From the NCBI GenBank assembly GCA_965223905.1, contig CBDCXV010000010.1, forward strand, positions 1,056,001-1,120,000: a stretch of DNA of 64,000 bases, written 5' to 3'. This DNA comes from Candidatus Latescibacterota bacterium. GTDB taxonomy: Bacteria > Latescibacterota > UBA2968 > UBA8231. Numbering within the stretch: position 1 is the stretch's first letter; each line of letters starts with the position of its first letter. This document shows, in pieces, positions 1 through 64,000 of the stretch. The notes beneath the pieces are model-generated. The model made no database searches. It saw only the letters and a program-made list of their open reading frames with translations, and was not told the origin of the DNA. The translations under genes were made by a program, and so were the position numbers.

Positions 1-153
1 GTTGAAGGACACCGAGAGGTCACCCTGGTGCGCGTGAGCGCTTCCGGGGCCGGTCGCTTCGCCGCGGAGAACACGCGCTCCGCCGTTGTCGAGCCGCTCG
101 AGGCAGCCGGAGGCCGCTACGTCTCCGTCGACCTCGATCCCCTCCCCGAGTGA
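1..153 (+). CDS. 3' end of a gene entering from the left, possibly a LarE-like C-terminus
   Basis: Open frame VEGHREVTLVRV...LEAAGGRYVSVDLDPLPE*; its stop overlaps the def start (GTGA). The family guess rests only on the G-x-x-YVSVDL ending. Confidence 0.35.
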   Translation, partial: VEGHREVTLVRVSASGAGRFAAENTRSAVVEPLEAAGGRYVSVDLDPLPE

Positions 154-686
154 AGCGCGAGATCGTCAAGTTCGGCGCCAGGGTCCTGCGCCGCGCCGCG
201 GCCCCGGTCGCCGCGGTCGACAGCGAGGTCGCCGGCCTCGTCGACGACCTGTTCGATACGCTTGCAGAAGCGGAAGGGGTCGGGCTGGCCGCCCCGCAGA
301 TCGGGGTTTCGAGGCGCGTGATCGTCGTCGACGTCTCCGCGGTGGAGGCGGACAAGCCCCCCCTGGCGCTGATCAACCCCGCTATCGTGAAGGCCTCCGG
401 CGAGGATGTCGCCGAGGAGGGATGCCTGAGCATACCGGAGCTCTACGGCGACGTTTCCCGGTACACCGAGGTCGAGATCGACAGCATCGACGTCAACGGC
501 GAGCCTTACCGGTTCGCCGCCGAGGGGTTCTACGCGCGCGTGCTGCAACACGAGATTGACCACCTCGACGGCAAGCTGTTCATCGACTACCTGCCGGCGC
601 TCAAACGCAACCTCCTGCGCGGGGCCCTGAAGCGGATCAGGAAGGAAGGGGAGGCGTGGGACCGGGAGCACGCGGCAGGCGGTTGA
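150..686 (+). CDS. def: Peptide deformylase
   Basis: All three PDF motifs are present: GVGLAAPQIG, EGCLS and QHEIDHLDG. Confidence 0.97.
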   Translation: MKREIVKFGARVLRRAAAPVAAVDSEVAGLVDDLFDTLAEAEGVGLAAPQIGVSRRVIVVDVSAVEADKPPLALINPAIVKASGEDVAEEGCLSIPELYGDVSRYTEVEIDSIDVNGEPYRFAAEGFYARVLQHEIDHLDGKLFIDYLPALKRNLLRGALKRIRKEGEAWDREHAAGG

Positions 687-692
687 GCGAAA

Positions 693-721
693 TTGACAAC
701 CTCCGACCCCTCCCGTAGGTT
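693..721 (+). promoter_or_regulatory. Sigma70-type promoter of tRNA-Asp
   Basis: TTGACA-17 bp-TAGGTT, about 25 nt upstream of the tRNA. Confidence 0.6.
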
Positions 722-745
722 TCGGAGGTCACGCAGGAATTTATC

Positions 746-824
746 GGGATCGTAGTTCAGTTTGGTTTAGAACGCCGGCCTGTCACGCCGGAGGTCGCGG
801 GTTCGAGTCCCGTCGATCCCGCCA
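746..824 (+). tRNA. tRNA-Asp (GTC)
   Basis: GGGATCG/CGATCCC acceptor stem, anticodon loop CTGTCAC, T-loop GGTTCGAGTCC, encoded CCA. Confidence 0.97.
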
Positions 825-829
825 GTTTC

Positions 830-862
830 GAGGAGGTCCTTTCAAGGGCCTCCTTTCTTTTT
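830..862 (+). terminator. Rho-independent terminator after the tRNA
   Basis: GGAGGTCCTT-TC-AAGGGCCTCC hairpin followed by TTTCTTTTT. Confidence 0.75.
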
Positions 863-1289
863 GTACCCAATGGGTCCACAGGCGGCCGCTGACCGCGGGT
901 TCCTTCAGGAGCGAGGCGCTGTTCCCCAAGGGCCGAAAACGATTTCGGGCGGATTGACGCCTGGGCTGGCGGGATCAGAAGCAGTGCGGCCTGCCCAACT
1001 TTTCCTGCGGGCAAACCTGAGCGTCATCGGCGCCAAGGGCCGAATCGACCGGAGCGTGGACTACGACGAGGATTTTTTTCCCCGGGGTCCGCTCCTTTGT
1101 GCGGATGTTCCCCACCGGCAGGACCGACGACCATGGAAGGCATGCTGGTTCCGGTGGCCGTTCTGGAGGCGCTGAAATCCATCGGCACCGGGGGCAGGGT
1201 CAGGGTGTCCTCAGGAGACCGGCAGGTATAGCGTGCGCCAGGTAGTCCCTCGTTCCCCCAAACAAGGCAAGAATTCAGGCAGCTAAAAC

Positions 1290-2168
1290 ATGGAACTCAT
1301 CGCGGTGGCGCTGGCACTGGCGTCGGCGTTTCTTCACGCCCTGCGGAACCTCCTGGTAAAGCGGGCGATCGACAAGCAGATCTTCGCCTGGCTGGGACTT
1401 CTCGTCGGCCTGACTCTTTACCTTCCGGTCGCGGCGTACGTATCGATCGGCACCGAGGTCGACGTCGCCGCGGTCCTGTTCTACGGCACCCTCTCCGGTG
1501 TCATCCACTTCTTCTACGTCATCTTCTACACCAAGGCGTACGAAGGGGGCGACTTTTCCCAGGTCTACCCCGTCATGCGCTCGGCCCCGGCGCTCGTCCT
1601 GCTGGTCGCCATCCTCTTCCTCGGGGAATACGTCTCCTGGCGGGGAGGGATCGGCATCGCCCTGGTGGTGCTGGGAGCGTACTCGATCAACTTGAAGGGG
1701 GTCGGTCCTGCTGCCTTCATCGAGCCCGTTGCTGCGCACTGGAAGGAGAGACACCTGCAGCTGGCGGTTCTGACGATGCTGACCGTCGCCGCCTATTCCA
1801 TCGTCGACAAGCTCGCAGTGGCCTTGATCCACCCGGTGCTTTTCCTCTGGAGCTACACCCTGGTCACGGTCCTGATGCTGGGCGGGTACCTTGCCCTCAC
1901 CAGGGACAGCAGCGCCATCCGGAACGAGTGGCGCGAGAACCGGCGGGCCGTGCTTCTCAACGGCGTTTTCGGGCTGACCAGCTACGTGCTCATCCTCTAC
2001 GCCTTTCAGCTGGAACGGGTCAGCTACATCGTCGGCCTCAGGCAGATCAGCGTCGTGATGGCCGTGGTCATGGGCGGGCAGCTGCTCGGCGAGGGATTCC
2101 AGGGCATCCGCCTGACGGCGTCGATCGTCATCTTCGCCGGCGCCATGCTGATCGCCACGGCGCAGTAA
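1290..2168 (+). CDS. EamA/DMT family transporter
   Basis: About 10 hydrophobic segments in two repeats; GDFSQVYPVMRSAP and YIVGLRQISVV motifs. Confidence 0.9.
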   Translation: MELIAVALALASAFLHALRNLLVKRAIDKQIFAWLGLLVGLTLYLPVAAYVSIGTEVDVAAVLFYGTLSGVIHFFYVIFYTKAYEGGDFSQVYPVMRSAPALVLLVAILFLGEYVSWRGGIGIALVVLGAYSINLKGVGPAAFIEPVAAHWKERHLQLAVLTMLTVAAYSIVDKLAVALIHPVLFLWSYTLVTVLMLGGYLALTRDSSAIRNEWRENRRAVLLNGVFGLTSYVLILYAFQLERVSYIVGLRQISVVMAVVMGGQLLGEGFQGIRLTASIVIFAGAMLIATAQ

Positions 2169-2216
2169 CGCTCATCCGTTGATGCCCCGGTAACCCATCC
2201 CCTTTATCTGCCAGCG

Positions 2217-3629
2217 ATGCCGGCTCCGATGGAAATGCGATTCGACAAACCCTCCGCGACGCTTGTTCTCGACGTGGGCAAGACCAACGTCAAGCTCCTG
2301 GCGATGGCCAAGGGCGGGGAGATTCTCGCGGTGGAGCGGCTCGAAAACCGCAGTATCGACGGTCCGCCCTATCCCCACCTCGACACCGAAAAGGTCTGGA
2401 GCTGGCTGTTGCAGGCCGCGGCCGGGTTCTCGGCGAGCTACGAGATCGACGCCATCGTGCCGACGACCCACGGCTGCACCGCCGCCCTCATGGGAGGGGA
2501 CCGGCTCGCCCTGCCCATACTCGACTACGAGGCCGAGCCGCCGCAGGAGACCGCCGAGGCCTTCGCCGTGGCCGCTCCCGCGTTCGCCGAGACCTGCTGC
2601 CCGACCCTGCCGGCGGGGATGAACCTCGGCCGCCAGCTGTTCTGGCTGCAGGGCGATTTCCCACGGGAGTTCGCCCGCGCCGACCGCGTCCTCGCCTACC
2701 CGCAGTACTGGTCCTGGCGGCTGTCCGGGGTTTCGGCGAGCGAGCTGACCTCTATCGGCTGCCACGGCCACCTGTGGAATCCCCGGGAGCGGCGCTATTC
2801 CTCCCTCGTGCAGCGGCAGGGATGGGAGAGGCTGTTTCCCCCCATCCGGCCGGCGCACGCCTCCCTGGGGCCGATTCGCCCCGGGATCGCGCGGCGCACC
2901 GGATTGCCGGCGCACTGCCGCGTCCACTGCGGCATCCACGACAGCAACGCCGCCTACAGCCTGTACCTGCGCGGCCATCCCCGGCCCTTCAGCCTGGTCT
3001 CGACCGGAACCTGGGTGGTGATGTTCAGCCCGCGCCTGCCCCTGGACAGGCTGGACGAAGAGCGCGACACCCTCGCCTTCGTCGACCTGATGGGGCGCCC
3101 GGTGCCGGCGGCCCGCTACATGGGGGGCCGCGAGTTCGAGATCCTGAGCGCCGCGGCCGGGAGCAGGTCCTGCACCGAGGCCCACCTGCGCAGGGTGCTC
3201 GCCGGGGGGAGCTTTCTGCTGCCCTCGTTCGCGCCGGGGGGCCCGTTCATGGGGCGCGCCGGTACGACCTCGGGACCGGAGCCGCAGACGGACGGCGAGA
3301 TCATCGCGCGGGCGACCCTGTACGCGGCGCTGATGACGGCGACCAGCCTGGGCATTCTGGAGGCGGACGGAGACCTCGTCATCGACGGCGGCTTCGTCAA
3401 CAACGAGCTCTACTGCCGCCTGCTCGCCGCCCTGGCAGGCTGCGAAAGCTGCTTCGCCAACCACCAGACCGAGGGCACCGCGGTCGGCGCCGGCATGCTC
3501 GCTGTCTGGGAGGAGGAAACCGCGGCGTGGCCGTTGAGCTTGGTCCGCGTCGACCCCTTCGACGATCCCGCCCTCGGGCCGTACGCCGGGCGCTGGAACA
3601 CCCTTCTCGGGGAGTCCGCACCCCCCTGA
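2217..3629 (+). CDS. FGGY-family carbohydrate kinase (rhamnulo/fuculokinase-like)
   Basis: LDVGKTNVK phosphate loop, GIHDSNA, STGTW and IDGGF motifs. Confidence 0.88.
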   Translation: MPAPMEMRFDKPSATLVLDVGKTNVKLLAMAKGGEILAVERLENRSIDGPPYPHLDTEKVWSWLLQAAAGFSASYEIDAIVPTTHGCTAALMGGDRLALPILDYEAEPPQETAEAFAVAAPAFAETCCPTLPAGMNLGRQLFWLQGDFPREFARADRVLAYPQYWSWRLSGVSASELTSIGCHGHLWNPRERRYSSLVQRQGWERLFPPIRPAHASLGPIRPGIARRTGLPAHCRVHCGIHDSNAAYSLYLRGHPRPFSLVSTGTWVVMFSPRLPLDRLDEERDTLAFVDLMGRPVPAARYMGGREFEILSAAAGSRSCTEAHLRRVLAGGSFLLPSFAPGGPFMGRAGTTSGPEPQTDGEIIARATLYAALMTATSLGILEADGDLVIDGGFVNNELYCRLLAALAGCESCFANHQTEGTAVGAGMLAVWEEETAAWPLSLVRVDPFDDPALGPYAGRWNTLLGESAPP

Positions 3630-4090
3630 TAGCAAACCGCCGGCCATCGCGGAGCCCCCCCGGGGAATTACACGAATGACAACCGGGCCGTGCTGCGGGT
3701 TTGCCGGGTGCGTCCCTCGCTGCGGAAAGGGTCGCGGGTGTCGAGGCCGGGTTTGGAAAGGCCGGACCTGCGGCAGGGCCGTCAGCGGCGTGGGAGAGAG
3801 CCGAGAATCGACCGGGAGCAGCCAGGCGGTCCAGTTCGTTGCGGAGTCCGCCCGTAGTCTGCGGGTGAGAGTGTTGCGGGGGCTGCTATGAGGGCGAATT
3901 GCATCGCAGCCGACCCCCAGGCGCGGAGCCGGGCCTCGGTGGCCGAGGGTGTGGCGGATTTTGCGGCGCGCCAACAGGGCGGAGGTCCGGCCTGCCGGTG
4001 TGAAAGGGGTGGCTGCTGTATGTCGGTGGCTTGCGCCGGACTGCGGAAGGCCGCTCCGCCGGAGGACGGGGTTGCGGAAATGCGGGGAAG

Positions 4091-4354
4091 CTATCTCCGC
4101 CGGCCGCGGCGGCGAAACCCCCTCTTGCCGCCAGGCTTATGCGCTTCCGCCACCTCGATTTCGAAGCCGAGCAGGTTCTGGCCGTTGAGACCGGAGATGG
4201 CCTCCTTGCCCGCGGATTTGCTCGGCATCTCGACGAAAGCCCGTCCCTGGGTCTTGCGGATCTCCACCGAGGAAACGCGGCCGAAAATCTCGAAGAGGGT
4301 GCGCAGGTCCTCTTCGTGCGCCTCGGAGGCGAGGTTGTTGACGGTTATCCGCAT
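4091..4354 (-). CDS. RRM RNA-binding protein with basic Gly/Arg tail
   Basis: RNP2-like ITVNNL, RNP1-like GRAFVEM and AISGLNG...IEVAEA. Start reassigned to the ATG at 4354. Confidence 0.88.
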   Translation of the reverse strand: MRITVNNLASEAHEEDLRTLFEIFGRVSSVEIRKTQGRAFVEMPSKSAGKEAISGLNGQNLLGFEIEVAEAHKPGGKRGFRRRGRRR

Positions 4355-4627
4355 CAGGATTGCCTGCAGGGGAAGCGGGTGGGGGGGGTGGAGGTGCGTG
4401 AAGGCGCCAATATAGCCACGGCCCCGGTTTACCGCCAAACCGGGGCCCCGGCGAGTCCGGGCTATCGGGCGCCCCGCAGGACTGCTACGAGTGGGCCTGA
4501 ATCTTCGAGTTCCGGGAGAGGAGCCGGACCGCCAGGCGGCCTGGGGAAACCAGGTACCGGAACGCCTCCGGAGGGGTGGATACAAAAAAGCCCCGGGTGG
4601 CATCGGGGCTTTCAAATCGTGGAATCC

Positions 4628-4736
4628 AATGTACTGCCGAAGCCTGCACAATGTCAAGAAAAAAATGCGTAACTCGTTGTAGTTTAACATGTTATGAATT
4701 TTTTTATTGACATTGTTACACCTTCCCCGGTAGCGT
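4628..4736. promoter_or_regulatory. Divergent sigma70-type promoter pair
   Basis: Plus strand TTGACA(4707)-18-TAGCGT; minus strand TTGACA(4657)-18-TACATT; AT-rich spacer between them. Confidence 0.5.
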
Positions 4737-4786
4737 AGTCCCGTCCGCAGGAAACGTTGTCCGCCAGCCAGGAGGGAATCGCCGGC

Positions 4787-5539
4787 ATGGAGAATCCGGA
4801 TCGGGAAACCCTTGCAGTCCGCGAAGGCCGGGTTGTGGTCGGCGATTGGTCAGCCGACGTCGGCGAGGTTGTCGCCGTGTCGGCGCGGCTGCGCCGACTG
4901 CTCGGCGACGGCCGCCTCTCGCAGGCGCGGAAGATGCTGAGGTCGCTCTCCCGGGAGGAGTTGGTCGCCGTGGTGGCGGTGGACGCCGAACCGGAGGAGA
5001 TCCTGTCGCTGACGGCGATGGATGAAGAGGGCCGCCCCGGGTACCTGGCCGAAGTGGTGGACAGACTGCCCTCCTCCCTGCTGACCGAGCTGCTGGTTCC
5101 CCGCGACGCCAAATGGGACCGATTCAATACCGGGCTGCTCGCGTCGATGTCGGAAACGACCTTCCGGCGAACGGTGGCCGACACCCTGGATCCGGTCTAC
5201 TTCCACGGCCATCGCGGCGCCGTATCCTGGGAATGGCTCGAGATCGTCGCCGCCCTGCCGGACGTCGACCGGATCGCCTCTCTGCTCGACTTCGTGGACG
5301 AGGAGGTCCTCGAGGACGCGCTGCTTCCCCACATCGACCGCTTTGCCATGAACGAAGCGGTCTTCCCCGGATTTCCCGCTTTCAGAACCGTTTCCGAATC
5401 GGGCGGGGGTCTGATGCTGCCGGCGATGGACGACCCCGAAAAAGAAGAGGTGATTCACGCTCTCCACGCCGCGGCGCCGGAGCTGCTGGCCCGCGTCATC
5501 CGCAACGCCTGGGAACGGGCCGGGGGGATGCAGCCGTGA
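4787..5539 (+). CDS. Hypothetical alpha-helical protein
   Basis: GGAGG RBS before the ATG, host-like codon usage, GTGA overlap with the next gene. Confidence 0.7.
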   Translation: MENPDRETLAVREGRVVVGDWSADVGEVVAVSARLRRLLGDGRLSQARKMLRSLSREELVAVVAVDAEPEEILSLTAMDEEGRPGYLAEVVDRLPSSLLTELLVPRDAKWDRFNTGLLASMSETTFRRTVADTLDPVYFHGHRGAVSWEWLEIVAALPDVDRIASLLDFVDEEVLEDALLPHIDRFAMNEAVFPGFPAFRTVSESGGGLMLPAMDDPEKEEVIHALHAAAPELLARVIRNAWERAGGMQP

Positions 5540-6699
5540 CCCAGCTCGCCCACCCCGACCTCAACGCCCTGCTGCAGGATCGCACCTGTTTCGCCGCCCG
5601 CGCCATCGAGTTGGGGTTGCGGTTCGGCCGCCTGCCGGGGCGTTTCGCCGATACCCTCGCCGCCTTCCTGCGCCTGCGCAGCATGGAGTTCGCAGGGCGC
5701 CACCGCACCGGTATCTCCCTCGGACGGGATGGGATCCGCAAGGGCATCGAGCACGCATTCACCTGCTTCGACCTCGGGCTGGAGCAGGAGTCGGGCGCCG
5801 ATGTCGAGCGCGCCGTCGAGCTGCTCGCGGAACCCGACTTTCCGGGGCTCTGCCGGAAGGGGTACGAAGCCGCCTTTCAGCGCTTGCGGGAGATGCGCCG
5901 CGAGTCCGAGGCCCTGTGCCGCCTGCCGCACTGGGAGCTGCTCCCGGAGTTCGCGGCGCGGCTCGAGACCTGGAAACGGATCACACCCGAAACCTTTGTC
6001 TCGTCAGATGTCGACGGGTGCGCGGTCGGCGTCGACCCGCGCGTGGATTACGCCCTCTTCGAGGAAACCGCCGCCCGCCTGCGGTTCGTCTGCTCGCTGC
6101 CGCAAGCGGCCCTGCAATCGGCGCGGGCGCAAGACCTCGCCGGTTTCGACCACATCCTCAGGCGGCTGGTAGCGGCTGTCGCCATGTCCGCGGAAACCCT
6201 GGAGATGGACAGGGCGGCCTTGCGGCGTTTCCGCAAGCGGCACTTCTCCGGGGGAGAAATGCTGGCCGAGTCACGGCTCCTGGTGGAACGGGAAATCGAG
6301 GCCCATCTCGAAAGCAATGCCCCCGGGGCGCGCGGGTTCCTGCTGGGCGAGGTGGCGGCAATCATCGCCGACCTCGAGGCGGCGTCCGGAGAAGAGGAAC
6401 GGTTCGCAGCCGCGGTCAGGGGCGGCCTGATCCCGGAGTCGAAATTGGCCGCGAAATCCGCGTTGGCCGACATCGCAGCAACCTCAGGTCCTGAATCACC
6501 GCACCGATGGAGCGAAAGGATGAAGCCAGTCAGTGTCGAGGATCTCGAAAGAGTCGCGCGTCTGTACAAGTCCAACAAGGAGGCGAGCGCCGCCCTCGGA
6601 ATTCACCCGCGCTCCTTCGCCCGCCTGTGCCGCCAACACGGCATCCCGACCCCCTACGTCCGCATGAGAAGGGCCCGGGCCGACTGTCGCCGCGGCTGA
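5536..6699 (+). CDS. Hypothetical protein (DUF6178/6179-like segment) with C-terminal HTH-like module
   Basis: LGLEQESGADVERAVELL...CRKG segment; C-terminal NKEASAALGIHPRSFARLCRQHGI. Confidence 0.6.
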   Translation: MTQLAHPDLNALLQDRTCFAARAIELGLRFGRLPGRFADTLAAFLRLRSMEFAGRHRTGISLGRDGIRKGIEHAFTCFDLGLEQESGADVERAVELLAEPDFPGLCRKGYEAAFQRLREMRRESEALCRLPHWELLPEFAARLETWKRITPETFVSSDVDGCAVGVDPRVDYALFEETAARLRFVCSLPQAALQSARAQDLAGFDHILRRLVAAVAMSAETLEMDRAALRRFRKRHFSGGEMLAESRLLVEREIEAHLESNAPGARGFLLGEVAAIIADLEAASGEEERFAAAVRGGLIPESKLAAKSALADIAATSGPESPHRWSERMKPVSVEDLERVARLYKSNKEASAALGIHPRSFARLCRQHGIPTPYVRMRRARADCRRG

Positions 6700-6741
6700 T
6701 CGTTCAGCTCCGTGGCGCGGCTTCAGCGTCCGGACATCGTA

Positions 6742-6838
6742 GCGGTCGACAGCGAGGTCGCCGGCCTCGTTCGAGGCCTGTTCGACATGCTTGGGAAGCG
6801 GAAGGCGTCGGGCTGGCGGCCCCCAGGATCCGGGGTCG
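6742..6838 (+). pseudogene. Degenerate partial copy of the def 5' region
   Basis: GCGGTCGACAGCGAGGTCGCCGGCCTCGT is identical to 213-241, and similarity continues with indels through the GVGLAAP codons. Confidence 0.85.
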
Positions 6839-6926
6839 GATGCAGCCGTACTGGAAATGTCTGGTTCGATGCCCCCGGTGACGGAGCGATCCCCTCTGCC
6901 CCGAACGCCCGCCCACAAACCCGAGG

Positions 6927-7376
6927 TTAAACCCTCCGGCCGGCGTACTCCCCGGTGAAGCGGCCGGCCGGCTCCCCCCGGCAGCGGATGTCTGCGGTCA
7001 GGTCGAGGCGCCCCTTGCCTTCTTCCGCCAGCGCCGCGAGGAAACGGCTCCAGCTCTCCTGGTCGGGGGCTGGGGCGAAGGCTTCGAAGTCGGCCGGCAG
7101 GGGGGCGAAGTACTCGACGGAGTTGCGCCTGATCACGAGCGCCGTCTCACAGGGGAGGCTGCGCAGCCGCAGGTGGATGAGGGTCCAGCCGGCGATCATC
7201 GCCAGGGCCGAGGCGCTGCCGCCGAAAACGGTGCCGCGGTGATTGACGTTGGGGGCCAGCGGCGCCGCCAGGAGCACACCGGTCTCGTCGATGGAAACGA
7301 CGGAAACCTGCATGCTCTTCGAGAGCGGAATCCGCTCGTGCAGGTAGCGCTCAGTTTCGATTGACAGGGTTTCCAC
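6927..7376 (-). CDS. YiiD C-terminal-like thioesterase (hotdog fold)
   Basis: IPLSKSMQV...APLAPNVNHRGTVFGGS...GW pattern. Confidence 0.88.
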   Translation of the reverse strand: METLSIETERYLHERIPLSKSMQVSVVSIDETGVLLAAPLAPNVNHRGTVFGGSASALAMIAGWTLIHLRLRSLPCETALVIRRNSVEYFAPLPADFEAFAPAPDQESWSRFLAALAEEGKGRLDLTADIRCRGEPAGRFTGEYAGRRV

Positions 7377-7591
7377 TCAGCGCCCGGGTGCGCAATTCCG
7401 CGTTCGTTCGCCCGCCGGCCTCGTTACGTACGACTCGTTCAGGAGCCTTGCCTGCCCGGCGCATCCTCGCCTCGATCCCTTCCCGGACTTGCGCGCAGGG
7501 CACTGGTGCTCCGTCCCCCGATTGCGATGGAATTCTTTCACCAGCTACCCCCCGTGCGGCCTTGTCCTTCGGCACCCTGTCCCCCGGCCGC

Positions 7592-7990
7592 CTACTCGTC
7601 CTTGACGATCAGGCCGACCAGGAGGCCGGCGACGATGAATTCGACCAGGGTGCCGAGAAACCATCCCAGGGCCAGCGCGTAGGGCAGGGGCATTACGGCA
7701 TAGGTGCCGTAGCCCATTCCGACCCCCCATGCCAGGCCGATGAAGAACCCGTACCTGAGCCCGTTCCCGAGGTTTTTTTCAGCGAAGAAGCGGGCGTACA
7801 CGTAAACGAAGACGACCGCGGCGATCCCTGTCGCCAGATAAATCAGGGAGAGCTTCATCTCTTCCTGGGGACGCCAGAGATCCGCAGTCGAGGCGTAGGC
7901 ATCCATGAGGATGAGATTGTGGATGATGAAGTCGATGATCGTAAAGGCCACGAACACGGCGACCATGCCGATCAAGGCGCGTTTGTCCAT
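7592..7990 (-). CDS. Small 4-TM membrane protein (DUF1761-like)
   Basis: Four hydrophobic helices; AGGAGG RBS. Confidence 0.7.
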   Translation of the reverse strand: MDKRALIGMVAVFVAFTIIDFIIHNLILMDAYASTADLWRPQEEMKLSLIYLATGIAAVVFVYVYARFFAEKNLGNGLRYGFFIGLAWGVGMGYGTYAVMPLPYALALGWFLGTLVEFIVAGLLVGLIVKDE

Positions 7991-8151
7991 CCTGCTTCCT
8001 CCTGGTGAGAGTGCCGCTCCCGCTCACGGTCGACCTGCCGGTCCCAGGGAGCCCATTAGCCGGACGGAAGGTAGGGGATGAGAAAAGCAGCCGACAGCGG
8101 GGCCGCGGTCGTTTGAGATCGGCCACTGCCTGGAATATATTCGGCGCCCTC

Positions 8152-9336
8152 GTGAAACGGCCCGCCTCACACATTCTGCAATCGAAAACGCTGCTGTTCT
8201 GCCTTGCCTTGGCCGCGGCCAAGGCCTGGGGACAGGAGCCGGAGCCGATCCGCATCGGGGCGCTCTACCCGACCTCGGGAAGCGCCGCGGTGTTCGGCTC
8301 GCCGGCGCTGGACGGCCACGAGATGGCCGTCGAGGAGATCAACGCCGCCGGGGGAGTGCTCGGCCGCCGGCTCGAAACTGAGGCTCGCGACACCAAGCTC
8401 AAGCCGGCGGCCGCGGTGGCCGCGGCCAAGGAGTTGATCACCAAGGAGGGGGTCAGCATTCTCCTAGGTTCCCTGAGCTCGGCGGTCGGACTGGCGCTCG
8501 CCGAGGTCGCCCGCAGGGAGAAGGTGATCTTCGTCGCCACGATCGCCAAGACGATCCAGCTTTCCACCACAAGGAAACACGACTACGTCTTTCGCACCGC
8601 GGCCAACACCGACAGCGAAGGGCGCGGCATCGCCCGCGTCCTCGGCATGGTGGGCGCCCGGCGGGTCTGCCACCTGCAGTTCGACTACGCCTACGGCCAC
8701 GACCTGGGGGCGGGGGTGATGAAGGCGCTGCCGCAGGAAGCCCCCGGCGCCGAGATCGTCCTCGATCTCAAGATCAAGCTGGGGACCACCGACTTCAATT
8801 CCTATATCGCCCAGGTGATCGGTTCCGGATGCGACTGCGTCGCCAGCGGGCTGTGGGGATCGTCCTTCATCAACATCGCCCAGCAGGGCAGGCCGTTCGG
8901 ACTGTTCGAGCAGGTGAAGTACGTGTCGGGCGGCGAGATCGCCTCCCCGGAGATCGCCGCCGAGCTGAAAGGGGACTATCCCGACAACGTCTGGAGCAAC
9001 GCCTACGAGCTGTGGTACCACCACAACTCGCCGCTGCACGAGGCCTACCAGCAGAAGCTGGCCGAGCGCTTCGGCACCCCGCACACCCCGAGCTGGCCGG
9101 CCCTCGGGTACGTCGGCGTCAAGTTCGCCGCAGCGGCCATCGAAAAGGCGGGCTCGACCGATCCGGACGCGCTGTCGGCGGCGTTCAAGGGTCTCGCCAT
9201 AGAGACGCCGTTGGGGCCCCGCCGGATCGATCCGGAGACCCACCAGGCCGACACCGGGCAGTTCTGGGGGCCCATGAAGCAATCGGAGCACGGTTTCCGG
9301 ATGATGGACCCGGTCACCTACATCCACGGCAACTGA
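8152..9336 (+). CDS. Branched-chain amino acid-type ABC substrate-binding protein
   Basis: Signal-peptide-like N-terminus, IRIGALYPTSG, EINAAGGVLGR, DYAYG. Start position uncertain. Confidence 0.9.
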   Translation: MKRPASHILQSKTLLFCLALAAAKAWGQEPEPIRIGALYPTSGSAAVFGSPALDGHEMAVEEINAAGGVLGRRLETEARDTKLKPAAAVAAAKELITKEGVSILLGSLSSAVGLALAEVARREKVIFVATIAKTIQLSTTRKHDYVFRTAANTDSEGRGIARVLGMVGARRVCHLQFDYAYGHDLGAGVMKALPQEAPGAEIVLDLKIKLGTTDFNSYIAQVIGSGCDCVASGLWGSSFINIAQQGRPFGLFEQVKYVSGGEIASPEIAAELKGDYPDNVWSNAYELWYHHNSPLHEAYQQKLAERFGTPHTPSWPALGYVGVKFAAAAIEKAGSTDPDALSAAFKGLAIETPLGPRRIDPETHQADTGQFWGPMKQSEHGFRMMDPVTYIHGN

Positions 9337-9352
9337 GCTCACGGCTGCCGGG

Positions 9353-10246
9353 ATGCTCACGAACCCCGCCTTCCTGCTGATCCAGCTTCTCAACTCCCTG
9401 TCCCTGGGGATGAATCTGTTCATCATCGCCTCGGGACTGTCGCTGATCTTCGGCGTGCTGCGGATCGTCAACTTCGCCCACGGCGCCTTTTTCATGGTCG
9501 GGGCCTACGTCTGCTACGCCGTGGTTGCGCAGACCGCCTCGACGCCGGGCGCTTTCTGGATCGGGGTCGCCGCCGCGGCCGCGGTGCTGGGGCTGCTGGC
9601 GGTTGCCGTCGAACGCCTGCTGCTGCGCCATCTCTACGGGCGCGAGCCGCTGATGCAGCTGCTGTTCACCTTCGCCCTGGTGCTGCTCGCCGGCGACGCC
9701 GTCAAGATGATCTGGGGCACCGATCAGCACAGCGTCTCGTATCCGCCAGGCCTGGACGGGGCCGTCGACCTCGGCATCACCCGCTACCCGTCGTACCTGC
9801 TCTTCCTGTGCGCGGCGGGGCCGGCGGTGGCCGGGATGCTGTGGCTGCTGGTCGAGCGCAGCCCCTGGGGCCGGCTGATCAAGGCCGCGGCCCACGACCG
9901 CGAGATGCTGTCCGCCCTGGGCGTCAACGTGCCCCTCGTGTACACCCTGGTGTTCGCCGCAGGCTCGGCGCTGGCCGGGATCGGCGGGGCCCTTGCCGCC
10001 CCCCGGATCGCCGTCGCCCCGGGCATGGAAGCGACCCTGATCGTCGAGTGCTTCATCATCGTCATCATCGGCGGGCTGGGTTCGCTCAGGGGCAGCTTCA
10101 TCGGCGCCCTCGTCCTCGGTTTCGTCATCTCCTTCGGGTCCGTGGTCGCCCCCGAGGTCGAGCTGGTGCTCCCCTACGTGCTGATGCTGGGGATCCTGCT
10201 GTGGCGGCCGCACGGGCTCTTCGGCAGGCCGGAGGAAGGCGGATGA
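9353..10246 (+). CDS. livH: ABC permease, LivH-like
   Basis: GLSLIFGVLRIVNFAHGAF and IIGGLGS motifs. Confidence 0.9.
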   Translation: MLTNPAFLLIQLLNSLSLGMNLFIIASGLSLIFGVLRIVNFAHGAFFMVGAYVCYAVVAQTASTPGAFWIGVAAAAAVLGLLAVAVERLLLRHLYGREPLMQLLFTFALVLLAGDAVKMIWGTDQHSVSYPPGLDGAVDLGITRYPSYLLFLCAAGPAVAGMLWLLVERSPWGRLIKAAAHDREMLSALGVNVPLVYTLVFAAGSALAGIGGALAAPRIAVAPGMEATLIVECFIIVIIGGLGSLRGSFIGALVLGFVISFGSVVAPEVELVLPYVLMLGILLWRPHGLFGRPEEGG

Positions 10247-11160
10247 GACGCGCCCTCCTGCTCGTCGCGGGGGCGCTGGCGCTCGCCGGCGTCCCCCTGG
10301 CCGGGTCAAACTACCTGGTCGACCTGACCACGGAAATCGCCATTTACGTTCTCTTCGCCACCAGCCTGAACGTGCTCGTGGGGTACGCCGGCAACGTCTC
10401 CTTCGGCCACGCCGCCTACTTCGCCCTCGGCGGCTACAGCTGTGCCATCCTGCTGACCACCTGCGACTGGCCTCTCTACGTCAGCCTGCCTGCCGCGATC
10501 CTGTTCTGCGCCATCTGCGCCGCTGCGGTCGGGTTCTTCTGCGTGAGGCTCACCGACATCTACTTCGCCATGCTGACCCTGGCCTTCGCCATGCTGGTCT
10601 GGTCGGTCGCCTTCAAGTGGCGCTCGCTGACCGGCGGGGACGACGGCTTCGTCGGCGTCACCCTGCCCGATGCCCTGACCTCGCGGACCCTCTTCTACTA
10701 CTTCTGCCAGCTCCTGGTCTGGGGGTCGATCGCCGCCCTGTGGGGGATCTGCCGCTCGCCGTTCGGGCGCGTGCTGACGGCGATCCGCGAGAACCGCGGC
10801 CGCGCCGAGTTCCTCGGCGTCGACACCCGCCTGATGAGGTGGGCCGCCTTCGTCGTGGCTGGGACCTTCGCCGGCCTGGCCGGGGCCCTGTTCGCGATGT
10901 ACAACCGCGGCATGTACGTCGAGTCGGCGTTCTGGCCGGAGTCGGCGCAGGTACTGATCATGGTGCTGCTGGGCGGCATGTACTCCTTCTTCGGGCCGGC
11001 CCTCGGGGCCGCGGTCCTCTACCTGCTCGAGCAGTTCGCCAACCAGGTCACCGAGTACTGGCCCGCGGTTCTCGGGGTCATTCTGCTCGCGGTCGTGCTC
11101 GCCGCCCCCGAGGGGCTCGCCGGCCTGGCGCGCCGCCGGCGCCGCCGCGGAGGAGACTGA
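10243..11160 (+). CDS. livM: ABC permease, LivM-like
   Basis: GYAGNVSFGHAAYF, YFAMLTLAF, TGGDDG, AIRENRGRA; ATGA coupling to livH. Confidence 0.9.
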   Translation: MRRALLLVAGALALAGVPLAGSNYLVDLTTEIAIYVLFATSLNVLVGYAGNVSFGHAAYFALGGYSCAILLTTCDWPLYVSLPAAILFCAICAAAVGFFCVRLTDIYFAMLTLAFAMLVWSVAFKWRSLTGGDDGFVGVTLPDALTSRTLFYYFCQLLVWGSIAALWGICRSPFGRVLTAIRENRGRAEFLGVDTRLMRWAAFVVAGTFAGLAGALFAMYNRGMYVESAFWPESAQVLIMVLLGGMYSFFGPALGAAVLYLLEQFANQVTEYWPAVLGVILLAVVLAAPEGLAGLARRRRRRGGD

Positions 11161-11164
11161 AGCG

Positions 11165-11899
11165 GTGCTCGAGATCGAGAACCTCCACAAGAGCTTCGAC
11201 GGCTTCGCCGCGGTCGGGGAGGTCAGCCTGACGGTCGCGCCGCGGGAAACCCACGCCGTCATCGGACCGAACGGAGCCGGCAAGACGACGCTGTTCAACC
11301 TCGTCACCGGCCACCTGAAACCGGACCGGGGCAGGGTGAGCTTCTACGGGCAGCCGCTCACCGGACTGCCCCCTCACGAGATCGTGCGCCTCGGCGTCGC
11401 GCGTTCGTTTCAGCGCATCAACATCTTTCCGCGGCTGACGGTCGCCGCCAACGTCGAGGCCGCGGTGATCGCGCAGCAGCGCCGCCAGCTGCGCCTGTTC
11501 GGGACCAGGAGAAAGGCTGGAGCCCTCGCCGAGGAGCTGCTGTCGGTCGTGGGCCTGGGAGGCGAAAGCGGCCGCGTCGCCGGGGAGCTTGCCTACGGAC
11601 AGCAGAAGCAGCTCGAGCTGGCCCTCGCCCTCGCCCTGGAGCCGCACCTGCTGCTGCTCGACGAGCCGACGGCCGGCATGTCCGCGGAGGAGACGAGGCG
11701 GACTACCGGGCTGATCAAGCGCATCCAGGAGGCGCGCGGGCTCAGCCTGCTGTTCACCGAGCACGACATGGAGGTGGTGTTCGGCATCGCCGACCGCATA
11801 TCGGTGCTGCACCACGGCGAGCTGATCGCCTCGGGCACGCCGCGGGAGATCCGGGGCAATCCGAAGGTCAGGCAGGTGTACCTGGGAGAAGAAGAGTGA
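11165..11899 (+). CDS. livG: ABC ATPase, LivG-like
   Basis: GPNGAGKTT, LAYGQQK, LLLLDEPTAG, EHDM. Confidence 0.92.
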   Translation: MLEIENLHKSFDGFAAVGEVSLTVAPRETHAVIGPNGAGKTTLFNLVTGHLKPDRGRVSFYGQPLTGLPPHEIVRLGVARSFQRINIFPRLTVAANVEAAVIAQQRRQLRLFGTRRKAGALAEELLSVVGLGGESGRVAGELAYGQQKQLELALALALEPHLLLLDEPTAGMSAEETRRTTGLIKRIQEARGLSLLFTEHDMEVVFGIADRISVLHHGELIASGTPREIRGNPKVRQVYLGEEE

Positions 11900-12594
11900 C
11901 CCGGCTCCAGGTAACCGACCTGCATGTCTCCTACGGCCTCAGCCGCGTTCTGTCGGGGGTGAGCTTCGAAGTCGGCGAAGGGGAAGTGGTGGCCCTGATG
12001 GGGCGCAACGGCGCCGGGAAGACCACGACCCTGCGCGGTATCATGGGCCTGACCCCGGCGCGCCGCGGCCGGGTCGAGTGGAACGGCAGGGACATCACCG
12101 CGGCCCCGACTCACAGGATCGCGCGCCTGGGGATCGGCTACGTGCCGGAAGAGCGGCGGATATTCCCGGGACTGAGCGTGGAGGAGAACCTGCAGATCGC
12201 GAAAAGGCCCGGGAAAAGGCAACGGGACCCGAATTCGGTGTACGAGCTGTTTCCGGATTTGCGCGAGATCGCCGGGCGGCCCGGCGGCGTGCTGAGCGGC
12301 GGGCAGCAGCAGCTGCTGGCGATCGCCCGCAGCCTCGTCGGGAGCCCGAAGCTGCTGCTGCTCGACGAGCCGTCGGAGGGGTTGGCGCCGATGGTCGTCA
12401 AGGCGATGCAGGAACAGCTCGCCGCACTGAGACAGACCGAGCTTTCCGTGCTGCTGGCGGAGCAGAACCCGCAGTTCGCGCTGGCCCTGAGCGACCGGGT
12501 GCACGTGATGGAGCGGGGCGAGATCCGCTATTCGGCGACGGCTGGGGAGCTCGAGAAGGACGACTCCCGGTTGAGGGAGTACCTGGCGGTCTAG
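11896..12594 (+). CDS. livF: ABC ATPase, LivF-like
   Basis: GRNGAGKTT, LSGGQQQ, LDEPSEGLAP, EQN. Confidence 0.92.
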   Translation: MTRLQVTDLHVSYGLSRVLSGVSFEVGEGEVVALMGRNGAGKTTTLRGIMGLTPARRGRVEWNGRDITAAPTHRIARLGIGYVPEERRIFPGLSVEENLQIAKRPGKRQRDPNSVYELFPDLREIAGRPGGVLSGGQQQLLAIARSLVGSPKLLLLDEPSEGLAPMVVKAMQEQLAALRQTELSVLLAEQNPQFALALSDRVHVMERGEIRYSATAGELEKDDSRLREYLAV

Positions 12595-12757
12595 TCTCCT
12601 GTCCGGAAAAAGATTGCCAAAATCCGGTCGTTGAGGCACCCGGCTCGCAAGGCGGCTGAGCGAATCGTACCGAGGGTGTACGGCGAGCGATGGCAACGCC
12701 GCGAGCCGGAGTGAATCGGCGCCCGAATGGCAAGATATCCATGGGACAGGGCACTAG
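12591..12757. mobile_element. MITE-like element bounded by CTAG, copy 1 (complete)
   Basis: Terminal inverted repeats CTAGTCTCCTGTCC / GGACAGGGCACTAG; internal hairpin CCGGCTCGC...GCGAGCCGG; the core recurs at 24039-24110. Confidence 0.7.
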
Positions 12758-14157
12758 AAACCGGTGGTTGGTTCGGGGCCGACGTCGACGGATAGGGCGA
12801 GCCTGTTGAAGCTGGCGAGCATCAGCTCCCCCTTGACGCCGGCGAGCCGCGGATCGTCCCAGCGGTTGTCGAACTCATCCGGATCCTCCAGCAGGTCGTA
12901 GAGGCGGCCGCTGTTGCGGTTGTGGTGCACGATCAGCTTGTAACGCCTGTCGCGGATCATGGTAGCGTAGCTGCCCTCGAAGGTGGGACGCAGGTGCGGC
13001 GACAGGGTCTGGTCGCGGAAGTACTCGCAGTGCACCCGGTCGCGGTGTTCGGCGGCGGTCCCTTCGAGCAGCCCGTTCAGCGAGATCCCCTGCATGCGCG
13101 GGGGCCGCGCCACCCCGGCGTGGTCGAGCAAGGTCGGGGCCAGGTCGATCAGCTCGACCAGGGCGTCGCTGACCCGGCCGCCGTCAAAGCGCCCCGGCCA
13201 GGAGAGGATCAGCGGCACGCGCACCGAGGCTTCGAAGAAGGCGCACCCCTTGTTGGTGTGGAAGCCGTGGTCGCCGAGAAGCTCGCCGTGGTCCGAGGTG
13301 AAGATGACGATGGTGTCGTCGCGCTGGCCGGCGGCCTCGAGGGCGTCCAGCAGGCGCCCGACGTTGTGGTCGATCAGCTCGATCATGGCGTAGTAGGCCG
13401 CCTTGATCTGCCGGCCTCCCAGCTCCGCGAGCGGAAGCGGCGGTCCGGCGAATCCGTCCACCCCGGCGAACGGACGGTGGGCGTCGACGTCGGAATCCCG
13501 CCACAGCGGCTGCGGCAGGCTGTCTGGATCGTAGCGGCGCAGGTACTCCCCCGGCGGGTCGAACGGCGGGTGCGGGTCGAAGGGGTTGACGCTCAACAGC
13601 CACGGCCCGTCCCGCTCTTCCCGGATGAAATCGATGGCCCTGTCGGCGCACCACGCCGTCTGGTGCAGCTCCGGGGGCATGGTCTCCGGAGCGTCGTTGA
13701 AGGCGCCGAGGTCGTGCCCCTGCTGTTTCAGCCAGTCGGCGTACTCGTGGCCTTCCTCCCAGCGGTCGATGGAGTCGTGGCTCCAGTGGAACACGCGGTA
13801 GCCGTCGTCGCCGCGGGGCTCGATACGCCCCTGGGCGCCGGCGAGGTGGAGCTTTCCCGAGAGGCCGCAGTCGTAGCCGGCGTCGGCGAGCAGCCTGGGC
13901 AGTAGCGGCGCGGCGTCTGCCCAGTAGTCGTTGCCGTTCATGCAGGCGCGCACGCTTCCCGGGTACATGCCGGTGAGAAAGCTGGCGCGGCTCGGGGTGC
14001 AGACCGGGCACTGGGCGAAGGCGTGGGTGAAGGCGACTCCTTCGGCGGCAAGGCGGTCGATGTTGGGGGTGTTGATCCTGTCGTTGTCTAGGCAGTGAAT
14101 GGTGTCCCAGCGCTGCTGGTCGGTGCAGATCCACAGGATGTTGGGTCGATCCGGCAT
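12754..14157 (-). CDS. Cys-type formylglycine-dependent sulfatase
   Basis: PNILWICTDQQR, CTPSRASFLTG, GKLH, PHPPF, FTSDHGE. Confidence 0.95.
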   Translation of the reverse strand: MPDRPNILWICTDQQRWDTIHCLDNDRINTPNIDRLAAEGVAFTHAFAQCPVCTPSRASFLTGMYPGSVRACMNGNDYWADAAPLLPRLLADAGYDCGLSGKLHLAGAQGRIEPRGDDGYRVFHWSHDSIDRWEEGHEYADWLKQQGHDLGAFNDAPETMPPELHQTAWCADRAIDFIREERDGPWLLSVNPFDPHPPFDPPGEYLRRYDPDSLPQPLWRDSDVDAHRPFAGVDGFAGPPLPLAELGGRQIKAAYYAMIELIDHNVGRLLDALEAAGQRDDTIVIFTSDHGELLGDHGFHTNKGCAFFEASVRVPLILSWPGRFDGGRVSDALVELIDLAPTLLDHAGVARPPRMQGISLNGLLEGTAAEHRDRVHCEYFRDQTLSPHLRPTFEGSYATMIRDRRYKLIVHHNRNSGRLYDLLEDPDEFDNRWDDPRLAGVKGELMLASFNRLALSVDVGPEPTTGF

Positions 14158-14606
14158 GAAGGGGGTTTGCTCCCGGATTTCGCGGCTTGGATTTACCCGC
14201 ACGTTCCTACCTTACAGCCGCTTTCCGGCGAGGTCCAACCCTTGCCGGAAAATCGGCCAGTCGAGATTGGCGGGTCTACCAGCGAGCAAGCCACTGCCGC
14301 GGGCCCTTTGTCGCGACGCCGGATCCCGCCCCTTGGCACGGCATTGGATTCGTGCCCACCGGACCGGGCGCGGGATACATTCCCCCCAACGCAATCCGCG
14401 TTTGCGATGCTGAAAGGATCGGCTGAAATTCGCCGGAAGCAGACGCCCACATGCAGACATCGAGTCGATGCTCGACCTGCAGATCCCGTGCGGACCGGCT
14501 TCGACCCAACACGGTCCGGCCAGTCTCGGTACGCCCGGAAAAAGCCCATGGCTGAGCTGCTCGGTACGCAGGCCGGCAACCCAAAGACCATACCCTGGAG
14601 AGAGAA

Positions 14607-15455
14607 ATGGCCACTTCGAAATCCCGCAGCAAGGGAAGGAAACCGCAGCTGATCCTGTTGTCCCCGGCCAAATCGCTCGACTTCGAGACTCCTGCCCCTA
14701 CCGGAAAGGCCGGGGTCCCGCACTTCCTGACGCAGCAGACCGCGGAGCTGGCAGGCCTGCTGAAGGAGAAATCCGCGGTCGAGCTCGCGGACCTGATGAG
14801 CCTGAGCGGGAGGCTGTCGGAGCTGAACTTCCAGCGCTACCAGAGCTTCGATGCCGCCGTTATCGAGAAGCAGGCAAGCCAGAAAGCCGGCAAGGAAGCC
14901 TCCCCGTTGCCGGCCAAGCAGGCGCTGTGGGCCTTCACCGGAGACGTGTACCAGGGGTTCGATGCCGGGTCCCTCAAGCCAAAGGAGATCGGCCGCGCCC
15001 AGGAACGAATCCGCATCCTGTCCGGACTGTACGGGTTTCTCAAGCCTCTCGACCTGATGCTTCCCTACCGGCTCGAGATGGGCACGAAGCTCGAGACCCC
15101 GAAGGGCAGGGACCTGTACCAGTTCTGGGGCGGCGCCATCACCGAGGGGCTCGCCGAGGAGGATCCCGCCTGGGTCTGCAACCTGGCCAGCCAGGAGTAC
15201 TACCGGTCGGTGCGCGAGAAGGAACTGCCCTGTCCGGTGGTGCACCCGGTCTTCAAGGACGAGTCGAAGGGGGAGTTCAAGGTCCTGGGGATGTTCGCCA
15301 AGTACGCGCGCGGACTGATGGCGCGCTGGCTCGTCGACAACGACGTGAGAAAGGCGGAGGACCTGAGGAACTTCGACGCCGGCGGGTACGAGTTCAGCGA
15401 GCCGGAGTCGACCACTGCGAAGCCGGTGTTCAAGCGCGCGGCCGCGGCGAGGTGA
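14607..15455 (+). CDS. yaaA: Peroxide stress protein YaaA
   Basis: LSPAKSLD, FTGDVYQG, ILSGLYG.L.P.D...YRLEMGT, NLASQEY, AKYARGLMAR. Confidence 0.93.
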   Translation: MATSKSRSKGRKPQLILLSPAKSLDFETPAPTGKAGVPHFLTQQTAELAGLLKEKSAVELADLMSLSGRLSELNFQRYQSFDAAVIEKQASQKAGKEASPLPAKQALWAFTGDVYQGFDAGSLKPKEIGRAQERIRILSGLYGFLKPLDLMLPYRLEMGTKLETPKGRDLYQFWGGAITEGLAEEDPAWVCNLASQEYYRSVREKELPCPVVHPVFKDESKGEFKVLGMFAKYARGLMARWLVDNDVRKAEDLRNFDAGGYEFSEPESTTAKPVFKRAAAAR

Positions 15456-15552
15456 GGACGAAGGGGTGAACTTACCGCCGCTCGTCGCCGGACGCCCTGT
15501 TCGCTGGCATGCGTTTTCCCCGCCGCCTCACCAGACCCTTGGATAAACAGAA

Positions 15553-16644
15553 ATGACAGCAAGCGCTCCAAAGGATGCCGTTCCCGGGGGAGTCCCGCAC
15601 CAGGAAGGGGACGACACGATGTTTCTCGCCGGCGCCCGACCGGCGCCCGCGGACGTCGCCGCGGTGCGCACGGTGGTCCGGGACGGCTGGTACAACATGC
15701 CCACCGACCTGGCCCGGTGGCGCGGCTACTACTGGCTCTCGTACCGGCGCGGCACCGGGCACAGCTGCGTCCGCGGCAACAGCTCGGTCATCCTGCTGCG
15801 CTCGAACGACCTGCGCCGCTGGCAACGGGTGCAGCGCTTCGAGCCCCCGGGCGGCATCGTCGACGGCCGCGGCATCGCCGCCGGGCACTTCACCCAGGAC
15901 GAGGACCGACTCTACCTGTTCTTCCCGGTGCAGTTCCCCGGCGACAGCGGCAAGCCGTCGCGCATCTACATGTCCCACACCGAGGACGGGCAGAGCTGGT
16001 CGCCCCCCGAAGTGCTGCGGCTCGGGGACTACTACCCGTACACGTGGCGCGTGCGCCTGCACGGGGGCCGGTTCTACTCGGCGATCTGCTACCTCGAGCA
16101 GGACGAAGGCCCCTTCGACCTGATCGCCAGCGACGACGGGGTGGACTGGCACCGCCATGCGCGCATAGCTGCCGGCCATCCCCGCCGCTTCACCGAGGAG
16201 TCCGACCTGTACTGGTCTCCCGGCGGCGAGTGCTGGTGCATTGTGCGCTCCCACGGGCCGGCCTTGATGTACTGGTCTCACCCTCCATACGAGAGCTGGG
16301 AGGGAAACGTCGATCTCGGGGTGCGCTGCGACGCCCCGGCGATCTGCGCATCGGGGGACCAGGTCTACCTGGCGGGCCGCGTCGCCGCGGAGGGGAATCC
16401 CCACGGCACCACCGGGGTGTACCGGCTGGAGCGCGGGCGGGCGCAGCTGGTGCTCTCGATGCCTGCCGGCGGGGACAGCTCCTATCCAGGGCTGATATCC
16501 CTCGCCCCGGATCGCCTTGCCCTGTCCTACTACTCAGACGTCGCCTACTGGTCGGGGATGGTCGCTCCGAGGCACTTCGAGGCCTACCTGCGCAAGCGCT
16601 CCGAGTGCGACATCTACCTGGCCGAATTCAGGGTGAGTTCCTGA
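15553..16644 (+). CDS. BNR/Asp-box beta-propeller protein (sialidase-like)
   Basis: Asp-box-like SNDLRRW, TEDGQSW and SDDGVDW; GDSSYPG...LSYYS. Confidence 0.7.
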   Translation: MTASAPKDAVPGGVPHQEGDDTMFLAGARPAPADVAAVRTVVRDGWYNMPTDLARWRGYYWLSYRRGTGHSCVRGNSSVILLRSNDLRRWQRVQRFEPPGGIVDGRGIAAGHFTQDEDRLYLFFPVQFPGDSGKPSRIYMSHTEDGQSWSPPEVLRLGDYYPYTWRVRLHGGRFYSAICYLEQDEGPFDLIASDDGVDWHRHARIAAGHPRRFTEESDLYWSPGGECWCIVRSHGPALMYWSHPPYESWEGNVDLGVRCDAPAICASGDQVYLAGRVAAEGNPHGTTGVYRLERGRAQLVLSMPAGGDSSYPGLISLAPDRLALSYYSDVAYWSGMVAPRHFEAYLRKRSECDIYLAEFRVSS

Positions 16645-16842
16645 CCATTACGGGCCTGGAGAGAGGATACCGGCGGCTGAGGCAGCACCGGTTTGCCCGA
16701 AACGGCATTCGGACCCCGGGGGCCCATTCCACTACAAATGCCCTGCGGCCTCCACCTGCGCATATGCCAACCGAAGCAGTTGCAGGGAAACCGGCGAGCC
16801 ATTGCGCGATTGACGCGGTGTAATGACAGGAGGGAGGCAAGG

Positions 16843-17724
16843 ATGACCGAGGCGATCGAGAAACCGGATCCCGGGTACCGGTACGAGTTCTCAATCGGGG
16901 AGCTCGACCTGGTGTCGGCCTGCCTGGAAGCGCACGGCTTCGCGATCATCAAGGATGCGCTGCCCGACGACATCGTCGCCGGACTCGGGAAGGCCGTGTG
17001 GGAAGGCACGGACCCGGACCGCACCCTGGGGCCCGGGGAGTCGCGGACGCGCCACGCCTGGATCGAGTCGGGACCGGGGGCGTGGTCGCTGCTCGAGTAC
17101 GAGCCGTTCATGGAGATCCACCGCCACCTGATCGGCACGGACGAGCTGGCCGTTCACCGCTCCGCTGCCATAATCCGCATGCCGGGGTCGGCGCCGGTAA
17201 ACTGGCACACCGACTGGTGCGGGTTCGCAGGGGGGTCGCCGAAGAACTCAGGCGAGGTCCTCAACCGCGGGTTGTGGCCGTCGGGGAAGTGGTTCTACAT
17301 CACCGGGTCGCGGCCAGTGCACGGAGGTCTCTGCGTCATCGAGGATTCCCACCTCGAGGGCTGGGAGGGCCCGGAAGGGTTCGCCCTGACCGGCGACCGC
17401 CGCTCCTTCTACCCGGAAGGAGAAGAGGAAGCGAACTACGACGGCTTCGAGCTCCCCGGGCTCGTTCCCCTGTTCACGGATCCGGGGGACATGATCGTCT
17501 TCGCCCACCGCACCTATCACGGTGCCTTCGCCAACGACCTCGATGAAGTCCGGCTGTCCTGTGCCATCGGTTTCCGCGACCGCAATCACCGCATCGACGT
17601 CCCCTGGGAAATACCGGAGAGCGGGCAGCGGTTTCTCGCCGACCTTCCGGCGCACCTGCACCGATACGTGGACGGGTACACCAGCATCGATCTCGCGTGG
17701 AGGGGGGAGCAGCCTTCGCGCTGA
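16843..17724 (+). CDS. Phytanoyl-CoA dioxygenase (PhyH)-family Fe/2OG oxygenase
   Basis: HGFAIIKDAL, WHTD, GGLCVIEDSH, PGDMIVF...HG..N....R. Confidence 0.85.
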   Translation: MTEAIEKPDPGYRYEFSIGELDLVSACLEAHGFAIIKDALPDDIVAGLGKAVWEGTDPDRTLGPGESRTRHAWIESGPGAWSLLEYEPFMEIHRHLIGTDELAVHRSAAIIRMPGSAPVNWHTDWCGFAGGSPKNSGEVLNRGLWPSGKWFYITGSRPVHGGLCVIEDSHLEGWEGPEGFALTGDRRSFYPEGEEEANYDGFELPGLVPLFTDPGDMIVFAHRTYHGAFANDLDEVRLSCAIGFRDRNHRIDVPWEIPESGQRFLADLPAHLHRYVDGYTSIDLAWRGEQPSR

Positions 17725-18042
17725 GTCCGGCAGACGAGGGGCGCGGCCGCGGGGCCTTCAGATGGCCGCCGGGGCGGTACCACTTCGAAGGAGCCCCTGC
17801 CGGTCCAGGCCGTGATCGGGCACAGGTACGCCCCCGGGCCGCAGCTCGCGCGGCTGGAGGCCCCCCGGACCCACAGCGTGGCCGGCCATGACGTTCAACT
17901 CCATCCAGTCGCGCCAGGATTCCCCGGGGCGTCCCCCGAACGCCCCGGCAGGGGAGCAGCGCTCCGGGGCTCCCACCAGGACGGCGGCGTGGTTGCGAAT
18001 ACGCGGCCCGCGGCGATTCAAGGTGACGAACAGGTGGAAGGG

Positions 18043-18662
18043 CTAGGCCTCCGCCCGCCCGGCCTGGTAGGAGTAGTTCTCCGCCCCGGTGACCGTGCCG
18101 TCGGGCGTGAAGGTGCGCGCCTCGATCGCGGGAGTCTCCCCTTGCGAGATGCGCTCGAGCACCTCGGTCACGCGCGGCACCACGATCTCGATGGCGCGCC
18201 TCCCCTTCTCCTCGGTGGCGAGCTGGGTGTCGGCGTCGTCGATGTCCTCGACGTGGACGCGCTCCGGGAAGGCGGCGAGGGCAAAGGAGGTTTCGAACTC
18301 GTTGGCGTGTCCGGGAAGGCGCTTGCTGTCCATGAGCGAGTGCGCCTCCTCTTCCGTGTACAGGTCCCAGTAGGAGATGCAGACCACGTTCGCCCTCAGG
18401 AGCTGGCGGTAGCGGATCATCTCCTTGCCCAGGGCGTGCATGTGGCCGCCGTGGCCGTTGAGGACGAGAACGTTGCGGATGCCGGCGCGGGTTATGCTTT
18501 CGCAGATGTCGAATACGTAGTCGAGAAAGGTGCCGACGCGGGTCGTCAGGGTTCCCGGGTGGGGCATGTGATGCTCGGACACCCCGACTTGCACCGTAGG
18601 CGCCACCACTACCTTCGGGTGCAGGGCGAGGGCGGCCTCGTGCGCCACGTGGGTGACCTGTA
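18043..18662 (-). pseudogene. 5'-truncated creatininase-family amidohydrolase
   Basis: GVSEHHMPHPGTL, LNGHGG and GHANEFETS are present; the N-terminal E-x-HG-x-H motif and a start codon are missing. Confidence 0.75.
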
Positions 18663-18900
18663 GCCGCCCTTGCCGGCAGCGGTCTCTTCGCGCGAGCACT
18701 TGCAGATCACCTGGCGCGGCCCCCAGGTCAGGCCCTGGTCGCTGCTGCGCCTGACGACGACGCGCGAGAAAGGGCGCTGGCTGTGGCACATGCTCTCGCG
18801 ATAGGTGCAGACCAGGGTGCCGTCGGCCGCCCGGGCGACGTCGGCGAAGGCCTCGTAGATGTCGTCGTTTCGGGAGACGGTGATTTCTGCATAGTTTGGT
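18663..18900 (-). pseudogene. N-terminal fragment of a BNR/sialidase-like gene
   Basis: EITVSRNDDIYEAFADV...LVCTYRE...RRSSDQGLTWG, in a different frame from the creatininase remnant and ending abruptly. Confidence 0.65.
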
Positions 18901-19049
18901 CGCCGTCGGGGAAGGGTTGGAGTGGGCAGGTCGCAGTAGATCGAGCTCGTTGCCGACCTTCGCGCAGGAGGGAAGAGACAAGATGGCTTGCCGTCCCACC
19001 CCCCGGCAACGAGTGGGATGCGTCTCAATCGAAAAAGGACACGGGAACC

Positions 19050-20642
19050 ATGGCGAAACCGCGCATCATGTTCGACCACGACGGGCGGCACCCCCTCATC
19101 TACATGTACGAGCCGCCGATACGGAAAGAGGAGCTGGAGGCCGCGGTCGACGAGCTGGTCGGCACTCCAGTAGAAGCGCTGATGCTGACCCTGGGGGACA
19201 TCCGCAGCCTCCTCTACGATTCGCAAGCCGGGGAGCTCTGGGGCAGGGACGTCGAGAAGTGGCCGCACCTGATCTGGCGGAGGGCCAACCAGAACTTCAC
19301 ATCCCTGATCGCCGGGGGGAACGATCCCTTGCGGGTGCTGTGCGAACGGGCGCACGCCAAGGGGATGCAGCTCTACGCAACCCTGCTGGTTCAGCAGGGG
19401 CCCAGGGAGCGCATGCTGAAGAGTTGGGAGGAGGAGGACTTCTCCGCCGACGACTGGCAGTTCAGGCTGCATCCGCTCGACATAGGCTCCAAAGGCGGGG
19501 TAGACCGCGATTGGCCGGGGTATCGCTGCCCGGACTTCGCACACCCCGAGGTTCGCTTTCGCACCCTGGCCGTTATCGAGGAGGTCATGGCCAACTACCC
19601 GGTAGACGGCTTCGAGCTGCAGCTGAACTACACTCCCTGGTACTTCCACCCGGACGAAACGGATGAGGGAAGGCCGATCATGACGGAGTGGATCGGACAG
19701 GTGCGCGAAGCGGTCAAGGCCGGCGGCGGCGATCGGGAGCTGGCCGTGCACGTGCCCGCGGACATCGAAAGGGGGAACGCCGTCGGCCTCGAGCCGCTGG
19801 AGTGGATGCGCCGGGGAATCGTCGATGCCGTGATCCCCGAGGCCTCCGGCATGGCGGACCCGTCCGCGGATTTCACTCCCTTCGTCGAAGCGGCGCGCGG
19901 CACCTCCTGCCGGGTGATCGCCGCCATCCAGAACCAGGTGAATTCCGACCGCATAGGCGAGGGCACGATCGCGATGATGAGGGCGGGGGCCTGCAACTTC
20001 TGGGCCCAGGGGATCGACGGACTCTACCTGGCGCACTGGTTCGGGAGCTGGCCGTACGAGGCGGAGTTCTACGAGAAGCTGCGCGAGATCGCCGACCCCG
20101 AGGTGATGGCGCCCAAGGACAAGTTCTACCGCATACCGGCGGCGATCGCAGCGCCGCCGAAGCCGGTGGTGCCGCCGCGGACTCCAGACCCGTTGCCCGC
20201 GGTGCTGCGGGAAGGGGCGCCCGTGCGGCTGGAGCTCGCCGCGAGCGACGACCTGCCGCGCTGGGACCGCGCCGGCAGGGTGCACGAGGTGCTCCTGCGG
20301 GTGCGGGTGGCGCAGGCGACGGAGCTGGACCGCATCCAGTTCGCGCTCAACGGCAGCGTCCTGCCGGAGGGGCTGCTGCGCCGGCTGAACCAGATGTACG
20401 TCATGTCGGCGCCGCGGTACCGGGCGACCGGGTACTGGTTCATTTTCCGGCTCGACCGGGAGCATTGGCCGCTCCGGGGCAGGAACGTCCTGGAAGTGAC
20501 CCTGGTGCGCCGCGACCCGGGGGTGATACCGGAAGCGAGCGTCCGCGACGTCGAGATGGAAGTCAAGTACCTGCAGGGGAAGAGCTTCCATCGGGACTTC
20601 GTCGACGCCGATCTCGGCCCCTGGGAGCGCAAGGTCACCTGA
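19050..20642 (+). CDS. GHL10/DUF187-like TIM-barrel glycoside hydrolase-like protein
   Basis: DPLRVLCERAHAKGMQLY, DFAHPEVR, NYPVDGFEL, GIDGLYL. Confidence 0.7.
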   Translation: MAKPRIMFDHDGRHPLIYMYEPPIRKEELEAAVDELVGTPVEALMLTLGDIRSLLYDSQAGELWGRDVEKWPHLIWRRANQNFTSLIAGGNDPLRVLCERAHAKGMQLYATLLVQQGPRERMLKSWEEEDFSADDWQFRLHPLDIGSKGGVDRDWPGYRCPDFAHPEVRFRTLAVIEEVMANYPVDGFELQLNYTPWYFHPDETDEGRPIMTEWIGQVREAVKAGGGDRELAVHVPADIERGNAVGLEPLEWMRRGIVDAVIPEASGMADPSADFTPFVEAARGTSCRVIAAIQNQVNSDRIGEGTIAMMRAGACNFWAQGIDGLYLAHWFGSWPYEAEFYEKLREIADPEVMAPKDKFYRIPAAIAAPPKPVVPPRTPDPLPAVLREGAPVRLELAASDDLPRWDRAGRVHEVLLRVRVAQATELDRIQFALNGSVLPEGLLRRLNQMYVMSAPRYRATGYWFIFRLDREHWPLRGRNVLEVTLVRRDPGVIPEASVRDVEMEVKYLQGKSFHRDFVDADLGPWERKVT

Positions 20643-20715
20643 GGACCTCACCGGGCCGCCCCTATGGCCGGCGACCTGCAAAACCAGCAGAGATACCGAT
20701 CGAGGGAAGTCGACC

Positions 20716-22086
20716 ATGAAGCTGTGGATGGATGTAATGCGCGATCTCGAAAGCGTGATGAACGATCACGAACGCATACTCGATGCCTGGGCGGAGGGAG
20801 GCGTCGACGGGGTCGTGTTCGGTCCGCTGGTGTTCGGCACTTCGAAAATGTCGAAGGATGCAGTTTCCGCTCCCACCGGCGACGCCGTCGCGGAGGCGTA
20901 CGATCCGAACCCGGCTGTGTACGCGCGGCTCGGAGTCGAGCCGCCGCGGCCGCCGGAGCACAAGCTGCCGGAGAAACGGGTCCTGCTCGAAAAGACGATG
21001 AACGCCGCCAGGGACCGCGGCATGCAGGTCTACTGCATGTACGCCGACGGGGGCGCCGGCCCGGGGGGTCAGGGCCACCACCTGCACGACGACAGGACGC
21101 TGGCGTCGCGGGTGGCGCGCATGGTCGACACCCTCGAGCACTTCCCGATGGCGGACGGTGCCGTGATGGACGGGCCGGAGTGGGGGTACGAAATCGCTCC
21201 CCATCACATGAATCACCGCTCCTACTTCTTTCACGACCTGCCGGAATCCGCAGCGCCGATGGCCGCCGATCTGGGGTACGACTACGAGGCCATGGTGGCG
21301 GCGAAAGACAGGCTCCTGTCCCTGTTCCACAACCTCGACCCGGTGCGCATTCGCGGCCACGCGCGCGGCGGCCTGGTCGGAGCCCACCGCATGCTGGGAG
21401 CCGACCCCGACCTGATGGCCTGGCTGTCGTTCCGGGCAGACTCGCTGACGCGCTATTTCCGGCGCATCCGCGAAGGCGTCGCCGCCGAGCTGGAGCGCCC
21501 GGTACGCCTGGGATGCGGCCCCCGCTCTGCCGCCTTCGCCCCTTTGTGCGGGTACGACTTCGTCGACCTTGCACGGTTCATGGATTTCCTCCTGCCGAAG
21601 CACTACTTCTTCCAGCGCGGCTTCGATGGCTTCCTCGGCACGGTATATCGCTACTCGCAGACCCTGCTGGAGTGGAATCCGGGGATCTGCGTGGCCGACA
21701 CCCTCGATGTCGTTGAGGCTCTCTTCGGTATCGTCCTGCCGGGCGTAGGCGATGACATGCTGGACTTCGAGAGCGCCCTCAATCCGGAGTTTTTCGAGCA
21801 GGTGGTAACGCAGGAGACGCGACGGGCGCTGGCATCGGTCGACGATCCGGAGCGCATCGTGCCCTGGCTGGACACCGGCCGCTTTCCCCACGACGGCGAC
21901 CCGATGTCGGCGCGCGACCTCAAGATGTTGCTCGACGCCGCGGAGGCCGCCGGGCTCAGGCGCTTCAACTACCACCACCAGGGCAATCTCAGCCCGGGGG
22001 AATGGGTGGTAATCAGCGACAGATGCGGAACCCGATGGGACCCGCGCAAGAGCGACTACGAGCCCCCGGACGAGCTGGTGTTGTAA
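20716..22086 (+). CDS. Hypothetical protein, probable TIM-barrel
   Basis: Long ORF with host-like codon usage and an RBS; ADGAVMDGPEW segment. Confidence 0.65.
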   Translation: MKLWMDVMRDLESVMNDHERILDAWAEGGVDGVVFGPLVFGTSKMSKDAVSAPTGDAVAEAYDPNPAVYARLGVEPPRPPEHKLPEKRVLLEKTMNAARDRGMQVYCMYADGGAGPGGQGHHLHDDRTLASRVARMVDTLEHFPMADGAVMDGPEWGYEIAPHHMNHRSYFFHDLPESAAPMAADLGYDYEAMVAAKDRLLSLFHNLDPVRIRGHARGGLVGAHRMLGADPDLMAWLSFRADSLTRYFRRIREGVAAELERPVRLGCGPRSAAFAPLCGYDFVDLARFMDFLLPKHYFFQRGFDGFLGTVYRYSQTLLEWNPGICVADTLDVVEALFGIVLPGVGDDMLDFESALNPEFFEQVVTQETRRALASVDDPERIVPWLDTGRFPHDGDPMSARDLKMLLDAAEAAGLRRFNYHHQGNLSPGEWVVISDRCGTRWDPRKSDYEPPDELVL

Positions 22087-22823
22087 GGGGCTGCTCCTCC
22101 TTGGCTCGCCGCCGTGACGGGCGACGCGCGCAACTCGCCGCAGGATCCCGACGTGGCCGGCGTGATGTCAACGTCCGCTTGGACCAGCGAGATTACCGTC
22201 GCATCGAAGCATTTCTGATCAGCTTCAACGGAAGCTTCGAAAAGTCAGACCGAAAGCGTCAGGCGGAGACCGGCGGCCTGTCGTTTGGCAACATTGTATG
22301 CCAGGTATGCCAGTTTTCGGTATGCCAGTTTTCGGTGATTGCGAAGATGCTGGTGTCGCGCCCCACGGATAACCAGATAGAATCCCGGCTTTGAGACGGG
22401 ATGGGTCGGCGTCGGAAATTGCAAGGTCTTCCCGGGACGCGACACTAGCAGTCGGTAACCCCCCAGGGAACGCTTGCCCGTTTCTGACGGCCGGTGCTAT
22501 ATTCCAACATCTTGTAACATCTTATAAATTCTGAATTTGCCCGATGGCAGGCGCCCCTTTCGAGCGCCGCCGACTGCGCCCAACCCCCAAGGGCGCCGGA
22601 TTTCCCCTCCCCCTCTCCACAGACTCTCCACCCTGCAACGGGTGCGGCGGCTACGCTCGCCGCGAAAGGTGACGTCACGCCGGGAAGAACCCGTCTTGCG
22701 GGTTGCCGCGCAGGAGGCAGGCAGGATGTGCCTGCACGCCGGGGGTCCGGTGATGAGAGCAATCATCGCCAACTCGTTCGAAAGCAGAATAATCTGGAAG
22801 AGAATACAACTGAAAGACCGGTC

Positions 22824-23954
22824 ATGATTCTGGATATACGACATCTGCAATTGGCTCCGGACGCCGAGGATCCACCGGAGGCCGGACAGGAGAAAGCGGA
22901 ACCGCAGGCGGCTGAGAACCCCAAGGCTCCGGAGTCGTCTTGCAGCCCCGATCTGGAGGATCTGCTGAATGCGGCATGCAGCGAAGACGCCGGCGAGCGA
23001 GCGGAGGCGATCGCGCAGCTGCGGGCCCTCGTCCCCAGCAGGGAAGGGGCCGATTACCTGGGCGGAATCGTCGAGGACGCGGCCGATACGCGACGGCTGA
23101 CCGCGGCTCAATTGCTCGGGTTCCACCGCGGCTGGCTGGCCGCCCGGTCGGGGGCGGAGCGGTTGACCGGGTGGGTCCGGAACGAAACCGACCCCGAAGT
23201 GGGCCGCGCCCTCGTCTGGGCCCTGCGCGGCAGGACTGAGGTGAGGGAGTTTCTCCTCCACCGCGTCCCCGGAATTGCCCGCGAAGCGGCCCTGGGACTG
23301 CCGGTCAGAAAGGAGACGGCGCCGGCCCTGGTCTCGGCCGTGCTGGCCGGCTGTGCCCGCGATGTCGAAACCATCCTGCTCGACAAGCTGAGGACGGCAC
23401 CGGGCTCGTTGGCTGCGACGATATCGGAACTGGTCGTCGAGTGGGTGGGATCGGCCAGCGAGGAGGCGATTCTCGCCCTGGTCGCCTGCCTGCCGCAGGT
23501 GGAAATCTTCGAGCATTTCGTCGAAAAACGAGGCGTGCCGACCTTCGATCCGCGGGCCGGCGAAGAGGCGACCGAAATGCTGCGAAGATGGCATCGACTG
23601 GCCAGGATGGTGGAGACGGCGATGCTGGAAGAGCCGTCGGCAGAGCTGGTGCGCCATCTTGTCGGACGCTGCGCCCGCGACGACGCCTTTGCCCGCCGGC
23701 ATGCTTCGTTCCTCACCGCGGCGATCGCCAACACCGGGGCGACGTTCGGCAGCGAGCTGCTCAGGGATCTCGAGCGCCTCGCGATCGCGGCGAGCGAGGA
23801 GCGACTGGTGAAGATGGCGGGGATGCTGCTCGAGCTGAAGGCCCGGCTCGACAGGCGGGCGGAACCGGAGGCCGAGGAGTTGCTCGAGGGGTGGAAGGGA
23901 AGATCGCCGGCGCTAAAGCTCAAGATCTATCACATGCAGCAAGGTCTCGACTAG
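22824..23954 (+). CDS. Hypothetical HEAT-like helical-repeat protein
   Basis: ERAEAIAQL, RRLTAAQLLG and ETDPEVGRALVWAL repeats. Confidence 0.6.
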   Translation: MILDIRHLQLAPDAEDPPEAGQEKAEPQAAENPKAPESSCSPDLEDLLNAACSEDAGERAEAIAQLRALVPSREGADYLGGIVEDAADTRRLTAAQLLGFHRGWLAARSGAERLTGWVRNETDPEVGRALVWALRGRTEVREFLLHRVPGIAREAALGLPVRKETAPALVSAVLAGCARDVETILLDKLRTAPGSLAATISELVVEWVGSASEEAILALVACLPQVEIFEHFVEKRGVPTFDPRAGEEATEMLRRWHRLARMVETAMLEEPSAELVRHLVGRCARDDAFARRHASFLTAAIANTGATFGSELLRDLERLAIAASEERLVKMAGMLLELKARLDRRAEPEAEELLEGWKGRSPALKLKIYHMQQGLD

Positions 23955-24127
23955 TGCCTGCTAGTGCCTGCGCGCGTAACGCGCGTAAGTAGACGTACGA
24001 ACGAGGGCGAGGACCAACTACGTCCTTGCGCCGATGCGCCCGGCTCGCAAGGCGCCCTGAGCGAGTCGTACCGGGGGTGTACGGCGAGCGAAGGCAACGC
24101 CGCTGTCGGGAACAGTGGAAAAAATGA
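23951..24127. mobile_element. MITE-like element copy 2, right end cut by ISL3
   Basis: Starts with CTAGTGCCTG (duplicated); the core CCCGGCTCGCAAGGCG...GTACGGCGAGCGA.GGCAACGCCGC is shared with 12639-12703. Confidence 0.65.
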
Positions 24128-25570
24128 GGCTCGTCAGTAGAATTGGTGGGTGAATTGGGGTTCGGGTAAATCGCCAAGCTGATGAAATGAAGCGATTTGG
24201 AGTGCCTTGAAGGTGCGGAATCCGAAGGCTTTTCTCACCGTCAGATTCCATTTCAGGTTCAAGCCCTCGACCATGCCGTTGTTGAACTGCTTGTGAGCCC
24301 GGAACCAATTGAGGAGGAGCTCTTGATGGCGGCGCAGCATCTTGGCGACGTCTTTCATCGGTTCGATGGTGCTTCGCATCGTGCGGAAACACCAGCGGTG
24401 GAGGAAGTTCTCTGCCCAGGCGGGGTAGGTGTAGTCCCAAAAGCGCTGGAAGTCCTCCTTCAGCAGGTAAGCTTTGACGGTGCGCAGGTTCATCTTCAAG
24501 AGCTCGGACAGCTTCAAGTCCTGGGTGTCGGTGAGGTTCTCCTTGCGCTTGAGGAAGCACCAGCGGCTCTTGCACAGGACGGGATCCTGGCCCTCCTCTT
24601 TGAGTCTGCGGGTCTCTTCGGCACGGACTTTGTCGAGGGCCTTGCTGAAGTGCTGCATGAGGTGAAAGCGGTCGAGAATGTGGACCGCCGCCGGGAGCCG
24701 ATTGCCGATGACGGTGAGGTAGGCTTTCCAGATATCTGAGCAGATGACGGCGATCTGGCCCAGGAAACTGGTCGGCTCCTTCTCGCCGGCCGCTTCTTGC
24801 TTGCGCTGGTGCTCTTGCTCCAGTTCGGTAAAGCCGTCGTCCAAGGTCTGCTTCGTCCGCTTTTGGCCCATCCACAACAACCGGCGGCGGTGCGTGTCGA
24901 TCTGGTACAGCAGGGTCAGATAATGATGGCCCTTACCAAACTGAATTTCATCCACGCCGAGGGCGGTGACTTGGTCGAGGCGGCGATGGGTGAGCCCATA
25001 GTCCACGACGTACTGGACGGAATGGTAGACCTTGTCCCAGCTGGTCCGGAAGGAGCGCGCCACCTCCGTCCACGACAGCTTTTTGGCCCACCGCGCCAGG
25101 AAACACCGGTAGATGTCGGTCAGGTGGTGCTTGCCCGTGCTCCAGGGGACCTTCTCGACGACCACCCGGCCGCAGCCTTTGCAGGCAACCCGGCGCATCC
25201 GATACACCAGAAAGACCGGGAATCCCCACAGCGGAACAAACTCGAACCGCCGTGCAGCGGTGGCCGTGTCATAGGTCGGGGACAACTGACCGCAGCCGCT
25301 GCACTGGGCCCTGGAGTTCTTTCGGGGCCTCAGGCGCACCATGATCCTTCCGTGCTCGTCAAAGCCACTCTCTTCAAACACAAACCGCTTGAATTTCGTG
25401 CACCGGTTCAGTACCGTGATCAGGCGCATCATTCCCACCAGGGTAAGTCGGGATCGGTCTTCGGCGACTGTCCCAACATACCGGGGATGATGCGCCTGGG
25501 CTATCCTCGGCTTCCTCTATGCCCATCAGCGCTCGCGGGCCCTTTCACCCACAGATTCTGCGGAGGAGCC
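24128..25570 (-). mobile_element. ISL3-family insertion sequence
   Basis: Ends GGCTCGTCAGTAGAATTGGTGGG and CCCACAGATTCTGCGGAGGAGCC form an imperfect IR with typical GGCTC termini. Confidence 0.93.
24134..25438 (-). CDS. ISL3 transposase
   Basis: Zn finger (CSGC...CKGC), LGVDE, CSDIW, DRFH, NGMVEGLN..W...RKAFGFR. Confidence 0.95.
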   Translation of the reverse strand: MGMMRLITVLNRCTKFKRFVFEESGFDEHGRIMVRLRPRKNSRAQCSGCGQLSPTYDTATAARRFEFVPLWGFPVFLVYRMRRVACKGCGRVVVEKVPWSTGKHHLTDIYRCFLARWAKKLSWTEVARSFRTSWDKVYHSVQYVVDYGLTHRRLDQVTALGVDEIQFGKGHHYLTLLYQIDTHRRRLLWMGQKRTKQTLDDGFTELEQEHQRKQEAAGEKEPTSFLGQIAVICSDIWKAYLTVIGNRLPAAVHILDRFHLMQHFSKALDKVRAEETRRLKEEGQDPVLCKSRWCFLKRKENLTDTQDLKLSELLKMNLRTVKAYLLKEDFQRFWDYTYPAWAENFLHRWCFRTMRSTIEPMKDVAKMLRRHQELLLNWFRAHKQFNNGMVEGLNLKWNLTVRKAFGFRTFKALQIASFHQLGDLPEPQFTHQFY

Positions 25571-26162
25571 AAAAATTGAATAAGGCACCTCTGCTCTTCT
25601 TGATTTTATCAGGCTTAGGTTCTTTTGCACGAGCATAGGCTTTGAGGATGATGTCCACTGGAAATTTCCTGCAGTAATTCTTGTAAAGACGAAGATTCTT
25701 CATGTCATCCAATCCATCCGCGATTCGGTATGCCAGCTGATTCTCTGGGGTAGATGACTCGGTGTCCCCATTCTTGCTGTGGACATCCCTGCGATCGCTA
25801 TCGCCAGTATATAAATCAGGAGAAGAAGAATAGCTATCGTAGGGAATTGGTACAGCGATTTTTGCGACAGCGATTTCCGTTGGGGACAACGATTCCCCTG
25901 TGTTTTTCGGGATTTCATAGATGGACAAGCGTGATTGATTGAAACCTCGGCGATACCCAATCTTACCCTGCTTTGTCAAGCTCAACACAGCCCTGTTCGT
26001 GGTGTTCACCGAGAGCCTGCAGTGCTGGGCAAGTTTGCGCATGGACAGCATGAACCTGCCGCCAGCTCCTCCGCACAGGCTTTCCAAGGTCCAATACACC
26101 ACTGCTTCTGATGGACGTTCAAAGTGCGGCAATGCTTTGGATTGTGATTGCGATTGCTTCAT
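25571..26162 (-). pseudogene. wHTH replication-initiator-like protein, C-terminus truncated by ISL3
   Basis: N-terminal wHTH (SMRKLAQHCRLSVNTTNRAVLSL..QGKI); C-terminal helical domain ending KSRGALFNF at the IS end; ATGA-coupled to the XRE gene. Confidence 0.6.
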
Positions 26163-26461
26163 GCTGAATGAGATGAATGCTCGTCTTGGCGCTTCTGGAA
26201 CAGCTCCACGCGCCTGCGGCCCACTGGGTCATAGATTTCATCAAACAAGCGCGGATAAATATCCCTGATTGGCCGTTGCAAAGCTGCCTCCAGCTTTATC
26301 ACGGTCTTGATGGATGGCAGTTTGCGGCCTGCCTCCATATGAGAAAGAGAGCTGACGCTTTCGTAGCCCATAATGCGCGCCAGTTCCCGCTGTTTCAGTC
26401 CCTTTTCCTTGCGTAATTGCCGAATTCGGTTTGGGTACCGAGTAGATGATGATCCCTCCAT
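26159..26461 (-). CDS. XRE-family HTH regulator
   Basis: NRIRQLRKEKGLKQRELARIMG...LSHMEAGRKLPS. Confidence 0.9.
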   Translation of the reverse strand: MEGSSSTRYPNRIRQLRKEKGLKQRELARIMGYESVSSLSHMEAGRKLPSIKTVIKLEAALQRPIRDIYPRLFDEIYDPVGRRRVELFQKRQDEHSSHSA

Positions 26462-26749
26462 AGGATTATTGTATCGTGAGAATACGATTACTGCTGATAC
26501 GCTTTACAATACCAAACCCACCACCCTATCCAAGCGGGGCTGAGTTGTTTCAGGAGATACATTAGAGGAAACATGAATTCCAGATAAATAAGAGATGAAA
26601 TAGTCTTCAAGAGAGAGATGCCAAGTTGTGATTGATATACCCGCAGTTTCCTGTGAGCCTATCAATCGATATCACCCTGGTTGTCCACAGTTATTGATGC
26701 GGTTGAGCGAAAGCCGAGCTGTAAAGGTCATCTATTGCGGCTCTGCGCG

Positions 26750-27463
26750 TCATACGACAACACTACCTTCATATACTTTCAACGTGCATCCGATGTCTTT
26801 GGCAATAGAGGACGCCAACTTTTCATACTGTCTTGGGACTACTATGAAGTCTATATCTTCATTGGAAAATCTCAACGCGTAACAGATGTCCTTAGCATGG
26901 CCGGAAACATTGTCAAGAGTAATATCTCCCACTTTGGCATCATTCAGTTTGAAATTATCTCCCTTCATTCTCACATCAATAGGCAAACGCCATTCGCGCT
27001 GGTCGTAATTAGGAATTTCGTTACCGCACGTGTCCGTGTGGCTATACTCCTGTAGAAGAGCGAGTGCAAGTAAGAGAGCGTTCACTTGGTCTGCAGTGAT
27101 ATCTGTTTCATTCCACCCTGAATCCACTTCCTTGTCGTGCATTTACGCCGCAACTTTAAGCAGTGGATTGAAAACATCTTTAAGAGCCGCACAACTCACG
27201 TATGCGACTGGACGGACACCGTATTTGTACAGAGTTTCACGATTGAAACCGATTCCTATTTTGCCAAATTTCTGACAGATGAAACGGCAATCCTGCAGCG
27301 GTATCTCCGTGAAACACACCATGCGTATTTTGTACTTCGGATTCCCTCTGAAACGGTCTGCGTACGTGAGGCGCAATAAACGCGACTTGCATATGTTTCG
27401 GAGAACGTCAAGGGCTTCTGCTTCGGTTTTCCCGCGACCTGTCCAGTGAATCAATTGTCCCAT
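26750..27463 (-). pseudogene. AbiGi-like protein split by one in-frame TAA (27143-27145)
   Basis: LIHWTG, MVCFTEIPL, FGKIGIGF...GVRPVAY precede the stop; YDQREWR and LRFSNEDIDFIVVP follow it in the same frame. Confidence 0.7.
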
Positions 27464-27564
27464 GATTTCGGCTCCGAGTTTGTGGTTTAATTAGTCTAAT
27501 AGAGTGTCCCTTCTGGCAACATCACCCCCATTGCCCGCACCCGCCCGCCCGATATCATAAAGGC

Positions 27565-27759
27565 ATGCAGCTTACCCAAGAAGCGCTCAACGAATTCAAA
27601 CAGATCTACCGCGAAGACCTCGGCATCAACCTTACCAATGAGGAGACGCTGGGCCTGGCCACTTCCTTTTTCAATCTCATGCAAGCCGTCTACCGTCCCC
27701 TTCCAGACGACGAATCCTATAGCGAAGATTGCACCCCCGACCAAGACGTGGTAGACTGA
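27565..27759 (+). CDS. Small helical protein upstream of the serine recombinase
   Basis: MQLTQEALNEFKQIYREDLGINLTNEE...LMQAVYRP resembles small genes I recall preceding this recombinase type. Confidence 0.7.
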   Translation: MQLTQEALNEFKQIYREDLGINLTNEETLGLATSFFNLMQAVYRPLPDDESYSEDCTPDQDVVD

Positions 27760-27930
27760 CCCCGTTGACCCGTCCACAGAGCAACCCGTAAGATTTTTGG
27801 TTCGCATTGCTGGCCCCAAAGGGGCGGTCTGCCAACAATACAACTCCTTACGGGGCGCGTGGGTTGGGTCAACCAGGCGCTCCTTTTGGTTTACCGTCCG
27901 AAGCTTCAGCAAGGACGGCTCCTCATCACT

Positions 27931-29712
27931 ATGAACCCACCATCATCAACCCCAATCAAATACCTCATCTACGCGCGCAAATCCGCGGAAAGCGAAGACA
28001 AGCAAGTCGCATCCATTGATTCCCAGATAAAGGAGCTGCAAGACATAGCCCAGCGTGACAATCTGGAGATAATTGACGTTCTCTCCGAATCCAAGTCTGC
28101 CAAGGCCCCGGGCAGGCCAGTATTTGGAGGCCTCATTGCCCGTGTTTCACGGGGCGATGCAAACGGTATCCTGTGCTGGAAGCTGGACAGGTTAGCCCGC
28201 AACCCGGTTGACGGCGGCAATATCAGCTGGATGCTCCAGCAAGGTCTGATTCAGCACCTCCAGACCCATGAGCGCGGCTACTATCCCACGGACAATGTGC
28301 TCATGATGGCCGTGGAACTTGGAATGGCCAATCAGTTCATCCGCGATTTGAGTGAGAATACCAAACGAGGACTACGCGCCAAAGTTGAGCAGGGCTGGTA
28401 TCCGGGTGTTGCCAAACCTGGATACTTGAATGAGTTCCATCGCCAGAAAGGCGAACGCACCACTCCAAAAGATCCAATCCTCTTCCGGCTGCTTAGGCGC
28501 GCCTTCAATCTCATCCTCGCCGGCCAGGCTCCATCGCAGATATTAGACAAGCTCAACAATGAGTGGGGATTTCGCACGCTCAAACGGAGAAAACTCGGCA
28601 ACAAGCCCCTTGCCCGTAGCACCTTGTATCGGATTCTCGCGGACCCCTTTTATTACGGCCGCTTTGAGTATCCAGAGGGCTCAGGCAACTGGTATCAGGG
28701 CAAGCATACGCCCATGATTACGGAGGATGAATTCTGGCACATGCAAGAGCTCTTGGGCAAAGAGGGCAGGCCTCGCCCCCAAAAGCGCACCTTTGCGTTT
28801 ACTGGGTTGATGTCCTGTGGCGAATGCAATGCTGCCATCACTGCTCATGCCAAAGAACAAGTCATCTGCTCGGTCTGCAAACGCAAGTTCGCCTGCAAGA
28901 ATCGCTCAGCTTGTCCAGCCTGCAATACCAACATCGCCGAAATGCGCGCGCCTAAACACTTACACTACGAATACTACCATTGCACCAAGCGCAAGATTCC
29001 CTCGTGCTCCCAGGGAGCCTTGGAAGTCAAGAAGCTTGAAGCCCAAGTCAGTGAACTTCTCGCGTCCCTCACCATCCCGGAGCGCCTCAAAGACTGGTAC
29101 CTGAAGCAAATAGAAAACGCAGCAGAAACAGAGATTGATGAACAGACCGCCGTCCGAAACTCCCTTCAGGATGCGATTGATGATTCCAAGAAGCGCGTCA
29201 ACAACCTACTGGCGCTCAAAATATCATCCCAAAATTCCAACGGCGACCTTTTGAGCGACGAAGAATTCGCTGCCCAGAGGACAGCGTTGACCCGTGAGAT
29301 GAACCAGCTCAAACAAAAAATGGCCAGCATAGAAAAACATGCCGACCACTGGAGAGACGCCTGTGCAAAGACCTTTAACTTCGCCTGTTGCGCCGAAGGC
29401 CACTTCAAAAATGGCTCACCAGAGACCAAACGAGCCATTCTCGCTGCCCTTGGTTTGAACCTAACTCTTATGAACAAAAAACCCCGAATTTCCTTGCACA
29501 AACACTTCATCTTGATGCAGAAAATCCACCAGGGAGTCAAAGCCCAAAACGGTAGGTTTGAACCTTAAAATTTCCGCCAACCTAAAGGAAAAAACAGGGT
29601 TCTTGACCCTGCTTTTTCCACATGGCTCCGAGGGTGGGACGAAGTTAGAACCCATTTCATGAAATCCACAACAAGTATCCGCATCCCCGACCTCACACCA
29701 CCAAATCCGTAG
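27931..29712 (+). CDS. Large serine recombinase; TAA at 29566-29568 is probably premature, natural end 29712
   Basis: YARKS catalytic Ser, WKLDRLARN, LSENTKRGL..K...GW.PG..GY, recombinase domain, Zn ribbon (CGEC...YYHC) with an extra CxxC pair, coiled coil. Confidence 0.92.
29587..29640 (-). other. Putative att site: tRNA-3'-end-like segment followed by a terminator
   Basis: The minus strand reads GTCCCACCCTCGGAGCCA, then GCAGGGT-CAAGA-ACCCTGT-TTTTT. Confidence 0.6.
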
Positions 29713-30925
29713 ATCACCTCGCCTTATTGTAACGACCTGCAGACAATTGGTAAATCCACCGAACACCTCAATTGCCGCCGCATCCGACCATACGGCGACC
29801 TATTGCGAGAATTCCACGATTCCATTATACTGCCCATATAAGCACTATTAAGAAGCGGTACTATCACGGAGGCTATGAACATGAACGATCCTAAAATCAC
29901 GTACTTTCCCGTCGGCAATGGAGACACCAGCCTGATTCGCCTCTCCGACGAGACCGACATCATTATTGACTGTAACATCACCGAGGAATCCCAGGACGAT
30001 TCGGAGAGCGCCCGCTACGATGTTCGCAGTCATTTGCTGAAATCCCTCAAGAAGAGGGATGGGGTCTCGTATGCAGACGCTTTTGTCCTAACTCACCCAG
30101 ACCAAGACCACTGCCGTGGATTTGCGGAGACCTTCTATACTGGCAATCCCGCCCAGTACAGCGATTCTCATAAACGGGATGGTCTCATTCTCATTGATGA
30201 ATTGTGGTTTTCGCCGCGCATTTTTTCTCCGCACGAGGATGAGCTGAGCGAACCTGCCAAGGCGTTCCACAAAGAGGCCAAGCGGAGAATGAAGCTCTAT
30301 CAGGACGGAGCGTCAGAGCGGAGCAACTCTGGCAACCGGCTCCGCATTATCGGCTACTCGGACAACCCTGAGCTTGAAGGCTTGGAAGCTATCATTACCG
30401 CGCCTGGCAACTATATCAATCTCATCAACGACAGCGTTAAGGATGACTTCTCGTTCTTTGTGCATGCTCCCTTCCGCAAGGATACTGATTCAAAATGGGG
30501 CGAGCGCAACGATACCAGCGTAGTCCTGCACACCCAATTTGAAGTAGATGGTGACGAGCGAGCTGGTTTAGCATTCTTCGGCGGTGACGCTGGATGCTCC
30601 ATATGGGAAGAGATCCTTGAAAAAAGTGATGACGATACTTTAGAGTGGGATTTGTTTATGGCGCCGCATCACTGCTCCTGGACTTTTTTCAGTGAAGAGC
30701 CTTACAAAGACAACCAAGTGCCGAGCGAGAAATCTTTGGAAATCCTCGGGAAGAAGCGCGAGGGGGCCCTTGTGGTGGCCCCCTGCAAGCCCATCAAAGA
30801 CGATGACGACAACCCGCCCCACTACGCCGCCGCCGAAGAGTATAAGGAAGTTGTCGGAGAGGAAAATTTTCTCGCCACGATGGAACACCCTGACGAGGAA
30901 CATCTGCTCCCAATTGAGTTTGAAA

Positions 30926-32476
30926 CCCTAACGTTGCATAAATCGGGCTTGGAACGTGTGCTTGCCGTCAAGCCGCCTTGTGAAGCGCGTCGATGAAATG
31001 CAACAAGTCGTTTTCGACCATGGGATTGGGGGTGAGCGTTAGCGTCAAGTTTCCCTGGGGCTGCGTGAGACGACCAGCGCGCTGGATGAAGCGGTGACGG
31101 AGGGTGTCCAGCGTCTGGAATAACCAGGCGGCCGGGCGCTTGGCACGGGAGTAAGTGGAACGCGGATGGGCCAGCATTTGTATCTCTCGTCCCAGGTTAT
31201 GCGCCATCATCGCACACAGCGTGACCATCTGGTTGCCGACCAACCGCCGGGTGGGGATCAAATCAAGGCCGGCGTGCTGCCTGGCCTCAGCGAAAATGCC
31301 TTCCTGAGAGCCGCGGCCATGGTGGAAGAGGAGCACGCTGCGAGCTGAGCCCATCTTGTTGGTGACGACGACGCGGTAGTCGTAGTCGACGACGCGGGGC
31401 TCGAACAGATCCAGTTGCAGGGGGCCCTTCACCTGGCGTCGCACCTGGTGTCGCACAAACAGGAAGCGGTATGTAGCCGGCCACGATTTCGGCTTCCAGT
31501 CGCTTTCGAAGTAGCAGCGCTCGCCATCCAGATGACGCCAGCGACGCCGCGACTCGATCATCTGCTTGAGCACGGCAAAGCGTTCGAAAGGGACGCTGAC
31601 TGTGCACTCGACGCCATACAGGTCCATGAGGGTCAGCGTCTTCTGGTTGAAGAAGGCACTATCCATGCGGGATTCGAGCACGACCTTGGGGAAGGCGGCA
31701 CGGACGCGGTCGAAGTTGACTATCATGAATTCATGCGCCCCCTTGCTGTCATGGACATTGCCGGATCGGTGAAGGACATCGAGAAACTGTCCGGTCTGAG
31801 CCACGGTGGCAAACAGGTTGTAGTAACTGCGGGCGCCCTTCTTCTTGGTGTTGTATCCGACGGCGGTGCCTTCGGCGTGTCCCTGCGTAGACACCACCGA
31901 GCCATCGAAGTCCAGGGTCAAGCGGGCCAGCTGTTCCCGCTCCAGGCCCTCGACCACCAGCGCTGAAGAAAGCGCGCGCACCTGCTCGACACTCTTTCGA
32001 TCCATAGCGCCCAGTGCACGAGAAATGGTGGCCACATCGGGTAGACGACGTAACCCCAGCAGCCGCTGCACCAAGGGGTCGTCGCGGTAGTAGTCCACGT
32101 CCCGCAAGCGCCGGAAGCCCAGCAGCAGATGGACGATGACTACCAAGACGATGCGATGCGGCCCAAAGATGGGGAAGCCCTTCAGGTGCTGGAAGCACTG
32201 CTTCAGTCGGGCCTTCAGATCCAGACGCTGGAATAGCGCCACAAAGACAATCACGCCAGCAAACGATGTGAGCTGCTGATCTTCGAATCGGATAACCGGC
32301 ATCTTGTGAAAACGGGCCAGAATTGCTTGTTTGCTGAACTTCACTTTTGGTGCCCTCCTGGATTGAGGGGGTTGGTGTCTTCGCTAACACCATAGATCCC
32401 CATTCTTCAGAGGCACCGCAAGTGACAATGCGGCAGTTCATTCCCTCACATCCGCAATTCTTATGCAACTATGGAG
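30926..32476 (-). mobile_element. IS1380-family element, copy 1
   Basis: Imperfect IRs CCCTAACGTTGCATAA / TTATGCAACTATGGAG; TGAAA duplicated at 30921-30925 and 32477-32481. Confidence 0.93.
30968..32344 (-). CDS. IS1380 transposase (intact)
   Basis: LTSFAG, TLDFDGS, GYN, RSGN, RMDSAF, HHGRGSQE, MAHNL, TLRHRFI. Confidence 0.92.
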   Translation of the reverse strand: MKFSKQAILARFHKMPVIRFEDQQLTSFAGVIVFVALFQRLDLKARLKQCFQHLKGFPIFGPHRIVLVVIVHLLLGFRRLRDVDYYRDDPLVQRLLGLRRLPDVATISRALGAMDRKSVEQVRALSSALVVEGLEREQLARLTLDFDGSVVSTQGHAEGTAVGYNTKKKGARSYYNLFATVAQTGQFLDVLHRSGNVHDSKGAHEFMIVNFDRVRAAFPKVVLESRMDSAFFNQKTLTLMDLYGVECTVSVPFERFAVLKQMIESRRRWRHLDGERCYFESDWKPKSWPATYRFLFVRHQVRRQVKGPLQLDLFEPRVVDYDYRVVVTNKMGSARSVLLFHHGRGSQEGIFAEARQHAGLDLIPTRRLVGNQMVTLCAMMAHNLGREIQMLAHPRSTYSRAKRPAAWLFQTLDTLRHRFIQRAGRLTQPQGNLTLTLTPNPMVENDLLHFIDALHKAA

Positions 32477-32577
32477 TGAAATCAGCAAGAACGGCCCCGT
32501 CAAGGTAGGTTCGTCAGAATCAAGCGCTGTTGCCTCGTCTGCTGCTGTGCAGGCTGCTACAGGAACTCCCCAGACCT

Positions 32578-34923
32578 ATGGCTGATGATCTCCATACGTC
32601 AAATCAAAAAATAGAGGAGCCCGCCAATCTCAGCCCTGCGATAAATGAAGCAATTCTTGATCTGAAGAAAGCATTTTCAGATCAAACCATTGATGCACTT
32701 TCTTGGAATAAGCACTACATAGCCATACCGCTTGATGTAGCGGTTGATTTGCCCGCCCGTGGCCCGGTTGGCTCCTTAGATATTCAAAAGCGAGAGCCGA
32801 TCTACTTACTCCTCCATCGCCAACACTATCCTCATAAGGCACCCTCAGCCTGGTCCAACCGCAAGAATTTTCCTGCATCCATGTTGCCCCACCTGAACCC
32901 AACATCACCGGGAATGGCAGCCAACTTCTGCCTTCACCGGGGCAATTTTGATAACTGGTTCGCAGAACACACCATCGTTGATGTCGTCCAACGGATTCGT
33001 AGTTGGCTACGTGACGCAGCCCGTGACCGGCTGATTCGCAAAGAAGGTGGATTTGAGTTTACCCGCATTTCAGATACGCTTGGCTATACCATCTATGAAC
33101 CATCCGCCTTAACCGAGGTGGTCTATAAAACATGGCGCCAAAACAAGGGAACAGCAGGCTTTTGTTTCTTGTGGTACGACCTGCTGAAAAATCCGAGCAA
33201 AGACCCCCTCATCGCCAAGGATACCTACGCCATACGCCTGGCGTGCTCACTCCTTAGCGAAGACACTGCAAAGCCACGTGAAGTCAGCTTGAAACTCAAT
33301 GGCTTTCACTCAGAGGACAACAAACTGGAACGCATGCTCTTTGGAGTGTTGGCATGGCCTAGCAAGAGGCAGGTCTGCGGGAGATACTTCACAGAACTGC
33401 CTGATACGCTCCGTGCCTTCGTGGAGTGGGGTAAAAGCTTCGGCATTCCAACAAGAACCGCCTTGCAGACCTATCTGTCCAAAGACCTCCAGCTATTGGG
33501 CGGCGTCCCGGTCACAGTCGTCATCCCCAGACCTCAACGAGTTATTGGGTCCAGCTCTCGGCTTGAACTTTTGAATTTCACAGTCAACGCAGCTGGTGAC
33601 CACTGGCCCGAGGATGGAGAATGGAATCTTGATGCAAAGGTCACAAGTATAGGGCACCGAGTCCCTCTCACAGTCCGAAGGGCACGCGATATCTCCTCTC
33701 AACCAGAGGATGTGGACTTCGGTCGCCTACTGTTTCTTGGGTGTGGTGCTGTCGGCTCAAAGCTGGCCCTTCACTTGGCCAAGAGCGGACAGCCGAACAT
33801 GACCTTAGCTGATTACGATGAGCTGTCGCCACATAACCTGGTCAGGCACGGTCTGCTGCACGAAAGCACCGGGAGGAACAAAGCTGAAGCCGTCAAAGAA
33901 GCTATACAAGGGATATTTTACGCGGACAAATCAGTAAAGGTTGACACATACAAATCTTCTGCTTTAGACCTATTTCTCGGCCAGAATCAGAGCATCCTAA
34001 AAGCTCACAAATGGATTATTGATGCCACTGCTTCTTCAATGATGCTGAATGCGTTGAGCCAGGCTAAGATTCCCGATACTCTCGCCTGCTGTCGCTGCGA
34101 AATAGCAGACCATGGCCAACTCGGTTTCTTGAGCGTAGAGGGTGCCAACCGGAACCCGCGACTTGATGACCTTCAGATAATCCTCTTTGATATGGCGCTC
34201 AAGCATCCTCTGCTGTCACAATGGCTCCAAGAAAACAAAGAACAGCGTGAACAGCAAATTGGTTCCGCGCTTGAGGAAATTAACATTGGCATTAGCTGTA
34301 GTTCCGAAACTATGCGCCTTTCAGATGAACTTGTATCACTGCACGCTGCTTCGTTTGCCACTGGTTTCCGTAGTTGTGCGAAGAAAGGAATACCGAACAG
34401 CGCAGGCAGAATACAAGTTAGTGAGTATTGCGAAAAAGGACAATTGACCAGTATTGTCCAGCACTACGATGTTGGGGCAATGACGGTCGTCTCCGCCCGT
34501 AATGATCCATCGTGGCAAGTGCGCCTCAAACATGGTCTTGTAGCAAAAATGCAAATTCTACTCCGCCATGCTAAGCCAAACGAGACAGGCGGCCTTTTAA
34601 TCGGCATGGTCCATTTCAAACGCAAGACTGTTTATATCACCCGTGTTTTGCCTGCACCTGCAGACAGTGTATCCAGCCCTTACGCATTTGTGCGTGGCAT
34701 TCAAGATCTCCCGGAAACCGTATACAAGATTCAAAACCTCACTGGTGGAATGCTCGGTTATGTAGGAGAATGGCACACACATCCAGACGGAGGACCAAAC
34801 TTGAGCTTGACAGACAGAGAAGCAGTTGAGAAAGTTAAATCAAACTTGGATAGCATTCCTCTGCCCACGCACGTAATGATTGTTACAGCCCGTGGCATTT
34901 ATCCCCATATTTTCACTCCCTGA
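32578..34923 (+). CDS. Prokaryotic E2 - ThiF/E1 - JAB/MPN fusion protein
   Basis: E2: YPHKAP...PHLN...FCL. E1: GCGAVGS, DYDELSPHNLVRH, NKAEA, IIDATAS, GISCSSET. JAB: ETGGLLIG, YVGEWHTHP...S.TD. Its ATG overlaps the MBL stop. Confidence 0.92.
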   Translation: MADDLHTSNQKIEEPANLSPAINEAILDLKKAFSDQTIDALSWNKHYIAIPLDVAVDLPARGPVGSLDIQKREPIYLLLHRQHYPHKAPSAWSNRKNFPASMLPHLNPTSPGMAANFCLHRGNFDNWFAEHTIVDVVQRIRSWLRDAARDRLIRKEGGFEFTRISDTLGYTIYEPSALTEVVYKTWRQNKGTAGFCFLWYDLLKNPSKDPLIAKDTYAIRLACSLLSEDTAKPREVSLKLNGFHSEDNKLERMLFGVLAWPSKRQVCGRYFTELPDTLRAFVEWGKSFGIPTRTALQTYLSKDLQLLGGVPVTVVIPRPQRVIGSSSRLELLNFTVNAAGDHWPEDGEWNLDAKVTSIGHRVPLTVRRARDISSQPEDVDFGRLLFLGCGAVGSKLALHLAKSGQPNMTLADYDELSPHNLVRHGLLHESTGRNKAEAVKEAIQGIFYADKSVKVDTYKSSALDLFLGQNQSILKAHKWIIDATASSMMLNALSQAKIPDTLACCRCEIADHGQLGFLSVEGANRNPRLDDLQIILFDMALKHPLLSQWLQENKEQREQQIGSALEEINIGISCSSETMRLSDELVSLHAASFATGFRSCAKKGIPNSAGRIQVSEYCEKGQLTSIVQHYDVGAMTVVSARNDPSWQVRLKHGLVAKMQILLRHAKPNETGGLLIGMVHFKRKTVYITRVLPAPADSVSSPYAFVRGIQDLPETVYKIQNLTGGMLGYVGEWHTHPDGGPNLSLTDREAVEKVKSNLDSIPLPTHVMIVTARGIYPHIFTP

Positions 34924-34945
34924 CATAAATCGTATCGCAAGCATT

Positions 34946-35599
34946 ATGAAAAAACTTGATATCTACCAAACGCTCGCTGTCTTCATGCCGGGCTACTTTT
35001 TTGCTTTTGGCTCCTACATACTTCTGCACAGGCTTGGTGTTGCCATGCCATTTGAGATTTCGTCTATCGGCGGCAGCATTGCCTTGATTGTTATGGCCTA
35101 CGTCATCGGGCAACTGGTCCAAGTAGTTGGTAATGCTTTTGAGTGGCTATGGCGCAAAGTGCGCCCTGTACCTTCGGTGAGAATTCAAAAAGGAGATGAA
35201 AAGATTCTGACCTCACATCAACGTCAGCAACTCATTGACGCTATGAAGCAAAAGGTTGGCTTGCCCGACGGTGATGTCTCCAAACTACCCCGAAGCGAAT
35301 GGTTTTCATACGTAGGTTCAGTGGCCTCAGCAGTCCGTCAAGCAAAGCAAATGGAACAGGTGGATATCTTCAGTGCGCACTGTGGAATGTTTAGAGGACT
35401 CGTGGCCGCAAGTTTTCTCCTCGCTCTCGGCTCGTGGCTCCTTTTGGGAGAACAATGGCACCTGCCTGTTGCTACACTTATTGTGCTTGGTCTTCTTGCG
35501 CTCTACCGAATGGACCGCTTTGATAAGAATTACGCCAGAGAGTTGGTCCGACAGTTTCTGCAAATTGCAAGACAGGAAAACACAGACCAGAAGGACTAG
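34946..35599 (+). CDS. Uncharacterised membrane protein with about 4 TM helices
   Basis: Two hydrophobic hairpins flank a soluble loop (AVFMPG, AYVIGQLVQ, GMFRGL); 22 nt after the E2-E1-JAB stop. Confidence 0.75.
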   Translation: MKKLDIYQTLAVFMPGYFFAFGSYILLHRLGVAMPFEISSIGGSIALIVMAYVIGQLVQVVGNAFEWLWRKVRPVPSVRIQKGDEKILTSHQRQQLIDAMKQKVGLPDGDVSKLPRSEWFSYVGSVASAVRQAKQMEQVDIFSAHCGMFRGLVAASFLLALGSWLLLGEQWHLPVATLIVLGLLALYRMDRFDKNYARELVRQFLQIARQENTDQKD

Positions 35600-35629
35600 G
35601 GAATTAGCGAAAGATCGGAATTTTAGGTC

Positions 35630-35902
35630 CTATAACTCAATCCGCACGATCAGCTTGCCATCCAAACTCTCGTCCCGCAAATATCCTTCTTCCTCTAATT
35701 GCTCCAGCCAGCGTTTTAGTTCCACTACAGACACGCTGATTTCTTCGGCTATACGCTGAAAAGATGCCCGGTAATAGCCGGTTTTGGGGTTCATCCGGGT
35801 GAGAATGTAAAGGTAAAACCACAAGGCCTGTCCTTGCTGTTCAAAGTCCTGCAGGAACTTCCTTGGCCAGGTCCTGGAGTAAATTGTCAGTTGCTCTGCC
35901 AT
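35630..35902 (-). CDS. Small winged-helix DNA-binding protein
   Basis: ALWFYLYIL...SFQRIAEEISVSVVELKRWLEQLEEEGYL. Confidence 0.7.
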   Translation of the reverse strand: MAEQLTIYSRTWPRKFLQDFEQQGQALWFYLYILTRMNPKTGYYRASFQRIAEEISVSVVELKRWLEQLEEEGYLRDESLDGKLIVRIEL

Positions 35903-36104
35903 CTATCTCTACCATAGCAGATAGACGACGCAAGGGAACTGGGGCAGAGTTGCTCGGGCAGACGCGATGGGTCAGTCGCTTTATGCACCTATATTTGTGC
36001 TCCGACGCCGTTTTGAATACAGTCTGCGACTTCGGTATGATACTTCAGAGCCACCGACAGTGCGGTACGTCCATAGTCGCCAATTCCAAGGAGCTTCTAT
36101 CAAG

Positions 36105-36527
36105 ATGCCAGATATCTCAACCGTCCTAAAACAAGAAATCACTCGCCTCGCAAAAAAAGAGCTCAAACCAATTGCTGGAAGCCAGTCAAAACAAATTCAA
36201 GCTTTGAAAGCCACGGTTAGAGATTTGAAAGGCCAAATCGCTGCCATACAGAAATCTCTCACTAATGCTGCTACTCCTCAACCGTCACCGCCAGAGCAAG
36301 AAGATGAACAAGGAGCAATCCGCATCAGTCCAACGTCAATCAAGAAACACAGAAAACGCCTCCGACTTTCCCAGGCTCAATTGGGAAAGTTACTCGGAGT
36401 CAGCACTACTACCATCGTCTTCTGGGAAACTGGGAGGTCCTCTCCAAGTGGGACGAACAGGGAGCATATCGCCGAGTTGAGAGAAATGGGATTGCGGGAA
36501 GCAAAATCACTTTTAGAAACCATTTGA
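36105..36527 (+). CDS. Coiled-coil plus XRE HTH protein
   Basis: MPDISTVLKQEITRLAKKE; IKKHRKRLRLSQAQLGKLLGVS...WETGRSSP; AAGGAG RBS. Confidence 0.85.
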   Translation: MPDISTVLKQEITRLAKKELKPIAGSQSKQIQALKATVRDLKGQIAAIQKSLTNAATPQPSPPEQEDEQGAIRISPTSIKKHRKRLRLSQAQLGKLLGVSTTTIVFWETGRSSPSGTNREHIAELREMGLREAKSLLETI

Positions 36528-36774
36528 AACACTTGGTTTATCTACCACGGGGCATCAATCTGACCTCCATCAACCCCCATAGCACAGTCACTCAATCTTG
36601 ATAATAGCCTTTGGAAATTTCTGCTTCAAAGCGGTAGATGCAGCTTTCCTGCCCAAAGCCAACGCCTCCTCCTCTGTCAGCCTTAACCGTTACTGTGAAA
36701 GTCGTGTCATTGACAAATTCCAAGCACTCCTAACTTCCTCCCAGTCACAACGGCACATTCCTGAACCCCAGAAT

Positions 36775-37437
36775 TCACACCTTGCTCGTCTTTGCCGATT
36801 GAGCCTTCGCATTTTGAACTCTTCTCTCGTTCCGCTTTTCGTACTCCAGACGCAACTGTTCATCCCGAGAAGGAAGATCATGATATATCTGCTGCGTAGC
36901 ATCACATATTTCTAATAATCCATGAACACGATCAAATCTCTTGGATGGACCATTTTCCCTCCAACAGCTTGGAGGGCCAAAATCACTCAAAAGCTCATTG
37001 CCCGTTAGAATCAAAACAGGATTAAGAGGGCGCTCACTCTTCCAGCGTTTCCTTCCAGCTTTGGCAATCCGAGTGATCTCCCGTAATTCCCGCTTATTTA
37101 ACTCTTTCCGCAGCGTGCAGAACGCAAGCACGGCTCCAGGAAACCTCTTCCCAATAGTTCGCATCCGCACAAAGTCCTTTTGCTCAAATGTGTCAAAGGT
37201 TTTGCACTCCCCAAAAATCACGCCTTCAGCAACACTTCCGAACAAAGATTCCTGCCACAAAATCCCGAAGTCTGCTTCCAATTTCTTGCCTTGCTCACCG
37301 TTGGCAATAAAACAATACGATGGCGTTACCTGTAGGCTATGCAATCGGCAAAGGAACTCCACGGCTAGCAGTACACAATATCCGCCATCAGCATGTCCGG
37401 GAATACTGAACGGTCCAGCTGTCTTGTAGTACCACAC
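36775..37437 (-). pseudogene. C-terminal remnant of a larger protein with a PD-(D/E)XK nuclease-like domain
   Basis: EADF...IFGECKT motif; no convincing start or RBS; upstream sequence is replaced by integrase debris. Confidence 0.5.
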
Positions 37438-37499
37438 ATTGCTTGAGCTAGTCCGAGACCCTCAAGCTCAACATTGAGTGATGGATTCAGTGGATCATT

Positions 37500-37936
37500 T
37501 GTTTCCCAGCCGCATGCGCATCGTCCGCAACCTCTGCCTGTATCGACAGAGGACGGAGCCACACTGCTTCATCCCAGACCTAGAGTTGTTCCCGCGCCCC
37601 CGTGCTCCGCGCCGTCCCTACGTCTTCAGCGAGCAGGATATGGTGCGGCTCCTGCATCACGCCGAGGACCTTGGTTCAAGCTCAAACTCACCGCTACGGG
37701 CCGAGGTTTATCGTCTCGCACTCGTCCTACTCTACACGGCCGGTCTGCGACGAGGCGAGCTCGTGCGCCTGACACTCTCCGACTACGATGCCGCGCAGCA
37801 AACCCTTCACATTCGGACCACCAAGTTCCACAAATCTCGGCTCGTGCCCCTGTCTCGCGACGCCGACCACGAGATGGACGCCTACCTCGAAGCACGTCGA
37901 CGGTTGCCGCACGGTCCGGATGCCCCTCTGCTGTAG
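37500..37936 (+). pseudogene. Tyrosine recombinase fragment (RIT-like)
   Basis: PYVFSEQD, LLYTAGLRRGE, TKFHKSRLVPL; breaks off after PLL. Confidence 0.85.
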
Positions 37937-38027
37937 GAACTGATGGTGTGGCGGCTTGTCTGACGCTGCTGCATCAGGCGCTGTGTAAAGAAACGCTCCA
38001 CTACCGCAGCGAAGTTGGAGGGAGTGG

Positions 38028-38200
38028 TCATGACCGAGCCTCCAAGCAGTGCTCAAGCCGTCGCATCGCCTCGCGCATGAGCTCGGGCGAGCCGCTCAAA
38101 TACCACTGCGTATCGGCAACATGCACGTGGCCGAGGTAGGCGGACAAGAGAGGCACACGCCGCTCGGGATCTTGACCGGCTCGATACCACCCAACGAGCG
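38028..38200 (-). pseudogene. Tyrosine recombinase C-terminal fragment (RIT-like)
   Basis: WYRAGQDPERRVPLLSAYLGHVHVADTQWYL. Confidence 0.82.
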
Positions 38201-38866
38201 TCTTGGGTGTAGCATCGCTTTTACGCAGCGATTCTGTCGGGCATGTGTAAATGTGGTCTGCTGCAAGTACCAGTTCCAGAAGCCCTCCCATCGTTTCGAA
38301 TGCACCTGGACTCGTAGGTGGAAGTCCGCTGCACCTACCTGAGGGCTCACCGCGAGGAGGATGAACGGCAGCAGGCCTTTGAGAAGAGTATATCTGTTGT
38401 CGGTGACCCTCTTCGCCAATGGCGGTGCAGAATGTAACCTTAAAGAAGATCGAAGAAGAACCTGAACACCTGCAAGAGAGAATCGGATTTCTGTCTCCGT
38501 CGGTCGTACGGCTCGAGACTTGAGGCAGGAATCCAAATGCCCCGAGCTTCTTCACAGCATTCTCGCGAGCAGTCGATATGGGAAATTCAGGAGGGGACTG
38601 CGGTCACGCTATTTGTTGACGACATTACAGAGATTGAGAAAACGTACCCAGGCCAGCGCTGAACGCACATCAGCACATTTGAGGACCCCAAAGCCCATGA
38701 TGTGGGCCCGTCATACGATTTGGGCTGAACGGACGAATCTGGCACAATCGCAGGTGGAACATGATGCGACCTGCGAATCATCACAGCTATTCGTCGTGTC
38801 ACAGAGGGAGGCCCTTGAGACTCCAACGATGGCACCAAACAGCATTCGTGGCGAGTTTGGTTCAGT

Positions 38867-40165
38867 CTATCGTGAGTCGCTTGGAGCGTCGGTGAGGGGC
38901 GTCGGCGGCGTCTGCACTCGCGTGTAGAGGATCGCGTCGAGCACTTGCGGCCAAACGGCCTCCATGCTTCTGCCGTAGCCTATCAGCGAACAGAAGCACG
39001 GCTTCGCGAAAGGGCCCGGCCGCCGCAGGTCGACGAAGAGCGGCGTCTTGCCGTATCGGGCGCAGATGTCTTCGAAACTGCCCGGTGCTGGCTCGTCGAG
39101 CACGAAGCCGCGCCCGAAGCGTCCCGCCTGGCCCTCAGATGCAGCAAAGCCGATGGTGTAAACCCGCTCCCCGTACCACCCGTGCAGGTACTCCCCCATT
39201 GCCTTGCAGCCTCGGCAGAAGTCATCGTTGCCCTCTACGGAGACTTTGGTCAGGTTGTGCGCCTGATGGAATGTCGCTGCCCAGCAGATGATCTTCTTGT
39301 CGGGATAGCGCTCTTCGGCGAGCCAACGGAAGTTCTCGGCCATCCGGCCGTCGCGCATGTTCGTCGTGCCGTACCGACCGTGCTTTTGGGCGGAGTCGGG
39401 CGCGCCTTGCGCGTACTCGAACCTCTCGCGGGCGACGTAGTTGTCGAGGCAGTGCGACCAAAACGCGGTCTCCCTCTCCCCGTGCTTTGCCACCAGCGTG
39501 GGGCGGCTGTCGTCGAAGAGTTCACGCACGCGGCCGAGGGCGGCGACAGCCGCATCGTGCTCCCCCAGAGACGGCTTGTAGGGCCCGGCATTGAGCCGGG
39601 CGTCGGCGCGGAAGAGGGTGATTCTGTCGTCGGTGGAGATCTCCCCGACCGGCCTGAGCATATCATAGAGACGGATCAGAAATTCGCCCGCCAGCCGGCC
39701 CGAGCCGCGTGTGTCGAAGCCGGTGAGGCGAAGGGGCCGCCTCCCCCGGGTGCTTACGAGGTGCTCGAAGACCGGCAGCGCTTCCTTCACATTCCAGATC
39801 CCGAAGATCGAGGCGCGAATCGCGTCAAGCGCCAGCCCATTCTCGATTAGCGCATTCGCCATCTCGCACTCGTAGAGCCCCGACTCGAAGGCGAGCACCT
39901 CGAATCCCATCTCCTCGTGGAGGAAGCGGACGAGCCGCGCCTTGGCGCGGAAGGACTGACCGTCCCCGTGGCTCTGCTCTCCGAGCTGGACGATTCTCAC
40001 ATCCTTGAGGATCCGTTTGAGGGGGGCGAGGTCTCTTGTTCCGGCATTGAAGTCCAGGGTATGGAGACGCAGGGCGTGGCGGTCGAACCAACCCTTCAGC
40101 TCGTGGCCGAGCGGCTGCGAACCCTCTTCCAGGTGCAGTGGCGTAGCGGGGGCAGCCATACTCAC
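38867..40165 (-). CDS. Erythromycin esterase (Ere)-family hydrolase
   Basis: VRIVQLGEQSHG, LVRFLHEEMGFEVLAFESG, RDGRMAEN, KIICWAATFH, MGEYL. Confidence 0.88.
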   Translation of the reverse strand: MSMAAPATPLHLEEGSQPLGHELKGWFDRHALRLHTLDFNAGTRDLAPLKRILKDVRIVQLGEQSHGDGQSFRAKARLVRFLHEEMGFEVLAFESGLYECEMANALIENGLALDAIRASIFGIWNVKEALPVFEHLVSTRGRRPLRLTGFDTRGSGRLAGEFLIRLYDMLRPVGEISTDDRITLFRADARLNAGPYKPSLGEHDAAVAALGRVRELFDDSRPTLVAKHGERETAFWSHCLDNYVARERFEYAQGAPDSAQKHGRYGTTNMRDGRMAENFRWLAEERYPDKKIICWAATFHQAHNLTKVSVEGNDDFCRGCKAMGEYLHGWYGERVYTIGFAASEGQAGRFGRGFVLDEPAPGSFEDICARYGKTPLFVDLRRPGPFAKPCFCSLIGYGRSMEAVWPQVLDAILYTRVQTPPTPLTDAPSDSR

Positions 40166-40418
40166 GCGCGAACCGGCTCTTGGGATGGTCCGTTCTTCTG
40201 AGGTTCGACTGGCAGGACGCCGTGGATTTGGCTTCTTCGTCTACTCATCGACACAGCAAGCGTCCTACCACAGATCCTCGATTCCATGTCGTCGTCAATG
40301 GCACTCGCTTGAATCACAAGGACAATCAGCAGGGCATCCATGGCCACCAGCCCTCCTTTTGCGCCGGCAGGTTGGTCTTCAACGTGGTGATGTCGGTATC
40401 GGGATCGTGGGAGCGCTC

Positions 40419-42266
40419 TCAGTCGTTTTGGAGCGACCGACCCCTCACCCAGTCCCGACTGTACCAATTTGCCTGCTCCCTCCACATACGTGCATACATG
40501 CCGTCGAGTGCCAGCAACTCTGCGTGGGTGCCTTGCTCGACAAGACGCCCTTCGTCGAGTACTACGATGCGGTCGGCCAAACGGGCTGAACCGAGGCGGT
40601 GCGAAACGAGCAGGGCTACAGAACCTACTGCCAGCCGGGCAAACCGCTTAAAGACGTCTGCTTCTGCCAGAGGGTCGAGGGAAGCGGTGGGTTCGTCGAG
40701 CACCACAACGGAAGCCTCCCTCATGTATGACCGAGCGATCGCGACCCGTTGCCACTCTCCGCCGGATAAGTCCGTGCCCTCGGCGAACTCTCTACCCAGC
40801 ATTGCGTCAAAGTCTCCGAGCCGCGTCAACAACTCACCTGCCCCACCCCTGCGAGCTGCCTCCTTCAGCGATTGATCTTCATCCAGTAGCTTCAGATTAC
40901 CAAAACCGATGTTGTGTCGCACCGAGAGGTGATATCTCATGAAATCCTGAAAAACTGACGATGTGTCCGCTCGCATGGACCTAGGATCCATCAAGTTGAG
41001 GGGCACACCGTCAATCTTAATTTCGCCCCCTGTCGGTTGGTACAACCCAAGCATCAGACGGACCATCGTACTCTTGCCCGCTCCGTTCGGGCCAACCAAC
41101 GCGATGGTTTCACCAGGCCCAATGCAGAAAGACACACCATCGAGGGCTGGATTGCTTTGACCGGGATAGGTGAAGCCGACGTCTTTCACCACGATTCCTC
41201 GAGTTCGACCGGCCGTTTTGGCGATTCCTCCCTTCTCTTCTTCATACGGTAGATCCAAAAACTGCAACAAATCCGCAAACCGGAGCACGCGTTCGTACTG
41301 CTGGCCAGACTGCGTCAACAACTCGGTCAGCGCGGTTTGGAAGCGACGTAACGTCTCGAACAACGCAACAAAAGCCGACACCTCCAACGCGCCGTTGACC
41401 GTTAACCAGATTCCAAAGGAAAGCGCCCCCACAAAACCAACATGCGATCCGCTATCAATGACTGCGCGACTCCTGCCCTGGCGATCGGCCAGCGCGACGC
41501 GGCAGTTCGCCAAAGGGCGAGCAAGCTGATACCACCTCTCCCGGAGATATTCACCTATCTGGAACAGTCGTATCTCCTTGGCGGCAGCGCGATCGGTCTG
41601 CAGTCGACTGAGATACTCGGACAGACGCGTGTTTTGGATCTGTTCCTTGTACAGCGAATATCGGCGCCGGCCATGCCGTAATCGGTTGAACATGATCGGC
41701 AGTCCGGCGACGACGACAGCGAGCAGTAAACGAATATCGTAGGAAATTAGGATACCAGCCAGAGACATCAGAATCAAAACGCCTTTCCAACTCTCGGCCA
41801 GTCGGATCATCATCATGATGAAGTCGCCGCTGTTTATGGAACGGCGCGCACTCACCAACAGATCAAAAAACTGAGGATCCTCGAAACGCTCCAACCTCAG
41901 TGCTTGGCTCTTCTCCATGAGCCGCTTTTGCAGCTGCCGCCGGAACTCCTCCTGCGAAAACGAATTGATCCAGATGTGCAACTGAAGCAAAAGCGACTCA
42001 AGCCCCTGGACTGCTGCTAGTAAGACGATCCAAGCCACAAGAGCCTTTAGCGGAGACGCGCCGAGGACGACGTTCTCAGCCACTCCGGTTGTCCGCTCTA
42101 GCACCCAAACGCCAGCGGATGGCAAGATCCCCAGCAATACCATATTCAACACGGTTACACTGCCGATAACGGGCACTGACCGTACGAGCATGACAAGCAG
42201 GGTCAGGCTCAAACGAAACATCGACAGCCATTTGCCTCCCCGCGTCTGCCCGTTCACCGGTACCAC
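40419..42266 (-). CDS. ABC exporter, fused TMD-NBD
   Basis: AKEIRLF, GPNGAGKST, VFQDF, LSGGEWQR, LDEPTASLD, SHRL. Confidence 0.92.
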   Translation of the reverse strand: MVPVNGQTRGGKWLSMFRLSLTLLVMLVRSVPVIGSVTVLNMVLLGILPSAGVWVLERTTGVAENVVLGASPLKALVAWIVLLAAVQGLESLLLQLHIWINSFSQEEFRRQLQKRLMEKSQALRLERFEDPQFFDLLVSARRSINSGDFIMMMIRLAESWKGVLILMSLAGILISYDIRLLLAVVVAGLPIMFNRLRHGRRRYSLYKEQIQNTRLSEYLSRLQTDRAAAKEIRLFQIGEYLRERWYQLARPLANCRVALADRQGRSRAVIDSGSHVGFVGALSFGIWLTVNGALEVSAFVALFETLRRFQTALTELLTQSGQQYERVLRFADLLQFLDLPYEEEKGGIAKTAGRTRGIVVKDVGFTYPGQSNPALDGVSFCIGPGETIALVGPNGAGKSTMVRLMLGLYQPTGGEIKIDGVPLNLMDPRSMRADTSSVFQDFMRYHLSVRHNIGFGNLKLLDEDQSLKEAARRGGAGELLTRLGDFDAMLGREFAEGTDLSGGEWQRVAIARSYMREASVVVLDEPTASLDPLAEADVFKRFARLAVGSVALLVSHRLGSARLADRIVVLDEGRLVEQGTHAELLALDGMYARMWREQANWYSRDWVRGRSLQND

Positions 42267-44326
42267 TCCGCCTGAGTGTTGTACATCTCCCAGTACCTTC
42301 CTCTATCCACCATGAGCTCATCGTGGGTGCCCTGTTCAATTACTCGACCGCCCTCCATGAGGAATATCTGGTCAACAAACCTCGCAGATCCGAGACGGTG
42401 TGAGATGAGGAGTGTCGTCCTCCCTCTCGCGGCCGATTCGAACTGTCTGTACACATTCGCTTCTGCCATCGGATCAAGGGCAGAGGTTGGTTCGTCCAAT
42501 ATCATCACTTGTGGATCCCGCATGAAAGCACGGGCAATGGCGGTTCGCTGCCATTCTCCGCTCGACAGTTCGATCCCCCCATCGAAGGTCCTCCCAAGTG
42601 GAGTCTCGTATTTCTCTGCAAACCTCTCAACGACGCCGGCTATGCCGGCACGGACCGCGGACTGACGGACGCGCTCCACATTCTGAATGTCATCGACCAT
42701 TCCAAGGCCGATCACTTCCCTGACGGGGAGTTCGTACTTCACAAAATCCTGAAAAACGGCTCCAATGATTTTGCGAAGGCTGTGCCGGTCGATCTCGTGG
42801 ATTGGCGTCCCGTCAAACAGAATTTCGCCCGTTCCCAACGGATACAGACCGCATATCAACTTCGCCAACGTGGTCTTCCCGCAGCCGTTCTTGCCGACGA
42901 GAGCAGCAGACGTCCCGGCAGGGATTTCCATATCCAGGCCCTTTATTATCGGTTCCGCTGTTCCCGGATAGGAGAAGTGTAGGTTATTCACGCATATCCC
43001 TTGCTTCAGTGGGCCCGCGACACTTGTCAAGCCGATGCCCTTCGTAGGACTGCCCGGTAGCCAGTCATCGCCGACCGCCTCGCTCTTTCGGGCATCGGGG
43101 ATTGCGCTTTTGCCGCCAATTGGGATCTCACCCCTGTTCGCCTCTGCAAGGTCGTCATTGCGCAGAAAGTCCAGAACATATTGCACCTGCTCTCCGTTTT
43201 CCAAGCCCCAATAAAGGGCGTCTGCAGCTGCGCGCTGGGAATCAAAGTAATGATTTAGAGCCATGATCAGCGCTACGAACACCCCCAAAGTCACCTCGCC
43301 GTCGCCAAGAGACTGGGCGATGAACACGACCGCGCCAAAAACGAAAAGACGCTGAAAGATCGTCACCATCATGCCGAGCTTGAGATGATAGCCCTGCAGT
43401 GCCAAACGTTCTCGCGCCAATTCGCCGAAGAGCCTATCCCACCATCCAACTATGTAGGCTCCCAGCCCAAAGAGGCGGATCTCCTTGGCGGCCTCCCTCC
43501 CGAATAGCAACCCGCCGAGATAGTCGAGCCGACGGGTCGTCTCAGTCCGCTGAAAGAAAAGTGTGTTGACAGACGTCACTTCGGAAATTCTCAACAAAAA
43601 TGAGGGCACAAGCCAGGCGCAAGCGACGAGTCCCAGCACGGGCACATAAGCCCAAATCATCACGATCATGGTGAAGAGCGTTACGAGTTGGGTGCCCGAG
43701 CGCGTGAGATTCGACCAAAACCCAGTCACTGTGCTGACCGCGTTCCGAGCCCGCGTTATGGCGTCATGCACCGCCGCCTGCTCAAGGCTGATCAGATCTA
43801 CCTGCTCTGAACGTTCCAAAACCAGCCGCAAGACTTCGACGCGACCCCGTTCAAAGAGCCGCGCGAACGCGACCTCATGCAATACTCCCACAAGATGTCC
43901 AAGAAGCAGCCCGACCCCAAGGGCGCTCACCCACGGCAAGGCCCTCATGAAGCCATCCTCGACACCCGTGGCAAGCACATCGATCAGCTGCCTGCTCAGC
44001 CATATGGTGACCGCTGGCACTAGCCCACTCACCACCGTTGTACCGATGTAACACACGACAACAAAGGGATGAAGCGACCAGTGGAGGCCAACCGTAAATC
44101 GAAGCCACATGCCTAGATCGCTAGCGCTCTCTTGTGCGATCTTGATGCCGCCAAACAGGTAGCGCCACAGCGCAAGGAATATCCCGATGTCTTCTTGGCG
44201 GAAGGCTATATTGTGTCTCTCCGTCCGGGTCACTCCAACACTCCACAATCGGTTGGTGAAATCCTTACGCAAGGCGGGTTTCTTGCGCTCAACGCCAGGA
44301 TCACCCGCCAATAGGCACACAACCAA
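42254..44326 (-). CDS. ABC exporter, fused TMD-NBD; start uncertain
   Basis: AKEIRLF, GKNGCGKTT, LSSGEWQR, LDEPTSALD; overlaps the partner gene. Confidence 0.9.
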   Translation of the reverse strand: MVVCLLAGDPGVERKKPALRKDFTNRLWSVGVTRTERHNIAFRQEDIGIFLALWRYLFGGIKIAQESASDLGMWLRFTVGLHWSLHPFVVVCYIGTTVVSGLVPAVTIWLSRQLIDVLATGVEDGFMRALPWVSALGVGLLLGHLVGVLHEVAFARLFERGRVEVLRLVLERSEQVDLISLEQAAVHDAITRARNAVSTVTGFWSNLTRSGTQLVTLFTMIVMIWAYVPVLGLVACAWLVPSFLLRISEVTSVNTLFFQRTETTRRLDYLGGLLFGREAAKEIRLFGLGAYIVGWWDRLFGELARERLALQGYHLKLGMMVTIFQRLFVFGAVVFIAQSLGDGEVTLGVFVALIMALNHYFDSQRAAADALYWGLENGEQVQYVLDFLRNDDLAEANRGEIPIGGKSAIPDARKSEAVGDDWLPGSPTKGIGLTSVAGPLKQGICVNNLHFSYPGTAEPIIKGLDMEIPAGTSAALVGKNGCGKTTLAKLICGLYPLGTGEILFDGTPIHEIDRHSLRKIIGAVFQDFVKYELPVREVIGLGMVDDIQNVERVRQSAVRAGIAGVVERFAEKYETPLGRTFDGGIELSSGEWQRTAIARAFMRDPQVMILDEPTSALDPMAEANVYRQFESAARGRTTLLISHRLGSARFVDQIFLMEGGRVIEQGTHDELMVDRGRYWEMYNTQAEWYR

Positions 44327-44483
44327 CCCTCGCCCACTATACCCTTTCGCTTTTGCTTCTCGCGGCGCAAAGCCGACCCTATCATTGTCGAATTGGAATC
44401 AACCATCTCAGGGGTGTTATCTTGGAGTTGACCCCGCATGTCGCGTAAAAACCCGCCGATGTTGACGGTCCCCCAGGGAGGGG

Positions 44484-44654
44484 GTGCACCGGTTGAGTAC
44501 CGTGATCAGGCGCATCATCCCCTCCACAGGTAGTTGGGATCGGTCTTGGTAAACTGTCCCAACATACGGGGGATAATGCGCCTGTACTACCTTGCCCTCC
44601 TCTATGCCCATCGCCGCAGGCCCTCTCCTCACCCACAGATTCTCCAGAGGAGCC
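44484..44654 (-). mobile_element. ISL3 left-end remnant
   Basis: Diverged copy of 25398-25570, including the IR ...CCCACAGATTCTCCAGAGGAGCC and the MMRLITVLNRCT codons. Confidence 0.85.
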
Positions 44655-44976
44655 AAGAAGAAGAATCAAGGCTACTATCGACAGGATAGAGAAACGACGG
44701 TGTCCCGTCGAGGGAGTCGGCATGTTGGTGCGTCGGATGGCTGTCGTGGGCGCCTGCCCTGCGATTACTTCAGTGCGATTACTTCAGATAGATGCCGGAC
44801 TATCGGTTTATTTTTGCGGCGAGACCGCCGGTTGGTTCATCGACAGCTGAGGGCTTCAGCAGGTCACCGATATCGCCCCCACACCAATCAATAGATTTCG
44901 ATTTGGACACCGGGCACGTTGGGACTCGCGTCGACAGTTGCATATCTTTCCGGGGTATCTACTTGGGAGGTCAACT

Positions 44977-45981
44977 ATGGAACTCGACAAAGACAAACTG
45001 CTCAAGATCTACGAACGCATGAGCCTCATCCGCGAGTTCGAGGAGCGGCTGCACGTCGACTTCGCCACCGGAGCTCTGCCAGGCTTCGTCCATCTCTACG
45101 CGGGAGAAGAAGCCGTTGCGGTCGGCGTATGCGCCAACCTCATCGACGACGACTTCATCACCAGTACTCACCGCGGCCACGGCCATTGCGTCGCCAAAGG
45201 CGTCGACGTCAGGAACATGATGGCTGAAATTCACGGCAAAGCGACTGGAGCCTGCAAAGGCAAAGGGGGCTCGATGCATATCGCCGACGTCGACAAGGGC
45301 ATGCTCGGCGCCAACGGCATCGTCGGCGGCGGCTCTCCGCTGGCATGCGGCGCCGGCCTCACTGCCAAAATGAGGGCCACCAACCAGGTCTCTGTCTGTT
45401 TCTTCGGGGACGGCGCCTCCAACCAGGGCACAACCCTCGAGGGCATGAACCTCGCCGGCATCTGGAAGCTGCCGGTCATCTTCATCTGCGAGAACAATCG
45501 CTATGCCCAGTCGACTGCGGCCTCGTACCATGTCTCGGGAAATGACATTGCCGCGCGGGCGCGGGGTTTCGGCATGCCCGCGGCCGCAGTGGATGGCCTC
45601 GACGTGTTCGCCGTGTACGAGGCGACGCACGAAGCTGTCGCGCGTGCACGGCGCGGCGATGGCCCGACGTTCATCGAAGCTCAGACCTATCGCAACTACG
45701 GTCACTTCGAAGGTGACAGCTTTCTCTACCGTCCCGAAGAGGAGCAGGAGCTCCACCGTTCCCGTGACTGCCTGCACCACTTTCGCAGAGCTGTCCTCGA
45801 CCAGCACCTGCTGAGCGAATCCGAGCTGGCCGCTGTCGAGCAGAAGGCCAGAGACGCGATCGAAGAAGCGGTTGCTTTTGCCGGAGAGAGCCCTCGGCCC
45901 AATCCGGCTGATACCCTGACCGATGTTTACGTGGACTTCCCCGATTCACAATTGTGGCCATTTCAGGCGGCGCCGATATAG
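44977..45981 (+). CDS. acoA: TPP-dependent acetoin dehydrogenase E1 alpha
   Basis: GFVHLYAGEEA, STHRGHGH, GKGGSMH, GDGASNQG...ENN, GHFEGD. Confidence 0.9.
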   Translation: MELDKDKLLKIYERMSLIREFEERLHVDFATGALPGFVHLYAGEEAVAVGVCANLIDDDFITSTHRGHGHCVAKGVDVRNMMAEIHGKATGACKGKGGSMHIADVDKGMLGANGIVGGGSPLACGAGLTAKMRATNQVSVCFFGDGASNQGTTLEGMNLAGIWKLPVIFICENNRYAQSTAASYHVSGNDIAARARGFGMPAAAVDGLDVFAVYEATHEAVARARRGDGPTFIEAQTYRNYGHFEGDSFLYRPEEEQELHRSRDCLHHFRRAVLDQHLLSESELAAVEQKARDAIEEAVAFAGESPRPNPADTLTDVYVDFPDSQLWPFQAAPI

Positions 45982-45987
45982 AGGGGA

Positions 45988-47019
45988 ATGAATGTCATGG
46001 CTGACCGATTACTGAGTTACAGGGAAGCACTGAACGAGGCGCTGCGCGAGGAAATGCGGCGCGACCCCGCCGTGGTTCTGATGGGTGAGGATATCTCCGG
46101 GGCGCCTGACAGCGATGACCCCGAACATTTCGATAGCTGGGGCGGCCCTCTGGGCGTGACCAAAGGCCTCATCCACGACTTCGGGCGCGAGCGCGTTCGC
46201 GACACGCCCATTACCGAGTCGGCGTTCATTGGTGCCGGCGTCGGCGCTGCCGCTACCGGCCTGCGCCCGGTTGTCGAGTTGATGTTCATCGGTTTCATGG
46301 GGGTTTGCCTGGACCAGATCACCAACCAGGCTGCCAAGATGCGTTACATGTTCGGCGGCAAGGTGAAAATCCCCTTGGTCATACGCACGATGATCGGTGC
46401 CGGGTTGCGCGCTGCGGCGCAGCACTCCGACTCGATGTACTCGGTCTTCGTCCACTTCCCCGGCTTGAAGGTCGTGGCCCCGTCGACGCCGGCCGATGCC
46501 AAGGGCCTCATCACTGCTGCGATACGCGACGACGACCCCGTGATCTTCTGTGAACACAAGGTGCTTTATGACACGAAAGGTCCGGTACCCGAGGGAGACC
46601 ACGTCGTGCCGCTGGGCAAAGCAGACGTCAAGCGCGAAGGCTCAGACGTGACCATCGTGGCGATCTCGCGCATGGTCCACTTCGCTCTGCTAGCTGCCGA
46701 CGAGCTCGAGAATGCCGGCATCAGTGCCGAGATCGTCGATCCGCGTACGCTCGTGCCGCTCGACCAGGACACCACCCTGAATTCGATTCGCAAGACGGGA
46801 CGGCTGGTTGTTGTCGACGAGGACAACCCGCGCTGCAGCATGGCGACCGACATCGCCACACTTGCCGCAACCCAGGCGATCGAGTACCTGTGCGCGCCGG
46901 TCAAGCTGGTCACGCCGCCGCACACGCCGGTGCCCTTCAGCCCGGATCTCGAAGACACCTATATCCCTTCGCCCGGGCGCATCGTCAACGCAGTCCACGA
47001 AAGCCTCGCGCACAAATGA
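45988..47019 (+). CDS. acoB: Acetoin dehydrogenase E1 beta
   Basis: WGGPLGVTKGL, DTPITES, DQITNQAAK, AAQHS. Confidence 0.9.
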   Translation: MNVMADRLLSYREALNEALREEMRRDPAVVLMGEDISGAPDSDDPEHFDSWGGPLGVTKGLIHDFGRERVRDTPITESAFIGAGVGAAATGLRPVVELMFIGFMGVCLDQITNQAAKMRYMFGGKVKIPLVIRTMIGAGLRAAAQHSDSMYSVFVHFPGLKVVAPSTPADAKGLITAAIRDDDPVIFCEHKVLYDTKGPVPEGDHVVPLGKADVKREGSDVTIVAISRMVHFALLAADELENAGISAEIVDPRTLVPLDQDTTLNSIRKTGRLVVVDEDNPRCSMATDIATLAATQAIEYLCAPVKLVTPPHTPVPFSPDLEDTYIPSPGRIVNAVHESLAHK

Positions 47020-47063
47020 CCTCTCTGCCCGACGTGCATCTGTTGCACCACTGAGAAAGGCTC

Positions 47064-48440
47064 ATGGCTACCGAAGTCGTTATGCCAAAGTTGGGCCTAA
47101 GCATGCTGGAGGGCGTCATCGTCCAGTGGCTCAAGCAGGAAGGCGAATCCATTGAGAAGGACGAGCCCCTGCTCGAGGTCGAGACCGAAAAGATGGTCTC
47201 CGTCGTCGAGGCGCCCGCTTCCGGTATCGTCGCCAGAATCCTGCATCCTGCCGACAGCACGGTGCCGGTCAGTCAGGTGATCGCCGTAATCGCCGAACCC
47301 GGCGAGCCCCTGCCCGACATCGCTCCCTCAAGCGAACCCGCGCAGGACACGACCACACCGCCCTCGCCCGACGTTGCCCCCGCAACGCAGCCCCGACCGC
47401 CGTCGCCGGGCGGCATCGTTCCGGCGGTTCCCGCGGCGCGACGCCTCGCCGGTGATCGCGGTCTCGACCTCGGCGGCATCCCAGGTACCGGTCCCTCGGG
47501 CGTGATCACGAGAGCCGATGTCGAGCGTGTCACGGCCCCTGCCCCCCAGGCAATTGAAAAAGTCGCCTTCTTCAGCGAAGGTCATCGCCTCGACGGCCTA
47601 CTGTATAGACCGCGTGATCTGAAACCGGGGGAAGAACGCCCGGCCGTCATCCTGTGCGCGGGCTTCACCTATCTTAAGAGCCTGGTCATGCCCGACATCG
47701 CCAGAGTGCTCAACGCCGCCGGCTATGTTGCCTTTATCTTCGACTACCGCGGCTTCGGCGACAGCGGCGGACCGCGTTGGCGACTCATACCCGGTGAGCA
47801 GGTCAACGACATCCACGCTGCGTTGACCTTTGTCGCCGATCAACCGCACGTCGATCCCAAACGCCTCGCCGTTCTCGGTGTCAGCCTGGGCGGTTCGAAT
47901 GCCGTCGTCGCAGGAGCACTCGATCGACGCGTGGGTGCTGTGGTGGCGATCGAATCGATTGGCCACGGTGAGCGCTGGCTACGCAGCCTGCGTCGCCACT
48001 GGGAATGGCTGGAGTTCGAAGAGCGCTTGAGTCAGGACCGCTCTCAACGCGTAAGGACGGGTGAGTCTTGCCGTGTAGACCCTCTCGAGATTGTAGTACC
48101 CGATCCCGAGTCTCGAGAATTTCTGGAGGCGGTGTACCAGGAATACCCGCAGATGCGATGTGACCTGCCGTTCGAGACCGGCGAGGCACTGATGGAGTTT
48201 CGACCCGAGGCACATGTCGAGTTTATCGCTCCGCGACCGGTGCTGTTCATCCACGGCGAGGACGACCGCCAGGTTTCTGCCGACGAATCGCGCTGCATGT
48301 TCGAGCGCGCCGCAGGGCCGTCTGAGCTTCACGTAGTGCCCGGCATGGGCCACTTCGACTGGGTCATGTCCGGCAGTCCGGGATTCACTCGGGTGACCGG
48401 CCTGGTGCTCGACTTTCTGCGGCAACACATGCCCGTGTGA
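47064..48440 (+). CDS. Lipoyl domain, subunit-binding domain and alpha/beta hydrolase (AcoC-like)
   Basis: VETEK lipoyl-Lys, GTGPSGVITRADV, DYRGFGDS, GVSLGG nucleophile, HGEDD, GMGH. Confidence 0.8.
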   Translation: MATEVVMPKLGLSMLEGVIVQWLKQEGESIEKDEPLLEVETEKMVSVVEAPASGIVARILHPADSTVPVSQVIAVIAEPGEPLPDIAPSSEPAQDTTTPPSPDVAPATQPRPPSPGGIVPAVPAARRLAGDRGLDLGGIPGTGPSGVITRADVERVTAPAPQAIEKVAFFSEGHRLDGLLYRPRDLKPGEERPAVILCAGFTYLKSLVMPDIARVLNAAGYVAFIFDYRGFGDSGGPRWRLIPGEQVNDIHAALTFVADQPHVDPKRLAVLGVSLGGSNAVVAGALDRRVGAVVAIESIGHGERWLRSLRRHWEWLEFEERLSQDRSQRVRTGESCRVDPLEIVVPDPESREFLEAVYQEYPQMRCDLPFETGEALMEFRPEAHVEFIAPRPVLFIHGEDDRQVSADESRCMFERAAGPSELHVVPGMGHFDWVMSGSPGFTRVTGLVLDFLRQHMPV

Positions 48441-48456
48441 TGATCGACGCCACACA

Positions 48457-49437
48457 GTGACCACCGTTGGCATCATCGCGAACCCGGCCTCAGGCAGAGA
48501 CATCCGCCGGCTGGTGACGCACGCCACCGTCCTCGACAACGAAGAGAAAGTCAACATCGTCCGCCGGGTGCTGCTCGGGCTCGAGTCGGTCGGCGTCGAT
48601 CGGGTGTGGATCATGCCCGAGTCGTACGGCATCGGACACAACGCCCTTGACGGACTGAAGACGCGCCTCGATATCTCGATTCTGTCGATGAGCACGACCT
48701 TCACTCAAGATGACACGAAGCGCGCTGCCGAGTTCATGGTACGGGATGGCGTCAGTTGCCTCGTCACGATCGGCGGCGACGGCACCAATCGCGCCGTGGC
48801 CAAGACGTGCGCCGACGTGCCCCTGGTGCCGATCTCCACCGGCACAAACAACGCTTTTCCCTCGATGATTGAGGGCACAATCGCCGGTATCGTGGCCCGC
48901 GGTGTGGCCCACGAGACGGTGCAAACCATGCCGCGGCTGGATGTGTTTACCGGCGTCGATGATGACGCCCCGGACGAGGTGGCCCTCGTTGACGCCGCGG
49001 TATACGAAGGGCACTTCGTCGCCGCTCGCGCGCTTTTGGATGCCACGAGGGTCAAGGAAGTCTTATTGACCCGCGCTGAAGCCGGAAACATCGGACTGTC
49101 TGCCATAGGCGCTCACGTGCACAACGGCAGCCGCTCCCCCGATCAAGGCCTATATTTGCGCCTGGAACTGGGCGGACAACGGGTGCTGGCTCCCATCGCC
49201 CCGGGCGTCGTAATCAATGTGAGCGTCGCGGAGCATCGGCTGCTGAACCCGGGCGACGAAGTCCTAATCGAGCGAACCGATCCCTATGTACTGGCCTTCG
49301 ATGGCGAGCGTGAGATGGCGGGACCGTCCGGCGAATCGGTCCGCATACGCCTCAATGCTCGTGGCCCAAGAGTCGTTGACGCCGCCCGGGCACTCGAGGT
49401 GGCCGCCAGCGAAGGAGTGTTCGTCGAGAGTCCGTGA
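48457..49437 (+). CDS. acoX: AcoX-like NAD kinase family protein
   Basis: GIIANPASGRDIRRLV, GGDGT, STGTNNAFP, DGERE. Confidence 0.85.
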   Translation: MTTVGIIANPASGRDIRRLVTHATVLDNEEKVNIVRRVLLGLESVGVDRVWIMPESYGIGHNALDGLKTRLDISILSMSTTFTQDDTKRAAEFMVRDGVSCLVTIGGDGTNRAVAKTCADVPLVPISTGTNNAFPSMIEGTIAGIVARGVAHETVQTMPRLDVFTGVDDDAPDEVALVDAAVYEGHFVAARALLDATRVKEVLLTRAEAGNIGLSAIGAHVHNGSRSPDQGLYLRLELGGQRVLAPIAPGVVINVSVAEHRLLNPGDEVLIERTDPYVLAFDGEREMAGPSGESVRIRLNARGPRVVDAARALEVAASEGVFVESP

Positions 49438-49505
49438 CAAGTCACCAAGACCGCGAGATATTTGGGACCGGGCGGCGGTCATCTCTGATGGGAATCACAA
49501 TGTGA

Positions 49506-50564
49506 TTATCTACTCTGCTGCTCGGGGAAAGGGGCCCGCAGATCGTAGCGTCCTTCCTTCAGGACCGGTAAGGTGCCATCTGCGACCATCATGTCCAAGG
49601 GACACTCGCGCGTTGTCAACGGCATGGTCACGACGCCCTTGATGCGCAGGGACTCGAAGATCGCCATCATGATCTCAAGCGTGTAACGCGCCTGCCCGGC
49701 GTTACTGCGGTGGCTTTCTACCCGGCCTTCGATCCAGTCGATTAACTCTTGATACTGATCGGTGGAAACGGGCGGTGGATCGATCTCTTGCCAATCACCC
49801 TTACCCTTGGCACCGCGATGCAGCATCAGTGTGCCCTCCTCTCCCCGGGCGATCTTGCCTTCCGTGCCGGTAATCTCGGGCATTGAGATCACCGGACCCG
49901 GCAGATCGCCTTCATAGATCCCACGAGCCCCACCTTCGAAACAGACCAATCCCATGCATAGATCCTCGCACCTGCTGCGTCGCTCCCAGCGATCGGTGGT
50001 GCGGCTGACTTGGCCGATGACCCAGAGTGTTTCGGGGTCCGAGAGGTAATAGCGCCATGAGTCGATGGCGTGAGTGGCGGTGTTGAGCAGTCCGGCGTCG
50101 GGTTTGGCGATGTGGTGGACGATCCGCGGTTCGCCGATTGCGCCGGCTGCAACTAGGCGGCGAATCTCGTTCAGGTCCGGGTCAAAGCGCCTATTGTGGC
50201 CGATGGCGAGCTTGACGTCGTGCTCGTCGCAGGCGGTGATCATGTCGTCGGCGTTGCCGAGATTGTCGGCGATGGGTTTTTCACCGAGGATTGCCATTAC
50301 ACCGGCTTTGGCGGCGGCGACGGTGGCCGCCGCGCGCGCGCCCTGCCAGGTGGGAATGCTGACGATGTCGAGATTCTCTTTTTCCAGCATTACGTCGTAG
50401 TCGGTGTAGGTCGTCGGCACCGCATACTCTGCGGCCAAGCGTTGGGCTGACTCCTGCGAGATGTCCATGGCCGCCACGACCTCGGCGTCGTCGCGTTGGC
50501 TCCAGCTTCTGGCGTGCAAACGGCCCATGGCGCCGCAGCCGATGATTCCCACTCGATAAGTCAT
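49506..50564 (-). CDS. Gfo/Idh/MocA oxidoreductase
   Basis: GIIGCGAMG, EKP, GHNRRF, THAID. Confidence 0.92.
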   Translation of the reverse strand: MTYRVGIIGCGAMGRLHARSWSQRDDAEVVAAMDISQESAQRLAAEYAVPTTYTDYDVMLEKENLDIVSIPTWQGARAAATVAAAKAGVMAILGEKPIADNLGNADDMITACDEHDVKLAIGHNRRFDPDLNEIRRLVAAGAIGEPRIVHHIAKPDAGLLNTATHAIDSWRYYLSDPETLWVIGQVSRTTDRWERRSRCEDLCMGLVCFEGGARGIYEGDLPGPVISMPEITGTEGKIARGEEGTLMLHRGAKGKGDWQEIDPPPVSTDQYQELIDWIEGRVESHRSNAGQARYTLEIMMAIFESLRIKGVVTMPLTTRECPLDMMVADGTLPVLKEGRYDLRAPFPEQQSR

Positions 50565-50640
50565 TAGCTTGTGGTCCCCCCCCGTGCATGGTCAGCGTTA
50601 TCGACATCAACGCCAAGATAAGGCATCGGCGGTAGCATTA

Positions 50641-52197
50641 CCCTAACGTTGCAAAAACCTGTTTGAACGAGTATGAGGCGGTTGTGATCAGGCCGCTTGC
50701 TTCAGTGTTTCGAGGAAATGCAACAGATCTTTTTGGGCTTTTGGGTTCGAGTTCATCGTCAGGGTCAACTCGCCCTTGGGCTGGGTGAGCCGGCCGGCGC
50801 GTTGGATGAAGCGATGACGCAAGGTGTCCAGGGTCTGGAAGGTCCACGGCGGCGGACGTTTGGCGCGCGAATAGGTCGAGCGCCCCTGGGTGAGCATCTG
50901 CATTTCGCGCCCCAGGTTGTGAGCCATCCTCGCACACAAGGTGACCATCTGGTTGCCGAGTACCCTTCGGGTGGGGATCAGGTCCAACCCGGCCTGCTGC
51001 TTGGCCTCGCCGAAGATCCCTTCCTGAGCGCCGCGGCCCCCGTGGAAGAGGACCACGTTGCCTGCCGAGGTCCTCTTGTTGGTGACCAGGACGCGGTAGT
51101 CCTAGTCGGTTTCGCGAGGTTGAAACAGATCCAGCTGCAAGGGCTCCTTGGTCTGACGCTTGACCGTACGGCGCACAAAGACAAACCGATACGTGGCCGG
51201 CCGGCTGGCCGGTTTCCACGCACTCTCGAAATAGGAGCGTTCCTCATCCAGATAGCGCCAGCGCTTGCGGGACTCGATTTTGTGCTTGAGTACGGGGAAG
51301 CGTTCGAACGGCACGCTGAGAGTGGATTCGACGCCATACAGGTCGAGGAGAGTGAGCGTGTGTTGGCTGAAGAAGGCGCTGTCCAGTCGAGCCTCGAGCA
51401 CGGTGTGGGGAAGAAGGGCGCGCACGCGATCGAAGGCGTCCATCATGAACTCATGAGCGCCCTTGCTGTCATGGACGTTGCCGGGACGGTGCAGGACATC
51501 GAGGAATTGCCCGGTTTGGGCCACGGTGCCGAACAGGTTGTAGTAGCTGCGCGCGCCCTTTCTTTTGGGGTTGTAGCCGACAGCGGTGCCTTCGGCATGA
51601 CCGCGCGTGGACACCACCGAGCCGTCGAAGTCGAGGGTCAGACGGGCAAAACGCTCACGCTGCAGGGCGTTCCTCACCAAGGTCGAGGACAGCTGCCGCA
51701 CCGTGGCAATATTCGAGGGCTTCAGGGTCGCCAGGGTGCGACTGACGGTGGCCACGTCGGGGAGACGACGCAGCCCCAACAAACGCCGCACGACCGGATC
51801 GTCCCGGTAATAGTCCACGTCTCGCAGGCGCCGGAAACCCAGCAACAGATGCACGATGAGCAGCAACACAATGACATGGGGGCCGAAGATGGCCGAGCTT
51901 TTCACGGGCCGGAAGCATGACTTCAACCGGGCCTTCAGATTCAGCCGTTGAAAGAGCACGAAAAAGACGATCGCTCCGGCAAAGGAAGTAAGCTGTTGAT
52001 CCTCGAAGCGAAGACGCGGGAGCTTGGGAAAACGGGCACAAATCGCTTGTCTGCTGTACTTCACTTGCGGTGTCCTCCTAGAATGGGAGTCGGGTATGTC
52101 TTTGTCAACATCATCGATACCCAATTTCCAGAGGTGCCGCAAGTGACCATGTGCCCGAACAGAAGGGAAATTAGCGCAGTTTTATGCAACCAGAGGG
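50641..52197 (-). mobile_element. IS1380-family element, copy 2; transposase inactivated by an in-frame TAG at 51102-51104
   Basis: IRs CCCTAACGTTGCAAAA / TTATGCAACCAGAGGG; ATTA duplicated on both sides; ETD*DYR where copy 1 has VVDYDYR. Confidence 0.92.
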
Positions 52198-52263
52198 ATT
52201 ACTAGGTGTCAGCATGAAGACTTTGACGGGTAGACGCGAAGGCGTTTATGTTCCCGAATCACC

Positions 52264-53349
52264 ATGAGCACCCCGTCTAAACGATCGGCTTCCTATCCGC
52301 TGCGCGCGGTTCCCGGGTACTACGGCACCCATTCCGGCATTCAGATCGGCACATACGTCTCGTCGCTGGCCAGCGACGAGGAGCTGCGATTCCTGCAGCA
52401 GCTCGGCGTCGAGTGGGCGATGCTCGCCGTACCTGACCAATCACTTCACAGCGTGGCGAACTACAAGGCCTGGATCGATCGGTTTGCGCACTTCGACATC
52501 CAGATCTACCGCATCGCCAACCAGAGCGTGCACAACATGGAGGCGGTCACCCTCGGGCTCGACGACCGCGACCGCAAGATCGACGAGTTCATCGCCTTCA
52601 TCCGCGACCTCGGCGCTGCGGGCATCCACTACAACACCTACGCGCACATGGCGAGCGGCACCTGGACTTCAGGGCAGACCACCGGGCGTGGCGGCATCGA
52701 AGCGCGCACGCTGGACCTGCGCGACGCATGGGGACGCTGGGACGGCAAGCGATTCGAGGGCGAGCTGCCACACGGGCGCCGCTACAGTGAGGAAGAACTG
52801 TGGGACAACTACGCCCACTTCATCGCCATGGTGGCGCCGGTGGCTGAGGACGCGGGGGTGTACATCGGTATCCACCCCGATGATCCACCGGTGTACGCGC
52901 TCGGCGGCGTGCCCCGGTGCATCTTCGGCACCTTTGCCGGCTACCAGCGTGCGCTGGAGATCGCTGCCAGCGATCACATCGGGGTCTGTTTATGCGTCGG
53001 CTGCTGGCTGGAGGGAGGTGCCGCCGGTATGGGTGCCAACGTGGTCGAGGCCATTCACACCTTCGGCAAGCAAGGCAAGCTGTTCAAAGTGCACTTTCGC
53101 AATGTGACCAATCCCCTGCCGGAGCCGTGGCGAGAGACGCTGATGGACGAGGGCTACATGGACATGTCGCTGGTGATGGCGGCGCTGGGCGAGGTCGGAT
53201 TCGACGGCTGCGCCATCCCGGACCACATCCCGCTCATGAGTGGCGAGGGCGGCGACCGGGCAGGCCTTGGCTACTCCATCGGCTACATGCGGGCTCTGAC
53301 GCAGGCGGTCAACACGCTGGCGGCGGCCGCGTCATCTGCACCGCGATGA
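52264..53349 (+). CDS. Mannonate dehydratase (UxuA)-family protein
   Basis: LQQLGVE, LWDNYAHF...PVAE..GV.IGIHPDDPP, VHFRNV, IPDH.P. Confidence 0.85.
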   Translation: MSTPSKRSASYPLRAVPGYYGTHSGIQIGTYVSSLASDEELRFLQQLGVEWAMLAVPDQSLHSVANYKAWIDRFAHFDIQIYRIANQSVHNMEAVTLGLDDRDRKIDEFIAFIRDLGAAGIHYNTYAHMASGTWTSGQTTGRGGIEARTLDLRDAWGRWDGKRFEGELPHGRRYSEEELWDNYAHFIAMVAPVAEDAGVYIGIHPDDPPVYALGGVPRCIFGTFAGYQRALEIAASDHIGVCLCVGCWLEGGAAGMGANVVEAIHTFGKQGKLFKVHFRNVTNPLPEPWRETLMDEGYMDMSLVMAALGEVGFDGCAIPDHIPLMSGEGGDRAGLGYSIGYMRALTQAVNTLAAAASSAPR

Positions 53350-53392
53350 TCGACCTAGCCAGGGACCGCCCCAGACGCCAGAAGCGACGACG

Positions 53393-54252
53393 ATGCGTGT
53401 AGCGGTAACCGGCGCGCTTGGGCGCGCCGGCCGCTGGATCGTCCCAGAGCTGGTCGCTGCGGACACGAGGTGATCGGCGTAGACCTCCCCGCCCGGGCGG
53501 AGCTACCCGGCGCCCGCTACCGGCAGGCCGACGTCAACGACTACGCCTAGACGCTGTACGCCTTCGAGGGTGTCGACGCCGTCGTGCACCTGGCACGGGC
53601 AAGCCCGCATGCCAGCCCCAACACGGTGTTATCGCGTCAATACGTCAATACGATGACCGCCTGGAACGTGCTGCAAGCGGCCGAGGCGCTCGGCCTCGGC
53701 AAGCTGGTGCTGGCCTCATCAGTTAATGCCATCGGTGCGGCATTCAACCTGACGCGAGTGCCGCCGGAGTACTTCCCGATCGACGAACAACATCCGACCC
53801 GGGCCCAGGACCCCTACAGCATCAGCAAGTGGGCCGGTGAACAGATCTCCGACGGATTCGCACCCCGGCTTGCGGCGCAGGGTCACACCATACAGATCGC
53901 CAGCTTCCGCCTGCACGCGCTGCTCGACGACGAGGGCATCGCGCGCGCCGGGGGCGAGCGTGGTGACCCCGAGCAGCATGCCGCGGATTTTTGGAGCTAC
54001 ACCAGCCTGCGCGAGTGCGCTCGCGCCTGCCGGCTGGCCTTGGAGTCGTCATGGGCGGGACACGAGGTGTTCTTCCTCAACGCCGCCGACACGACGCTGA
54101 GCATGGCGACTGAACAGGCCATCGCGCAGTGCTACCCCGGCGTGTCGCTGCGCCGGCCGCTACCTGGTTTCGCCTCGGTGCTGGACACCCGCAAGGCCCA
54201 GCACTTCTTCGGGTGGGAACACGAGATCACCTGGCGTACCGGCTCGCACTAG
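53393..54252 (+). pseudogene. NAD-dependent epimerase/dehydratase pseudogene
   Basis: MRVAVTGALGRAG, then a frameshift near 53460 and an in-frame TAG near 53548; HLA, ASS and YSISK follow. Confidence 0.8.
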
Positions 54253-54279
54253 CAGCCCGAGACCACCAGGAAGGACATC

Positions 54280-56151
54280 ATGGCCAGGAAGCGAATTGTC
54301 CAGCGCGACTTTCGCGACTACCAGCGCGCCCGTTTCGTCAATGCCCAGACGAGCGCCAGCGCGAGGCTGGCTCCCACTCTGATGCTGACCAACGAGCTTG
54401 GCGTCAACGGCGATATTCCAGATAGGCTAGGCCCGAACGACTGGGCCCGCGTCGAATTCGATGTTCCGTCGGCGCAGGTCAAGAGCGCCGAGGTGCTCTT
54501 CTATGTCAAGAGCCCCAAAAGCGCCCAGGAAAAACCGCTGCGCTTGCTGGTCAACGGAAGTCGCGTCAACCACTACCAGAAGGTCGAGCGCAGGCTGGCC
54601 GGCGGGTGGGATCGGGCGCGAATACCGGCTCGCTTTCTCAAGAAGGGCGTCAATGAGATCACTTTCGGCATGAACGGCGTGCTTTCCATTGACCCGAACT
54701 CGGGGGGGCGGAGCAGCCGCAGCTTCGACGGCGGGAAGACCTGGCATGCCAATGCTCTGGGGGCTGAGGGCCAGATCAAGGGCGAATACCTGGTCCGCTT
54801 GCGCCTCAAGGGATATCCTCCGCGTGGCGAACTGGTGTCACCGGTCTTTGACTTGGCCGCTGCGGAGGGGGGCGGCATTGCACCGCGCGTCGATATCCGC
54901 CGCATCCGGTTGACACACGAGAAAGAAGCGCCCCGGGGGACGCGGATCGACTTCGAAATGCGCTCGGGCTCCACGCCCACCTTTTCGCCTCGGCAGTGGA
55001 CTTCGTGGGCAGGGCAAACGGCGCTCGAAAGGCCCGGCCGCTTTGCGCAGTGGCGAGCTGTCCTGAGCTCGAATTCAGCTGCCGCGACCCCGGTGCTGAA
55101 GAGCGTGGCGCTGACGGTCGATTATACGGAGGCGCGAGGTTCGCTGAAGGGCGTCGAACTGCTCGAGCTCGATCAACCCGACATCGTCTACAGCTCCTAC
55201 GACTTCGAATATCTGGCGCCCCATCACCGCGTCGACCGACTACTCAAGCAGTACCGTCTGGAGGAAGTCATCGCACCCGGGGCGACCGAACTGGAGAAGT
55301 TCGCCCTGCTGCGCGATTGGGTTCACAGCCAGTGGCTGGGCTGGCAGGTATTCAATTACCCCTACTGTCCGCCGTGGGATCCGCTCGACATTCTCGAGAC
55401 AACCAAGGGCCATTGGGGCTTTGGCATGTGCACCCATTACGGGGCGGTCTTCGCAGGGTGCGCGTCGGCACTGGGCTACGTGGCTCGCGTTCTCATTGTC
55501 AATGGTCACTGCCTGGCCGAGATCTGGTCGGACGATTTACAGAAGTGGATTCTGCAAGACCCCGGACCTAGTGAAGAGTACGACGCTACGTACGAGAGTC
55601 GCGGCGTGCCCGTCAACGCGCTCGAGTTCCACCGGATGCACGCGGCCGGCAAGGCCCATCACCTGACGATCAACAAGCTGCCGCAGAAGAAGAAGGCGAG
55701 GATGACCAACGATTGGGGCAGCACTTTCTGTCGCTTCGGCATCCCTCTGCGCAACAATCATCTGGTCAAAGCGGAGCCCGCCGAGCTGCACCACGGCTAC
55801 AGCCATTACCACTGGGACGGGTACCTGTGGTGGTCCGTCGACATCGATCCGAAATACGCCGAGTATTCGTTGCAGACCTCACGCCCGGCTGATTTCTACT
55901 GGTCGGTCAACCAGACCCGCCTCTACCCTCGCGCCGGGGAGGAAAGAGGGATGTTGGCAATAGACGTGGAGACGGCGACGCCGAATTTCTCACATTATCA
56001 GATCCGGATCGGCAGTGGAGAATGGATCGAGGCCGAGGCGCCGCTGAGTTGGGAGCTATATCATGGTGAGAACGAAATGGAAGTACGCGGAGTCAACGCC
56101 TTTGGTCGAGCGGGCCGCAGTGCGCGGTTGAAGGTTGCCTGCACCGGGTGA
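54280..56151 (+). CDS. Transglutaminase-like domain protein
   Basis: Cys-His-Asp triad: GFGMCTHYG, HCLAEIW, KWILQDP; beta-rich flanking domains. Confidence 0.75.
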   Translation: MARKRIVQRDFRDYQRARFVNAQTSASARLAPTLMLTNELGVNGDIPDRLGPNDWARVEFDVPSAQVKSAEVLFYVKSPKSAQEKPLRLLVNGSRVNHYQKVERRLAGGWDRARIPARFLKKGVNEITFGMNGVLSIDPNSGGRSSRSFDGGKTWHANALGAEGQIKGEYLVRLRLKGYPPRGELVSPVFDLAAAEGGGIAPRVDIRRIRLTHEKEAPRGTRIDFEMRSGSTPTFSPRQWTSWAGQTALERPGRFAQWRAVLSSNSAAATPVLKSVALTVDYTEARGSLKGVELLELDQPDIVYSSYDFEYLAPHHRVDRLLKQYRLEEVIAPGATELEKFALLRDWVHSQWLGWQVFNYPYCPPWDPLDILETTKGHWGFGMCTHYGAVFAGCASALGYVARVLIVNGHCLAEIWSDDLQKWILQDPGPSEEYDATYESRGVPVNALEFHRMHAAGKAHHLTINKLPQKKKARMTNDWGSTFCRFGIPLRNNHLVKAEPAELHHGYSHYHWDGYLWWSVDIDPKYAEYSLQTSRPADFYWSVNQTRLYPRAGEERGMLAIDVETATPNFSHYQIRIGSGEWIEAEAPLSWELYHGENEMEVRGVNAFGRAGRSARLKVACTG

Positions 56152-56278
56152 AGGGAAATCACCTGATTGACCTCACGCGGTGCCCCAGGCCTGGGTGCTA
56201 CCGGTAGTGCGGAGTGTGCAGAATTGATTCTCAAGATCAGAGTGATGGCAAGGCGATTTCAAGGGTGAGAGAGGGCTT

Positions 56279-57034
56279 ATGAAAGTCTTGGTGACCGGTG
56301 CTGAGAGTCGCCTGGGGAAGCAAATCATTGAAGAACTGGCCCCGCATCACAAGTTACGTCTCTGGGGAGCCGGGGAGGCGCCAGATGACCTGGGCGACCA
56401 ATCGGAGTGGTTGACTGGAGACCTGCGTGATGCCGGCACGGCGTGGCAGGCGGTACGGGGAGTGGAGGCGATCGTACACACGGGGGAACCGCCTCCCGGG
56501 CTGTCTGATGAAGATCTGGAACGTGAGCAGGAGCTATTGGATTTGGCCACACGGGGGACGCATGTGTTGTTCACAGCGGGTGTGAAGGCTGGGGTGAAGC
56601 GATTTGTTTATGGCAGCACGCTTCAGGTTTTCGAAGCCTATCCGGACGATGTGTTCATCACGGAGTTGTGGAAACCGAAACCCTCTCCGGAAATGTTTCA
56701 GATGACCCGGTATCTGGGGGAACTTACGTGTCGGGAATTTGCCCGCGATTTTCTGGTGGCGGTCACTGCGCTTCGCTTGGGCAAGCTGGTGGTGGCAGAA
56801 GAGGTTGCTGGCCAGACACCCGATTTGATGTGGGTGGACATTCGGGATGCTGCTCACGCGTTCCGCATGGCTCTAAACCGGGATGCCCGGAAGGAAGTGA
56901 AGTGGAGTCGGCGGCTTGCCCTGCATCACATCTGTGCAAATATACCGAATGGCAAATATCTGATCGGGACTCCGGGATTTCGACTCAATGGATTTGAGCC
57001 ACAGCATCAATTTGAGATCGGGGATGGAGCATGA
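56279..57034 (+). CDS. NAD-dependent epimerase family protein (atypical)
   Basis: KVLVTGAESRLG, GVKRFVYGST; the YxxxK motif is degenerate (FQMTR). Confidence 0.75.
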   Translation: MKVLVTGAESRLGKQIIEELAPHHKLRLWGAGEAPDDLGDQSEWLTGDLRDAGTAWQAVRGVEAIVHTGEPPPGLSDEDLEREQELLDLATRGTHVLFTAGVKAGVKRFVYGSTLQVFEAYPDDVFITELWKPKPSPEMFQMTRYLGELTCREFARDFLVAVTALRLGKLVVAEEVAGQTPDLMWVDIRDAAHAFRMALNRDARKEVKWSRRLALHHICANIPNGKYLIGTPGFRLNGFEPQHQFEIGDGA

Positions 57035-57747
57035 AAAAGGTGCTCTTACTCGGTGCATCGGGATTGGTTGCTCCCAACATCACGGCTGGGCTTGAACCGT
57101 ATTATGACCTGCGCCTGGCCGATATCAAGCCCCATCCAGATGGCAAACCGATAACGGAGGTGGATGTTCGCAACTACGATCAGGTGCTCGACGCCGCCCG
57201 GGGGATGGATGCGATCATGAATTTCACGGTCGTTCGCCCTCATGACCCGGTTCTGAGTTTTCACGTGAACACATTGGGCGCATTGCATGTGATGAAGGCG
57301 GCTGAAGCGTTGGGCATCAAGAAGGTCGTGCACACGGGTCCGCAGTTGATTCGCGGTGATTATGACCTGGATTTTGACGTCGCGGATGTGCCCCGGGCAG
57401 CGGGTGTAAGCTACTATGGAGCGACCAAGATATTGTCTTATGAGATCTGTCGAATTTACGCCAGGACCTGCGGCATTCAGACCATTTGTTTTGTGTTCAA
57501 TGGCATGGGGGCCAATCCTTCGGTACAAGATTATGGAAAAGACTTCCCCCCGTTCTTGATTATTTGGGAGGATTTACAGCAGGCTTGCCGGCTGGCTTTG
57601 GACATCGAAAAAGTGCCTGATGATTATCAGGATTTCAATATGACAAGTTTTGAAGGGCACGGGAAATACAATGCAGACAAGGCCCGAAGAATGTTGGGAT
57701 TTGAACCATCACAACGTTGGGAAGATTACTTCAAGCGGGAACTGTAG
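57031..57747 (+). CDS. NAD-dependent epimerase/dehydrogenase (uronate dehydrogenase-like)
   Basis: VLLLGASGLVA, YYGATK; ATGA-coupled to the previous gene. Confidence 0.8.
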   Translation: MKKVLLLGASGLVAPNITAGLEPYYDLRLADIKPHPDGKPITEVDVRNYDQVLDAARGMDAIMNFTVVRPHDPVLSFHVNTLGALHVMKAAEALGIKKVVHTGPQLIRGDYDLDFDVADVPRAAGVSYYGATKILSYEICRIYARTCGIQTICFVFNGMGANPSVQDYGKDFPPFLIIWEDLQQACRLALDIEKVPDDYQDFNMTSFEGHGKYNADKARRMLGFEPSQRWEDYFKREL

Positions 57748-57805
57748 CGGCTGCCAGCGTGTTGTCACCTGATCGAATTTGGAGTTTTTCGCGAGGAGCA
57801 CAAGG

Positions 57806-59878
57806 ATGGATACGAGACGTGAGAGCGGCCTCTGGTTCAACAGACTTCTGAACGACCCTCAATACGCGACGCCCAATAAAGACATTGGCAATGTGGCCTC
57901 GCTCCTGGAGCGGATCGACTCCCTGGGCCCGCAGATCGTTCAGATTCCCGAATTGGGCCCTCTGCTCTACAGTGCGCCCTATCCGCCTCCACAGGAAGGA
58001 CATCACTACTCAAAGGCAGAGATCCATGAGCATCTGGAGCGGTGGCGTTGGTGCATTCAACAGATCCACCAGCGTGGTGCCAAGGCTGTTGGGGTCTTCA
58101 GCTTCTGTTACCATTACGGGGACCTGAAGCGCAGGTTGGGCTGGTTCGAATTTTGGGACAAGCTCTGGGACGAGGAACTCCTTGGACCCCAGCCGGACGT
58201 AGATCCCACGACGCTCTTCCAGCGCAGCCAGAACGGCCAGTCGATTGGATTAAGAAAAGAGCAAATGACGACGACCGATGTGTATTACGGCTGTCCAAAC
58301 AACCCGGCCTGGCGTCAGACCCTGAAGGCGATGCTCAAGGTTGCCATCGACCTGGGGATAGACGGATTCAATGTCGGGTTCAACTTTCGTAACATCTGTC
58401 GGTGTCCGTTTTGTCGGGAGGAGTTGAAGCAGTACTTCGGAAAGTACCCCCCTCAGACACTGCGCGAGAAATTCGGGATCGCGGACCTGGAGGATCCTGC
58501 CTGGTTGAATTTCACGGCCGACACATCGAAACCCGGGGATCTTGGCGCCGGATATCCCTTTAGGGTACCCCAGAGCCCATTGGAGTGGCTGGGGTTGGAG
58601 GCGAGACGATGCCAGCACTACTGGGAAAAGACGCGTTTCGACGAAATCTTTATGGATTACGGTCGTTCACTGAAGCCGGATCTGATCTTGTGCGAGTGGT
58701 TTCACTTCAACTTCACAGCGCCCAACGAACGATCTCTGCTGTCTCGTGATCTGTGGGCAAAGGGAGAGGACTACATCTGGTACTGTCATTTTCGGGGGCC
58801 GACCAACCTGCAAGAGGGCCACGTCTCGGACAGCACGTTAGGCGCGAAATATTGCCGCGCTATGGGCCGGGGCAAACCCTTTTTGGTGAATACCTACGAT
58901 ACGCGTTTCCGGGTGGGCGTAGCCGACCAGGTCGCCGGTGGCGGCATTGCGTGGGGGGTCCATAAACCGCCCGTGCATGAGGACGATATACAGGAATTAT
59001 CAACCTACTTTCGTTTCCTCCGCGAGCAGGAGCCATACTATCACCCCGCCACTTCTTACGCCGACGTCGCACTGGTCTATGCCGATCAGGCGATGCAACT
59101 TGGGGACGCACCCCGTCTTCGCACCCTGCAACGCCTGGGACGCCGGTTGATCGATGGTCATGTTCCCTTCGACATCGTGGTCGATGCAGACCTCTCTCCC
59201 GAAATCCTGAAACCATACCGTCTACTCATCCTGCCAAACGTCAAGTACCTGAGCACGAGACAGGTCGAACTCATCCGCGCCTTCGTCCAGGGCGGCGGCT
59301 GCTTGATTGCCACGGACGAGACGGCCTGCGGTGATCAGAACGGAACAACGCTTCTCAAGTGCATGTTGGAGGAGGTGTATGGTGCTCGCGTGAACGGTGA
59401 GATCTCGTTGAACGAGTTTGGCAAAGGCGCTTGCCTCTATATCCCGGAGGTGCCGCAGGACGAACGGAATCCCGGAGGCGGGTGCAAGGATGACATACCT
59501 CCGAGTCCGCCGGCGGATGCCTTTGGTCAGGATTTCCTGCACCGGCTGCGAGAGCTGGCCGAGCCACCGCTTTTGCAGACGACGGCCTCCTGGAAAGTGG
59601 CGCTCACGCCCTACTTCCAAGAGGCGCAAAGCCGCCTGGTCCTGCACATGGTCAACTATAACCGGGATGAGAGTGCTCCAAGTGAGGTCCCCATTCCAGA
59701 GCGGGATATCCAAATCTCGGTCCGTCTTCCAGAAAACAGCTCCACCGCCGACGTTCGTCTGCTCTCACCCGACCGCAACGGGGAGGAGTCCCTGCCGTTT
59801 GAGCAGGACGGGATGTATGGACGGTTCATGGTGCCGGAGGTGCTGGCCTACAATCTGGCCGTCGTGGACATGCGGTAA
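57806..59878 (+). CDS. Glycoside hydrolase-like protein with beta-galactosidase trimerisation-like domain
   Basis: CPNNPAWR, GIDGF, CRCPFC, YRLLILPNV...FVQGGG, LVLHMVNY. Confidence 0.65.
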   Translation: MDTRRESGLWFNRLLNDPQYATPNKDIGNVASLLERIDSLGPQIVQIPELGPLLYSAPYPPPQEGHHYSKAEIHEHLERWRWCIQQIHQRGAKAVGVFSFCYHYGDLKRRLGWFEFWDKLWDEELLGPQPDVDPTTLFQRSQNGQSIGLRKEQMTTTDVYYGCPNNPAWRQTLKAMLKVAIDLGIDGFNVGFNFRNICRCPFCREELKQYFGKYPPQTLREKFGIADLEDPAWLNFTADTSKPGDLGAGYPFRVPQSPLEWLGLEARRCQHYWEKTRFDEIFMDYGRSLKPDLILCEWFHFNFTAPNERSLLSRDLWAKGEDYIWYCHFRGPTNLQEGHVSDSTLGAKYCRAMGRGKPFLVNTYDTRFRVGVADQVAGGGIAWGVHKPPVHEDDIQELSTYFRFLREQEPYYHPATSYADVALVYADQAMQLGDAPRLRTLQRLGRRLIDGHVPFDIVVDADLSPEILKPYRLLILPNVKYLSTRQVELIRAFVQGGGCLIATDETACGDQNGTTLLKCMLEEVYGARVNGEISLNEFGKGACLYIPEVPQDERNPGGGCKDDIPPSPPADAFGQDFLHRLRELAEPPLLQTTASWKVALTPYFQEAQSRLVLHMVNYNRDESAPSEVPIPERDIQISVRLPENSSTADVRLLSPDRNGEESLPFEQDGMYGRFMVPEVLAYNLAVVDMR

Positions 59879-59883
59879 GTGCT

Positions 59884-61839
59884 TTGCACCGTGTGAGCCT
59901 TTCCCTCCCGTTGGCACCTACTTTCCGCGCCCTCTTCGTGGGTACGCTGGGCGCTCTGGCCATCGGCGTCGGGGTGCCTTACGGCAACATGGTGTTGAGC
60001 GGCTCCCGGTTTGCCTCCTACTACAACACGCCGGCCGCCATCATCCTGTTCTTTTTCCTCGTCTTGTTTCTCAACTCCGTGTTGGGGCTGATTCGCCGCA
60101 CCTGGATGCTGAACCGCGCCGAATTGGCCTTGGTCTATGTGATGTGGATCGTCGCCACCGCCATTCCCGAAAAGGGACTGGTCTCTTTTCTGCTGCCGGA
60201 CATCACCAGTGTCATCTACTATGCAACACCCGAGAATCGTTGGGACGAAACGCTTCTGCCCGTTATCCCCGACTGGATCATCCCCCACCACGACTTCGTG
60301 CGCATCCAGCACTTTTATGAGGGCGCTCCAGCGGGCCGGGGTGTGCCCTGGATGCTATGGCTGCCGCCTCTGGCCTATTGGATCTCCTTTGTCCTGGCCC
60401 TTTACCTGGCGATGATCTCCATCATGGTCATCCTGCGCAAACGGTGGATCGAAAACGAACGTCTCGCCTTTCCCCTTGCCCAGCTCGCGATAGCCGTAAT
60501 CCAGGAGGACGATGGCGGGAAAAGCCTCATCCGGCCCTTCTTCAAGAGCTGGATCATGTGGCTCGGTTTCGCCGTCCCGGCCGTCCTCCAGAGCATTAAC
60601 GGGCTCCATCACTATTTTGCCGTGATTCCACGGGTCGACATTGGCACGGTCATTGGCCTGTTCCGCAACAGCGTACACCTGGAGCTCTACCTGAGTTTTC
60701 AGCTCCTCGGTTTTTCCTATTTCATCAAACCCGGTGTCGCTATTGCCCTGTGCGTTTTTGGACTTGTCAATGTCATCCAACGGGGGCTCTTGCTCATGCT
60801 CGGTTTCGGCGGGATGGATCCCGTCCTCGGCGCTTTCAGCTCCTATTCGAGTCCGCTCATCGTCCATCAGGGATTTGGCGCGATGCTGGTGTTGGTGCTT
60901 TTCGGCCTCTGGACCGCTCGAGGCCACCTGCGCCAGGTATTCAGAAAGGCCTTGAAGGGGGACGAATCGGTCGACGACTCGGCCGAGATCCTTTCCTACA
61001 GAGCCGCCGTTTTCATGCTCTTGGGCAGCCTGACCCTGATGGGCGTATGGCTGTGGAAATCGGGGCTGCCTGGTTGGATCGTACCGATCTACCTCTTCCT
61101 CGTCTTCGTCGTCTTCATCGGCCTCACCCGGATCGTCTCAGAAGGCGGATTGGTCTACGTTTTCGCACCGATGATCGCCTCCGATTTCGTGGCTGCCAAT
61201 TTTGGTACCCGCGCGTTGGGAGCTTCCGGGATCATCTCCCTCGCCTTCACCTACACGTGGGCCAGCGACATGCTCACCTTTGTGATGGCCTCCTGTGCCA
61301 ACGGGCTCAAAGTGGTGGAAGAGACCATTCAGAAAGGGCGGCGGCTCATTTTCTGGAGCATGCTGATCGCGATCGTCGTCTCCCTTTTCAGCTCCATCTA
61401 CACCGTCCTCGATCTGGCCTACCGCTACGGCGGCGTCAATACCGATTGGGGGCATTTCGTCAAGCACGCCAACTATCCCTTTGACAACGCCGCCGAGCGG
61501 ATAGAGTCTCTTGTGGGTCCCAACTGGACGAACTGGGGCTATACCGCCAGCGGCATCATCATCATGACCTTGCTCATGACAGCCCAGCAGCGTTTCGCCT
61601 GGTGGCCCCTCCACCCCCTCGGTTTCCCTATCAGCGGAGTGTCCACCTATATCCTCTTCAGCGTCTTCCTGGCGTGGCTGATCAAGACCGTCGTGTTGAA
61701 ATACGGCGGCCCCCCTCTCTACGTGAAAACGCGTCCCTTCTTCCTCGGCTTGATCCTCGGCCAGTTTGTCTCCGCCGCCGTCTGGTACGTCATTGATTAC
61801 CTCACCGGAACCAGGGGCAATCATGTGATGTTTGTATAA
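59884..61839 (+). CDS. Polytopic membrane protein (DUF6785/DUF6784-like, putative transporter)
   Basis: LRKRWIENERLAFPL, YRYGG, WWPLHPLG, LKYGG...PFFLGLILG. Confidence 0.75.
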   Translation: MHRVSLSLPLAPTFRALFVGTLGALAIGVGVPYGNMVLSGSRFASYYNTPAAIILFFFLVLFLNSVLGLIRRTWMLNRAELALVYVMWIVATAIPEKGLVSFLLPDITSVIYYATPENRWDETLLPVIPDWIIPHHDFVRIQHFYEGAPAGRGVPWMLWLPPLAYWISFVLALYLAMISIMVILRKRWIENERLAFPLAQLAIAVIQEDDGGKSLIRPFFKSWIMWLGFAVPAVLQSINGLHHYFAVIPRVDIGTVIGLFRNSVHLELYLSFQLLGFSYFIKPGVAIALCVFGLVNVIQRGLLLMLGFGGMDPVLGAFSSYSSPLIVHQGFGAMLVLVLFGLWTARGHLRQVFRKALKGDESVDDSAEILSYRAAVFMLLGSLTLMGVWLWKSGLPGWIVPIYLFLVFVVFIGLTRIVSEGGLVYVFAPMIASDFVAANFGTRALGASGIISLAFTYTWASDMLTFVMASCANGLKVVEETIQKGRRLIFWSMLIAIVVSLFSSIYTVLDLAYRYGGVNTDWGHFVKHANYPFDNAAERIESLVGPNWTNWGYTASGIIIMTLLMTAQQRFAWWPLHPLGFPISGVSTYILFSVFLAWLIKTVVLKYGGPPLYVKTRPFFLGLILGQFVSAAVWYVIDYLTGTRGNHVMFV

Positions 61840-61898
61840 TTCTACCTCAGCGCGGCGTAGAAAACTGCCCCGCCAGCCATAGCCGCAGGAGGTGTAGA

Positions 61899-64000
61899 AT
61901 GTCGAAGGAACTCAAGCTGCACAACGCCAACTATGATGTCGTTGCCTATGATCCGGCCGCCAAACTCGTGCGCGTGAACATAGATCTATATCAGGTAGCT
62001 CTCGACCAGAACAAGCCGCCTTCGGGTATTCTGTCCGGGTGCAAGGTCATCAACCTGACGAAGCACAAGGAGGTCCCCCATCGAGTTTACTACACCAATG
62101 ATCTGCAGTACGAGACGGAACAGGTATCGTGGCGACCGGAGGAAGGCGACGAATATCGCATAGAAATATCCGCCGAAGAAGACACGACGGCGAGCCTGTT
62201 TCCCGCTGTCGGCGCAGGTGAACCCTTGATGCTTGAAGAGGGGCCCCTGGATCTGGGCGCCTGCCATCCGCACCACACTGTCGCTGACTGGGATGGCGAC
62301 GGCAGACAGGACCTGCTCGTCGGCATTTCCGGAGAAGCGGGATACGTGTATTTCCTCCGTAATACGGCGGACGACGACAACCCGGCATTCCAGGCGGGTG
62401 TTCGGCTGAGAGCGGATGGGAAAGTCATAAAAGCCGCCGACGAGCAGAGGAAAGTTGGCATCACCCAACCGTGGGCAGGCGATTGGGACGACGACGGCCT
62501 TTTGGATTTGCTCGTATTGTGCGGGGCGAAAGGCGACGACTTCGAAAGCAGAATCACGTTCTACAAGAACGTCGGCAGCACGGGAAACCCACTCCTCAAG
62601 GACATGGGTCCGCTCCTGAACGAAAGAGGAGAACCTCTTGTGCTCAGTAGTGGAGCGCCCGGCTTCTACAACTGTTTCCATCCCACAGACTGGACGCGGA
62701 ATGGGACGAATGATATTCTGGCCGTGATCCCTGACGAGCAGTTTCACGGCGAGAAGCAACTTGTGCTTTTCGAGAACGTGGGCACGAGTGCGGTCCCCCG
62801 GTTCCGCCAGAACCCCGTACCGATAACCACCAAGAGCGGGAATGGGATCAGCTTTCGAGGCCTGATCGACGCCTTCCTGCCCGTGGACTGGATCAGGGAG
62901 GGCTTCACCGACATACTTCTGGCCACCTGCATGCACTACCGCACGATCTTTCTGTATGAAAATGCGGCAAAGAGCACGGAGGAACGGCCCGTTCTCCTGG
63001 ACAGCGGCCCCAGCCCGAAGTCTGGCAGCCCCGCAGCACCGGCGCCAGACGAATTCCAGACCGATTATCCCGCTCCAGCGCTGATGTTGCAGAACGGCGA
63101 AGAAGCCCGTCTGTGCGATGTCTCTCCACAGATATCCTCCATACAGGCCGTCCGTTGGGGACCCTCCTCCAAAAGAGAACTGATCGTCGCCACAAACGAG
63201 GGGTACCTGTGTCGCTTCAGAAACCTGTCCGCTTCAGACCAGAAGCCGGCCCTTGACAAGCCGGAAGCGATCAGAAGCAGGAATCCGGCGATATTCGTGG
63301 GTGCCTTCGCCGTCCCTGCATGCGCGGATTGGAATAACGACGGCAAACCTGACATGATCGTAGGCAGTGAATGGGGCGAGCTGCATTACTTCGAGAACGA
63401 CGGAACGCTCGAAAATCCCATGTTCGTCGAAAGGGGAAAAGTCTGCGCGGGCGGCGAGGTTATAAGGTATCCGGGGTGCTACAAACAGATTCTCGAGAAT
63501 TCGAACGGCTACAGCTCACCTATTGCCGTGGACCTGGACAGGGACGGCCTGATTGATTTGGTCGTATCAGAGAGCAGAGGGTATTTCAACTTCTATAGAA
63601 ACATCGGAACACCGGAGAAGGCCGTCTTCGACCAGAGCAGAAGGTTGTACCTCGGCGGGGAGGTGCTCCACAGTCCCTGGCGAGTCATGCCGGCGTTTTT
63701 CAACAACGATGGTGAAGACTTCACGAGCATGATCGCCAAAGAGGCGGACGGCACGTTTTACCTTTACATGAACAGTGAGGAGGACATCCTCACTTTCACC
63801 AAGGCTCGCTCACTTAGAATGGAGAGCGGACAGGCCCTCACCGACAACATGTATGGCAGAACCAGAATTGCCATGGTGGATTGGGATGGTGATGGCATCT
63901 GTGATCTGGTTCTGGGCACACACGGCCACCGGTTGATCATCCAGGGAGATAGCTACAGGCTGGAGACCGTGGGCGGCGGCGGCCAAGGCGCCGGGCTGAT
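61899..64000 (+). CDS. FG-GAP/VCBS repeat beta-propeller protein (partial, runs off the window)
   Basis: AGGAGG RBS and ATG at 61899; repeats DWDGDGRQDLLVG, DWDDDGLLDLLV, DWNNDGKPDMIVG, DLDRDGLIDLVV, DWDGDGICDLVLG. Absent from the ORF track because there is no stop in the window. Confidence 0.85.
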   Translation, partial: MSKELKLHNANYDVVAYDPAAKLVRVNIDLYQVALDQNKPPSGILSGCKVINLTKHKEVPHRVYYTNDLQYETEQVSWRPEEGDEYRIEISAEEDTTASLFPAVGAGEPLMLEEGPLDLGACHPHHTVADWDGDGRQDLLVGISGEAGYVYFLRNTADDDNPAFQAGVRLRADGKVIKAADEQRKVGITQPWAGDWDDDGLLDLLVLCGAKGDDFESRITFYKNVGSTGNPLLKDMGPLLNERGEPLVLSSGAPGFYNCFHPTDWTRNGTNDILAVIPDEQFHGEKQLVLFENVGTSAVPRFRQNPVPITTKSGNGISFRGLIDAFLPVDWIREGFTDILLATCMHYRTIFLYENAAKSTEERPVLLDSGPSPKSGSPAAPAPDEFQTDYPAPALMLQNGEEARLCDVSPQISSIQAVRWGPSSKRELIVATNEGYLCRFRNLSASDQKPALDKPEAIRSRNPAIFVGAFAVPACADWNNDGKPDMIVGSEWGELHYFENDGTLENPMFVERGKVCAGGEVIRYPGCYKQILENSNGYSSPIAVDLDRDGLIDLVVSESRGYFNFYRNIGTPEKAVFDQSRRLYLGGEVLHSPWRVMPAFFNNDGEDFTSMIAKEADGTFYLYMNSEEDILTFTKARSLRMESGQALTDNMYGRTRIAMVDWDGDGICDLVLGTHGHRLIIQGDSYRLETVGGGGQGAGL

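Follow-up and report, generated by a model that had tools for sequence, protein, structure and literature searches.

The window analysed here, a stretch of 64,000 nt from a Candidatus Latescibacterota bacterium, carries a gene for an MBL-fold enzyme followed on the same strand by a gene for an E2-E1-JAB ligase. This is the arrangement of an anti-phage system that was reportedly named 6A-MBL, and validated for phage protection, by van den Berg et al. in 2024. An insertion sequence (IS) of the IS1380 family lies inside the first of the two genes, and the features of the locus are as follows.

29875 to 30925, plus strand: body of the MBL-fold enzyme gene, of the 6A-MBL family, codons 1-350, reading to ...LLPIEFE.
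30921 to 30925: left copy of the target-site duplication TGAAA, 5 bp.
30926 to 32476, minus strand: IS1380-family insertion sequence of 1551 bp, with its transposase ORF at 30968-32344 on the minus strand and imperfect terminal inverted repeats.
30926 to 30996, plus strand: new end of the MBL ORF, encoded by the IS, 23 codons and a stop codon (30994-30996).
32477 to 32481: right copy of the TGAAA duplication, its last base opening the first codon of the tail.
32481 to 32585, plus strand: detached 3' part of the MBL gene, with 34 codons (32481-32582) and a TGA stop (32583-32585).
32578 to 34923, plus strand: E2-E1-JAB (Cap2-Cap3 fusion) gene, whose ATG lies across the last two codons (Tyr and Gly) of the MBL gene.
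34946 to 35599, plus strand: candidate third gene, encoding a predicted membrane protein of ~217 aa of an uncharacterised family that recurs beside 6A-MBL genes.

Judged by profile scores, the locus belongs to the known 6A-MBL system, because each of its two genes exceeds the cut-off of an NCBIfam equivalog model: the MBL protein matches NF058524.1 (6A-MBL_enzyme) at 388.4 bits against a cut-off of 220, over profile positions 1-341 of 346, and the ligase matches NF058523.1 (6A-MBL_cap2_3) at 541.1 bits against a cut-off of 320. In the excerpted text of Iyer, Burroughs and Aravind (2006; PMC1779556), operons of type '6a' consist of a gene for a specialised MBL-fold protein followed by one for a single E2/E1/JAB polypeptide. 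The same order is kept in the window, MBL first and both genes on one strand. The window differs in that 1551 bp of IS break the MBL gene after codon 350, which costs it the last 34 codons and makes the locus a disrupted member, and in that the ligase gene is followed by a third gene, for a predicted membrane protein. The truncation leaves the NF058524 score unlowered because the model, with its 346 positions, stops before the tail. The truncated MBL ORF matches no Pfam family at E 0.01, and PADLOC (2023 release, which holds no 6A-MBL model) returned only weak MBL matches (LmuA, RTasMBL) together with its E1-E2/JAB models. The ligase comprises the Pfam domains Prok-E2_A, ThiF and Prok-JAB, and its closest solved relatives by sequence are the Cap2 chains 7tsq, 7tsx and 7to3. 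It looks intact: the invariant ligase residues (C119, GxGxxG 389-394, D413, R424, K436 and C575) and those of the JAB domain (E670, H734, H736, S744 and D747) are all kept, in a numbering that counts the translation from 32575 (1 is subtracted to count from Met). The putative membrane protein downstream matches no Pfam or NCBIfam family. Of 80 genomic loci, 38 have a relative of its gene in the neighbourhood of the MBL gene, and in 24 of them it is directly adjacent and on the same strand; the family falls into two sequence groups that hhalign links with a probability of 98.5% (E 1.6e-15).

What does the element hide? When 30926-32476 and one copy of TGAAA are removed in silico, a frame of 384 codons without an internal stop is obtained, or 382 codons when it is counted from the second ATG at 29881, the probable true start, where the homologues also begin. 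The frame from 32481 translates as ISKNGPVKVGSSESSAVASSAAVQAATGTPQTYG and then meets the TGA at 32583-32585. This join is judged correct because P0004, the nearest homologue that is intact (77% identity), runs through the same point as ...LPIEFEISKNGPVKVDSS...TPQTYGR. An earlier note, made from the bare sequence, had proposed a hidden C-terminal tail cut off by an IS1380 element, 23 IS-encoded residues in its place and an overlap between the MBL stop and the ligase ATG (32578-32580). All three hold at the nucleotide level, and ATGGCTGA is common to the MBL and ligase genes. The note was also right that the IS leaves the catalytic motifs intact: the truncated ORF, 373 aa long if called from 29875, retains the HxDxDH motif as THPDQDHC together with a downstream His-His pair, both among the invariant columns of an alignment of homologues (A1). 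The MBL gene is present as a single copy in its genome.

The identity of the element is clear. It has the DDE transposase of the IS1380 family (231 bits against a cut-off of 180 with NCBIfam transpos_IS1380, NF033539.1; E 1.4e-39 with Pfam DDE_Tnp_1_4), terminal inverted repeats that match at 12 of the 16 outermost positions, and the short target duplication. Its ends are fixed independently by a 1552-nt contig of run X23 that covers 30926-32477, and in run X24 high-depth copies of the IS adjoin unlike flanks starting at 30924/30925 and 32476/32480; these two runs place the same IS in two other organisms, in contexts located elsewhere. The insertion is no assembly artefact, because in runs X19 and X21 each junction is crossed by single contigs, 29875-31214 on the left and 31817-34923 on the right. 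In its own genome the IS has only one copy at 100% identity, and at least about 1000 nt of it recur in 16 further places at 73-77% identity. The earlier note had suggested a search for an IS-free allele in reads or sister genomes, and none was seen: no contig joins across the IS in X19 or X21, in contigs that drop rare variants, and among 40 related genomes, two of them of the same genus, the sole match of a 526-nt query from the 3' part of the MBL gene was 33 nt long (E 4e-4, genome G018), so that the locus itself is absent from the genomes covered by this search.

Structure prediction indicates what has been severed. An AF2 model of the family member P0006 (pLDDT 88.9) has an αβ/βα MBL fold of about 360 residues and a tail of about 25 residues that is predicted to be disordered, with a pLDDT below 50 for residues 362-379. 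The cut falls between two confidently predicted β-strands (model residues 346-351 and 354-358), and the severed part consists, in order, of the last β-strand (NGPVKV), a disordered Ser/Ala-rich linker and the end TPQTYG. The best match of the model is the β-lactamase-like domain of ComEC (9ic4; Foldseek E 4.7e-14, TM 0.76 by target length). ComEC chains are also found by the MBL sequence profile and an HxDxDH-type metal motif is common to both proteins, whereas sequence identity is only about 16% and the MBL protein here comes with neither membrane channel nor competence context.

The earlier note had suggested that the C-termini of homologues from E1-linked and E1-free loci be examined for a conserved P-x-x-[YF]-G end, and took homologues lacking a conserved terminal Gly as grounds against its reading. 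The outcome was in its favour. In the close family, taken as the 120 proteins listed of 1366 matches, [YW]G lies at or near the C-terminus in 118, and the remaining two are the truncated ORF of the window itself and a fragment of 334 aa. The dipeptide is exactly terminal in 58 of these proteins, is followed by 1-3 residues in 57 (of which 30 have Arg first) and by 8-22 residues in three. P-x-T-Y-G is the form of the close family, and [YFHW]-[GA] is the form of the family at large, which keeps a small residue after an aromatic residue or His. The latter pattern occurs within the last eight residues in 77 of the 80 genomic loci, a biased sample recruited by peptide patterns taken from the query and in which the tails of three loci (L042, L058 and L069) were classed by eye. 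It occurs there also in 98 of 113 near-full-length representatives of 50% clusters, compared with only 3-15 of the 113 for control windows of eight residues further in. Among the 77 loci, roughly every second one stops at the Gly or Ala itself, and in roughly half of the homologues 1-5 further residues are encoded. The terminal Gly is invariant in two alignments, A1 and A3, the former built from Gly-type sequences only. Taken at the sequence level, these comparisons show the tail to be the most tightly constrained feature of the MBL protein outside the metal site.

The motif also goes together with the ligase. An E2-E1 match lies directly downstream on the same strand in 76 of the 80 loci. The only clear E2/E1-free case, L031, lacks the motif, and this one locus makes up the whole contrast group; a further locus without an E2-E1 tblastn match, L067, instead has its MBL ORF fused to an E2 domain. 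Where an E2-E1 partner is detectable, all 65 loci ending in Gly have one of the window's type, and all 11 ending in Ala have one of the other type, with the qualification that Ala-type loci supplied the B-type tblastn queries. By Pfam, all 20 Gly-type partners tested carry Prok-E2_A, and 8 of the 11 Ala-type partners carry Prok-E2_B. A protein of 1166 aa, P0222, was considered as an MBL-E2-E1-JAB fusion and dropped; it is apparently out of frame between the domains and has an Arg-rich stretch.

What is the function of such an end? Type II CBASS offers a parallel, with a Cap2-like ligase, a Cap3-like JAB peptidase and a partner enzyme that ends in Gly or Ala. [quoted passage not shown] The 6A-MBL locus differs in that the partner is an MBL-fold hydrolase rather than a nucleotidyltransferase, in that E2-E1 and JAB are fused, in that the coding sequence runs 1-5 residues past the Gly in about half of the MBL genes, and in that the penultimate residue is a conserved aromatic residue or His, whereas it is variable in the CD-NTases of the same excerpt. 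The set of ORFs that was scanned from 25.5 to 40 kb, which takes in not every small one, gave no Pfam match to a CD-NTase or nucleotidyltransferase, and no separate nucleotide-activated effector was detected in the operon. In respect of ligase and tail, the locus appears to work like type II CBASS, a likeness that falls short of membership.

Based on these observations, we consider it probable that the locus is a 6A-MBL system killed by an IS, in which the Gly of the tail serves as a conjugation handle as in type II CBASS. By this analogy the lost C-terminus is most likely the point that the neighbouring ubiquitin-type ligase grips. The JAB domain would trim the 1-5 residues encoded after the Gly, where these are present. 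The E1 would then adenylate the exposed Gly, and the MBL enzyme, a putative nuclease, would become thioester-linked to the cysteines of E1 and E2 and then be joined through the Gly to a target, and would thereby be primed or localised. The JAB domain would also reverse the link between enzyme and target. Conjugation through the Gly is well supported by the analogy, and from it we infer the adenylation, thioester, conjugation and trimming steps. The earlier note's suggestion of a conjugation handle therefore stands as far as the conserved end, the linkage to E2-E1, the predicted disorder and the docking to JAB described below are concerned, while conjugation itself belongs to the part drawn from analogy.

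The note had also suggested that the tail be modelled in the E1 and JAB active sites. When the tail of the window was modelled in complex with the E2-E1-JAB protein of the same locus, the ipSAE came to 0.66, against 0.01 for the best of three controls; among solved complexes 58 of 80 attain the mark applied, among mismatched pairs 2 of 110, a calibration that holds only roughly for the custom alignments used. The runs share at least 57% of contacts, the partner pLDDT is at least 55, and tail residues 20-34 touch the JAB residues E670, H734, H736, S744 and D747. The pass may partly reflect memory, as JAMM-tail complexes have already been solved. Since the model placed the tail in the JAB site and not in the E1 adenylation site, it gives E1 recognition no direct support.

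This docking is also what would be expected if the tail were solely a pro-peptide or autoinhibitor that JAB recognises and cleaves to activate the MBL enzyme, with E1-E2 acting elsewhere. The 1-5 residues after the Gly in about half of the homologues fit that idea, as does a precedent in Hachiman and Avs defence modules, where, in the excerpted text of PMC12799240, trypsin-like partner proteases cut and activate ComEC-like MBL nuclease proenzymes; the partner here differs from that of the HamM/Avs-type MBL nucleases in being a ubiquitin-type ligase/peptidase rather than a trypsin-like protease. However, the 58 of the 120 listed close homologues and the half or so of the 77 loci that end at the Gly or Ala leave JAB nothing to cleave. 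That the end is confined to Gly or Ala, and that the choice covaries with the E2 family, is to be expected of an E1/E2 substrate, and docking in JAB is equally compatible with deconjugation. We regard an exclusively pro-peptide role as unlikely.

The fate of this copy bears on a second alternative, in which the IS acts as a switch, regulated or reversible, by which the system is tuned, and is not simply an ordinary inactivating insertion in a defence gene that is costly to keep. In favour of a switch, the truncated ORF has kept its catalytic motifs and the ligase all its invariant residues, the same element occurs in multiple copies in another organism (X24), where it is evidently active, and its precise loss would restore the open frame. 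Against this, no contig of X19 or X21, with rare variants dropped, joins across the IS, the cut removes a predicted β-strand, the transposase points away from the ligase gene, and a consensus scan of 32345-32578, from the IS transposase to the ligase ATG, found no promoter-like site, which is weak evidence. IS insertions in accessory islands are common, and this too counts against a switch, which we hold to be very unlikely. The earlier note's statement that the IS specifically switches off conjugation was an over-reading, because the element also removes the β-strand and uncouples the downstream gene, parting E2-E1-JAB from the gene upstream and from the overlapping stop and start. The 6A-MBL system of this genome is most likely simply dead, because the enzyme is left without handle and strand and the ligase without upstream partner and overlap.

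It is scarcely credible that the terminal motif, its residues without a role, is kept mainly because its NAT GNN codons hold the start of the overlapping ligase gene: an ATG or TTG does lie across the last two codons, with the frame open onward, in 40 of the 77 loci, and the window reads TAT GGC TGA as ATG GCT GA, but 27 of the 77 have ACG, TCG or GGG there and yet keep Y/H/F/W and Gly, the equally permitted Asn and Asp (penultimate) and Val, Asp and Glu (last) are absent among the 77, and the upstream P-x-T is conserved too. Because those 27 loci keep the residues without a start codon, the constraint lies on the protein and not on the overlap alone. As a sole cause the start codon is largely refuted by these comparisons, and part of the conservation at the nucleotide level may serve translational coupling.

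The conjugation handle that we favour has a counterpart outside bacterial defence. ATG8, LC3 and GABARAP end in a single aromatic-Gly pair, often behind which stands a short pro-peptide that a peptidase trims before an ATG7-type E1 acts. The same aromatic-Gly end, often with a short extension, is found in the MBL protein of 6A-MBL, and Cap2-type E2-E1 proteins are related to Atg7 (preprint PMC11601596). The carrier differs in being an enzyme of 380 aa rather than a β-grasp Ubl, and the peptidase in being a JAB metalloprotease rather than a cysteine protease. The MBL model shows no β-grasp Ubl fold, and the likeness is confined to C-terminal chemistry. We put forward, as a tentative extension, that 6A-MBL may be a three-part, membrane-directed system with an enzyme as modifier, in which an ATG8-like MBL pro-enzyme would conjugate itself through an end coevolved with the E2, JAB would mature and recycle it, and the membrane protein, with four predicted helices, would be anchor, target or effector. 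If true, this would set 6A-MBL apart from a "CBASS without cyclase".

What are the implications for the 6A-MBL family? The system itself is already known and the field presumes that the MBL enzyme is conjugated, so that novelty is modest. In the literature searched, a scope that lay outside the primary 6A-MBL report and its supplements, which may bear on the matter, we found no description of the C-terminus of the MBL protein and none of the four predictions given below. The locus is an ordinary casualty, a known system in a mobile defence island struck by an IS, and its value is that of a pointer: the cut lays open the one region of the MBL enzyme that is missing from the curated family model. 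From it we would predict that the terminal Gly or Ala is the activated residue in 6A-MBL, that the JAB domain removes the extensions of 1-5 residues, that the choice between Gly and Ala follows the E2 family, and that the conserved membrane protein is part of many 6A-MBL loci. Genes truncated in this way still score as full members of the family, so that dead copies can be counted among "complete" 6A-MBL systems.

The MBL-fold enzyme gene of this locus is interrupted near its end, and every element of the observation made in the earlier note (the insertion sequence, the TGAAA copies, the tail, the 384-codon frame and its overlap with the next ATG) is correct in the sequence:

29875 (second ATG 29881) onwards, plus strand: MBL-fold ORF, reading normally to ...LLPIEFE at 30925
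30926-32476: insertion sequence (IS) of 1551 bp, with a transposase ORF at 30968-32344 on the minus strand
30921-30925 and 32477-32481: TGAAA direct repeat flanking the IS
32481 to a TGA at 32583-32585, plus strand: severed tail of 34 codons, ISKNGPVKVGSSESSAVASSAAVQAATGTPQTYG, in a frame that differs from that of the truncated ORF

As read, the truncated ORF continues after 30925 through 23 codons of foreign DNA to a stop at 30996. Pfam identifies the minus-strand ORF 30968-32344 as DDE_Tnp_1_4 (E 1.4e-39), and it scores 231 bits with the IS1380 transposase model of NCBIfam (cut-off 180); the ends of the element are imperfect inverted repeats, alike at 12 of 16 outer positions. Deletion in silico of the IS and one TGAAA leaves an open frame of 384 codons, a reconstruction confirmed by the homologous protein P0004 (77% identity), which is continuous across the join. 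The ATG of the next gene, encoding the E2-E1-JAB protein or ligase, lies at 32578, so that eight bases, ATGGCTGA, are common to the two genes.

Is the insertion real? Window positions 29875-34923 were compared with four public sequencing runs. In runs X19 and X21 single contigs span the left (29875-31214) and right (31817-34923) junctions with 0-3 differences, a 1552-nt contig of X23 is exactly 30926-32477, and in X24 the IS stands at about 400-fold word depth with unlike flanks that start at 30924/30925 and 32476/32480. The insertion in the MBL gene is genuine and its ends are fixed. X23 and X24 come from other organisms and carry the element two differences apart, multi-copy in one organism; this near-unchanged state suggests its recent spread between organisms. 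In its own genome the inserted IS is the only 100% copy, with 16 places of about 1000 nt or more at 73-77% identity, among them a second IS1380-type element in the window (50641-52151), which shares 74% identity with the inserted copy. The IS-free allele was sought in the run contigs and in 40 related genomes and not found: no contig in the runs compared joins across the IS, and the MBL locus is absent from the 40 genomes.

Around the locus, from about 25 to 37.5 kb, GC is 47-55%, against 65-68% in the flanks, and these neighbours are present:

27143-27463, minus strand: AbiGi-like ORF
27859-29568: large serine recombinase
37478-37936: phage-integrase fragment
within 25000-37500: HTH regulators
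38867-40165, minus strand, just beyond the low-GC stretch: erythromycin-esterase-family ORF

The GC contrast, the recombinase, the AbiGi-like ORF and the integrase fragment give the stretch the appearance of an acquired island, defensive or mobile. Between the recombinase and MBL genes lies a bidirectional terminator-like hairpin (29587-29619; 14-bp stem, T-runs on both strands), and a promoter-like site (29803-29831, plus strand) is found upstream of the MBL gene.

The tail is a hallmark of the family. In the close family, the best 120 of 1366 hits (58-100% identity, almost all 380-387 aa), [YW]G is present in 118 proteins, with 54 occurrences of TPQTYG alone. In 58 of the 118 it ends the chain, in 57 another 1-3 residues come after it (the first being Arg in 30), and in 3 another 8-22. 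Only the truncated ORF of the window itself and a fragment of 334 aa lack it. A wider sample comprised 80 loci from species genomes of bacteria and archaea, at 31-59% identity. As had been anticipated, the E1-linked homologues share a conserved C-terminal motif: [YFHW][GA] falls within the last 8 MBL residues at 77 loci, at the exact end in about half, and 76 have an E2-E1 match directly downstream on the same strand. Of the other four, two lie on contigs that end 76 and 182 nt past the MBL stop, a third (L067) has an MBL frame that continues into a Prok-E2_A domain, and the E1-free L031, where a SEC-C-motif protein comes next, has an MBL without the motif. Among 50%-cluster representatives (best 150 of 2906 hits, 113 of them 340-420 aa), the motif lies in the last 8 residues of 98 of the 113, against 3-15 in control windows further in; 54 sequences end in Gly and 21 in Ala. 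Gene overlap could explain some of this conservation, since the ligase start codon in the window is formed from the Tyr and Gly codons of the tail, and at 40 of the 77 loci an ATG or TTG in the ligase frame spans the last two MBL codons and leads into an open frame. At 27 of the 77, however, the start-codon position reads ACG, TCG or GGG, and Asn/Asp and Val/Asp/Glu, which the overlap pattern would allow, never occur. Because the terminal residues are kept even there and the permitted substitutes are absent, the constraint acts on the protein.

The final residue also varies with the ligase. With one mislabelled locus, L042, put right by eye, the window-type ligase is the best match for all 65 Gly-ending loci that have a detectable partner, and the other type for each of the 11 Ala-ending loci. 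A Pfam check of the partner E2, independent of the queries used for typing, found Prok-E2_A in 20/20 Gly-type partners and Prok-E2_B in 8 of 11 Ala-type partners, the remaining three giving ThiF or no hit. The same terminal dichotomy is described for CD-NTases in PMC10097602, there only in operons with Cap2 and Cap3; deletion of the CD-NTase Gly abolished thioester formation, conjugation and defence, and a Gly-to-Ala change was tolerated.

What does the cut remove, and where would the tail meet the ligase? An AlphaFold2 model of the intact homologue P0006 (72% identity, 64-row alignment, mean pLDDT 88.9) is confident through residue 360 and falls below 50 at residues 362-379. The insertion point, after residue 350, falls in the gap that separates strand 346-351 from strand 354-358, so the cut takes away a structural strand together with the disordered tail; the invariant metal-site residues H73, D75, D77, H78, H264 and H265 all precede it. 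The closest fold is the ComEC β-lactamase-like domain (9ic4, Foldseek E 4.7e-14), ComEC also being found by sequence with the MBL profile, a likeness by which the enzyme would be a hydrolase or nuclease. We modelled the window's own 34-residue tail with its own ligase in three runs, beside three controls. The ipSAE was 0.66 (0.66-0.67 over the runs) against 0.01 for the best control; the mark used is reached by 58 of 80 solved complexes and 2 of 110 mismatched pairs, a rough calibration given that own alignments were used. The runs shared at least 57% of contacts, with a partner pLDDT of at least 55. Tail residues 20-34 are placed along ligase residues 703-709, contacting E670, H734, H736, S744 and D747, which are invariant JAB residues (numbered from the translation at 32575; subtract 1 to count from Met). 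The model supports binding at the JAB site, a pass that may partly be memory of solved JAMM-tail complexes, and would fit JAB action on the tail end, as trimming of extensions or deconjugation; it has no bearing on the E1 pocket. Conservation, covariation with E2 and the JAB-site model favour the earlier note's reading of the tail as a conjugation handle, which is the best-supported explanation and probably right, the conjugation itself being what we infer. The view that the IS specifically removes conjugation is not supported, a structural strand being lost along with the tail; the likelier outcome is simple inactivation of a mobile defence system.

A further gene follows the ligase and recurs elsewhere:

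34946-35599, plus strand: predicted membrane protein, without Pfam or NCBIfam family
L013:9459-10229, L020:5259-5999 and L050:9463-10197: example relatives at other MBL loci

When the 80 loci were searched with an iterated profile, covering all 2068 of their ORFs that reach 100 aa, relatives were found in 38, of which 24 are directly adjacent on the same strand, 14 just downstream of the ligase and 10 just upstream of the MBL gene; E1-free L031 also has the protein. The family (about 220-270 aa) has conserved motifs WGGxP[ST] and YG[FL]xR[GN]L, hhalign links its two sequence groups (probability 98.5%, E 1.6e-15), and the Atlas holds only "hypothetical protein" clusters for it. The protein is a candidate for a third component. 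Variant architectures also exist. In the database proteins P0150, P0168 and P0247 (504-532 aa), of the same MBL family, the fold is followed by AGS_C, the Adenylyl/Guanylyl and SMODS C-terminal sensor, instead of the Gly tail. AGS_C is a domain known elsewhere from enzymes of the CD-NTase type, so there seems to be more than one architecture in which the MBL takes the place of the cyclase. The read-through ORF L067:6001-7794 (598 aa) retains a WG close to the junction and may represent either a natural fusion of MBL and E2 or a frameshift from sequencing.

NCBIfam equivalogs identify both genes: the MBL body as "anti-phage 6A-MBL system MBL-fold protein" (388 bits; cut-off 220) and the ligase gene as "6A-MBL system cap2_3 protein" (541 bits; cut-off 320). 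The ligase gene has the Pfam domains Prok-E2_A, ThiF and Prok-JAB, and Cap2 chains are its best solved relatives by sequence. Since all invariant E2, E1 and JAB residues are retained, the ligase gene itself looks undamaged. The system corresponds to operon type 6a in Iyer et al., later papers credit its anti-phage activity to van den Berg et al. 2024, and a 2024 preprint discussing Type II CBASS already presumed MBL conjugation. The kind of system was thus known beforehand, and this locus adds a new but broken member to it. What the comparison contributes, in the rules for the tail, the covariation of Gly/Ala with E2 and the recurrence of a third gene, is useful but modest and may already be published. 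The curated model NF058524.1 (346 positions) ends at about residue 354, short of the tail. The score of the IS-truncated gene therefore stays well over the cut-off, and a 6A-MBL gene broken in this way would go unnoticed in automatic annotation or in counts of systems.
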